Shown: in pieces, positions 1 through 64,000 of the stretch | How positions within the stretch are numbered: position 1 is the stretch's first letter | Layout: every line of letters begins with the position of its first letter | Assembly: GCA_024679065.1 (NCBI GenBank) | Contig: JAGIQG010000001.1 | Coordinates: forward strand, 108,748,001-108,812,000 | Origin: Sphyrna mokarran | Taxonomy: Eukaryota | Direction of reading: 5' to 3' | DNA length: 64,000 bases | Notes under the pieces: model-generated | What the model saw: the letters and a program-made list of their open reading frames with translations, nothing else | The model's database searches: none | Told to the model about the DNA's origin: nothing | Program-made: the position numbers and the translations under genes

Positions 1-244
1 TGCCGCTGAATCATTCATGGATGATGTGGCAAGAACCCCCATTTCAGAGAAATTCGGGGCTCTAAACATTTTAGCTCATGTTGGAACTGCAGAATGGTTT
101 TATTTCTGGGTGAATTGTCAATTTGCTTCTGTTTTCATTGCCAATTTTTAAGAAAATGTTGCAAGTATGCAGGGCTTTTTATAAAAAAAAGCACCGCTTG
201 TCTTTAATAATTCTCATTGATTTTCTGTATTGTGGCAGTTGTAG

Positions 245-400
<156 letters not shown>

Positions 401-1762
401 TGACCTCTATCCATAGATTCCTGACAGTATCAGCTGAACTTTCCACAAAAATGGGTATTTTAAAATGCAACTAAACATGCCTGTGTTGTATTTTGGGAGA
501 ATCTGTTCTCTTGTTTCACATTACCTAATAATGCAATTACTTTGGTAAATGAAAAATCACCAATAATATTTATGGCTCAAATGAGTATTTATAAAATGTT
601 AATTCTTTGATTATTTGATAACTTTTCACTCAGGCATCATAATACACTGTCAATCTTGTGACCATTAGTCGGGATCTAACATGATGCCTCTTGGCATAAA
701 GAACAATAAAATAGCCATCGCACAGATTCACTCACCTTACTTCACCATTGTTCCAAATAATAAAACTAATCATCAGCAGGAAACTTGAGGATTACCAATA
801 AGGTAATTTAACAAATAACAGCTAATATAGATTTAACTTTTTTCAGGAAATCATACCAAAATGGACCATGGAAAGCTTTAAGTCTGTGGTAACATATTGA
901 AGTTGTGGTCGTATTAGGCAGCAGTACAAAATAGGTGTTTCTAATTGGTCACCACTTTACACCCTGTTTGATTTTCATTTGTACTGATTACAAAACTGCT
1001 TGGTGTAAAACAGGCTGCTGGTTGGACTATTGCATGCTTTCCCTAAGATGAATTTCAACCCTTCAACTCCCAAAAAAAGCTTTTGACAAAGTCCCTGGAA
1101 AGAATTTAAAGAAGTGAAATTCAAAGTAAATCTTGCAAATTATTATTTTTTAATTAGCTGAATGGAGGAAAATAGTGTGTCATTGATCTTAATTTTATAA
1201 GGCCTTTTAGTCCCTTTCCTTAGCTTAGTAGTGGTGGTGGTGGTGGGGGAGGGGGGCAGCCTGCTGATGATCCTGACCATTGCCTTGCAGTGATTTAATT
1301 CTGGGAGCAGTGTTAATTGCTTTAAAGTGAGTCTTCCGTTCCTAACTCAGTTGGAAGCCCCACCTTAGAGAACTGAGAGAAACTATGTACAACCAGCAAT
1401 AACATACAGAAATGATGCCCATTGCTGGGACAATAGAAAGTACCTCTATATTGAGGAGCTCAGGTAAGTCTAGCATGGGGTCTCAGTAATGGGTAGGGGC
1501 TTTGTTCAAGAGTCCAGGCTGGAGGGTTATGAGTGGGGATAACCTGGTGGGGGAGAGCCTCCAAGGACCCAAGAGACCTATATAGATGCCTGTTCCCACT
1601 TTTGTCCAATAACAGCCCATGCAGTTAAAGCTGTTGGGTTTTCCATAATGTATGGACCTTCCCTACCAAAATCCTGGTGACCTCAATAAGCCCAAGTGCA
1701 AGCAAGCCACCCGAAACCTATCCAACCCTGCCTCCTTATAAAATTTCAAACTAATTAGGGCC

Positions 1763-2685
1763 AATAAATGACCTAGATGAGAGTGTAGAAGGATGGGTTA
1801 ATATATTTGCTGACGACACCAAAGTCGGAGGAGTTATAGAGAGTGAGGATGGATGTTACAATTTGCAGAGGGACATAGATAAGCTGCAGAGCTGGGCTAA
1901 GAGGTGGCAAATGGAGTTTAATGCGGAAAAGTGTGAGGTGATTCACTTTGGAAAGAGTAACAGGACTTCAGAATATAGGGCTAATGGAAAGACTCTTGGT
2001 AGTGTTGATGAGCAGAGAGATCTCAGTGTACATGTGCATAGATCCCTGAAAGTTGGCACCCAGGTTGATAAAGTTGTTAAGAAGGCATATGGTGTGTTAG
2101 CTTTTATGGTAGAGGCATTGAATTTTGCAGCCGTGAGATTATGTTGCAATTGTACAAAACTCTGGTGTGGCCTCACTTGAGTTTTGTGTACAGTTCTGGT
2201 CGTCGCATTATAGGAAGGATGTGGAAGCATTGGAAAGGATGCAGAGGAGGTTTACCGGGATGTTGCCTTATAAGGTGGGAAGTCTTATGAGGAAAGGCTG
2301 GGGGACTTGAGGTTGTTTTTGTTAGAGAGAAAAAGGTTAAGAGGTGATCTAATTGAGGCATACAAGATGATCAGAGGGTTAGATAGGGTGGACAATGAGA
2401 GCCTTTTTCCTCAGATGGTAATGGCTAACATGAGGGGACATAATTTTAAATTGAGGGGTGGTAATTATAGGACGGATGTCAGAGGTAGATTCTTTACTCA
2501 GAGGATAATAAAGGTGTGGAATGCCCTGCCTGCAGCAGTTGTGGACTCGCGTTCAAATGGTCAGTGGATAGGCATATGGATAACATTGGAATTGTTTAGG
2601 TTAGAGGGTCATTAGATTCGTTCCACTGGTCGACGCAACATCGAGGGCCTATAGTGCACTGTAATGCTCTATGCTCTATGTTCTA
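1763..2685 (+). mobile_element. 5'-truncated CR1 LINE (RT C-terminus and 3' tail), relatively young
   Basis: NDLDESVEGWVNIFADDTKVGG, WQMEFNAEKCEVIHFG and RLRGDLIEAYK across frameshifts; ends in an (ATGYTCT)n tail. Confidence 0.93.
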
Positions 2686-2984
2686 ATAGGCTGTGGGCAA
2701 GCTGCCAATGGATTTTTTTTTTTTAACCCTTACCTCCCTGCCTTTCAACCTGCTAGCCCAGGAATGTAAAATTCAATTCATTGTCACAAGAGTTATGTTA
2801 GAGTGGGAAAAAAACAGAAGCTCAATGCAAAGCTTTGTAACTTATCTCAAACTGCCACAGAACATGGAAATACCGCTCAGACATTGCAAAATGAGTTGGA
2901 TAAAATATTTAAATGAACAGAACAATAGCCAGTGAGCTTTAATGCAAGCAAGAATAAAATAAAGCACATCAGGAAGGGTATTGA

Positions 2985-3140
2985 AATAGAAACATAGAAA
3001 AATTACAGCACAATATAGGCCCTTCGGCCCACAAAGTTGTGTGCTGAACATGTCCTCACCTTAGAGATTACTAGGCTTACCTATAACCCTCTATCTTACT
3101 AAGTTCCAAGTGTATATCTAAAAGTCTCTTAAAAGACTTA
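2985..3140 (-). mobile_element. CR1 3'-end fragment
   Basis: atagaaacatagaaaaattacagcacaatataggcccttcggccc is the reverse complement of the CR1 tail. Confidence 0.7.
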
Positions 3141-3231
3141 ATAGTTAAATAATAACTATTTATAGTTATTATTAATAGTTAAAGACTTAATCAAGTTAGT
3201 AGATATGGCATCCAACAGTAAGCAACACTAC

Positions 3232-4041
3232 AAAAATAGAATTCTTAACTATTATGGCTAAACAACAGAGTCCAAATCAAAGGTAATCAGGGTCAAACTG
3301 TTTGGCATTCTAATCAGACCACACTTCTAGGTACAAAGTCCACTTGAACTCAGATGTTTAAACATTAAGGCGATGCAGCAAGGGTGTATAAAGCTGATCT
3401 AGGTCAAAACTTAAAGAGACACTGATAAAACTTTGGCATTTCTAGCTTGAAATTCTATAACTAAATGGTGGTCTTATAGAGATATATCAGACAGTAAATG
3501 CTACAGAAAATGTATGTTAAAATAATTATCAAACCAATAGTGAGAGCAGGACAAGAGTCACATGTTTAAATTCTGAAAGGCAAATTTAAAACTGACATCA
3601 GAATATTCATATGGGATGATATATATTGCAAACCCTCAAGAGTTTGGGGAACTATTTAATAATCAATTGGATGCTGGAATGGAAGACTTTAGAGTCTTCT
3701 TAGGTGAATGAACAGGAACTTCTACATCTGAAATAATGTGTTCCCTCATAACCATCCCTCAGAATGTGTGTGATGTTTAATTGATTAGGAACTCAGTGAC
3801 ATCATTGCACCAAAAATAAATACATTTTTATAAAGAAATAATCTTGAAAATGTTTGAGGGTTTGCTGTATCAGATCAGCTTTATACCTCTTTGCTGCATC
3901 GCCTTAATGTTTGAGCATCTGAGCACAACCAGACTTTGTACTTAGAAGTGTGGTCTGATCAGAATGCCAAACAGTTTGACCCTGATTACTTTTGATATGG
4001 ACTCTATTGTTTTAGCCATAGTAGTTGAGAATTCTGTTTTG
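3232..4041. repeat. Long inverted duplication: arms ~3232-3400 and ~3872-4041, spacer ~470 bp
   Basis: gtaatcagggtcaaactgtttggcattct (left) is the reverse complement of agaatgccaaacagtttgaccctgattac (right); aaacattaaggcgatgcagcaa pairs with ttgctgcatcgccttaatgttt. Confidence 0.9.
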
Positions 4042-4295
4042 TTTTTCTGCTGCTTTGTGGCTGTAACTTACCTGGTCAAAAAAATTGTGATTTAAATGGG
4101 TTACATTATTATATAAAGAGCACTATCCCAGCACTTATACTAAATCTAATACACTATCATAACAAATAAATTGAATTTACTCTGATTTGTATAATTATTG
4201 TCCTTTTTCAAAGAGTCATCCACAGCAGATCAGCTGTATCATCAGAAACAAAACTGTCACAAAAATATCTGAACATGTCGAAAAGGGTTAAATTA

Positions 4296-4595
4296 TCATA
4301 AAATCACTACTGTACAGAAGGAGACTATTCAGCCCATGGAGCCTGCACTGACAACAATCCCACCTATCCCCATAACCCCATACATTTACCCTGCTAGTCC
4401 CCCGACACTAAGTGGCAATTTAGCACGTCTAACCTGCACATCTTTGGACTGTGGGAGGAAATCGGAGCACCCGGAGGAAATCCACACAGACAGAGGGAAA
4501 ACATGCAAATTCCATACAGATAGTGACCTGAGGCTAGAATTGAACCTGGGGCTTTTGCGGTGTGAGGCAGCAGTGCTAACCACCGTGCTGCCCCC
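4296..4595 (-). mobile_element. HE1-like tRNA-derived V-SINE with CR1-type tail
   Basis: Reverse complement begins gggcagcacggtggttagcactgctgcctcac, followed by a B-box-like ggttcaattc and the V-SINE-like core. Confidence 0.88.
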
Positions 4596-5589
4596 GCATT
4601 GCATAGACTAAGCTTGTATGCCTTTGAGTTTAGGAGGTTTATGGTGATCTAAGCTAGCTGTTTAAGATGGTGAAAGAATCTGATGGCAGCATTATTTGGA
4701 TATAGGGAAACAATTATTTTGGTGTAAGGGTCGAAGATTACAATTAGGGGCACACTGTTCAGAGGTGATAAACAGAAGCTCTTCCTTACACAAAGATTAG
4801 AGGGAATTTCAAACATTTTCCCCAACAAACTGTTGAGTCTAAACTGAAATTTTCAAAATAGAGATAAATTAATTTTTGTTACCCACTGATTATTGAAGGT
4901 TTGAGAACCAAGGTGATAGAACAAACTAAGGCAGGTAGAACAAATACACAGATTGGCTATAATTTGATGGAATGGAGAGCTTGCAAAAGTGAATGGCCTT
5001 GCTCCAGTTGCTATTTTCCGAACGAATAAATAACTCTTGAAATTTTCTTTTTAAACATTGGAATATCAGAGAACATGTAGATTCCAGAACTTCTACTACA
5101 GATACAGCTCAGAGAAAGCTCATGTCCATTCTTATCAGGACACAAAAAAAAGCTTATGTTCATTCTTATCAGGACACAGATGGAGGTGGATGTCAGTGCT
5201 TTGAATTCTGTTCACATAACAGAATGATTTATCAAAACTTAGATGCTGGAATAAATATAATGCAAGGTAATTGTTTTCTCAATCCAATTTACTGAATCCT
5301 CTTGTGTCAGCATTCTGTCAGCCATCTGTACTCATTTTTCAATGCACTTGTGATGATATGTATCAAAATACAATAGTGTGGCTGATTTGAGGCTCTGGAA
5401 TTCAGTTATCAAGTAATGCTGCCTGTCTATTCAGATTGACATGGACTGTTTCTTTGCTCTGTCGTTATAAGTTACATTTTTGAGCTTCATCTAACTTATT
5501 CTTGGCTCTGATCATAATTCAAACAAATGCCACAGACAAAACCTGACAGCTTTTTTTTACTGCTCTTAGACATGCAAGTGTTAGTTTTC

Positions 5590-6880
5590 ATTTGAATGAA
5601 GCAAGTCATAGATATTTTGGGTGCTTTCTCATCTATCCAATCATAGCCAGAGAACTACCGTCAATGGCTTCTCTCATCACTATCACACCAGTAACTCTGG
5701 TGTCACCCAAGAATCTACCCTTGGGCCCCTTCTTGTTTCTCATCTATATGCTGCCCATTGACAGTTTCATCTGAAAACACAATATTAGATTCCATAGATA
5801 CATTGGTGACACACACCTCAATCTACTTTACTACCACCGTCTCTCTCAATTCCTACAGTCACTGTTTGATACGTAGTCTGAGCAGAAATAATCTTTTAAT
5901 CAAATATTGGGAAGACTGAAACAATTATCAGCAGATCCTGCGGTCAAATCTGATCCCTAACCATTGATTCCGTGGCCATCTATAAAAACCTACAGTGCAG
6001 GAGGAGGTCGTTTGCCCCATTAAATCTGCATGGACCATGCCCTTTCCCGTAACTTCATGCATTTACCCTAGCTAGTTCCCCTGACACTAAGGGACAATTG
6101 AGTGTCACCTAACCCGCACGTCTTTTGGACTGAGAGGAAATCGAAGCACCCGGAGGAAATCCATGCAGACTTGTGGAGAATATGCAAACTCTACACAGAC
6201 AGTGATTCAAGCTGGGAATCGAAGCCGTGTCCCTGGCGCTATAAGGCAGCAGTGCTAGCCACTGTGCCAAACCACACTGTTTACATATCATTACCAGGAT
6301 ACAGCTTTTGACCTCATATGCTTTTCATCACCAAGACTATGAATTTTCACCTCCACATATTGCCTGTCTGTGCCTCTGCCTTAGCCCATCTGCTACTAAA
6401 ATCCTCATCCGGCACTTTGTTTTCTCCAGGTGTGATTATTCCACTACCATTTTGGTCAGCTTTATCTTACATCCTCTATGAACTTAATTTCATCCAAGAT
6501 TCTGATGTCTCTGTTTTGTCTCACATCAGGTCCTACTCACCCATCACCCTGTGCTCTCTTGCCTACTTTGGTTTTTAATTCAACAACATCTCAAATTTAA
6601 AATATGTTCAAGTCCCTCCATGTCCTCAAATCTCTATATGCCTATGAGAACTCAAGTTTTTCCAATTCTGGACACTTGTGTATCCCATTTCCTCAACTCT
6701 AATTCACAGCTGCGCCTTCAGCTGTTTATGCCCAAAACTTCAATTTTTTTCTCCTTAATCTTTCCACTCATGACCTCGTTCCTCCATCAAATCACCCATT
6801 AAAACTTACCAAGTTCTTGGTCACTTGCTTCTATCTCCTGATGAGCATTAACTCTCCTCTGAAGCATTTTGGGATGTTTT
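5590..6880 (+). mobile_element. Old L2-like LINE remnant interrupted by a SINE
   Basis: Decayed RT motifs (ggtgtcacccaagaatct; LGPFLFLIYMLP; YADDT-like at ~5798-5815); resumes after ~6300. Confidence 0.6.
5978..6275 (-). mobile_element. HE1-like SINE
   Basis: Same family core (gcacccggaggaaatccatgcagac...ggcagcagtgctagccactgtgcca). Confidence 0.85.
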
Positions 6881-6934
6881 AAGCCTTAATGAAAATTATT
6901 CTTGTTGCATTCAATGCACATTTCACAGATGTCA

Positions 6935-7545
6935 TTGCAGAAAATATAAAGAGAAAATGCTGGAAAATCTCAACCTATCTGGCAGCATTTATGTTTTGTG
7001 TCTTTGTGACTCCCCTTTAGAGTTAGAGTGGACAAAATGTGATGTCATGTTCTTTAAAAAGGTGTAGAGAAAAATGGAAAGTCAGGGATGAGTGGAAAAA
7101 TAAAAATTGGTGAACAAAGATGTCGTGGGCACACAACAAAGGGAGCGTTAATGATGGTGTTAATGACTAAAGTAGGTGCTAATAGTGGCACAAAGATAAG
7201 ATCCCAGAATATGTTAATAGCATAACAAGAGTGAGCACTTTGTGAAAGCAAAAATTAAGAATAAGTGACAGATGGCTCAGTGGGGCAGGGGGGTGATTGG
7301 GACAAAAGAAATTGTATTAAAAATGGTGGTTCTATGTGCAGCAGAGAATTCATGGTCTGAAAATCTTGAACTCGATGTTAAGTCCAGAATTCTGTAAAGT
7401 GCCTAATTGGAACATGAGGTGCTGCTCCTTCAGTTTGTGTTGGGTTTTGTTGGAAAATTGCAGCAGGCCATGTATGGACATGTGAGTAGAACATAAGATG
7501 GTGAGTTGAAATGGCAAGCCACAAGAAGGTTGAGGTCGTGTTTGT
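6935..7545 (-). mobile_element. Penelope-like element 3' remnant (GIY-YIG C-terminus and terminal repeat)
   Basis: Minus strand ~7360-7470 reads GLLQFSNKTQHKLKEQHLMFQLGTLQNSGLNIEF, resembling the Penelope EQHLIFRLGTLQP-GLN end; a related fragment lies at ~15935-16010. Confidence 0.65.
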
Positions 7546-8301
7546 GGTATTTTGCTTTCATATCATTGCAAAAAATACTGGAATTGCATAACCGATCATT
7601 TGGCATCTGAGAAGATTTATTTATGTCATTTTGTAGACTCGCATAACCTCATCACGCTTTGAAGTTTCCATGAACCCTAGAATTCTGTGGCACTTCAAGA
7701 AAAATCTCTGCAGCAAGCAAATGTCATTTGATGTCATTGCAATCACGGTGTACTTTATTTCAATGCTGGATTTAAATGGTTTGAACTTGGGGCTGCAGTT
7801 ACAAAAGGTTGTGCAGTTTATACTATGTAAAATGCTGGATTTAGCCCACCTTGGTTTCAAAATGCAGTATTACAGTTGTACAGAATTAGCTGCCAATTAA
7901 CACTGGTTATTTAACCTAGGCAGAAGCAAATGAATAAGATAGCTAGACATACAATGAACAGTGCAACAGTTAAATGCTGCATTTGAAACCCAATGCTGAA
8001 TGAAGCAATTTATACAGCCTATTAAAAAATATATCTGATATAGCAATGCCTGGTATACTGCATGACTTTCAACTGACAGGGAAAACACTAACTGCCATTG
8101 ATTTAGTTTTAATTAATCCACCATTTTGCACTTTATCTAGTAAATTGGATTTGAAGATTCTACAAAAGTAGTTGGATATAAATGAGCCCAGGAATTTTGC
8201 ATCCTGCTTGTTATACTCATGACTGCATAGTAAAGAGTTTCAAGGCTGCATCATAATGAAGATCAGAAAGTGGATGCCAGTTGCTATCATGTAATAGAAT
8301 C

Positions 8302-8619
8302 TCACTCGCACCGAGCTCATCGACAGATGTGGAATCACTCACACCGAGCTCATCGACAGATGTGGAATCACTCGCACTGAGCTCATTGACAGATGTGGAA
8401 TCACTCGCACCGAGCTCTTCGACAGATGTGGAATCACTCGCACCGAGCTCATCGACAGATGTGCAATCACTCACACCGAGCTCAATGACAGATGTGGAAT
8501 CACTCGCACACACTGAGCTCATCGACAGATGTGGAATCACTCACACATACCAAACTCATTGACAGATGTGGAATCACTCACACACATCGAGCTCATTAAC
8601 AGATATGGAATTACTCACA
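8302..8619. repeat. 33-bp minisatellite, ~9 copies (TCACTCGCACCGAGCTCATCGACAGATGTGGAA)
   Basis: Six 33-bp head-to-tail units, then three 37-bp units (extra CACA); no unique spacers. Confidence 0.95.
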
Positions 8620-10296
8620 TGCTTGTACTCAATGCTACATCTAATGAAAGCGAGCATGCCTTATTTATGCCTTATTTATCACCTTGGCCCACTGTGTTAC
8701 TACTTTAAGAGATCTGTGGACCTGCATATCCAGATCCTTCTGTACGTTAATGTTTCTAAGGGTACTGCCATTTACAGCTTACATTTTATAATGTTCTCAT
8801 CTTTGGTTCAAAGTGGATCTTGGAGTATAAATCAATAAAAAGTTCATTGCAAGTCAATCAGGTCATAACAAAACCATTGGGCTTTCTTTCCAAAGGAATA
8901 AAACTGCATCTAGAGAAATTATGCCAAATATCAGTCAAACCCATGTAAGTGTGTGCAGTTCTGGACACCATGTTATAAAATGGATGTCAAGACACTGGGG
9001 AAAGGAAAGCAAAACTTCCTAAGGTGATACCAAAACTGCAAGTCTATATTCATTGGGAAAGAATGAACAGGTGAAATCTTTTATCATTTGAAAAGAGGAA
9101 TCCAAGGAATGGGAATGAATGGGATAGGGGGTTATAGGTAGGTCTGTGGATTGGTAGATATAGATATGATCAGCGCAACTTGTGGGCCGAAAGGCCTGTT
9201 TGTGCTGTAGTGTTCTATGTTTCTATGAATGACTTCTTGGAGGCTTTTAGATTTTGCAAGATTTTCGCAGACTTAACACAATGGGAATATTTCCACTTCC
9301 AGGAAAGAGCAAACTAAAGGCTATCAATATAAAACTGACACTAAAATTTAAAAAGAGAGTTTAGAAGAACTTTTTACTCAGAATGTAATGAAAATGTAGA
9401 GCAGAGGAGGTAGAATTTTACGCTCCTCCCAACAGGTGGGGGTGGAGGAAGGGGGTGTTCTGAGGTTGAGGGGGAGCCTGCTTATCCCAATCCAGATGCA
9501 ACTTCATGTTCCAGGGCCTAATGTGGGGGAGAGGGGTGCGGAAGTGCAGTGGGGAATCCCACCTTTTCACCTGTTTTGTTCTTAAGTGGCTACATAAGGT
9601 TGTTATCCTATCCAACCCCAACTTTTAGGCTGGCAGATTATGTGCGGGGAGGGTGGGAAACGGATATGTTCGCCTGTCCCCATGTCGGGTGGAAAGAAGA
9701 CGAGGGCATCTTGCACTGAATTCCCACCCCCACCTCCACCATCCCTCAGAGTTTGAATGCCATACCTGTCCCCAGGTCCCCCTCCTTGCATGGCTGACCC
9801 CTGATGCTATTTTTCACCCCTGCTCTCAACCCACCAGGATGCCCCTTCTTCCCAAAACCAACCCCCTTTCCATCCCTCTAACCTGTGCTAAAAATGTCTA
9901 CATCTCGTGGAAACCAATTCGAATTGAGAGAGAGTTAGTACTTTTGGCTGAGGAAGCTGCTGAAAGTAAAATAAATCCATGCATCCTCGTTCAATTCTAG
10001 TGGGAAATCACGGGACATTCTGACATGACATTAAAATGTGATGTCTGCACCTAAAAGAATTTGGCAGTCAACAAGCAAAGGCCATGATTTTCTGAAAAGA
10101 TACAATATAAAAATTGGCCTTTGAGGGATGAATTTATATTGGAATGCAGATGAAATATGAAATGTCAACAGGTGAAATACCTTCTGACTGGTTTCATCCA
10201 AAGTGCTATTTTGAGATTTACTTAAATGTGAGAAACATCTCTATTGAAATAGGTAATTTTATTGTCAAGATCTACATTATAACTCAGTCTACAATT

Positions 10297-10415
10297 CAGA
10301 TGCTGGAAATCTGAAATAAAAATAGGAAATGGTAAATCAACTCAGCAGTCTGGCAGCAACTGTGGAGAGAGGAACAGAATTAATGTTTTGAGTCCATGTA
10401 ACTCTTCTTTGGAGA
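10297..10415 (-). mobile_element. Penelope-related terminal-repeat fragment (family 2)
   Basis: cagatgctggaaatctgaaataaaaa...gtggagagaggaacagaattaatgttttgagtcc; related copies at ~6940-7030, ~32355-32460 (-) and ~51718-51830 (+). Confidence 0.55.
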
Positions 10416-13400
10416 AGAATATGTAGCAGGACAGTGGTACTTAGGCCATCAGATTGTTCTTGGTCATATTAAGCACTGTGAGCATTTTATATGGGGATCC
10501 ATGTACACAGATCAGTAAGATGTTAGGAACAAATAATGACAAAAAAGGCTAATTAAATTCTAAGTGAAATGATATGAATTAGATCTGTACACTCCTGACA
10601 TCGGGGAGGTTAAGAGCTGGGTGATTTGATGGAAATTTTCAGGACTTTGGAAGGAAATGAAAGAGCATCCAAATCATCAGAATCAGGTCATTCAGGAGAA
10701 AACGTTAGACAATACTTCTTCACACAAGGAATGATAAGAGCATTGAACTCTGCCACAGAAAGCAGTAGATGCTGACTTAATTGTTGGTTCAGATTTTGCT
10801 GAATACAGCACTCATCACTATTCATCTCGAGAGAAATTGCACACTAACAAGCTGCAAGGTGCAGAATTCTTCTGAAGTCAATTTGAATTCTGTGACCTCG
10901 ACATGCGACTTTCCTGAACAAGATGAGCAACAGAAAGACTGATCAGCAAATCCTCACAGGATCAAGGGGCTGGGTGAGCTGTTCTGATCTTCCTGAGTAA
11001 ATTAAACAGCTGTTGAAACCTCCTCGAAGATCAATCAAGACTACAGTCACTCTGATGGACAAACATCAGTCAATGCCATTGCTGTATCTGTTATCCATTT
11101 TCCACATGTTAAATGCCCAGCTATTGTTACAATCCCTTGCTTACTGTACATCAATGCTTGTCAGTTTGCCTGATCACAAACATCTACTAATATGCCTTTG
11201 TAGTATTACAATAGGCAGAAAGATATGACACAACCAGCATTAAGCCTATCTGTTACATGAATTCCAAATAAAAGCAACCAGAACCTCCATTTTGATACCT
11301 GCATCAGTCATTTTTAAAGGCAGTCCTTTTGATCTGATTGGTTACAAATTCCACGCCTGCTGAAATGATGCAGTCAGCACCTTGAACCAAAGAGACAAAA
11401 GGTCACATTCAATAATGACTTTAATAAGCATAATTGAAATAATGAACACTCCCACTAGGTACAACATTGTTGAAAGGGCACTATATTCATGATTTTTGTT
11501 CTACAAATCTTTATTCCTGTCTTGTAATATGTCCAATGCATACAAAGGAGGTATGTTTCTATATTTTAATATCATTTAAGTTACTGCTTGCTGATAAGAC
11601 AGTAATATAAATATATATCCAAGTAAACAGTAGAGTTTGTCAAATGTATTTTTCACAAAGCGAATGATGTTCTGTTCAATTCCAAAGGCAGTTTCAGTCA
11701 TCAATTTAGATCTAGTGAAATCAGATTGCTTTCTTCTAGTCAAAGATCAGGTTTGTATATTTCAATAATGTTGTCATGTATTGTGGGAGATTTTATGAGA
11801 TTGTTTTAGACCTTCACTTCAAAAATTAACTTCATGCAAGCAAAGGCTTTTGTTCTTGTGATTATACTTACCAGCTCACTGTATCAAATGGCTTCAATGT
11901 GTAAACCTAGGGGCTGAGTTCAACCCTCAGCAGTGGTGAGAAATGGATGATTCTGGCTTGGTCACCAATATGCACATCCTGCTCAATTTTCTTTCCATTG
12001 AAGCTAATGAAAATCAAAATTGGGAGTGTATGAAGGGCAGCTGATCCGCTAATGTCAGTTTCATGCCCTCTCTTCACATTGTGTTAAAAGTTTAATTGCA
12101 CCTCCTTCATACCATTTTTTTGGCATTGCAAGCTATCACTTGGAGAACAAGCTTCTTTATATGTTATGCATTAATTATTAGGAGGATGAAGCAAGGACTG
12201 TATTCTATTTTTATATGTTTATACCTCTTCTTGGTCAGTGCAACCTCCTCCAGTTCTGCTATCTCATTCCCGATCTCTCTGCTCTAATCTGGCCAATGTT
12301 TGTCCTCACCTTCCTTTCACTTATCATTGGCCACCTAACCAGATCTCATCCTCTGGAATGCCCTCCCTCAATCCTTGATCCCCTGGTTCCTCATATTTAA
12401 CCAAGTTTTGATCAAGTCTGCTCATATCTCCTTCTGTTTCTGCATTGATTTATTTATAAATTCACCTCTTTGAGATGTTTTTCTGCATTAAAGTTATTAT
12501 ATAAATATATATTGTTATTGTTGTAACATACCTGAGAAGACCAAGGTGTGTATACCTTAGTTGTAAAGATGAATTGAATACATGAAAATAGCTCTCATGT
12601 TGGCACACAATTTAATTGGGAGACATCTCATAATTGGGTTTGTTTACCACCATGTAGCTGCCAGGAATACTGAAGATATTTCATCTTTTCTTTAAAAGAA
12701 GACATTTGCAGTATAATGGATTCAAAAGTGCAAACACCTGAGGTGCAGGCAGGCCCAGGTTTTGCTCATGTATTGACCTCTGCCCTAATATTCATCACAA
12801 GTGATGACAAATGTATTGTAAATCCATTTTAACTGCAAGAAACATCTCTTCCAGAAAAGAAGTCCCATAAGACACATCAAAAAAAAAATTAAAACACTGG
12901 ATGTTCTAATTCTTAACTGTGGTAATGTTTGCCCCACTATTCTAGCTGCAGAAAAGGATAAGAGGATTCAGTGTTCAAAGCTCACCTTTTGGAATATGGG
13001 GAAAGTTGAGAGTATAATGCTCAGGGGTCCACAATGTAACTTGTGGACCCTGACTGGATGCATATCCCAAAAAGGAGAAGACATTGCAAAATCATCAAGG
13101 TTATAACATATAGTGTAATATATTACAAAATGTGTTGCCAATTATAAAATATTTCCTTTTCCTATTAATTAATGTTTGTGTATTTTTTTAAATCACAATT
13201 GCTAGTAAACCTTCATGAAACCAGAGGGAATAATTCTTTGGTCAATCTGCATGACTTTAAGAATGTATACATATATCTAAAAAGAAATTGGCTGTAGAAA
13301 TACCTCTAAAACTCTAGAACTAAGAATGTTGTTATTAGAGGTATTTTAACACATTTAAAGCTTAAGCTTGATTTATCTTTGTTCACCTCCTTCATCTTTA

Positions 13401-13422
13401 AGTATAGCTCATCTTCTGGTAA

Positions 13423-13653
<231 letters not shown>

Positions 13654-13796
13654 TAAGTATTAATCTTCAATTGTTTATCAGAACTGAATAAATGAACCAA
13701 AGAAATGATTGAATAGAATCTCTAAACATCTGAATTGAAACTCAAAACCCCCAAACCTACATGTTTTAAAATCTGTTCTCATGAAAGTCAGTTTAC

Positions 13797-14070
13797 TTAA
13801 AGTTTATCTATTAGTGTCACAAGTAGGCTTACATTAACACTGCAATGAAGTTACTGTGGAAATCTCCCAGTCGCCACACTCCAGTGCCTGTTTGATAACC
13901 AAAGGAGAATTTAGCATGGTCAATGCACCTAACCAGCATTCTTTTGGACTGTAGGAGGACACTGGAGCACCTAGAGGAGACGCATGGAAATCATGCAAAC
14001 TGCACACAGACAGTGACCCAAGCCGGGAATCGAACCCAGATCCCTGACACTGAATGGCAATACCACCATA
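13797..14070 (-). mobile_element. HE1-related SINE with an alternative 3' tail
   Basis: Same head and core, but the tail gtcacaagtaggcttacattaacactgcaatgaagtta is also found inverted at ~17497-17612. Confidence 0.8.
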
Positions 14071-15061
14071 CTACCTAATCTAATTTTAGAGAACTATTCC
14101 TGACACCTTTTATCAAACACCACTTTTTATATTTTGTCAAACTTGTGTGGTAAATCCACACAATCATGCAATTGCTGCATGTTTGATTTGTAACAGTGCA
14201 GTAAAATGAAAACAACATGGGAAAGACTAGAAATTTACAGCAGGGACACCAATTTTAATTATATCAAAAATGCAAGAGATTGAGAATGCTTTTATGAAAA
14301 GGAAGCCAGCTTCTCAATTTCCAAGGGCTAACATTATAGTAAGTCAACCAATAGTGTGCCACACTATCCGGGGTATCAGCCAGATCTCGGATATGACATG
14401 TCCAACCCAAACTGCAAGTTTCTGTTGGAATCTGGTTAGGAAGGATCTTCTCTGTTAAGCCCTAAGATGGCCACTCAAGCTGAAGTGGCCATTGGTAAGA
14501 GAAGAGAATGTCAATCTCGTAATGGTGAAAGCAGGTTGGCATGAGGCTTCTGGTTGTTGAACAGCTGGGTAAACCATTCCAGAGTTCATCCTCAATAGGT
14601 GTTTGAGTAGTAAAAATGTAGCCCACCAGTGGTTTGAGGCCTGAGTCATGAGCTGGTCCCCAGTCAAAATTCTGTGCACGTGACTTCTTAACAGCACCTT
14701 ATAAGGAATAGCCATTGGAGTCAATTGCAACATTCCCAAATAGTCAGCACTGTTTTTGCCATATTTGCCTCCACACCACACTTTCTCTGATAGGTTCCTA
14801 AGGTGCCCCCATAATGTTGTGAGTGCCCAATACTGCTGAGGTAATTGGTTGACCTTGTTCTGACTCAGCAAATTCCAGGCAGAATTGATTTGCGCCTCCC
14901 GACACTAACTTCAACAATGCAGCACCAAGGATTTTCTGCTGTCTAATGTATTGAAAATAGTAGAGGTTTTGAATGAAAAGTTAGAGCCATTGCATAGAAG
15001 ATGATCAATGCATAAAATATGAAAGGATTTTCATTAGGCGTTTGAATGGGTTTCTCACTAG

Positions 15062-15358
<297 letters not shown>

Positions 15359-17161
15359 TGACTCACCTTTTCTGAGCCCTTCAGAAAGACAAACTTATGT
15401 GCTCACCACTGCATCCAATTGATTCCTTGGTGACAGCGTGGACTGAATAGTAGAGGAACAGAGGAAATGGGAATGGGGAGATTTTCCAACACTGTTCCTT
15501 CACATTCACAGTGCACCTGTCCCACCACTCCGCTTGTCCATCATACCTTATTTGTATGATACCGGGATAGAGCGGGACAGAGAAAATAACTTTCATGGTC
15601 CAGTATAGCTAAGCTCAGGTAAGACCTGCAAAGGGGTGACAGGTTGGGGTTAAACACACATACCATTTTGATCATCCCTCTCATACAGATTCGAGAAATG
15701 TCAGACAGACATTTTCTCTCCTCCGTGGAGTGGAGAAGGTGCATTGACTTTTTGGAACATTTTTAAAAAATAAATTTTGACGAAATGGATTTTTCTTTCC
15801 CTACTCGCAATCAATTGTCCAGAGTGTGAATAGCAGAATAATGAACAGTCGCGTCCAAAAGCAAAGAAAAGAAAAACAAGGCTAAGACAAGCATGTGTTT
15901 AATAAAATGTTGAAATAATATTTCTGGTCAGAGATTATGGTCTGAAATCATTGAACTCAATCTTGAGTTTAGAAGGCTGTGAAGTGCCTAATTGAAAGAT
16001 GAAATCTGGACCTTGAACTGGAACTAAATCCTGATAAAATGTGGTGACAATAGGAAATATAAACCTCAACAATATAATGTTATTAATGTTAGAAGAAATT
16101 CGACTCGGTAGCAAAACAGCATGATGGTCAGGAAGCATGGAATTACAATACAGAATGATTGGCTATATTGTAAATAGCTGGAAGAGGGGAACATACTATA
16201 GAAGTATATTAACATAACAAGTTAGCTGGCTTCATAAACCTCTTGAGCTTCATTTTTTGACTTTCTAGCATAATCTTGGTCTCTTATAAATCCAGGCAAT
16301 GCTTTTTTTTCTCTAGGGGCCATGTTTTGATTGCTCAGTTCTCTTTGATTAGCTTAGATATTGTCTGAAGATGAACTATAATGTTCAAGGAACTGTCAGA
16401 TGAATCAATCTTTCCATTTACTGTATGTCAGTATTCACCAACTATCAACTGCTCTCTTTTATTTCTGTAGAAGCTTTGGAGCAATTACACAGGTTTTAAG
16501 AAAGTGAAGATAATTTGTTAAAGAGAACATGAGTCTTTCAAGTAAATCTCAAAAGTTTCAAAGGCAACTTCAATTTTGAAAATCAAACAGAACTCCAGGT
16601 TAGAATGTAGATCCGTCAATTTCTGCCTAAGTTAGCCAATCTGAGTTGCAGTTGGGATACCACAATTGATCATTGTACTCTTGGACCCTTTCATGGTTTA
16701 TTTTCATGATAGTTAAAAATCATATGACATGGAAGATGGCTGTTTGGTCCATTAAACCCATACTGGCTCTCTGCAGAGCAATGCAGTTAGTCCCATTTCC
16801 ATACGGTAGTCATATAAGTCACGCGAAGATGAGATTTGGCCTGGGCTTGATGTCCCATCTGGAATGCTCCCAAGTATTGTCTAAACTCATGCAGAAAAAT
16901 TAGCCACTTAGACAAATTGTTTGTTGCTTGGGAGTCATATCTCAGTATAACATAATAGAGAAAATGTTAGAAACTATTATTAAAGTTAGAAACTATTATT
17001 AAAAGCCTTTACAGGAGGAGATACAGTGGGATTTACTTCATATCAGATAGATTTTTAAGGATCCACTGGTTGTTCAGCCCTGCATTCAATCTGCCCATTT
17101 AAAATGGATGATAAAAGCAATGTAACAGTAAGAGGAATTTTAAAGGCATGCAGTTACTTTG

Positions 17162-17612
17162 AGCGACACAATGGCATAGTGCTTAGTGCTGCTGCCTCAC
17201 AATGCCATGGACCTGGGTTCAATTTCTGGCTTGAGTCACTGTCTGTGTGGTGTTTGCACATTCTTCCCATGTCTGCGTGAGTTTCCTCTGAGTACTTTGG
17301 TGTCCTCCCACCGTCCAAAGATGTGCAGGTTAGATGGATTAGTCATTCTAAGTTACCTCTTAGTGTATCAAGATATGTAGGTTAGGGGTAAGTACTTGGG
17401 GTTTTGGGGGTAGGACCTGGGTACAATCTCTGTTGGAGAGCTGGAGCAGACTTGATGGGCCGAATAGCCTCTTTCTGCACTGTGGATTCTTTGATAAACT
17501 CCCTCAGTATGCCCAGACAGCTGCTGGAGTGTGGCAACTAGGGGATTTTCACAATAACTTCATTGCAGTGTTAATGTAAGCCTGTTTGTGACTCTAATAA
17601 ATAAACTTAAAA
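17162..17612 (+). mobile_element. HE1-like SINE followed by a fragment of the alternative-tail SINE
   Basis: tRNA-like head atggcatagtgcttagtgctgctgcctcac...gggttcaatt; CR1-type tail to ~17490; second tail to ~17612. Confidence 0.82.
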
Positions 17613-18599
17613 GTTACTTAGTGTTATTTTGAACCGCCATTATTCTCTCAGCGATGAGGATGGGGGGATGTTGAATAACGTCAACCAAGCAGTGCCAGGG
17701 AGATCAGCCAGTTACTCCCCTCATTTTAGCATCAAGCAGTCTGGAAGTCCGGCATCTTTTATCACAGAATAAACGAGAGGAGCTTCCTCTGCAGAGCTAT
17801 CGCATCTAAACATAGCTGCCAGTGTATGCTATAGATACAGTATGGTGCTGATGACTGTCAAAGCCATCTCCTCCCCCATCTATTATGCCTGTGCAGAACT
17901 AAGTTGAGGATTACATATAGCTTCAATCAATTTGCTCTCCTTGTTGTATCAAGCAAGTGATTGCAACATCATTTACTTTCTCATCTTTCCCATTGAACAA
18001 CAATGTCATGACTTTCCAATATCCAATAATTGCTGTATTTCCCAACACTATCAAAATTGCTGTAAGAGCAATTTGGAAGGAAGCACTAACATTGTGAATT
18101 TATGTGCTTGTGCAATCATGTTGCACATTATGTTGTTAAGGGAGGAGACAGTCACACTTGCTGCTGTTACTAAAGTGATGGGTTCATCTGACCCAAAGGG
18201 AGCAAGTGTTCCTAGAGGAATTGCAGTAACTAAGCTAGAGTTTTCATTCATAGGCCAAGCGCTTCCTTTCACATTTTTGGCACAACAGGAACTACATTCA
18301 GTGTGATCCTAGCACAGAGCATGTCATAAGACGATCACCAAAAGCAGGAAAAGGCTGTCAGTGATGTCAGGTGACATATACATGGTCTTAAACTCTGCTG
18401 CTCCATTACGTGAGGGCACAGCAGCCTGGTAAAGACAGTGCAGGTAAGGAGACTGACATTTATCAAGGAGGCATGACCGAGATATGCCATTGCTTCTGAA
18501 AGATCACTGTCTAATGAGTAAAATGCTAAAAGCAATTAAAGTTAGTGTGGTCTTGATTTTCATGCATTTGCGATTTCTACTCGAATACTGGTTGGGTGT

Positions 18600-19850
18600 A
18601 ATGTCATAGGGAAAATGTTCGAAACTATTATTAAAGCAACACTAGTAGAGAACTAGTAGAGAAATTCAAAGCAATCAGGCAGAGCCAACATGGTTTTGTG
18701 AAAGGAAAATCATATTTAACCAATCTACTGGAGTCTTTTCAAGGAAGTAAAATGTGCTAAGGATGAAGAAGAACAGGTGGATGTACTGCACTTAAATTTC
18801 CAAAAGGCATTTGACGAAATGCCACATCAGTGGTCATTGTGGAAAACAAATCTTGTTGTATAGGAAGTAACATATCGGCATGGATATTGGCAAGCTAACA
18901 AGAGGCAGAGAGCAGGCATAAGTGGGCCTTTTTCAGGTTGGCAAGATGTAACAAGTGATGTAACATGGGGGTCAGTGCTGAGATCTCAACTATTTACAAC
19001 TTACATAAATGACTTGGATGAAGGAATGGATGGGATGGTTGCCAAATTTGCTGCTGACACAAAGATAAGTAGGAAATTAAGTTGTGATGAGGACATGCAA
19101 AGATATAAGGAGTTAGGTAAGTGGACAAAGATCCATCAAATGTAATATAATGTTGGAAAGTGTCCATTTTGGTACAAAGAATGAAAGGTTACAGAGCTCT
19201 GAAGTGCAGAGGAATCTGGATGTCTTACTGCATGAATTATATAAGGCTAGTTTGCAGGTACAGCAAATAATTAGGAAAACTAATAAAATATTATCATTTA
19301 TATGTGCTATTATCAAGTAAGGGAGGTCATGCTTCAGTTACATACAGCACTAGTCAGATGACATTTGTAGTATTGTGTACACATCAGTCACCTTATTTAA
19401 GGAAGGATATAAATGTGTTTGAACCAGTACAGAAATGATGTACCAAACTAATACCTGGAATAGGCAGGTTGTCTTATGAAAAAATGTTGAACAGACTACA
19501 TTTGCAGCTGCTGGAGTTTAGAAGAGCAAGAGGTGACTTGATTGAACCATGTAAGATCCTGAGGAGTCTTGATAGGATGAATGTGGAGAGGATGTTTCCT
19601 CTTGTGGGAGTATCTAAAATTAGGGGTCATTGTTTAAAAATAAGTGGTCATCTATTTAAAATGGAAAGGGGGTGAATTGCTTTCTCTGGGAAGGTTGTGG
19701 ATCTTTGGAACTGTCTTCTTGGAAAGGAGGCTGAAGCAGAGTCTTTAAACATTTTTAAGGCAGAGGTGAATAGATTCTTGGTAAGTAAGGGGGGGGTGGT
19801 GGTGGTGAAAAGTTATCAGGGATAGGCATGGCGCAGATTTGAAGTTACTA
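18600..19850 (+). mobile_element. Older CR1 LINE, RT region to 3' end, decayed
   Basis: SQHGFVKGKS, LNFQKAFD, NDLDEGM...AKFAADTK and RARGDLIE motifs with stops and frameshifts. Confidence 0.88.
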
Positions 19851-20415
19851 TCAGACAGTGACTTGTGCATCTTCTAATACCTGTCCTCTACTGCAGCAAA
19901 CACAGCTCAACAGTGAGGCTCCTAAGCAACAGAAGACAATGCACAGCGCAAAGCTGATGATCACAGCACAAACCATCATCTTATGAAACAGAAGGTGTCA
20001 CTAATGGCTGACTGCTGTGCACCCAAAACCCAATATGTCGCTCCTACTGGCTTGTGAGAACAGTAACATCTTTACATCAGCTAACCAGAATAGGAAATCA
20101 ATGAACCCATAAATAAAATAAGCCATAGAAAGTCAATCTGAACTCTATACACATAATATGGTGACAGATAACAATGCTGATGGGAAGAAACAAAATCAAG
20201 AGACAAAGTTAAACATTTTCATCGTATAATGCTTTTTGAGCAGTCAGCTAGCTCTTCTGGAGTTATATCATCTAAGATATAATAATTAATAATGCAGTTT
20301 GGGGATGATTTTAAAAAGTAGATAGTTTTGTCTCTCCTAATGAGCAATAGAGAGATGGACTAAAATGTACATTTCTGTATCATGCTATGTAATATATGTG
20401 TCCTTTATTTTGTAG

Positions 20416-20479
20416 CCTCCTCCCCAGATCTATGATAAGCAGCTTGATGAGAGAGAGCACAGTATAGATGAATGGAAAG
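20416..20479 (+). CDS. MAPK10: JNK3 coding exon (64 nt)
   Basis: PPPQIYDKQLDEREHSIDEWK; tttgtag/gtaatg boundaries; PPPQIY differs from JNK1 PPPKIP. Confidence 0.95.
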
Positions 20480-21629
20480 GTAATGTGAAACATCAGTTAT
20501 AATTACAATCATATGCATGTTGATAATCTTACATAAAAATTTCGAAGCAAGATGAATATTACCATCTTCACTAAATTATGAAAAATGATGGATAGATAGG
20601 TTTAAAACAATTGAATTGAAAATCAGTGCTTTCTATAACAGTAGACTTAATCTGCAGCACCGGTGCTGTGCTTAAGCACAACCTGAAAAACCTACCACGT
20701 CATACATACTGGGCAGGATTCTCTGGTCTTGTCCATGGTGGAACGCGTTGCGAGCGAGAACAGAAAATTTGGCATTCCAGCCAAAACTCCATTCACTCTC
20801 AGCAGCAATGTAAAATTCCAGCCAAAAATGAGGATGGAAAATTTCAGTAATTTTCTGTAAACATACAGTAAGAAACAAAAGATATATGTTTACAAGGATA
20901 CCTAACAGTACATGTTTAAGTTACTTGCTGATACTGGCATCTATTAAGTAAAACAATGTATACATAGAATTTATCCCAAAGGAGCAGAATATAGTAAGTA
21001 GAAATGGGTTATTGAGATAACTGGGGAGACCCTTGATTTTAATGTAAGAATAATTCGTAGGCATTATACTATAGACTTTTAAAATAAAATGGCTCCTGCA
21101 CCCTCTGTGACAACTGAAGCTCTATCTCAATTCAATCACATTATAGATGGGGAGTAGAGCATTGAGGTAAAAGATGAGGTTGAATTTCCACAGAATTGAT
21201 AATGGGCCACATGGCTTAGCCTATCATTCCAAGCTGTCCCCTGAAAACCCAATATCAAATCCAATGAATGGGGAATGGGATACTTTAAATATTAGAAGCA
21301 AGTGCCCATTCCTTTAGTGGCAGAATTGGACCAGCCATCCCATGGAGGAGGTACGTGCAGGAATGGCCAAGAGCTAGATTTTGCACAGTAGATTGGATAG
21401 ATCTCCCCCACCTCCACCCTCACCCCAAGTAAGAAACAAAAAAATTCCTTAAAGGGTAAGCACTTGCTTTCTCCTTTGATAGGGCCTTCAGTAGGTCCAG
21501 ATCAGAGCATGTCATGACTCTTGCAAGAGTATACACCCTACTGAGTGATTTAGAACATGCTGGCTGAAATTCCTGAGGTAAACTTGGAAGGTTCCCAGCT
21601 ATGATGCCAGATTTGCTGTGTAGCATGAT

Positions 21630-21949
21630 CATCATAGAATCTCTACAGTGCAGAAGGAGGCCACTTGGTCCATCGAGCCTGCATTGACAACAATCCCACC
21701 CACGTCCTATACCAGTAACCCCTAACCCCTGCTCGTCACCCTGACATTAAAGGGCAATTTTATATGGCCAATCCAGCTAACCCACACATCTGTGGATTGT
21801 GGGAGGAAACCAGAATATCCAGAGGTACTCCATGCAAACATGGGGAGAATGTGCAATCTCCACACAGAACGTCACTCAAGATCGGAATTGAACCTGGGTT
21901 ACTGGCACAATGAGGCAGCAGTGATAACCACTGTGTCACTGTGCCACCC
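21630..21949 (-). mobile_element. HE1-like SINE
   Basis: Tail catagaatctctacagtgcagaaggaggcc, core, and head cactgtgtcactgtgccaccc. Confidence 0.87.
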
Positions 21950-22564
21950 TTTGAATGATAGAGTGTCATTTTTAAGCTTAATTTCAATGTGGTAAACACT
22001 CAGCCAATCCTTCCACCCGAAACAACAGATCCCTTTCCTGAATTGAAGGAAGGTGGGGGCACAATTTCAGATTCCCCTCCCCTCCACAACTGCCCCACCC
22101 CACACATTCTCCATTCTTGAAATTATTCCTCTAATCTTCCTTGCTTCAAGATAGCCTACAGTTACTAAGCAAATAGGATTCACAACCATTATCTGCCATT
22201 GATGATGGTACACTTTTGCCCTAAACCATGTTGGGTCAATGTAATACCTTGCTAGTGTCAAATGAACTGATACCTAAGTAGGCAGGCCAAGCTCCAAAGA
22301 TAATGTGATCTTGCCTCCCAGGAGAAACATACATGTCAAAGTGATTGAAACGCCAAGGTACTGGTTAATGTGACGCGTGTAAGTATTGAGTGCTTGCTCA
22401 CGTTGACTAAATTGGTCAATGTTCGTGTTCACTCTAGGGGTAGCCAATGTAGATATTGTTATGGTAATATTATTTCTGTGGTAAAACCCCCCAAAAGTCA
22501 TCACTACTAGAATAAATTGCATTAAATAAATATGCTAGATTGACCTGACTTCTGTTTTTGACAG

Positions 22565-22642
22565 AATTAATCTACAAGGAGGTGATGGATTTTGAGGAGA
22601 AAACTAAAAATGGTGTTGTGAAGGGGCAGCCGTCTCCCTCAG
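22565..22642 (+). CDS. MAPK10: JNK3 penultimate coding exon (78 nt)
   Basis: [26 protein letters not shown]; ttgacag/gtaaat boundaries. Confidence 0.95.
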
Positions 22643-24794
22643 GTAAATCCAATAACCTTGTACACAAATAGTAAGGTTTGTTTTCAAATGTTATTATATA
22701 TATAGCCTATTCAGCCATTTTCCATTGTTTCTAGCAGCATATTCCAGAACTGCGTTTAATCATCATTTATAGTTTTCAGCAACTGAAAGGTTATTTGTTT
22801 TATCATAAATCACCAGAAAAGAACAAAAATGGCACTTCAGTAAACAAGGCAACAGCACAACAAAGAAGAAGATTGGAGCATTGCTCATATTTCTAACATG
22901 GGGCTAAATCTCTTGCTCCATGGCTGGTGGTTCTTCCATTTCTGGACGGCCTTTCTGGACACTAGAGGGCAGTAAATAGTTTGCAATGCAGTGGTTTCCT
23001 TCTTTCAAATAGGCACAAATGAGGAATTCACATAACCGATGCCATAAAACATGTCTTTACCCATGTGTTTGAAATATTTTCAGATTTTTAACATTTTCCA
23101 CTCGTGTGATGACTACCTCCTCATCAATTTTTTCACTTTTTTCAGGATTGAATATTGCTGCAAATGTTGGAAATTTTTGTCCATAAGTAAGCTCCAACTA
23201 ATTAATAATTGAAATGTGCAGATTAACTGATGGGGTGGAGCTCATTGTTAATTCCAGTGGAAAAGTTGATACTCTCATATCTCCTTTTGGTCTAAAATTA
23301 GTTAAAGAAGGAAAATGTCATCATCCCAAGTGCTTTTCTGATTTAGGGCTCCGTCATATAAGGAACATTTTCATTTTCCTGTCTCTTTGCCTTTAAAAGC
23401 TTTCTATAAATATAATTTAAGCAATCTGGTTTGAAGTTAAATAAATTTTCATTTTCTTTAGAAATAAATTTTAAACTTGATTATGGTTTTCATGAAGATT
23501 AATTTTAAAGCTATTTTTCTCCTTTTTCAATCATTTTTGTTAGGCTATCAGATCCCTCTGTATTCTTGATTATTTCTCTTCCCCCCACACTTGATAGGAT
23601 GGTTCAGTTAAATGTAATTAACATTTTGAGATGGAAAGCTTATTAATATTTCCAGTATTCACCTAGTTGATTCTGCCCACTCGGATGCCCATCCTCAGCT
23701 GAGTCTCCAATCATGCCTGCATTATAGCAAGGAACAGAAACAGATGAATTGGGGTAGACCTTGGCTGTGATTCTCTGACCTCCCCCACGGCTGGGATTCT
23801 GTGGTCCTGCTGCTGTGAATGAACATTTGGCTGAGTGCCACGTTCTCCATTCTTGCTGGCAGCGGTGGTGACATCTGAGAATTCAAGACTTTGTGTGATA
23901 AGGCAAAACAGGTGTTGGTGAATCGGCAGGCGTTTTATATCTCATCTGATCTTTATTTACATTGAAGTTGATGGAAATTCAAACCAGGTGAGTTGTGTAG
24001 CTTGGTGTTGAATGGATGTCTCTTCTTCCTCTTTGAGCCGACACATTCACTATGCCACCAGCAAAATATTTTTTGCATTAAAGAAAAAGGTCGGTTAAGA
24101 GATGAAATGGTGGCTTGTCTCCTGCAGTGGCTGCAACTTCCCAGGCAACTGCTCAAAATAAAAGGGTTGTCTTGAAGTTCCTGATTTAAGTTGGGTCTCC
24201 TCGTGATGTTACAGCTGCTAACTCATTAGCAGCATAATACATCAGCACTTGCTGTTTAAAGAATGACATTCCGAAAATAATCCGAGAAATATCAGAATGT
24301 TATGATAATTTTTGTGAACATTTAGTTTTCAAAAGCTCTCTAATGCTCAGCCACCCTTCCAAGCTCAAATATAAGCTGCTATAAAGTGCAAGATTTATTT
24401 AAAATGTAACATTCTTGTTACCAACAGTTCAGGCTGGGGGGAGAATAAAGAGAGCTTTCAAGTACATGTTTGCAACAGGATTTGAAAGGCAGACTGCAAG
24501 ATCAATGACTTACATCACTATACAAGTTAGAGTGCACCAATGGTGAAACAATTACAAATATATACAGTACTGTCATATTTCATTCACAAATTATCATTGA
24601 ATGTGATTTGAATACAGCAGTGTTCTGTTTCCTTACAATAAACATATAAAAAGGAAAAGCAAAGTGATGAGCAGTTGACATTTTCATACTTGGGGGGAGA
24701 AACAAGATATATTCTAAGAGATATTACCCCAAGTAAACATCATAGGAATATTTATCTTTCACTTCAGGGGTGCATCTTTAAAGGACATTGTTAA

Positions 24795-25200
24795 CAGAAT
24801 CAAAGAAGCACAGAAGAGGCCCTTTGGCCCATCGAGTCCACACCAACACATGAAAGGTCCTGGCTTGCCTACGTAATCCTTCTTGCCAGCACTTGGCCTA
24901 TAGTCTAGAATGTTATGGTGTGCCAAATACTCATCCATGTACTTTTTAAAGGATGAGAGGCATCCTGCCTCCATCACCCTCCCGGACATGCATTCCAGAC
25001 CGTCACCAGCCTCTGGGTATGAAGGTTTTTCTTCAAATCTCCCCTAAACGTCCCACCCCTCACTTTTTACTTATGTCCCCTCATAATTGACTCTTTAACT
25101 AAGAGGAACAGCCACTCCTTATCCATTCTGTCCATGCCCCTCATAATCTTTAGCACCTCAATCAGATTGTCCCTCAAACTTCTCTAATCCAAGAAAAACC
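24795..25200 (-). mobile_element. CR1 3' fragment
   Basis: Minus-strand ORF ...VMEAGCLSSFKKYMDEYL and tail gggccaaagggcctcttctgtgct. Confidence 0.8.
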
Positions 25201-26259
25201 ATCTCAAGCAGCATCCTGATTTAAACCAAGAGAACCAAAGGTAACTTTACTCATTACTTTTTCTAAGCAAGGAGCCATGCTCAAAGAGGAAAGCAATTTC
25301 ACCTCATCTCAATCCTAAATGACCAACTACTTATCCTGAGACTGTGACCCTAACTCTCGACTATCCAACCGGGGGAAATAGCATCTTGGCACCAATGCTG
25401 TCGAGCCCATTCATAATTTTATACATTTCAATGAGATATGCACTCACTCTTCTCAATGCTGGAGAGTCTAAGCTCATTCCACTCCATCTCTCCTCTTTGA
25501 ACAGTCCTGAATTAATCCAGTCACCATCAACTTCATTGCTTTTTGAAAAAGTCGCTGACAGATCTTTCCTGAATTCAGCTTGCTATATTTCACAGTGGCG
25601 TGTTGTTGAGTTCAGGAATGCTCAGAGTGGAAGATGAAGAGTTTTTCTTCCATTGCTAGGAGACTGCATAATGATACCCCGTTCTGCTGAAGTGCCACAT
25701 GTCTAGAAGAATGACACTCAGGGGAAATGGACTGACAAATGGCAGGTGAAATTTAATAAAGGGAAGTGTGAAGATGTGAGAAGAAGAGAGGCAATATAGG
25801 CTAAATGATCCAATTTTTAAGGAGATGCTGGATAACTCCTTGACGGCAGGGCAAAAACCACTAAAATTATCCAAGGTGCTGAGCATTATAAATGAAGTAA
25901 TATAGCACAAAAACAAGAAAGCTGTGCTAAAAATTTATAAATCATTAAACAGTTGTCAACTGAATTATTGCATTCAATTCTCTTTAGAAAGGATAGCAAG
26001 GTCTTGGAGAGGTTGTAGAAAAGATTTACTAGAAGGGTATAGGTTCTTTTTAAAGTGTACCTTCATGCACAATTTCCTTCTGTTTAGGTAATAATGGGAT
26101 GGTGGTGGTAAAATTCCTACACTGATTATCAGCCATGTCATGAATGTTCCTTCCATGATCAAATTTTGGCATGGGATTTGAACTCTGAGCATCTGTTCCA
26201 GAGGTAGGGATGCTACCACTGAAACCAGAAACCTCCATAAGAGATGGAGAACTTCAGTT

Positions 26260-26622
26260 ATCATAGAATCCTAGAATCTCTATAGTGCAAAAGGAAGTGA
26301 TTCGGCCCATCTAGCCTGCACTGACAACAATCCCATCAGGCCCTATCTACAAAATGCACTGCAGCAATTCATCAAAGATCCTTAGATGGTATGTATTTAT
26401 CCTGCTAATTCCTCTGACATGAAGGGGCAATATAGTATGGCCAACCTACCTAACCTGTACATTTTTGGAGTGTGGAAGGAAACTGGAGCACCCGGAGGAA
26501 ACCCATGCAGACAGGGGGAGTATATGCAAACTCCACAAAGATAGTCACCCAAGGCTGGAATTGAATCCAGGTCTCTGGCGCTATGAGGCAGCAGTGTTGT
26601 TTAACCACAACCATTGTGCCTC
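26260..26622 (-). mobile_element. HE1-like SINE inserted in a decayed + strand CR1 (~25690-27060)
   Basis: Family core ggagcacccggaggaaacccatgcagacag; flanks carry CR1 motifs (WQVKFN upstream; RLRSEL and a CR1 tail at ~27010-27060 downstream). Confidence 0.8.
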
Positions 26623-27219
26623 CCTCCATCAGGGAGGATGTTATGAGGGGAGACTAAAGAAGTTGTTCTACTTGGAGCAGCAATGGTTAAGGAGTGAGTT
26701 AGTAGAGCTGTTATGTGGCAGCTTGATCTAGATAGAGGGAAACTGTTTCCACTAGCAGGAGGAACCGTGACCTAAACTGACAGCGACAGGCACACAGATT
26801 TAAAATAATTGGCAAAAAAAAACATTGAAAATGAGGGAAGTATTTTTTATTAAGGGAGTTATTATTCATATGGACTGCATTGCATGAAATGATGGTGCAA
26901 ATTCATTCAACGTTAACTTTCTACAAGTGGATATGTACTTAAACATGAGAGAGGGAGAACTATAGGGGAGAAATAGGGAAGTGAGACTAAATGAAAAGTT
27001 TTTCTAACAGCTTGATGGATCAAATGGCCTCTGTCATTGCTATGTGATTCTATAATTCTAAATATTCTAAAATTGTATCTACAAAGATTTATATACAGAT
27101 ATTTACATGAAACTATTGTATATTTTTATCCCATGGTGCTTGCAGAAGCAGTCAATTGGTATAGTAAGATTTTCTAGGATGATTGAGCTTCTGCTGGAAG
27201 CAATGTGAGATAAAGGACT

Positions 27220-27313
27220 GAGTAAGAGGTCTGACAACACCAATTTTAAATCCAACCGATTTATTTGATAGTAAACTTGCTAGCTTTCGGCCTTTGTGCC
27301 TTCGTCAGGCGAA
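27220..27313 (-). mobile_element. Penelope-like terminal repeat with a minimal hammerhead motif (27277-27313)
   Basis: Minus strand reads TTCGC-CTGACGA-A-GGC-ACAAAG-GCC-GAAA-GCTA-GCAA, then AATAAA; similar to 31789-31877. Confidence 0.65.
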
Positions 27314-27949
27314 ATGATAAAGGACTGAAGCAGTTTGTTCTTGATCTCTGCAAGGTCCAGTTTACTGTAGAAACTAGAAGATTCTCTTACTCATTAAAAA
27401 CCATTACAGTGAGAATGTAAATCAGAAGAAACATTTATTATTGCCTGCTTTATACTCACACAAAGCCTCAAGATCTTAGAGTAAAATATACGTTTTTAAA
27501 AAGGGCCTTTCTGAAATCCTGAAGATGCCACTTACTGTGTGTGGAGGTAACTCCTCAATCAGTGACTTTTACTTTGTTGATCTTTTTAACATTTGCTTTG
27601 ATTTCCCCTAAAGTTAGTGGAAGTCTAATACATGCAGTTAATGGAATTTTTCTGAGAGTTGCTTTTAGTTCCACAGTAACAAGTTAACCTAGGTTCAACC
27701 AACATCACTAAAACAGATTTCAACTGGATCTCGAGAGTAGAATTATGATGCTCTCAAAAAATAAATTAATTAGATTTTGATCCTGTTTGTTTATAATAAA
27801 TGACATTGGGTCTCCAGCAGAAATAAATAAAATAATGTTAGTACCTATACAGCTAACAATTCAATGATACTTCTTATGGTGGCTATTTAATTTGAACAGA
27901 ACAACTCTATGTATTGTACTGTTCAGTTTAGCTCAATTTTCTAGTATTG

Positions 27950-28325
27950 GTCTGTGGCTCAGGTAGTTTTGTCTCTGAGTCAGAAGAGTATGGATTCAGT
28001 TCCTACTCCAGAATCTGAGCATAAAATTCTTGGATCACTCTAGTATTGAGGGAATACTGCACTGTCGGAAGTTGCAGATTTTAGAATGAGGTGAATAAGG
28101 CCCCATTTGTGGATGTAAAAAGTACAGCTGGGCAGTTATCCTGGCATCCTGGCCAATTTTTATCCCTTGGTCAACATCTCTTAAAAAAATTGATGACCTG
28201 GTCATTACCACAATGCTGTTTGTGGGAGTTTGCTGTGTACAAACTGGCTGTTGCATTTCCAGTATTACTTCCAAATATCAGCTGCAAAATGCTTTGGAAT
28301 GTGCTAAAGTCGTGAAAGGGGCTAC
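27950..28325 (+). mobile_element. SacSINE1-like DeuSINE
   Basis: tRNA-like head (tctgagtcagaag), gagggaatactgcactgtcggaag, and Deu-domain-like ctggtcattaccacaatgctgtttgtgggagtttgctgtg; an inverted, interrupted copy lies at ~28590-29345. Confidence 0.7.
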
Positions 28326-31300
28326 ATTCCCTTCATCCCTTTGTCTTTTTCCTTCTTCCCATCAAGAAGTTTAGAATTTGCAGTGTCAAACACTGAAGAA
28401 TTTCATTCACTGTTCCTATTTAAATATCTTGTTACTGATGAATTTTTATGGATTATTTTTGTGCCCATGGTTCAGGGAAATTTCATCATTTCTGTACTGC
28501 ATCTGAATCGCAGTTGATGAATTAGTGGTCTTTTTTGTGTTACAAGTCTGAGCATATCTGAACAGGTCACGCATGACATGTTACAATATAGGTAACATAC
28601 AACATTTTTTTTAAGCACCTTTTTGACCTCCAAGCAACTCAAAACATTTTTCAGCCCATTAAATACTTTTGAAGTGTAGTTACTTTTGTAAAGTAGGGAA
28701 ACATAGCCACCAATAGGTACACAGACAAATATATGAATTAAGAGTGAGAGTAAGTCACTGAGCCCCTTGAGCCTGCTACACCAACACAGCAAGATTTTTT
28801 TATTCATTCATGGGACATGGTGTCGCTGGCTAAACATATATTTCCAAGTCAGGATGGTTAGTGACTGGAGAGGAACTTGCGGGTGGTGGTCTTTCAATAT
28901 ATCTACTGCCAATGTCTTTCGAGAAGAAAGTGGTCATGGATTTGGAAGGTGTCGTCTAAGAATCTTTGATGAATTGCTGCAGTGCATTTTGTAGATAATA
29001 CACACTGCTGCTACTGAGCGCCGATGATGGAGGGAGTGGACGTTTACAGATTTTGGTGCCAGTCAAGATCACAACCAGAGAATCTGTTTTAGTGATGTTT
29101 GTTGAGGATTAAATATTGGGCAGGTGAGCATGTAAAACTTCCTTATTCTTCTTCAAATAGTGCCATAGGAATTTTAGGCCCATCTGCAAAGGCAGATGGA
29201 GCTTCATTTTCATTCCTCATCTGAAACACTGCACCTCAGAGTGCAGCACTCCCTCAGTATTGCACTGAAGTGTCTGAAATGGAACTTCAATGTGTGACTT
29301 TCTAACTCCAGAGATGGGAGTGTTATCACTGAGCTTCAGCTAGCGTCTATTTAATCCATACTGCCAAATAAAAAACTTAGCAAACATCAATATAAACACA
29401 ATGTTGAAAGCTTAGGATTGTGCTTCAAATACAGTTACAGAAAATGATGAAAAGGTTAGAAAAGCAGGTTAAATTAAAAAAACAACTATTTTGATCAGTT
29501 TGGCACTTCAGTCTATAAAATGGGTAATAACAATTTTTTCTGAGCTGTCATTGTGTTGATGGCAGGAAATAATCTTGTGTCGTTCTATTTTGGTACTTTC
29601 CAGATGTTGCATCAATACATGATTTTGGGATGTTTTTCAGTCTGGATTGGAAACAGTTTTGTGAAACTAAAGGTTGATGATCATTGATTTGGTATGGAGT
29701 GTATGAGGAGACCTCAGAGATTGGCTGGGGAGAGGGGGGGAACAGATAAAACTTTTTGAACTTGCCTTTCAAAAGGTTTCTGAATCTAGACTATAGTTCA
29801 TTGATTCCTTTGAGGGTCCATGAACCATACATCATGGAGAAATTAGCTTGACTCCATGAAGATTGCAGAGTGTTACGAGATGCCCATGTTACAATGGAGC
29901 TGACCAGGTCAGGAGTGCAGAGCATAGGCTCACTAACCACACCGGAAAAATTGCCAGTGCTGGAAATATGAGCAGAAATCTGGGAAGCTGGAATTGTCAA
30001 GGCTCCACAAAAAAGCTGGCCCACAATATAATTTTCCTATATAATTTTATGTAGAGGATTATCATGGAATATGATGGGGTTGATCTTGGTTTTCCAAAGT
30101 GAGGCTAAATGGAGGTAAGTGGGTCAAGAGCAATGTCTTCCCAGAGGGTTTGGCAGAGCATCTTTATTATTTTCTGATTCCCCTCATTTAGGAAATTAGA
30201 CACAATTGTAAGGGCCTTTTTTAAAGGGCCTTCATCAGTTTAAAGGCAAGTTTTTTTGTGCGGCCAAAAAAGGGAAATAACATTTTGATGGTACAAGGTA
30301 AAGATTTTAGACACAGTTGAGGGATGCTGGTAAAGGGAAATCCTCCTCCCCTTGGATGATGAGTTGGTGAACAAGACATTCGGCACATATGAATGTGACC
30401 TGTTTCATCTCTAGTACCTGATGCAGTGCAGAGTGAAATGTTATGATCTTATCAAGACTGCCAGGTAAGACTCCCATTACATCTCTTGTTTTCTCTATCA
30501 GATCCTACTTTGGTCTTCTCTAACTTTTTTCGCATGATTTCCGCAGGTCAACAGGAAGACTTGTTGTGCTTCCTTTTTGCTTTTACCCTCAAAAGATTCT
30601 GTGGTTCCCAGAGCTGCTTTGCCCTCTTGGCCACACGTATTGCTTCTTCCTATCATTATTCACTCTGATCTGACTAATACACACAAGGGTTGAAAGCCCA
30701 ATGTCCAAAGCACATATTTACCGTCTTCTAGTCTTCTTGCTCACAATAGGGATAGATTGACAAAGGAGAAGATTCTATTAAACATTCTTCATTCCCTCTC
30801 CCCTCATGGAAGTGGGTGCCATTCACAAAAGAAGTTGTCCATCCATCAACACTAGAGATAGCAGGGCTAAAGGCCTATCATAGCAAAACTTATTGCTTTT
30901 ATATATTCGCTGGTTTGCTGCATATCTGAGATGTCTTATTTATCTCAGAACAATGTGTCGATGATACCAGGTCTTAATCAATAACAGATTTATTTATAGT
31001 ACTTTTAAAATATCTCAGTACTCACACTGTTATTTGAGTACAGATGGACTCAGCTCAGGTCTTACTGGAATTTTGTGTGTTGTTAATACTTAACTCTCTT
31101 GCTCCAGTCTTACACTTAAGCAATCAAGTATAATCACATAACTCAGAGAACTGACTAACATAATCAAACAAATTCAATCAAACTATTGGCATCTTTCTTC
31201 CCTCTTGGGTTTCTACTTTTTCAGTCACACTCTTGCCAAACTCCTGAAGTCCATAACTTGCTGTGGCATAGTGCTTTCCATTGAAACTACAATCTAACCA

Positions 31301-31656
31301 TTGTTCCTCTCCCTTTATTTCTGAGCCAATCATGTTATGTCCAAATTAATATTCAAGCTTGCACAGAATTATAATGATTGCTTTTACTTCAGATTCTAGG
31401 AGCATCTTTGCGTGGAGGTAATTAATAATCAGCAATGTGCACAGACCTGGAGTGTAATAACTTATTACTTTTTATGTTCAACTAATAAAATGTGCAACTA
31501 ATAACATTGTCGTTGCATTTTTGCATTGTAATTAACATTACAATGTTAATCAAATCAAAGGACATGGATGCTAGTGCCAAACAGGATGCAAATGAATACC
31601 TAGCTTATAGTGCACCTTGTGTTAATTTGCCCATGAACTACGCCAGAAACTGTGAT

Positions 31657-31877
31657 GTGGAGATGCTGGCTTTGAACTGGGGTGAGCACAGTAAGAAGTC
31701 TCACAACATCAGGTTAAAGTCCAACAGGTTTATTTGGTAGCATGAGCTTTTGGAGCACTGCCCCTTCATCAGGTGAGTCAACACGGTCACTCACCTGATG
31801 AAGGGGCAGTGCTCTGAAAGCTCGTGCTACCAAATAAATCTGTTGGACTTTAACCTAGTGCTGTGCGACTTCTTACT
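31657..31877. mobile_element. Palindromic Penelope-like terminal-repeat pair (89-bp inverted arms, 10-bp spacer), each arm with a hammerhead motif
   Basis: Arms 31690-31778 and 31789-31877 are reverse complements; the right arm contains CAC-CTGATGA-A-GGGGC-AGT-GCTCT-GAAA-GCTC-GTG. Confidence 0.8.
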
Positions 31878-31924
31878 TTTCACTAGAAATGGCAGCCTTT
31901 GTGAATTCGATAGTAAATCAGGAT

Positions 31925-32345
31925 ATAGAACATAGAACATAGAACATTACAGCACAGAACAAGCCCTTCGGCCNNNNNNNNNNNNNNNNNNNNNNNNNNN
32001 NNNNNNNNNNNNNNNNNNNNNNNNNNNNNNNNNNNNNNNNNNNNNNNNNNNNNNNNNNNNNNNNNNNNNNNNNTCTCCAATCTCTTCAGTCTCCACGCAC
32101 AACTTCCCACTGCTGTCTATGACTGGCGCTAATCTTATCCTAACCAATCTTCTATTCTTAACATATCTAAAGAAAGCTTTAGGATTCTCCTTAATCCTAT
32201 CAGCCAAAGTCTTCTCGTGTCTTCTCTTAGCTCTCCTCAATTCACTCTTTAGCTCCCTCCTGGCTAATCTATAGCTATCCATTGCACTAACCGAGCCTTC
32301 AAGCCTCATCCTGACATAAGCCTCCTTTTTCCTTTTAACCAGCAA
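31925..32345 (-). mobile_element. Young CR1 LINE spanning the assembly gap
   Basis: (TAGAACA)n tail left of the gap; ORF2 peptide ELRRAKRRHEKTLADRIKENPKAFFRYVKNRR to the right. Confidence 0.88.
31974..32073. other. Assembly gap (100 N, probably a placeholder of unknown length)
   Basis: Run of exactly 100 N. The flanking CR1 pieces imply the RT domain is missing, so the true gap is probably larger. Confidence 0.98.
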
Positions 32346-32536
32346 ATCAACTTATGATGCCAGAAATCTAAAACAAAAACAGAAAGTGCTAATAAATCAG
32401 CCAGTATGTGTGAAGGGAGAACTGACAAGTTAATATTTAAGGTGTGAACCCTTAATCAAAATTGACTTGCATTATGGATTCACCGAGCAAGTACAAAGGA
32501 GCAAAAGCAACCAAATAGCAAGGATGTGTCAACTGT

Positions 32537-32862
32537 TAGAATCTTAGAATCCCTACAGCGCAGAAGGAGGCCATTCCGCTCAGTAAGTCTGCATCAACTC
32601 TCTGACAGTGCATCTTACCCAAGCTGTATCTCCATAACCCCACATATTTACCTTACTAATACCCCTAACCTTGGGATACTAAGGAGCAATTTAACATGGC
32701 CAATCCACCTAACTTGTACAACTTTGTATTGAGGGAGGAAACCAGAGCACCCAGAGGAAATTTATGCAGACACGAGGTAGAATGTGCAAACTCTAAGCCT
32801 GGAATTAGGCCTGAATCCTTGGAGCAATTGGAGCAGTGCTACCGCTGTGCCACCGCACTGTC
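32537..32862 (-). mobile_element. HE1-like SINE
   Basis: Tail tagaatccctacagcgcagaaggaggcc, core, and decayed head. Confidence 0.8.
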
Positions 32863-35800
32863 CTCATGTCTCAGATTCACTGAAGATCTACAGAAAGAGA
32901 GGTTCAAAGAGGTGACAGAGAGGTTCAAACACATGTTACACATTATGGTTCAGTCCTGTGTCCAGTTGTGTTCTCATCTGTCACCTCAATACTCTGCAGT
33001 GAATACATATTTATCTCAGCACCTGTTGCAAGAAAGCCCACAGTCCCTATCCTCTGCTACAATTATAATTACTATTGTCTGTCAGAGATACTTATATTAG
33101 AGCCATACAGAATCTGGCTCTTCCTTCAACTCTGCCTGAGGCTGACTAGGAGATCAAATGAATTGAGGTTTTGCACAGATCAGTGATCTCCTAGAGTCAG
33201 CTCCCCTGTACCTCAAAAGGAATGCTGTGCTAGAAATTAAGGTCAATTGTATAGTGGGAGTGGTAAAGGAAGCAGTCTTTCTTAATGACAGCACTGTATA
33301 TTTTTGCAGCCCTCCTTTCTGAATAAATTTTCCATTCTGATGTCAGCAAACTGGGCCAGATTGCCTGAGCAGGGATCCAATTATTGCAGCCTAAATCTTC
33401 CCCTTTTAGGGTTGACCTCCAACAGATTGGCAATCACTAACTTTTTTAGGAGCCCTGGAAAGACCATGAAAACTTAGTCCTCTAATGATGTAGCCACTAA
33501 GAATCATCTTAAAATGTGTAAAAGAACTTTATTCAGTCCAAAAATTGTGCAGGCCTTAGTACAAATCATTCAACCCAGAATGGCATTTGAGACTAATCCT
33601 TTAGTGGCAGGTGACTTTGCAATGTTTGGTGACATAAATAGCAACTTTGAATATAATATTTGGTTTGTAGGTTGGAAAGTAGTAAGATAGCTGTTGGAAA
33701 TGACTGGAAAGCAGAGATCTTCAATGAGCTGCTGTCAGACAGATCTGGCTGGGGATAACTATTGAGACATATTCTGCTTCTTTACGATTTCCTAAGCCCT
33801 ACAACATTCTCATTCATTATCCAGCAAGTCACCCTCCAGTGGTAGCTCCATGCTGATGCCCTCATTGCAGAGCAGATACATGCAGCACATACTGAACAGA
33901 AGGGAGACGCCCTATGGACCACATTGGAGGAAGCCACTCCTCTTTCCTCTCTCCTCACTCTGCACTCTTCTCTCTGATCCTACAAAAATACCACAATATA
34001 TTCTGTTGTTGCTATGCTTGAAGGATATTGCTTGGACACCATGAAGCAGCCTTGTATTAAGTCACAAAGAAGTCTTTATTAACAATGCTGATCTATGTAC
34101 ATATTTACAGTAAGTATATTAGGTCCCCACACACTGTTACTTATCTCTAAATTGATTTCAGCTTTAAATCATGTGCCATTATCATGTAGGTAGCATTGTG
34201 TGCAATCTCTTGTTAACCCTTTATGTTCCAGATCATTCTGCCAAACTTTTCTCTCATTGCTCTTCTCTTCTACCTAAATTTCTGTGTGTTGATTCCAGTA
34301 ATCTTTTCCAGTTGACCCATAGATCTGACATGTGAAGTTCTGTTGCAGAGAGTGGTTTCCTAAGAGATGTCATCGAATAGTTGTGTAGCAAATGGCCCTC
34401 ATGTCCAAGTAACCAGGCTTCCTCTTGTGGTGTAATGGACAAAGAATGGGAATAGATATTGCTATTCTTTTGCTGTCATTGTGTCAAAATCTTGGAGCTC
34501 CCTACCTAACATCACTCCTCCCCTGTACCACAAAGACTACAACAGTTCAAGAAGCTGGCACAATGGCACTTTCTCAAGGACACTTAGGGAAATAAATTCT
34601 TTGAGCCTGAATTTCCCACATTCTGTGGATTAAAAATAAAATTGCTTCCTTGACATTTCTAAATGTTTTAATAGCTCTCTTGAAAGATTAAGCATAGCCT
34701 CCACTATGCAGAAGGGATATTCCCATTACCTGTTAGAATAGTTCACAGAGAAGAACCAGAAACTCTCAGATATCATGTAAAGTTAGCCTAGATTTTAAGT
34801 TTTACATTTGAATTTGGCATTAGTGAGCATAAGGTATTTCAGTCCTGGTATGATTCAAGTGACCCACTAAGAAGGTTTTATCAAACAAAATCTATTTAAG
34901 AAGACAGTTAGAATATACCTGCAAGAAATAGTATAACTTTTACAAATTACAAGATTTAGATATGACACAGTATTACTCCTAACAGCTAGTTACCTATGTT
35001 ATTCCAACGTAAATATACCACAGATACGTACCTTTGGAATTAGCACAAAAATGAGTATGCTCACATAATGTTCAACTTTTTAATACTTCTGGATATGAAC
35101 ATGACAGCCATTTTTGGAGAAGGATGTATCCTTCAAATAGTACAACTGCAAAGAAGTAAACTTAATAATAGGCAAATTCCAATACAGCAGCACCTAAACA
35201 GGAAAAGATACTGCTATTTCTCTTAATTTTAGGCTGCTTCTGAAAATGCAACTAAAAACTGGAATGCTTTGTGAAAATGGCTGTGATCAATCACATAATA
35301 ACCTGTCAATCACCCTCCAAGATCCACTTAGTAATCCCAGGGAGCATTAAAAACCACAGAACACTGCATTAGTTCAGATTAAAATCAACATGATTTCAGT
35401 TATACAGCTTTAGTAACAATAAAGGACATGGGCTGCAGACAACATGGTGCCGACAAAACATCCTGCAGAGAAACATTAAAATATATTTCTTAAAAGTACA
35501 TTACCATCATATATTGTACAGAAAAATCAACAACTATTGCATTTGCATCATGTTTGTTGGCTGGAATGTCACCACTCATTGAAAAGTGAATTTTCAAATG
35601 TGTCAACGGAAGGTCATCACACCAGAGGATTGATGTGATTGATTAGCTTGCCAGAGTAACTGAGTGTGCCTATGCACAAGTATTCTTTGATGCCGTTTTG
35701 TCCCTTAAATCAGAAACAGTCACCCAGAAAAATACACGTTTTGAAAGAATTGAACAGCGTTTTCTGTAACTTTCTCTTCTGGATGATGGCCTAGACCAGC

Positions 35801-36048
35801 TAAAGAAGGAAATCTCACACTGCTACCCTATGGAATATGATCGGCCAATATTTGGTGTCAATATAAAGCTGAAACTGTTTAGCACTATCACTAGTATGAA
35901 AACATGCTTTTGGCAGGAAATGCAACAGGAGCTCAATTTTTTCAAAAGTGGGCTCTGTACTGTGCATGTCCTTTATTAAAGAGGAAAGAATGTAGTCCTT
36001 AATGAAACTGTGTTCCCGGATTTTATGGCTCTACTGTTAATTTCTCAG

Positions 36049-36065
36049 CACAGGTGCAGCAGTGA
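36049..36065 (+). CDS. MAPK10: JNK3 terminal exon, short (p46-type) C-terminus AQVQQ* from the upstream acceptor
   Basis: tttctcag|CA CAG GTG CAG CAG TGA; the AG at 36047-36048 is 5 nt upstream of a second AG at 36052-36053, the classic JNK arrangement. Confidence 0.88.
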
Positions 36066-36193
36066 ATAGCAGCGAAAGCCTTCCTCCATCCTCATCAGTA
36101 AATGACATCTCATCTATGTCAACCGATCAGACCCTCGCGTCCGACACTGACAGCAGCCTGGAAACTTCAGCAGGACCACTTTGTTGCAGGTGA
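36054..36193 (+). CDS. MAPK10: JNK3 terminal exon, long (p54-type) C-terminus
   Basis: [46 protein letters not shown], near-identical to the human JNK3 alpha2 tail; stop TGA at 36191-36193. Confidence 0.96.
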
Positions 36194-36235
36194 CTAACCG
36201 TCTGCCTGCGGAGCCCCTTCTTCTTTAGAAAATGA
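36191..36235 (+). CDS. MAPK10: Putative stop-codon readthrough extension of JNK3 p54 (X-LTVCLRSPFFFRK*)
   Basis: TGA CTA ACC GTC TGC CTG CGG AGC CCC TTC TTC TTT AGA AAA TGA. The UGA-CUA context is readthrough-prone, and human MAPK10 is an established UGA-CUAG readthrough gene. Confidence 0.7.
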
Positions 36236-37075
36236 TGCAAGTACTAAAAACTCAGCGCACCTCTCTGGAAAAGAACTATTTAAAAAAGAACATGGAAGTA
36301 CTGATGCTAAAATATTATGTCAAAATGCTTTGCTTATACCTCATTCCAATGAAACTAACGCTCATTAAGAGTATTAGGCAGCATCATTTCACATGTAAAT
36401 ATGTGAGTATAAATAAGCTCCCTGTGGCACTTGCTTTGGCAACGCAAGGCGAGCAGGAAAGATGCAGCATTATAGTTAAAACTAAATGCACTTTCGTCTC
36501 CTTAAAGTTGCAATATATGTCCCTTCTTCCACTTATTATGTATTTGCTGACTATAAACACCTTGTAGAAATATAATCCTATAAATGGCCATATACATATT
36601 ACCTACCAAAAATCTCATGGAACCCATGTTCATGACAGTAACTATGAAAATGACAAACAATGCAATTCTATTAATCCTTTGAGCATTGAATTTCATTGTA
36701 GTTTAAAACACATAAAAAAATTAATTTGTAAGTCTAATTAAAGGGACATCCAAAAATACAAACCATTTCTGACCATGCGTAGACTATAAACTTAATGTTC
36801 CTTTTTTTGTTTCGAAACATTATGGCTTCCATGAACTGTTAAAGAGTTTATACTTTTTCTCTTTGGCCCAATTGGGCTGCAGTTTAAGTTTGCCAAATAC
36901 ATATAATTTACAAAAATCTTATTGTAGTTGACCAATTTTCATAAAACGTATCAATGTCTGTGGGCTGATGTTACGTTATAAATGGTAAGGTGGTGGCTAT
37001 GTTCTGTTATACTTTCTGTCATTTATACAAAACTAAATTGAACGCCCTTTTAATAAATTATGACAAGGCAACACA
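36236..37075 (+). other. MAPK10: Probable proximal MAPK10 3' UTR (true end unknown)
   Basis: AT-rich, repeat-free sequence after the stop; Pumilio-type TGTAAATA at 36394-36401; first AATAAA seen at 37052-37057, another at 38003-38008. Confidence 0.4.
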
Positions 37076-38619
37076 TGCCATACATTATGGCATGATTCTG
37101 TTCATTAGCTTTTGGACATGACAATGTGACATTATCACTCAAATAGAATTAAAATTGAGTAAGACGAGCAAACTCAGTTAGATTTACAATCTGACTTGAG
37201 AGATTCTGAAATTTCTGCTCATACATGCATTTGTATGCTATGTTTTGAGGTGGCAGGAACATCTGGCCAGTGAAGTAAAAGACATGCACATATAAAGCAA
37301 TCGCACATCTTGACATAATTGGCTGCAGTCTTTAGTTGCACTTGCCTGTAGTTGTGCATGATCAAACTTCCAAATATATTTAAAATGGAAGGAAAAATAT
37401 ACTTAGATATACTGTAGGCTATTATATGGTACATAATGTATGCAGCCAAGGACCTGAAAAGTTTGCTATATTCTTAAACTCCTTTAATGCTGAACCTGCA
37501 TGGACTCACAATATGTCTACTCTGCTCCCCAGCAAACATGGTGGAATTTTATGGACTCATTGCAGTAGGGGCAGAGCCAGAAAAGGTAGCGAGTAGTTTG
37601 AAAGTCCATTGACTTCACTGGGATCAGAAACTCCCACCACAGAGTTATTTTGAATTGCATTAACCAGAATCAAATTTATTAACTGCCCACTTGAAATTAC
37701 AATGAAAGTTGTAATTACTGGTGGGATGCAAAACATGAGAGACTAACATTCAAGAACATGACTAATGCAAACTCTACTAAAAAAGAGCATTGGGGTTTAA
37801 AACCACAATGAATTTATCTTAAATCAGAAGGTTCAAATTTAGGTTCAGATCAGGACTGAAATGACACAAGATGACATTGTGCAAGATTTGGTTGAGTTGC
37901 ATATTTGTGAAGAAGTAATTTTTGGGAAAAATGATTGATTCTCAAATGAAAATCAGAAAAATTGGTTACATGACTGGGTATCTAAAATCCTTGGAACATT
38001 TCAATAAATTATCAGTAAAAGAGTGCTTTCAAAATAGTAATTAGGATGTAGCAAAACTCTATTCGCTTCAAGATAAAAGTTATGGATAACGATAACTGAA
38101 ACTGAAAAGTAAGCACAAAGAGGACAGAAATGAATGTACTTGAGGGAATAACATGAATTCAGTGAAACATATATTCTGATATGAAACACAGTAAGCATTC
38201 CTATTCTCTGGCTTGTCGCAGTGAAACTGATTACTAAATGATCTGAAGCTGTTAATGGCACGAACCCCTGTTGGTGGTGAGGACATGTCAGAAAACTTAA
38301 GCTGCTGAGCCTCATTGAAATATCCTTATTTTGTCAAACTTCATCTCAAATTTCCCAACTTGAATGAGACTTCATCACCTGCAATGCACATGCACAATGC
38401 TTATGTATTCCCATAGATTTCAAGCTTGGCCTATGAAGTAGGTTTACAGGGAAGATAATGTCATACAGTTGTCAGGAATAATATTTGTTTTCTTCTTGTT
38501 TTTATTGCTCCATACCTTAATTGATTTTATGAGGTTGCCAGTCCACACTTCCAATTGTTTACTTTGCTAATACATTCCTTCCTATTATCTCACATTTCTG
38601 CAGCCATTTAAGTAACAAT

Positions 38620-40385
38620 AACCAAGTGGTCAGATTGGGAATTTATTGGAAATGTTATTGGATTTTATTATTCAGGTAAGGGAGATGATTAAGACTAGGA
38701 ATGTAATATACCAGAATTATAAACTCTACAGGAAAAATAGGGAAAATGATAACAGGGAAGTAGTCTTTGTGATTAAGAATGCGATCATTTTGATAATATG
38801 GGAGGATATAATGAGAGGCAATTGAAATGGGTAGAATTAAGAAATTGAAAAGAACTTATGACTGGAATGAGATTTAGTTATTTTCCCAAACAACTGTGGG
38901 GTGGTAGATTGTATACATGCTGAATGGTTTTAATGAAGATTTTATCTACATGAACTTGAATAAGCAGACTAACTCATGTCAGAAAGGCAGTGGATTTCTT
39001 GAGTGTGCCCTAGATAATTTTGTGCAGCAATTTGCCTTACAGCCAAAAAGAAGGGGTGGGCATGCTAAGTTAGATTTTGTAACAGACAATGTGCCAGATT
39101 TAATCAACAACCTAATGGCATGTGAATGTTTATCGAACAACTATCATAATATTCAAAGCCATGTTTGCAAAGAAGAAACACAAAACAACTACAAAGATTA
39201 CAAATTCGATGACGTTGTCTTCAATGGGATGGGACAAAGACTGTTCACAGTTAACTGGACAATTCTGTCAATTGGTAAAATGACAAGATCAGTAGGAGTT
39301 ATCTTAAAAAGTTGTCTTGGCTAAGGTCCTGCACTTGATAGAAGTCAATGAGCTTGTACTGAGATTTCATTAGAAGCAATCTAAGCCTTTTGGCTAAGAT
39401 GGAGCTTTTTGTAATGCCTGCTCCTATCAGCTTGGATTTGGTTGATTGACTTCAAGACAGGAAATGCGCAGACTGTAATGTCTCTCTTGTAGGGACTTTA
39501 ATTGGACTTTGATTGGATTTTGATTGGATATAACAAAAAAAAATGTGACACAGAACGAGTTTATACCCCTAAGGAGTAAAAGCTCTACTTGTCAAAATAA
39601 ATAATCGTGGGCAACTGAAGAGGTAAAGGACAACATAAAACTAAAAGAAAAATCAGACTAAAATGGAAAAAGAAATCAGAAATCTTAGCAGCTGGAAAAG
39701 ATACAAAAACAGCAAAGGGTGTTAAAGTTAAAAGCTGCAAAAATAGAGTACTAAAAGAAACATGCAAACAATGTAAAAATCAAGGCCAAAAACTTATTTT
39801 ATATAATTTCATTTGGAAAAAGAGGGTAGTCAGAAGCAATGTGAGTTTTTTGTAAACTGATAATGGTGCTATTTTCAATGAAATGAAGATGACAGATATG
39901 CTGAATAATTACATTGCACTAATGTTTACAGCAGAGGAAGAGGTTAGAATGCTAGATATCCCAAGGAAATGAATCTAGATCAGGGAGTCAATTAAACTAA
40001 CATAAGCAAAATAAAAGTAATGAAGAAAATAAGGGCACTAAAGAATGAAAAATCGTCAGGACCCAGATAATACATATCTCTGAGTTTTAAAGGAAGTGGG
40101 TGAGAACATTGTAAATGGTCTAGCTATAATTTTCCGACATTTTCTTGATTTGGGAAGTGTTCCTTTAGATTAGAATATGATGCAGTCATTGCTATTTTAG
40201 AAAGGTATGAGAGAGAAATAAAAACAGTTAGGGAGTTAGCCTAACATTGGTTACTGAGAAATTACTAGTGTCTATAAAGAAGAAAAGATTAATTGAACAC
40301 CTTGAATATTTTCAGCTGATCACAGAGCGTCAGCATGGATTTGTAGAGGGTAGGCCATGCTCACATACCTGATTAGACTCTTAGA
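38620..40385 (+). mobile_element. Highly decayed long CR1 ORF2 remnant (endonuclease to start of RT)
   Basis: Residual motifs FLECALDNF, LDFV, LNNYIALMFT, KSSGP and QHGFVEGRPC. Confidence 0.7.
39310..39543 (+). mobile_element. Short poly(A)-tailed insertion containing a U2 snRNA-like segment
   Basis: GCCTTTTGGCTAAGAT (39385-39400) is identical to the U2 5' region; TGTAATGCCTGCTCCTATCAG (39410-39430) matches U2 TGTAGTATCTGTTCTTATCAG at 16/21; ends in three ATTGGA-containing repeats and an A run. Confidence 0.55.
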
Positions 40386-40407
40386 AGATGAAATAGAAGC
40401 CCTGCTT

Positions 40408-40800
40408 CAGGGGAGATGATGACATAATGGAAATGTCACAACACCAACAATCTAGAAGTCCAGGCTGATGCTTTGTGGCCACAAATTCAAATCCCTATAT
40501 GCAAGTGGTGGAATTTAAATTCTATAAATAAAATGTGGAATTGAAGGCTCCTCTCACTAATGGGGGAATCAGCACTAATTGTTTTAAAAATCCATTTAGT
40601 TCACTAATATATTTTAAGGAAGGAAATCTGCCATCCTTACCTGGTTGGGCCTACATGTGAATCCAGAACTACAGCAATGTGGTTGACTCTTTACTGCCCT
40701 CTGAAATGGCCTAGCAAGCCACTTGATTCAAGGGCAATTAAGGATTGCCCAATAAATAAGTGCTAGTGACACTGACACCTCATTAACAAATAAATTAAAA
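40408..40800 (+). mobile_element. tRNA-derived shark SINE (third family)
   Basis: Head with ttcaaatccc, body ggaaggaaatctgccatccttacctgg...gcaatgtggttgactct, and A-rich end. Confidence 0.65.
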
Positions 40801-41037
40801 AATATACACGAAGCCCAGGTTAGAATACAGTGTATATTTCCTTGTATGATACTTGGACTCTAAGGGTTAAACTTTGGGCAGTTACACAATTACATTCCCT
40901 GAATTTAGAAGATTAAGGACTGATTTTATCATTTTTTAAGATATTGTGAAAAACAAAGTGGATAGAGAGCAACTACTTCCACTGGTTGGACAGAGATTTG
41001 GGTTCTCTTTTTAATGCACTTCCTGGAACCATCAGGC

Positions 41038-41087
41038 GCCACCCCCCCCCCCACCCCCCCCCACCCCCCCCCCCACCACCTCCCCCC
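41038..41087. repeat. Poly-C low-complexity tract (G-runs on the minus strand)
   Basis: gccacccccccccccaccccccccca...; source of the poly-Gly in ORF 40973-41260. Confidence 0.9.
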
Positions 41088-44000
41088 AAATATCCACAGG
41101 TTGTCATTTTCTTTTGACGTCTCAAACTAACCCCTGCCTCCCCACTCCCCTTGTCTCCTTTTCTGGGGTCTGCCAACTGGGCACTCAGCAAGATCCCCAT
41201 ACATTTACTAAATGGTAGAGAGCTACCAGTTTCTAATTGGCCAGCAGTTCTCAGAGGCACAGCTTCCTGTTCCTAAGAGATTAAAATTTCCCTCCAGCCT
41301 ACTAATGAACAATTGGCTGTTAAATGGCTGCCAGGCAGCAGCCAGCATTCCCTTGACAGACTTCTTAGGTGGTGATGTGGAAGACCCTGGAACCATGTAA
41401 AAATTCAGCCAATTAAGTTAGCTTGTGGATCACCATGCTCTCATTCAATGATGGAAAATCTTGAGGCTCTAAAATGGCTTAGTCCTGTTCCTATGTTCCT
41501 CAGATATATTCACAGTGTTCAACAAATATATGACAGGACCACCATAAGGATTTTCTAATCCTTTACCACCCTATGTTTGGAAAATTTGTTTCAGCTTACT
41601 TGGACATTTCCTAATCTTCACCGCTTGTGATATAGAAAGGGGTTGCCACAGAAGTGATGTATCCAAATAATCAACATGTGCAATAAAAACATCTTTTCCC
41701 ACAATAGGGAAGCTGATCACAGAATAAGACTTTTATTCCTCTCAATCTACCAAGGATTCCCTAATATGTCAGGCAGTCAGCAGTGCACAACTAAATCGGG
41801 CATGGCAAGTTTACCATTTACCCAGAAGCAGCCTTTTTTATGCAGAATCCCCTCAGTGCCCACATTTTGGAAAACGTAATACTGAATGGCTGACTCTTAG
41901 GAGAGGAGAACTGTTCTTCTGCCCTGATGGCAATGAGAAATCGCCATGCAGTCATCAGCCAAGGAGTACTGAAAACTGGGACCCCCATCTCTGTTTTTCA
42001 CATTCTAACATGCAGTCTGTGTGGTTTTGGCATAATGAGCCACGTACGTGAATACTAATGGTACATACACTGGTTGAAACTGTATCTCAGAATCACTGCT
42101 TTGTATTAAGGATGATGAGCCCCACAAGAAATATGTGCAAGTGACTCACATTTGACTTGGCCCTGACACTAATCCCTCCTTTCTTATAATTAGTATAAGG
42201 GATGTGGTTAGCTCCAAATAGCAATCATTATTTTCTGACACACAAAGACAGATCTTCTACTCAGAGCAAGTAAGGCCATTTAGATTTCAGAATTTTTAAA
42301 AGTAAAACATTAGTTAAAACTGCTTTATAACGTCTGTGTCTCGAAATGTTATTCAAGCATCTAGACATTTTTGCTGATATTTTTCAAAATTATGGTGAAG
42401 ATTAAATGTTCTTGTCTGCTTCCTACCAGCTTCAAATATCATTGTCTGTGTCAAAGAGTGTTTCTTCTGCTCCATTTGGAATCAGTTGTCCACTTTTGGA
42501 TTATGGTGTAAATTGCACCTTATAGTTAGAGTAAGAGTTACATGCGGGCTTAGTTTTTAAAATTTTTTTACAGGATTAATTAGCATGGTAGAAATTAGGA
42601 AATATAGTTTGAGGTTCCAAAGACATACTTCATAAGCCATCAACATTCCTCGACCCATTTCACAAGACTTACATTGTTCAAGAATTTAAAATGCAAGTTG
42701 TTGTATTTGTATTGACAAGATCATGAAATGTCCTATATTTTACAGCAGCAATGATTTTTTTTGTCGTTAAATACTTTATTAAATAACTTCCTCAGTCCCA
42801 CGGCCCTCCGAGGACTCAGCATTCCTTGAATTCTGGTCACTTTCATATGTTAGGTTTAATTAGCTCCATAATGCTTTCAGTTGTTTAACCCCCCAAAGTT
42901 CTGGAATTGCTTTCTTAAACCTCTCATCCTTTAAGATACTCCATAAATGCTATCTCCTTGACCAAGCATTTAGTCTCCCACTCCAATGTCTCTTTCCTGG
43001 GCTCAGCACCAATTTTCAGTTTGTCTGATTGCACCCTTGTGAGGCATTTTGAGACATTTTACAACAGTAAACACATCATATAAGTGTGAATTGTAATGAT
43101 TGAATGTTCAAATCATATAAGTTATTCAATTTTTCACTATATTTGATCTAACTTTTTTGCTGTTAGCAATCTGATGCCTCTGTTATCAACAGTTTAAATG
43201 TTTACCAGACTGGGAAACACCCTTAATTTTCCCCATGGAGAGCTTCCACCATTCTGCACTCAACACTACCTAGCTCCTGATACATTAAACATTATTATTC
43301 CAAGCTGCACAGTCTCTTCTATATCCAGTATTGGTAAAAGCTGAACACTATGGTTACTGGAGCCAAAATCAGGCCAATTAGTTTGATCATTGCTGCAGTT
43401 ATATAAAGGCAACCCAGAATCCAACAAAGTGTAGCTGTCCCCTTCAACCAATCTGTTTACAGTATTAGAAATGAGATGTGTATGGAAACAGTCTTCTAAC
43501 TGACCGTTCTACTAGTGGCAGTGCAGCAGAATAAGCCTGTTCATGGTCTAACATGGAAACTGTGTTCTAAATTGAGGCCATTCATATTATTGAAGTGGGC
43601 TACAAGTTATCACCAAGCATTCACTTCAGTGGTGTCCATCCAGATTTCCCATGTAAGGTAGAATAGCTGACAGCCACCATGAGAGGTGCCCTCAGGCTCA
43701 TGTCAGGCTGACAAACACCTGGCCAAATAAGGCTGCAGCTAAAACATGGACTAGAATCCAGCCGAGAACATGTTCCATCCAGTTTTCCGACCTCTGATCT
43801 AGGAATTTGCTAGCACTCTGCTTGAGAACCAATTGAAAATTTGAGGGCTAAAAACATGGAAGCCAATTTGCTCACAGCAAGTTCCCACAGAGAGGAGTGG
43901 AATAAATGACCAGATCATTTATTTTAGTTGATGGCTGAGGAATTTTAATTCATGTTGTTATCATTATTTGTCATGTTTCTACGTGGCACATTGACAATGT

Positions 44001-46234
44001 ACCATACATGGAGTATCAATAAGGCACAGAGCAGGCCAGACATACAAACTATTATAAAATAGTTGGTGTATTTTACAATATTCCTTGACCTATGATCATC
44101 TCTTTGGGACGGTGAATACACATTGCCACACATAATCAGATGTAACATCTATATAGATAAGAAGCCCCTGTCCTGTTCTAATATTGATTGCATCTGGACT
44201 GAGAAAGACCCAGCAGCCAAACAGCATGTTAAAACATTGACCTTTTCCTAAATGAAGCAAACTTTATGCAGCATCTAGCTGCATTAGGTGCATTAGTGGT
44301 GTTCAGCACAGTTCAATTTGTTTGAAATATCTGTATAGTAGGCTGAAAGCTAGAATGGAAAGATATTTTTAGCAATTATAGCAAAAGATTTCCATCTGGT
44401 TTACCTTCTTAACACTCTGACTTTGGCTGCAAGAATAGATGTGCAAACCTAATAGGTAAAATGAGGGATACAATTAATAATTATTACATTATTTGAAAAG
44501 ATGGTTGATTCCCAATTCTATCCCAAAGTGAATTTGAATTTCAGAATTCTACATCCAAGCAATTTCAGCAGCAAAGGTGGCTGAATTAGTTAGCCCAGTG
44601 TCCCTATACAATAACATGCTTGCGAAGCACAATGTACTAAAGGGCTAAAAGGCTTTATTGCTATATTTTGTAGCAGAACATAGCTAACCACTAAGCTGAA
44701 TCCACCCTGAAGTCTGCATGTTCTTAATAATCGCTTATCTTCTAAAATCAATGGCATGACAGCATATAAATTAATGATTCCTTTCTGATTTCCTGCAGAG
44801 ATGTTTGCAAATGGTTCACAGCAGGAAGTTTCTCCCAGACTGTCTGGGTGACGGGAGTCCATTTATGGAAGGCTATTTTCAAACTTTATGGTTACAAAGT
44901 TAAAAGACCAGAATTAACAAAAACACGGCATCGCTGCATGTGTTCTCCCTGAGGCTTTTGTCCTTCAGACTTCTAACAAAGATGCCTCCTATAAAGCTGA
45001 TGGCATGAAGTCTATCCAAGAATATACAGATTGCTTCTCTTACTGAAAGTGTGTGAAGCACTATCTGCTTGTACTAACAGTGGGAGGGGCTGCTATAAAG
45101 TTTCCTGGAGCTGTCAGTCGATCATCAATCATTTTTATAACGGTCATCTTCAACAGAATGTCCTTCTCTTCCCCTCCTGGATTTGTATTTTATTTTTTTT
45201 GGAAAGGGGAGGAGGTGGTGGGATACGTGTGTGATCAATTGAAAGGGAGCACTCCTGCATTTTGAATAGCCGAATCACGCAATATCAATATCAAACTGCT
45301 TTCGGATTTATTCAGAGTGTTATTGAGTCTCACCTCAAATGGACAAAGGGTGTTTTGGGGAGTTGGGAAAGAGGGAGTGGCAATGTCGTTTTGCCCTGGA
45401 CAAAACATCCCCCTGGTTGAACTGAGATGTCCATAATCTGATGGGGACAGGGAAAAACTATCAAAAGAACTGAAATTTAAACAAAATACCCTTCAACACC
45501 AGATATTGCCTTTCTGAGAATGGTAGAATTATTCAATTAATGGACAGTGAGAAAAGGAGTCAGTTAGTGGTCCAATTTTGGCAGTGAACAATTAACATTT
45601 TGATGGCTCCGCATTGCACTGTGTGTGAAGAGTAATAACTGAGTGTAACAGGTCTGTTGGGACAGCTTGTTGAGGGGTTTTCAAAAACATGTTTTGTTCG
45701 GGGAAGAGGATTTTGTATGAAACAAAGTTTAAAAACAATATTTTAATGAACTCAATACCATTTGTCAGTCTAACTGAGAATGTGTTCATAACATCCAGGT
45801 ATTTTCACTTAATGGCGGTGCAATAAGATTTCTTTCTGAGACCGCACCATTCTGAGGTCAGCTGCGATCACAACTGGAATCTGATGTGACAACTTTGTGT
45901 CAAGTTTGATTTTAAACAAACTCTGGTGGTTGCTTTTATTTTGTACTGTTTGTGATCAATTTTGTTAGGATGTGAGAATGAGATTTGTGTCCGAACTCTA
46001 CAGCAGTGCTGAGGAAGATTGTTCCTCAAGGTCTGGCTCCAGGATCGAACTCGAATTTTCAAATCAAAACTGGAAGGGAAATAAAGCACTCAAACTTTTA
46101 AAGCTACTGTGTATGTAGAAAATATATGTATGTGATTAAAGGAAAATAAAATACGCCTTTAAAATGGGAAATCATGTTCCTTTGTTGCATAAACGTTTGT
46201 TGGTTTAGTGAACTTGGTCTGAGCATAAGGCCCT

Positions 46235-47020
46235 GGCAAATGGAATTTATTGTGGGGAATTGTGAGGTCAAGCACTTTGGTAGGAGGAATCACAAAACAG
46301 ATTAGATTATGATCCAAGTACAGAGGCATCTAGTGATTCTAGTGCATGAATCACCAGAAGCTAGCAGCCAGTTCCAACAAGTACTTAAGAAGGCAAATTA
46401 CATTTTGGCCTTTATTGCAAAGGGGTTGGAGTTTGAAATACGTAGGTTTGTTACAATTGTACAGGGTGTTGGTGAGCCCTTACGTAGAATACAGCACACA
46501 GTTCTGGTCCCTTTACCAAATAAAGGATTTAATATGAAGGCAGTCCAAAGGAAATTTATCAATTTGCTAATTGCTGGGATGAGAGGATTGTTCCATCTAG
46601 AGAGACTAAACATTCTGGTCTGTGCACCTTGGATTTGAGTGAGCGATGACCCTATTAAAACATATAAGATCTCAGTGGGAGCTTGACAGGGTAGACGGTG
46701 AGATGTTCTCTCCAGTGGAACAGTTTCAAAGAACAAAACATAACTACAAGGTAAAGAACTGGTCACTTAATACTGAGGTGTGTAGAAATTTCATCTTGCA
46801 GTGAGTGCTGAATCTCTGAAATTCTCTGCTCCAAAGGGTGGTGGAGGGTGGATCATTAGAAGTATTTAAAGTGAGGTGATAAATATTTGATAGATCATGG
46901 AATAGAGAGTAATGGGGAAATGGCACAGAAAAGGAATTGTGGCTGACATAGATCAGCTTTGATCATATTGATTGATGGAGCAGACTTGAAGAACCTGGTG
47001 GCCTGCTCCTGCTTCTGCTT
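46235..47020 (+). mobile_element. Decayed CR1 3' portion
   Basis: WQMEF, KANYILAFIAKG and LLQLYRVLVSPYVEY motifs, plus tail. Confidence 0.85.
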
Positions 47021-50000
47021 CTACTTCTTGTGTTGTGTACCAGGAAGATCCAAGTCTGAACCTATCCCAACAAATCGAAAGCGAAGAATACAAGACTTGA
47101 GGCTGGAGGGGGCATTAGGGTCTCCAGATCTCCAGAATGTGCACCAGTTCTTTTGTAAGGTGAGCAAAATGTTCCAATAATGTGTTACAACAAGCCAGGA
47201 TCTGAACATGGGCCTTCAAATGTTCCATTTGTGTTATTTGTCCAGTGAATATGCCTCATGACCACCAATTATCCACCTACTACCAAGCGGCTTGGAGCCA
47301 CAGCCTTGGACCATTGTTGCTATGATGCTGGTATTATAAGAAATGGTGACTTTACTCCTTCAAATTCCTGGCAGAATTTTAATGCAAGGCTGAGGTCTAA
47401 TTTATCTGGGCCGTCACCTCAGTCAGACAGTGTTCTTTGGAAGGAACCATGATTATCAGATTAGAATATTGTCTTAAATCCTGACTTGAAACCAGATACA
47501 AAAGCCTCAATTTTAACTCAGGCCCCGGAGCGTGTTGGACATCAATGTTCCCCTTAACTTTTTGTTTCCTGTGTACAGTTGGCTTGTTGCATTGTATAGT
47601 CCCTTTAATGCAGACCCACATTTTGATATATGACCTCAAACGTTTGTATCTTTTTCCTGATGGAAGAAGGTGGAAGAGAGCATGTCCGAGATGCGTGGGT
47701 CCTTGATTATGCTGGTTGCTTTTCCAAGGCAATGGGAAGGGTAGACAGAGTCAATGGATGGGAGGCTGGTTTATTTGACTGACTAGGCTTCGTTCATGAG
47801 CCTTTATAACTTTTTGCAGTCTTGAGCAGAGCAGGAGCCAGACCAGGCTTTGATACAATCAGAAAGAATGCTTTCTGCAGTGAATCTGTAACAGCTTTTT
47901 CTCTGTTGCCATCAGAGTTTTGAATGGATCTACCTCATATTAAGTTGATCTTTCACTATATGCTAAGTATGTCTGTAACACTATATTCTGTATCCTTTCC
48001 TTTCCCTCATTTCATACAGGATGCTTTGTCTGTATAGCGTGCAAGAAACAATACTTTTCACTGTGTGCTAAGGCATGTGACAATAAAAAAATCAAATCAC
48101 AAACATATGTGTATTTGAAAGGGAACATTGCATGTGAGATCAATTTATTCCCTGTTCAGCACGGTCCCAATTGCTGGAAAACTATACTCGTGGAACTTCG
48201 AGAGATATTTGATGGCTATGTTGCTTGAGGCTATTTTAATCCTCAAATGCAAATCAAAGCTAACATTGTGCGTGTCTCGTGAGATGTGGGCTCAGGATGG
48301 AAATGATATCATCTAACACCAAAGTTTGAATGTTTCTAAGGCTCTCCAGTGCTATGGTGAGGCCTGACACTTCCCAAAACCTGAAAATACAAGTGACAAC
48401 AGGTGAGAGGGCACTAAAAATGCTGTCTCTATTATACGTCCTTCCCACTGCACCCTCCCCCCCACCCCCTGCGCTCCTCTCCTCACCCACACACACATAC
48501 CATTCTGATCAATAGCAGAGACTCAAAATCGGGCCTTTTTTTATATACAGAAGACTGAATCACAGAATTAGTTATGCAAAGAAAGAGGCCATTTGGCCCA
48601 TTGCATCTGCACTGGCTCTTCAAATAAGCATCACGCTTAGTACCATTCCTCTGCCTTTTCCCCATAGCCCTGCATAACGTTTCTACTCAAGTAATCATCT
48701 AAAGCTGTTTTGAATGCCACAATTATACCTGCCTCCCCACCACATTTCCAGGCAGTGTATTCCAGACCTGAACCACTCATCTGAAAAAGTGTTTACTCAC
48801 ATCACGATTTAATGAGTACAGTAGTTGCTACTGCCCAGTTCAGCTGTAAACAGCACCATCCTTTCTATTTCAGTGTGAAAACTCAACGTATAATGGGAGT
48901 ATGCAAAATCAGGAGATACAGCTTCGGAACATCACAACCTGATGGCCAAAGACAGCATGTTGTTGGGGGAGGAATGGTGTGAAGGGCAAGTGGTATATAT
49001 TGGCACCGTGCTTTGGCAAGCTTGGGTTATTGTGGGGGGTCGCAAGTGGGGCGTGGGATAGTTTCAAAGGGATTGAGGTTGGTGCTGGGGATCGGGAGCT
49101 GGATATTCACAGGTCTGGTCCAGCAGGAGAGGAGAAGATGAGATGGATGCTCACCCTTGCTGCCCAAACGAGGTTGTTCATTTTGTTGCAGCACTAGATG
49201 CCGTTCCTTTGTGTCAGCGTGTAGATGCTGCAGCCACTATATCATAGGCTGCTGTCCTGGCCCCTGGGTCATCTGGATTTTGGGGGAGTAAGATGGCCTT
49301 TCTCTCCGCCACAGCATCCAACAGCTGTCCTTACTCTCCCTACACTCTTTAATCTGCGAGTGTATGTTCATCATTAGTGATTAAATGAAGCTTCCCCTTG
49401 TTAATGGCTCACAGCTGTGACCACTTGGGGTGAGTCATGCACCTAGAGTCTCCATAACAGCGTATCCCACATGAAAACATTTTCAGTGTACTAACTGTTG
49501 GAACATCATGATGCTAAACACACCTGAGAGGCTGGTGCAGATCATTCTGGTTTTCTCGGTGTTATGACGCTTAGAAATTTTGGGGGAAAATTTCACCGTG
49601 TGTCTGGAATATCAGGGGATGTTAGACTCCTCACCAAGCTCTAAGTTTGAGGACCACAGATTGAGCAGTACAACTTTTCACTTTTCCTCTGCTTGGTTTC
49701 AGAGAAATAACATAACCTTTTGATATACCACCCCCAGGTTTCCACTTCTGGGTCAAACAATTCAATCTTTTCAAAAACAGATACCTTTAAGTGGCACATG
49801 TACCCTGCTTTTTGATAGTTTCAATGCTGAACTCTCCTCCCTCTTTCACTGCACACAATTCCTAAAATTTAACGAAAGATTTTCTTTATTGCCAGTACAG
49901 AACTGAACACATAAGTACTCTGCACTCCTCCCTGGTTCTACCTGGATATCCTCCCCGATCCACATTGTGCCAGTATTTTAATTGCACCCAACTGGCTTGA

Positions 50001-50934
50001 TATTCTGCGCTGCCTCTCCATAAGATCCAATCACATGGCCCTCAGGGTTTGATTCCCATCTCATTTAGCAGGACCACATTATCACAGGTAGCGACCTTTC
50101 TTCTTAATAGAGTGGTCAATAACCAGGGAGCTTTGTAAGAAGCAGGAGCATTAGAATGGATTTGACCAAAACCTTTCTCACCCAGAGAATAATGGGAACC
50201 TGGAGTTCTGCCCGAAACGTGGTGGAAACGGAAATCCTCGTAGCATTTAAGAAGTATTTAGATGAAACACCAAAGCACACAAGACCATGTACAAAGTGCT
50301 GGAAAATGGGATTAAAATATATAGGAGTTTGGTGGTTGGCACAGACATGATAAACTGAAGGGCCAATTTCTGTGCTGTAAAACTCCATTCACTTTACAGA
50401 TTGCATGTAGAATTTCAGCTGTTAAACAAGACTTTCTGCCCTTCCTAAATATTGCATTTCCTGCATGCAATTCAGGTGATGTAAAGCTCCCAACACCAGA
50501 GCCACCTCCACTGTGTGACTGGGTTCCGATGGCTGTTTCCTTCCCATGCCAGAATCCTGACATCTTCTGAACCTTCTATTGGGTGCCAATAAATTTACCA
50601 TTAAATTCAGCCCATGTCCTTTGGAACGGTGAGGTGGTATAAACCACATCTCTTTTGATAGTTTCTTATGAGCTTTGATCAAAGTTATATTTAATTAACA
50701 TCAATCATGGATGATCATAAAAGCATGGATTCATAAAAGCATGCATAATATCCGCTTGCACAATCTACCACAGGTTCAAAACTTAGTGAAGGATTTGCTG
50801 AAAATTAATCTTACTGCTCTGGATTGCTAGTGTTACTTAGTAACACCATAAATGTGAAAGCTGCTTTTCAAAGGAATTAAAGAATGTCAAGGCACAGCAG
50901 AAAAGAGTAAAACTTTGTTAGGTTATCAGGTAAA

Positions 50935-51220
50935 AGAACAAAGATAGAACAAAGAAAAGTACAGCACAGGAACAGGCCCTCCAGCAGTGAAGCCTTTGCC
51001 AGTCATGATCCTCTGACTAAACTAAACAAGACTTCTGCCCTTGGTCTGCATTCCACTATTCCCTCCCTATTCGGGTATGCATCCAGCTGCCTCTTAAATG
51101 TTGCTAATGTGCCTGCTTCTGCCACTCTCTGGCAGCCCGTTCTAGGCACACGCCACTCTCTGCATGAAAAACTTCCTCTGCACATCTCCCTTAAACTTTC
51201 CCCCTCTCACCTTGAACTAG
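50935..51220 (-). mobile_element. CR1 3' fragment
   Basis: Tail aaagaacaaagaaaagtacagcacaggaacaggccct and AGTLATFKRQLD; other CR1 ends at ~48555-48810 (-) and ~50130-50390 (+). Confidence 0.8.
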
Positions 51221-52114
51221 TAAAGAACAAAGAAAAGTAAATCAATTGGTGCATAAACAGAGGAGTTAATACCATGTTTATAGAGGCATTATATAGACAA
51301 TGAAATGATCCATTGTAGCAGCCAGCGCATTCTGCATCAGAAGTGTACTGACTAAATCTTGAAAAGGTTGTAGACATTCAGGGTTCATGATTGTAATGAA
51401 TATTAGGCCTTTAGCACATGAACAAGGATTTCAGGACCTCTTCCTAAAATGGGTCTTTGAATGCAGCCTGCATAAGAACTGCTTTGTTCAAAATGACCAA
51501 GTCATTCCCTGAAGGCTTCTCCCAAACAAGTTGAAAGAAAATTAGCTGAATGCAGAGACACAAGGAGGTAGAGTGTTATTTCTGGTTTCACATTAGTCCC
51601 AAAGTCCATTTCCAACTTCCTAGTCAACAGCTGCTTTCCAATTCCTTCCCCACATCTCCCCCTGAGCCTACCTGCTGGCTACTTCTGTGGACATCTTATA
51701 TCTACATGTCTATTGAGCACCGATGAAGAATCATTCTGACTCAAAACGTTGGCTCTCTCTCCACAGGTACTGTCAGACCTGCAATTTTCCGTTTTTGTTT
51801 CAGCATCCACAGTAACTTGTTTTTATCTCCAGTGAGCTGCCTGGGAACATGCAGCAATAAATACTTGAAGAAGAAAAATATTAAAGGGTATAGAAAAAAA
51901 GAAATGGGATTTTGATCATAAAATCCAACCTGGAACTTGCACTATTTGATTAGCCAATGTCCTCCTGTGCAGAGATTTCTATGATTGTATTTGACTTTAA
52001 TTTGTAGTTCAGCTTCTTGAATCTTGATTTTGATGTGATGGATATACAACTCTCATGTGTTACAAATGAGGGCTTATGTTGAATCAAGGCAGGAGGAACC
52101 TTTTAAAATGAATG

Positions 52115-52967
52115 TTTTGCCAAAAATAAAATCCTATTTATTGAAACATTCTGCACTGAAGCTAAACTGTTGGTAAAATCAGTGCTTGAGAAAATGGCTT
52201 TCCTGCAAAATCTCCCCATATCCATGTATTGGCATTAACAATAAATACAACCTATATATACGGAAAGATTGGATGTGGGGCTCGAAATCTTGTTTGACTC
52301 TGACACGTTGAATTACATACTGGAAAAAAGCAAGACACTTACAAAAAGGTTTAGGTAATTCATTTGTTATACTTTTTTTTATAAAATATGTACACTTTTT
52401 TGGTCATGAACAAGTAAAATGGCACATGAAGCATCGGCACACTAATCAATATTTTAACTTTATATATTCCATCGCCCATTTCATAACTTTTAAATTCTTC
52501 AGTATTCTCTTGTCCCCAGCAAGAAAGGGGGAATGACAATAAAGAATAACAAAACAGGCCAACTGTACCACAATGCTAAAAAATAGCTTGTTAAGTGCAA
52601 GTTAAAAAGCCTTGATTAAAAGCTAGATTGCAACACAATAATATTAACTTTAGCAGTTTAAATACGAGGCTTTCATTAAACGTTTCCTTTTTTCAGTTTG
52701 ACATACATTTGTTGATGGGTGCCATTGATTTTGTTTTCATTTAAGCTATATACACAACCAGCTGTAACACTTAACAGTAATATAATTACATGGAGCTTAT
52801 AGGTTAGAATAAGATGGTAAGTATACAATTAAAATACTGGCAAGTACAGTTGAAATGTATTTTTTCCTTCAAAGTTTTGAATTTCAATGAGTGCTATCGC
52901 CAGTCAGGTGACCAGTCACCTGGCTTTTCTCTCCCCACCCCCATCCATTGTTCTGATCTCTTGATCT
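52115..52967 (-). other. ARHGAP24: Probable ARHGAP24 3' UTR with poly(A) signal
   Basis: Minus-strand AATAAA at 52137-52142 followed by a U-rich tract; Pumilio-type TGTACATA (52387-52394) and TGTATATA (52747-52754) on the minus strand. Confidence 0.55.
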
Positions 52968-53211
52968 TCACTGTATCCAGATGGTATTACTTCTATCTGG
53001 TCTTCGTGTCTCCACAGTCAGATCACCAAACGTCGAGAAAAATTGCTCCATCTCTTTTTGCAACATTTCATTGCGTTTCTCGGCATCTTCCCGTGCACGC
53101 TCTGTGTTTCTCATCTTTATTTCCACCATGGTATATTTCTTCCTTTCCTGGTCCAGTTCCTCATGAAGTGTCATTACTTCAGATTCTAGCTCAATGTTTC
53201 TCTGTTCCAAA
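52968..53211 (-). CDS. ARHGAP24: Rho GTPase-activating protein 24 (FilGAP), last coding exon (C-terminal coiled coil and filamin-binding motif)
   Basis: [80 protein letters not shown]; acceptor ttattgcag| on the minus strand. The NTIWIQ end and adjacency to MAPK10 favour ARHGAP24 over ARHGAP22. No upstream exon was seen through 64000. Confidence 0.95.
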
Positions 53212-55314
53212 CTGCAATAAGAATGCCAGGGAAATGATCAAATATTCATGCTCATTTTGATAGATGCAACTATTAAATTGAAAGTTGATCACATTCTCTT
53301 GCAAAGACTAAAGTTTATCAATATTTTTTAAACAAGATATTTCTTTTACACCAAAATGACATACATGATGGATAGATAGGATAGTGACAGCAAACTATAC
53401 AAGAAGGAGGTAGAATTCATCTTTCTGCCTTGGTGTAAATCTTGCTATAAAGCCATTCTTTGTAAAAATGACATTATGAAATGACTAACTAGAAACCACT
53501 GAATTGTTTTTTAAGAAAAGGCTCATGCCACATTTCAGTGACTTCAAACTGCAATTCCTAAGATGGTTAAAAGTTTGCATCATTGTACACAATACTATCC
53601 ATTAAAGTGAGCCAACCTGTCTAGAAAACACGAGCAGAGACAATAACCTTGAAGAAGTGTGAATGGGATCATCTTAATCCATTCACGGAACACCCCAGCA
53701 ATCACCTGACTTGGCATTATAAGTAATCACCTCAGACAATGAAACTGATCTGATCTACCCCTAATCTAATCAAATTGAAATCACCTGCCTGGAATACATC
53801 AATCATGACTATATTTGGGTCACAGATCAGCTGGACAGGTTCTTATGACAAGCCAGCTAACTCTTTTTGTTTTTAAGAAACTGTTTGCCACAGACCAAAG
53901 GCAGAAGACCCGCGTGTGGGCCTCACTTTTTCTCTCTCTCTCTCTCTATCTTTCAAGTTTGAACCTGTCTATTGTTTGACTATCCAAGTGCCAAGAGATT
54001 TTAAAGAACTCAACACTCCATCTGTAACTTTAATGTCTTCAGAAAGACCACCAAGCTCAGCCTGGATCTACCCAAGCCATCAACTTACACAAAGCATACA
54101 ATATAGATTTTAAAATGTCACTTAATCTAACCTCCCACTCTGTTATCTATTGTATTGGAGTGAATATACATGCAAAAGTTGCAGCACTTATATTATTTTT
54201 CTTAGACAGAGTTAAGAACAATAAATACTATTTTCTTTTTGAGAAACTCAAGGAATCTTGTATGCATGTCTCTTACAGTTGCAGCATGTAAACAATTAAA
54301 AATTAATTGAATACATATCCTTTTTAAACTCCTTTTATCAAATGAGTGGTTGGAAATGAGAGGAGCCATTCTACCTCTACTCACCTGATTGTCACAGCCA
54401 ACTGATATCCAATCCAACTTGATTTAAATGGTTAAAGAATTAAAATGGAGTTGTTTCTATAATATTTATACTCTTAAAGGCAGATAGGAGAGAGAGACAG
54501 AGACAGGAAGAGCTAATCTTATATGGCATTTCTCAAAGATTAGCTAGTGTTCTTTCCGATCACTTCCCAGGTATTGCCTATGGAAGTAAGCTGAATAGAT
54601 CCTGATGTGAATCATATTTCGATATCCCTTGGGTGCAGGAGGTTTCAACATTGCTTGTAAATTTCTGTCTCTATACACCTTTTTTCTCTCATTTTACTAC
54701 TTTGAAAGATAACATCTGAATTATATTGGACATTCTGAAAACAAGCTTGATGGTAGAATTTACTTTGAAGGATTTTTGGTTATTAACATGGCTGTGGTTT
54801 CACTCAGTTCTGGCGTCACTGGACATGTGATTGAAAAGATCAATTTTGGAATGATTTCATTTGATGCTTCACAGCTTGGTAGGAATTCTAAGCTCATGGT
54901 AATATCTATAAAAGGTAATGAGAATGGATTTCAATATAGAAGCAGATTTTGTTTTATTCTCTTTGAGTATCAGACTATGCTGATTGGAAATGTTTGGGGG
55001 AATTTCATTCTGTGCTATCAATGACATTTGCAAGGCAAAAAAGAGATTTCAGCAAAACAATTAGAAGTTTCATGGTCTGTGCTCTCTAACCTGATAGCAA
55101 AGAAAAATAAAATCGCAATAAACGATGTTGAGAACTCATTTTACATTGGACAGAAGCCTAGGTGAAGGTAACAAATGGCCTGATACTGTTATTGAAACCA
55201 AACAATCTCAGGACAGTAATGTTATGTCTGGATTTTACATTAGCAGAAGCCTGGAATAATCACTGGAGAATGTGCAGCATTAAGATCAGCAGTGAAGAGG
55301 CTGATGATGATAAT

Positions 55315-58240
55315 TGTGCCAGCATGGCCCTTTTAAAGGGCAATTCTTAAGAGCCAAACGATTGGGCTGGACACTATGAAGAGGCAGCAGAGGAAGCCAA
55401 GCTAATCTGGCACAAGAACGCATATCCTGGGTCGAGATGGAAGTCAGTTGAAGCCAGGGAGGAGTGGAGAGTAATCTTGTGTTCAGTTCTGTCAGATCTT
55501 GTTTGCATGTAGCTAGTTAAGAAGGCATATGGAGTCTTGGCTTTTATTGGTAGGGGGATTGAATTTTGGAGCCGCAACGTCATGTTGCAACTGTACAAAA
55601 CTCTAGTGCGGCCGCACTTGGCGTATTGTGTGCAGTTCTGGTCCCCGCATTATAAGAAAGATGTGGAGGCATTGGAGAGGGTACAGAGGAGGTTTACCAG
55701 GATGTTGCTGGTATGGAGGGCAGGTCTTATGAGGAGAGGCTGAGGGATTTGAGGTTGTTTTCGTTAGAAAGAAGGCGGCTAAGAGGAGATCTTATTGAAA
55801 CATATAAGATGATTAGAGGTTTAGATAGGGTGGACAGTGATAGCCTTTTTACTAGGATGGAGAAAGCTAGCACAAGGGGACATAGCTTTAAATTAAGGGG
55901 TATGAGTTATAGGACGGATGTCAGAGGTAGGTTCTTTACCCAAAGGGTGGTTTGGGAGTGGAATGCCCTGCCTGCAGCAGTGGTAGATGCGCCAAGTTTG
56001 GTGGCGTTTAAGAGGTTAGTTGATAAGTATATGGAAGAGAAGGGAATGGTTTAGTTTGGAGGGGCATTGCTTTTTATATTGGTCGGCGCAACATCGAAGG
56101 CCGAAGGGCCTGTTCTGTGCTGTAATGTTCTATGTTCTATTTATCATCAGTAGTAAACCTTTTATAACTTTAAGCCACATCAAGTGGCCTTCGAAGTTAT
56201 TATAGCAGCGGCAAGGAACAACTTTCGTTAGCCCTTAGGGATCGGAGTGTGCGGCTAGAGGGGGGGGAGAATTGAATGTTGAAACTGTCAAGAAGTAAGG
56301 TACATACAGATGCCTTTAATTGGAAAAATTGAATTATTTGACCCAGAAGTGGAAACCGGGGGATAGTATATCAAAAGGCTGTGTTATTTTTTTGTAGCAA
56401 ATAAAATCACAGCAGAGGAAAAGCGAGAAGTTATACGTCCCACAGACTTACAGTTTAGCGAAGAGTCTAATGTCGTCTGATACCCCGACAATAGTCTTTT
56501 GACAAGATAGCCAATCAGTCAAAAATCATTTTAACCTCCGACTGCCAATCATTATATTGCAATTAAAGTTTCGTTCAGCTGTCTGAAACCCAGCAGAGAC
56601 AGTTTCAGATTTTGTGGCCATATTGAAAAGTTAGCAAGGCACTGCAAATTCAGCCCAGCTTTAGGAGAAATGTTAAAAGAGTTTTTGATCTGTGGTAATA
56701 AATGGCCTCATCATGCAGAAGTTGTTACTGGTTGACATCAAAATCTCTTTAGAAAAAGCTGTGGATTTGGCCCAGATGACTGAAGCATTGAGTAGGGTGT
56801 AAACACGTACAAGGTGTGCCCAATGGGTGAACAGTTTGTGCTGGAATAGCTCAAGAGCAGGCACAGCAGAGCCTGAGTAGAGGGCTGGAAGCCTGATTTT
56901 GATAGAGGGGAGAATACTCCCAAGAAGCTTGCTGATACCAAATTTATATATGTTACAGTTGTAATTGGAAAGATCGTTTATAAGCATGCTGAATATGGAT
57001 GACATTTCACAATAATACCAAAATAAGTTAGGTTGCCAATTACCACCAAGGGTACAGAAGTGCGCTCAACTGCATACATTCCCATATCACCCAGAGACAC
57101 AAATATCAAATGTGGAAGCATTCTGCCATTTACCTTTGCTGCAGACGCAGTCATCACCACCGATCCCACAGGAAATAGTGTTGATGCTGCACCTATTAAA
57201 GACTTTGCCGATCTCAGCTAAACACAGCCTTCTAAGCATTAGTAGTACGTTGTACAAATGTTCAAATCATTGATGAAGAAACACATTAGTAGGCCTCCAG
57301 CTCTACGTATAGTCAGTTTCTCATTGACATGTAACACCATGCCAAATGCAATCACAGGGGTCAACACCAGCTAATCTACTAATGGAATGCCATTTATGGA
57401 CAAAACTGGATATGATATTCCCAGATTTGGTGGGGACGGTGAAAGCTAGACAAGTCTTCCAGAAAGAAAATCATAACTTACAAAAAAAAAGTTTTCCAAG
57501 TTTATGATTTAATTCTGGTCAGAAACTTTGCAGCAGGGCTGGAATAATTGTGGAAAGAACATTTTCTATGTTGTAGAAATATAATGTCGTCCTGACAAAA
57601 AACACATAGACCATTTGAGGAGAAAGCTAGGTCTGACAAGGCGATCAAGATGATCCCTGCAGGAGATTTGGATACAGAGATCCTATTTGTAAATGTGGAA
57701 CAGAAGCAACCAACAGTTTCTGTCACTAAGGAGACAACAGCTACAGAGGAGGATCTCAACTCTAGATTGATGAATTTATCTTTCCCAACTATTTGACAAG
57801 ATACATCATTTCCCCATGCGTATGAAACAGAATTGAAATGTTCTATCAAGTCCAGAAGTCCCCGGACCAACTGAGCGTGTGATGTGTTTTCCTTGAGTAT
57901 TTCTGATGTCTTGTTGAACTGTGCATGCCTATGTTTAATGATGTTCCTTTTGCTTCATCAACAGTTGAACTGAGGAGTTGGGGGGAGGAGAGAGTGTGGT
58001 AATGTGACCCCTTTAAGGGGTCAATCCTGAGGGTCACATGATAATACCCTTGGAGTTGCAGTGCTGGATGCCAAGCCAATCAGATGCAAGGCCGTGTATC
58101 TCGAGTCCAGGAGGATTCTCAGCTGGAGTCAAGGGAGGAGTGAAGAAGTCGTATGTTCAGTTCTGTCTGACCCTTTATATTTATCGTTAATAAATGCTTT
58201 ATCACTTTAAGCCACACTGAGTTGCCTTTGAAGTTGTTAA
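55315..58240 (+). mobile_element. Internally deleted, decayed Gypsy/Ty3-like LTR retrotransposon
   Basis: Similar LTRs at ~55315-56204 (split by a CR1) and ~57995-58240, both starting TGTG and sharing agggaggagtg, tgttcagttctgtc and actttaagccaca. Gag-like MPLIGKIELFDPEVE...YFFVANKI from 56310. Integrase C-terminal remnants at ~57318-57620 (TKLDMIFPD, LVRNF, KHIDHLR). Polypurine tract at 57980-57994. Confidence 0.8.
55516..56140 (+). mobile_element. Young 5'-truncated CR1 nested in the Gypsy 5' LTR
   Basis: LQLYKTLVRPHLAYCVQFWSPHYKKD and RRLRGDLIETYK; (ATGTTCT)n tail; same family as 1763-2685. Confidence 0.93.
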
Positions 58241-59418
58241 TGTTGAAATTTGACTGCTGACACTTGCAGGTGCTTTTGACTAATACATTGATGACATTTG
58301 TGATTTGAATTTATCTGAAGTTTTCCTGACCTTACAGGTTGCAAGCTTTTGTGTAGCCTTTACTTACAAATCAATGTGTTATTTTCCTCTAAACTGAACA
58401 AAAACACTTTCCAAATAACATTAAGAACCCCAAAAAATTTTACATCGTATTCAAGTATGGTAGAACCCCAGAGAATTTCAAGTCATACTGAGGGTCACTA
58501 TTAGAAGAAACAAGAAAAGAATGGGACTGTTCTTATGAAGGAGGATTATAGTATACACACTGTACTCTCTACCTTTGCTATGAGGCTTCATGCCGTATAA
58601 AAAATGTAATTCTGTCTGTACAGGCACTATTGCATTTTCCAGCTGCCACAATAAGCTTTACATTGATAGTGGACACAACAATGAGTCGGTTATACTCAGC
58701 TGCCATCCATGGAAATCATAGTTGTTGATTTCTTTTAAAGAAAGAGCAATTCTGAGGTGTTCAGAGATATTTCAGATGCTGCAGTGATTCAGAATCTCAA
58801 GAAGCTGTAATTTGCTGCCAACTGGCCTGTGCATAATATAAATTCACATCCTTGCACACAAGAGCAATACCAAAGGTTATTGAATTTCTCATTATGATCT
58901 TGGAATGAATGAAAATTTCAAGTGAGGGACATCTGGATGTATTCATTTCCCCAGAAGCTACCCTCTGGCACCAGTACAGCTGGGAAATGGTAATGAGAAA
59001 GTCTGTTACAGGACGAAAGCTGCTTCTTTCAGTTCATCACTTGTTTGTTATGTTTTGTACAATTGAAAACAGCAACAAAGCAAGAGCAGCACATGTAGAG
59101 GATTCTGAATTGATGCATCTCCAAAGGCTACTTACTGCAAAGCTTTGAAATAGGCTTTGGTTTTCAGTTTCCAGTTGTGTGGTACCTGGTTACTTAACTC
59201 ACACAAGGCTAACTTTCTAGGCATGTGGGAATATTTAGGAAAAATAATAAAGGCTTGAAGGTACAAAATTAAAATAGTGTCTCTTAATGCAGCCATTTAG
59301 TCCAATACCATTTCAATTGGCTGATTTAAGACACTTGTGAGTTCCATGTCAAGAAACAATCAGGAAAGTTCTATCTGCTGATCAGGAACCTTGATTACTG
59401 CCCAAAATGGGTATGACG

Positions 59419-60116
59419 TTGACAGAGATAGTCAAATTGGTCAAAAATCATTTTAACCTCTGACTGCCGATCATCATATTGCAATTAAAGTTTCGTTCAA
59501 CTGTCTGGAAGCCAGGAGAGACAGTTTCAGCCTTTGTGGCCATATTGAAAGGCTAACAAAGCACTGAAAATTCAGCCCAGCTTTAGGAAAAATGTTAAGA
59601 GTTTTTGACGTGTGGTATAAATGGCCTCATCATGCAGAAGTTGTTACTGGCTGACACCAAAATCTCTTTAGGAAAAGCTGTGGATTTGGCCCAGATGACT
59701 GAACACACTGAGTAGGGTGTAAATTACTACCTATCTTTCTCCCTCAACTGGAAAAATCACAAGTACTACTTGTAAGGACGCAGAATGTACTTTGGCTGAA
59801 GGACTTCAATGTCTATTACCAGACTTCAATGTCTATTACCAGCAGTGCCTATGTAATGCCACCACTAGCTGAGTGCTGAAGAACGTAGGTGTCAAACTAG
59901 GCTTGTGACAGGTGGCAAGGAAAAAACCTGCTTGTCCTTGTCTTCACCAACCCACCTGTCACAGATGCATTTGTCCATGACAGTATAATGAGGATTGACC
60001 CCCACACTTGTGGAATTAAGTTCCATCTTCACAATGAACATACACTTCATAATGTTGTGTGCCCAATGGAGTGAACTGTTTGTGCTGGAATACTGCTGGT
60101 GTGAGGAATAGCTCAA
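59419..60116 (+). repeat. Mosaic duplication: copy of 56499-56855 interrupted by a copy of 61638-61956
   Basis: 59419-59723 matches 56499-56803; 59723-60061 matches 61638-61956; 60057-60116 resumes 56814-56855. Confidence 0.88.
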
Positions 60117-60504
60117 TTTGCTCAGCCGTACTCAGGAACTGTGAGCTCCGAACAGTTTGCTGATTATAACTCACCAGTTATTGGACAGTGCAAATTGGAA
60201 GACTTCTATGCGGAGGTGGCCTACATTGAATCTCACATGATTGGACTTGCAGGGATGCCATGAGTGGACTTATTGTGCTTGGAGTTTTGTTTGTGGAAAA
60301 TCCCATTTATTTCTCCGGAGCAAACAAGTTAAAAAAAAAATCAACATTTTCTTGACTGTTTTGTGATCCCTTTAAGATCTGCTTGTTCAGCCTCCTAAAT
60401 GGACAATGTGTAGCACACACTTCTATTTACATGTTGTCACTGGAATCCTGCGACCAAGATATGATTCTGATTTGCAATATTAAAGAGCCATCCCTTCATT
60501 TCAG

Positions 60505-60690
60505 GTGTAGAGATGCCAGCGTTGGACTGGAGTGGGCACAATAAGAAGTCTCAAATACCATGTAAAAGTCCAACAGGTTTATTCAGAATGATGAGACTCA
60601 CCTGATGAAGGAACAGCACTCCGAAAGCTTGTGATTCCAAATAAGCCTGTTAGTCTTTAACCTGGTGTTGTAAGTCCTCTTACTGTGTCC
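60505..60690. mobile_element. Second palindromic Penelope-like terminal-repeat pair with a hammerhead motif (60598-60634)
   Basis: Same family as 31657-31877; left arm truncated; right arm reads TCAC-CTGATGA-A-GGA-ACAGCAC-TCC-GAAA-GCTT-GTGA. Confidence 0.78.
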
Positions 60691-61207
60691 ATTTCAGATG
60701 GATAGTGGAGCTCATCTATTTACAGATCCACCTGTAGCAGGCAGGCCTTGGGCATCTCAGGGCTGGCAAAATTTCCAATTGCTGGATATTCATTTTTCAG
60801 TGACAATGAGTCAACTGTGAATTAAAATCTCCACACCCTTCCCCACCTCAGTCCTACCACTAACCTAGGTTTCAACCTCTACCCTGTGTATCACTCCTCA
60901 TAAATAATAATAAGCAACAACAGACACGGTTATTGGGGATGTGGGAGAAGAGATGGGACAATGTTCTATGTCAGATATTGTTCTGACATGAGGCACAGCT
61001 GAAACAATCACTAGTGTAACTAAAGCACCAGACACTGGAGTTCCTTATCAACATTCAGTCTAAGTTTCTTCGTAAACCTTTGTTTTATTATTCTGTGAAG
61101 TGAAAATGGACAAACATGCTTCTATGGTAGCCTTTTCAAAATTGAAACATGAAGAGCAAAGACCCGTTAACTTTGACTTTCCATCTGATTTTTTAATACT
61201 GAGAACA

Positions 61208-61395
61208 AGGCAGCACAGTGGTTAGTACAGCTTCCTCACAGCTCCAAGGACCTGGGTTTAATTCCAGACTTGGGTCACTGTCTATCTGGAGTTTGCACAT
61301 TCTCTTCATGCATGTGTGGATTTCCTCTGGATGATCTGGTTCCCTCCCACAATCCAAAGATGTGCGGGTTACATTGATTGGACATGCTAAGTTAA
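61208..61395 (+). mobile_element. HE1-like SINE, 5' half
   Basis: ggcagcacagtggttagtacagcttcctcacagctccaaggacctgggttt and core. Confidence 0.82.
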
Positions 61396-61637
61396 CACAG
61401 ACACCACCATCACCATCCCTGGGTATGTCCTGCGTAGGGCAGCTCACATGGCACCCACCACCCCCACAACTTGCTCCACACCCCCAAATCCTCCACCATC
61501 AACCCCACCCCTCCCCCCACCTCAGCCCCTCTTAGAGATGGCACGACAGTGGACCTTGTCATCCTCAACATTGACCCTACACCCCATGAAATCTCGTTGC
61601 CTCTGTACAAATGTTAATTTAAGAAAACCATCAGCAG

Positions 61638-62190
61638 ATTACTACCTATCTTTCTCCCTCAAATGGAAAAATCACAAGTACTACTTGTAAGGATGCAGAA
61701 TGTACTTTGGCTGAAGGACTTCAATGTCTATTACCAGCAGTGCCTATGTAATGCCACCACTAGCTGAGTGCTGAAGAACGTAGGTGTCAAACTAGGCTTG
61801 TGACAGGTGGCAAGAAAAAAACCTGCTTGTCCTTGTCTTCACCAACCTACCTGTCACAGATGCATTTGTCCATGACAGTATAATGAGGATTGACCACCAC
61901 ACTTGTGGAATTAAGTTCCATCTTCACAATGAACATACACTTCATAATGTTGTGTGGCAACATGCTAACTGGGATAGATTCAGACCAAATCCAGCAGCTC
62001 ACATTTGGGCATCCATCAGATTCTGTGGACTGTCAGCAGCAGCAGAATTGTATTAGGTCCCAACTTATAAGCTCATATCTCTTAGTTTACCATTATCTTA
62101 AGTAACCCTGCTTCAATGAGAGGAGCACATAAGGATCAGTATCAGATGGTGCCAACCTGGTGAAGCTATAGTACTTGACTAAATGAATGA
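61638..62190 (+). mobile_element. Decayed non-LTR retrotransposon endonuclease-region fragment
   Basis: cagaatgtactttggctgaaggacttcaatgtc (QNVLW..DFNV, GDFN-like), followed by a decayed LDL-type motif. Confidence 0.5.
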
Positions 62191-62502
62191 TAAGCAGCTC
62201 ATACCCATTGGAATTCTTATTCTACAGCATCACAGAATCATAAAAAAACCTACAGCATAGATGACCATTCAGCGTGTCATGTCTGTGGCAGCTTTTTGAA
62301 CAAGTTATTCAATCAGCCCTACACCTTTCCAAACCACCTTTCCAAACAATTCTGTATTTTTGGCACTTTTCAAGTGTCTATTCAACTGTTTTTAGGGTTA
62401 CTTTTCTGCTTTCATTCCAGATTTGAACAATTCTGCTGATTAGTTTAAATTTGAGCCCCCTGTTATTGATCTTCCTGGCATTGGAAACAGTTTCTGAAGT
62501 TG

Positions 62503-62848
62503 AATCATAGAATCATAGAACCCTACAGTGCAGAAAGAGGCCCTTTGGCCCATCGAGTCTGCACCAAACACAATACCACCCAGGCTCTATCCCCTATATA
62601 TTGTACCCACTAATCCCTTCTGGAACAAAGGGGCAATTTCTTAGCATGCCAATCAACCTAACCCGCATATCTTTGGACTGCGGGAGGAAACTGGAGTTGT
62701 TCTTTGTTCTAATTTACCCGGAGGAAACTCACACAGACATGAGGAAAATGTGCAAAATCCACACAGACAGTGGCCCAAGCTACAAATCGAACCCAGGACC
62801 CTGGAGCTGTGAAGCAGCAGTGCTAATCACTGTGCTACAGTGCCGCCC
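62503..62848 (-). mobile_element. HE1-like SINE
   Basis: (CATAGAAT)n tail, core with a short insertion, and head cactgtgctacagtgccgccc. Confidence 0.87.
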
Positions 62849-63547
62849 TTTATTTCTTTATTTTCTCTTTATTTATTCCAGCAAATTCCATCTTAATTTT
62901 AAACACATCTATTAAATTTCTCTTTTACCTTCTTTGCTCCTAGGAGAACAAGTACAGTCTCTCCAAATAACTGAATTCTCTGAATCCTGGGTTCCAGTAA
63001 ATTACCTCTGGACCCTCTCCAGTCCCTCATATCCTTCCTCAAATGTGCTGCCCAGAAATAGCCAAATTACTCTAGCAGAGACCTAACCAGTTGTTTGTAT
63101 AGGAATAGAATAACTTTTCTTGCTTTTGTGCTTTATGTCTTGAACCAAAGATTGATTTGTTTTTCTAACAGCCTTATTGATTTGACCTGACACCTTCAAA
63201 GATTTGTGAATATACACCTACAGGCCCTCTCTTCCTGCAGCACATTTGAAACTATACTGCTTTATATTGGCTCTCCTCATTGTCTTCTATAATGTATCAT
63301 GATCCCTTCATTCCTGGAGTTACTAAACAATCAATTCTATTCCCTGTGTGATAGGCTTATTGACTTCTGCTGCTCCCATTAGGCTATTTGCAAACCATCA
63401 TCAACTGCTTCACTACTTCATTTAGAGATTAAACATTTAAAATCTACTTCCTTTTCTTACTTCCAAATCGTAATACAGGGGTTTCACATTACTCCAGGTC
63501 GAGCCACATCTATCCAAATCTGCCCATTCTTCTAATCTCGCTTTGTC

Positions 63548-63704
63548 TCCCGCCAACCTCACTCCACCTTCCCGCCGACCTTGCTCTGCCCTCCCACCAA
63601 CCTCACTCCACCTTCCCGCCAACTTCGCTCTGCCTTCCCGCCGACCTCACTCCACCCTCCCGGCAACCTCATTCTGCCTTCCCACCAACCTCACTCTGCC
63701 CTCC
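63548..63704. repeat. 22-bp C-rich minisatellite, ~7 copies (CCCGCCAACCTCACTCCACCTT)
   Basis: Tandem units, mostly alternating ctccacc and ctctgcc variants. Confidence 0.88.
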
Positions 63705-64000
63705 TGTTACCTTTATCATAATTTTTGGACTTGCCCTGATAAATTCATATTCCCCAAATACCTTACAATTACTCCCATTGCCATAAGCTTTAATGGCTTA
63801 CCAACATGTAACATTGACTGACCAGTAAGCTCTTAGTTTCTCTGGGATGTCTTTTTTGAAGTTAGTGTCCCATCTTGTTTACTATCCATGGACCTATTGG
63901 ACATTTTCTTGTTGCCAAAAGGCCAGCTCTAGGATGTGATGTTCTTTTCTGTGAATGGATCACACTGTCTATTAAAAGCTTGATCAACAACCTGGTCATG

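Follow-up and report, generated by a model that had tools for sequence, protein, structure and literature searches.

A probable elasmobranch orthologue of the programmed MAPK10 (JNK3) UGA readthrough site in the shark Sphyrna mokarran

Overview

The UGA codon that closes the p54 reading frame of the brain kinase gene MAPK10 (JNK3) in the shark Sphyrna mokarran is very probably a site of real, selected, low-level readthrough, the elasmobranch orthologue of the programmed MAPK10/JNK3 UGA site. It lies in the window analysed here, a stretch of 64,000 nucleotides (assembly GCA_024679065.1, contig JAGIQG010000001.1, positions 108,748,001 to 108,812,000 of the forward strand), in which its anatomy and its orthology are directly observed. 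Readthrough in the shark, and a purpose for it, we infer along the following lines. On p54 messages most ribosomes would terminate after Cys-Cys-Arg, and a small share (about 1 to 5%, the range of modern reporters of the human site) would decode the UGA via a near-cognate tRNA and translate 13 further codons to a second UGA; the weak UGA-CUA context, together with the bases from -10 to about +27, would permit this decoding. Near-cognate decoding of UGA inserts tryptophan, cysteine or arginine. The elasmobranch site is not new, because conservation reaching beyond the bony vertebrates, as deep as the lamprey, and a variable, non-G fourth base are already contained in Loughran 2014 (PMC4132726); as found, it adds one more species to that conservation claim and confirms known biology.

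Gene and isoforms

Six JNK coding exons lie on the forward strand (309-380, 13457-13639, 15153-15277, 20416-20479, 22565-22642 and the last from 36049 or 36054; for the features discussed here see Table 1). MAPK10, and not MAPK8 or MAPK9, is the nearest match of the kinase exons and the p54 tail: among PDB chains the exon at 13457-13639 scores 111.9 bits against MAPK10, 108.1 against MAPK8 and 92.1 against MAPK9, and the last exon, aligned to full-length JNK3 (3tti_A) over 46 columns, agrees in 44 and departs by a single substitution and a glycine that is lacking. Five exons, together 192 residues, are identical at 190 positions to Narcine bancroftii, at 190 to Callorhinchus milii and at 187 to the best bony fish. 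The missing glycine, located ahead of the palmitoylated cysteines (36176-36184, forward strand), is also missing in Narcine, but not in Callorhinchus or in 108 other named records among the matches listed; this one-codon deletion is an apparent elasmobranch marker. Because of the five-exon match to ray and chimaera and the glycine loss common to the ray, assignment of the gene as an elasmobranch MAPK10/JNK3 is supported.

The stop codon in question is that of the p54 frame, which is entered by an acceptor before 36054. An acceptor before 36049 leads into the p46 frame instead, which stops at 36063-36065, and in p46 messages the readthrough stop is never in frame; p46/p54 splicing is described in 10.1101/2020.11.17.387191.

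Several other features of the window may be recorded here. The exon at 309-380 (forward strand) belongs to the beta type (6b, "exon 7") of mutually exclusive kinase exon and is intact in this JNK3, with an unusual asparagine following the subdomain IX aspartate; its partner exon lies outside the window. The donor behind it (381-388) has the sequence GTATCCTT, in which no more than 3 of 9 positions match U1 and which corresponds to the consensus of the minor spliceosome (U12); ahead of the next acceptor (about 13435-13456, forward strand) stands a U12-like branch sequence. U12 introns have been described at this place in JNK genes. In the seven species studied in 10.1101/119891, the 6b-type exon was absent from JNK3 transcripts and diverged; it is present in named JNK3 records of eel, gar, paddlefish and a bird. 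The last intron contains an assembly gap of 100 N (31974-32073). LINE reverse-transcriptase-like frame fragments (1755-2612, 18864-19142 and 55656-56051 on the forward strand, and others) and repeated SINE-like elements occur as well. At 53237-52968 on the reverse strand a convergent gene has its last coding exon, which encodes a coiled coil and for which an atlas search returned generic coiled-coil clusters only; this gene is presumably ARHGAP24, which in mammals lies tail to tail with MAPK10.

Table 1. Features of the MAPK10 region in the window
Feature	Position	Strand	Remark
Three internal kinase-domain exons (13457-13639, 15153-15277, 20416-20479)	13457..20479	+	identification of gene and taxon
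Penultimate MAPK10 coding exon, phase 1 donor	22565..22642	+	
Alternative acceptor 5 nt upstream and p46 frame, TGA at 36063-36065	36049..36065	+	
Coding part of the last exon, p54 frame, ending Cys-Cys-Arg (TGT, TGC, AGG), without the glycine	36054..36190	+	
Predicted hairpin pairing the last codons, stop and donor with +7 to +18	36184..36211	+	fold prediction
5' splice-donor-like site over the stop, cut after 36189	36187..36195	+	pairs with U1 at 8/9
Leaky stop context TGA-CTAA (probable)	36191..36197	+	canonical motif ends in G
13-codon readthrough extension (probable)	36194..36232	+	8/13 residues as in human
Second in-frame stop TGA	36233..36235	+	orthologous to the position of the human/mouse stall peak; orthology of the stall itself presumed
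Candidate alternative last exon, preceded by a pyrimidine tract and CAG, phase matching the stop donor	44799..44952	+	

The stop codon and its extension

The last two sense codons ahead of the first stop are TGC and AGG; TGA follows at 36191-36193, then CTA, then A at 36197. Between this stop and the second in-frame TGA at 36233-36235 (next base T) lie 39 nt, that is, 13 sense codons (36194-36232) encoding LTVCLRSPFFFRK, exactly as an earlier reading of this DNA from its letters (the sequence-only reading) had described. At least 13 open codons after a TGA are common in the window, on both strands (1305 of 2856); exactly 13 sense codons follow 70 and CTA follows 27 of these 2856 TGA triplets, and a single one, that at 36191, combines both. 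The UGC-AGG-UGA-CUA sequence and the 13-residue length of the MAPK10 site of Loughran 2014 are thus both present. The window falls outside the strict seven-base UGA-CUAG class, with A for G at +4, and inside the published range for MAPK10. The tail ends in Arg-Lys and is by inspection without a peroxisomal signal.

Selenocysteine recoding of the UGA was rejected, since no Rfam family, and so no SECIS element, matched at gathering score within 35000-46000. Polyadenylation hexamers are first met after the second stop, at 36737, 37052, 37148 and 38003 (forward strand).

Conservation

According to Loughran 2014 (PMC4132726), the extension has a constant length of 13 residues and is kept back to the common ancestor of mammals and lamprey; UGC-AGG-UGA-CUA is invariant and is followed by G in 68 of 73 orthologues and by another base in five, the eight bases following the UGA-CUA(G) motif are conserved chiefly as nucleotides, and in mammals the PhyloCSF score of the extension exceeds that of 99.96% of comparable UTR stretches. 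Conservation across 100 vertebrates, also published, drops sharply beyond the second stop. In comparison with the human oligonucleotide (supplement of PMC12233894), all ten bases before the stop and eight of ten after it are the same in the shark, the differences being at +4 and +8, and the window equals the human wild-type bases named in 10.64898/2026.07.14.738498 at +11 to +15. When the extension is compared by eye with the human peptide (PMC12976096, Table S1), positions 1, 4, 5, 6, 8, 10, 11 and 12 are identical; the human peptide that the sequence-only reading had given agrees with that table and has the same length as the shark one, with 8 of 13 residues shared. Orthology to the human readthrough extension, with equal length and deep conservation, is therefore supported as that reading had proposed.

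Its further suggestion, selection at the level of the peptide, stands in part. Within the first five codons shark and human differ by two non-synonymous changes (those at +4 and +8) and by no synonymous one, all five third positions being unchanged; because both differences change an amino acid and no third position differs, the proximal part looks like a nucleotide signal, in keeping with what Loughran 2014 states, and conservation near the stop would accordingly be at the nucleotide and not at the peptide level. That the peptide itself is constrained is plausible in its distal half and in its fixed length, and the mammalian PhyloCSF result supports this.

The last exon together with the extension was also used as a query in protein searches. 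Against longer proteins, 120 of 230 matches were listed, and the counts given below use the 110 named ones, leaving out 10 unnamed; against proteins of near-equal length there were seven matches, of which the four named ones were used and three unnamed ones left out. None of these 114 named JNK records among the matches listed carries the extension.

Level of readthrough

Reporter values for human MAPK10 range from about 14% (fused reporter) over 4-5% to 1.2-1.8%; fused reporters can overstate readthrough, as was shown for OPRL1 (PMC5513072). Controls with the second stop gave about 0% for human MAPK10, so that the reporter signal can be attributed to readthrough, and UGA-CUA alone supports about 1.5%. 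Tagged full-length MAPK10 was expressed too poorly for Loughran to detect the extended protein.

That the shark stop is likely to be read through despite its CUAA, as the sequence-only reading had it, finds support in a mutational scan of human MAPK10 (Toledano, Supek and Lehner 2026, bioRxiv 10.64898/2026.07.14.738498), from which the shark case is extrapolated. There, of the 765 variants at +1 to +4, 764 had reduced readthrough, and the sole exception was CUAA, which raised it from 1.76 to 2.28%. In the same scan 4G>A takes part in 6 of the 13 strong MAPK10 interactions with a sign that varies with the background, substitutions at +8 and +9 lower readthrough by a mean of 0.82 points, and the wild type is outdone by just one double mutant within +1 to +10, namely 4A with 8A, whereas the window has 4A with 8U. 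CUAA is thus no weakened motif, though a strongly context-dependent one; because of the cost of +8 changes, the combination with 8U and not 8A, and the changing sign of 4G>A, the shark level could fall below the human one. It is a reasonable inference that readthrough in the shark would be near 1 to a few percent. Since +4 A occurs here together with a +8 change, the shark context offers a natural test of the epistasis found in the scan.

In a literature search light on subscription papers, no readthrough measurement from a cartilaginous fish was found. MAPK10 readthrough data are absent from the searched parts of PMC4419486 and PMC13526858, two supplementary files of PMC5868278 have no MAPK10 row, and sharks or fish are not mentioned in the searched text of 10.64898/2026.07.14.738498.

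Elasmobranchs and humans diverged about 450 million years ago. Frame, length and second stop have been retained over this time, which argues against the stretch being, in the shark lineage, conserved UTR with negligible readthrough, be it owing to slow elasmobranch evolution or to a non-translational RNA element. Such a reading would agree with the non-synonymous nature of both proximal changes and with the +8 change, which probably lowers readthrough, but not with the sharp fall of conservation past the second stop, the level supported by UGA-CUA alone or the favourable effect of CUAA in MAPK10; it is considered very unlikely.

Function of the extension

Real, selected readthrough being the preferred reading of the site, the extension could serve as an element for readthrough followed by a pause, a function that we put forward tentatively. 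The proximal five codons would be retained as a nucleotide signal, while the distal Arg-x-Pro-x-Phe-Phe-Arg-basic stretch would slow termination at the second stop, a nascent-peptide effect that might tune JNK3 output in cis; Phe-Phe-Arg preceding the last residue is a candidate determinant of the pause. A peak of ribosomes at the end of the MAPK10 extension was reported from aggregated human and mouse profiles, MAPK10 being among three genes with a peak in both species, and functional stalling was proposed (PMC13025110); the peak is seen in profiles only, and the authors saw no motif in common with the AMD1 arrest peptide. This stall peak is the only in vivo-type evidence found for a function of the extension, and because it was published for human and mouse, a pausing role is likelier than the switch in membrane targeting that the sequence-only reading had envisaged.

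According to that proposal extended JNK3 would be a distinct proteoform, in which the internalised Cys-Cys, an additional cysteine and a hydrophobic/basic end alter palmitoylation and targeting to membranes or vesicles. The modification itself is real: the cysteines of the terminal CCR are palmitoylated, which in DRG neurons concerns about 25% of JNK3 and targets it to axonal vesicles (10.1101/2020.11.17.387191, PMC11417247), and the human extension likewise has Cys4 and the Phe-Phe-Arg end. The stability of a reporter was also left unchanged by the human extension (delta PSI -0.001; PMC12976096), so that an extended product could persist. The switch itself is unsupported and appears unlikely. 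S-acylation is not confined to termini, so a change of the cysteines from terminal to internal need not have any switching effect; the tail's hydrophobicity is only mild, with a GRAVY of 0.52 that 27.7% of 2305 stop-free 13-mers drawn at random from the window match or exceed; TargetP gave no targeting motif in four extensions (published); and a form present at a few percent makes a weak switch. Our literature search, which was light on subscription papers, returned no paper on the shark site or testing the function of the extended form.

Readthrough products are generally cleared via BAG6-linked pathways (PMC10364623), and the extension might accordingly be a degron or quality-control handle, by which a hydrophobic-ended product would be removed and readthrough would lower JNK3. 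This is extremely unlikely and was largely rejected: in the GPS screen stability was unchanged (PSI of 6.7335 for the wild type and 6.7325 for the extended form, in a peptide fusion with Arg at the stop and not in full-length JNK3; PMC12976096), and the hydrophobicity is unremarkable.

Cys4, Leu5, Arg6, Pro8, Phe10, Phe11 and Arg12, which are common to both sides of the jawed-vertebrate split, may serve as pointers for mutants that address stalling or palmitoylation.

A splice-donor-like site at the stop codon

The p54 stop is overlapped by a sequence resembling a 5' splice donor. Neither this site nor the published stall peak had been noticed in the sequence-only reading. On the forward strand, 22 of 3275 GT sites reach the strength of this site; the gene's real U2-type donors pair at 6 to 8 of 9 positions, the best of them equalling the donor at the stop (8/9). 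Splicing is not mentioned in the searched text of 10.64898/2026.07.14.738498, nor does "splice donor" occur in that of PMC4132726, and the overlap of donor and stop is an unreported extra. If the donor were regulated, splicing and readthrough would be coupled at one codon in a way as yet unreported.

Conceivably UGC-AGG-UGA-CU is invariant in part, or for the most part, on account of splicing from this donor to a downstream exon (44799), by which stop and extension are removed. The p54 product would then receive a different C-terminus, p46 messages would receive a junction 124 nt past their stop, a signal for NMD under the 50-55 nt rule, and a hairpin would mask the donor. Among the 110 named JNK3 records in the matches listed, 90 end at CCR, one diverges earlier and 19 continue past the joint, always with an AGN-type residue (Arg or Ser) after Cys-Cys, as use of the donor would give. 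However, 8 of these 19 are gene-finder models labelled "hypothetical", and unusual isoforms are over-represented among clustered representatives. Tails are common to relatives in the case of three cyprinodontiform fishes and of two seals, but vary between lineages. One place in the window strongly matches the tail of Narcine bancroftii JNK3 isoform X5 (10 of the first 12 residues at 44800, score 53, next best 27), behind a canonical acceptor and in the right phase; there, the frame is open for 50 codons in the window as opposed to 12 in the ray, and a protein search with the 44800 exon gave no match at E up to 10, which is weak evidence. Because of the differing frame lengths and the empty search, use of the 44799 exon may be a low-level by-product of a donor arising from the readthrough context. 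Splicing also leaves the fixed 13 codons and the ribosome footprints unexplained, and does not explain away the reporters, since the controls with the second stop gave about 0% and donor use would presumably remove those stops too. Splicing as the keeper of the invariance is, on balance, quite unlikely.

At 44848 a possible weak donor occurs, which could make the 44799 exon a short internal one. The change to CUAA creates a branch-point-like CTAAC (36194-36198), which is followed by a pyrimidine tract (proline and phenylalanine codons) and an AG at 36227-36228; it is possible that 36194-36228 acts as an alternative acceptor by which the p46 and p54 tails are skipped. Of 266 such pentamers one has this arrangement, under a rule that was set after the site had been seen and that the gene's real acceptors fail.

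Masking of the donor by RNA structure is suggested by a 60-nt fold, in which the donor bases are paired with a probability of 0.93-1.0. In the predicted hairpin +4 A lies in the loop and +8 U is paired; Loughran 2014 (PMC4132726) had noted a version of it with 7 bp. A strong z-score (-3.2) is obtained only for a 30-nt segment picked afterwards, as against -1.6 over 60 nt and +0.9 over 100 nt, and RNAz found no conserved structure in MAPK10 (PMC4132726). A rather speculative view, to which we give little credence, would have the p54 stop act as a three-way switch since early vertebrates, with ribosomes terminating or reading through and pausing, or the message being spliced to a lineage-specific last exon, and with the hairpin setting the balance. 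If this were true, the invariance of UGC-AGG-UGA-CU and of the third positions (to +15) would reflect splicing and structure besides readthrough, and elasmobranchs would hold a tuned variant with +4 A in the loop and +8 U closing the stem.

Comparison with known systems

The closest relative of the readthrough site proposed here is that of human and other vertebrate MAPK10 (PMC4132726), which shares gene, stop, UGC-AGG, UGA-CUA, 13 residues and 26 of the 28 known bases from -10 to +15 including the stop; human MAPK10 differs from the window in having G and not A at +4 and C and not U at +8, in residues 2, 3, 7, 9 and 13, and in one upstream glycine that is gone in the shark. With respect to the human CUAA variant (10.64898/2026.07.14.738498), the window naturally bears the change at +1 to +4 that raises readthrough; that variant was studied in HEK293T cells and in the human background, whereas the window adds the +8 change and other codons at -4 and beyond.

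AQP4, OPRK1, OPRL1, MDH1, LDHB and VDR share the core motif UGA-CUAG and the mechanism, but their extensions are different; those of MDH1 and LDHB bear a peroxisomal signal (PMC5868278), which the JNK3 tail does not.

With regard to pausing, the C-tail of AMD1 (PMC13025110) is similar in that readthrough runs to a second stop that is conserved and carries a ribosome peak, and in having Phe-Arg near the end. The AMD1 tail is about ten times longer, and its clamp (Lys117, Arg121, Phe124) and Arg125 hook have been shown structurally; by inspection, the Lys-x3-Arg-x2-Phe-Arg spacing of AMD1 is not found in the JNK3 tail, which shares only the Phe-Arg. The JNK3 tail may therefore act like that of AMD1, while it is not a member of the same class by motif.
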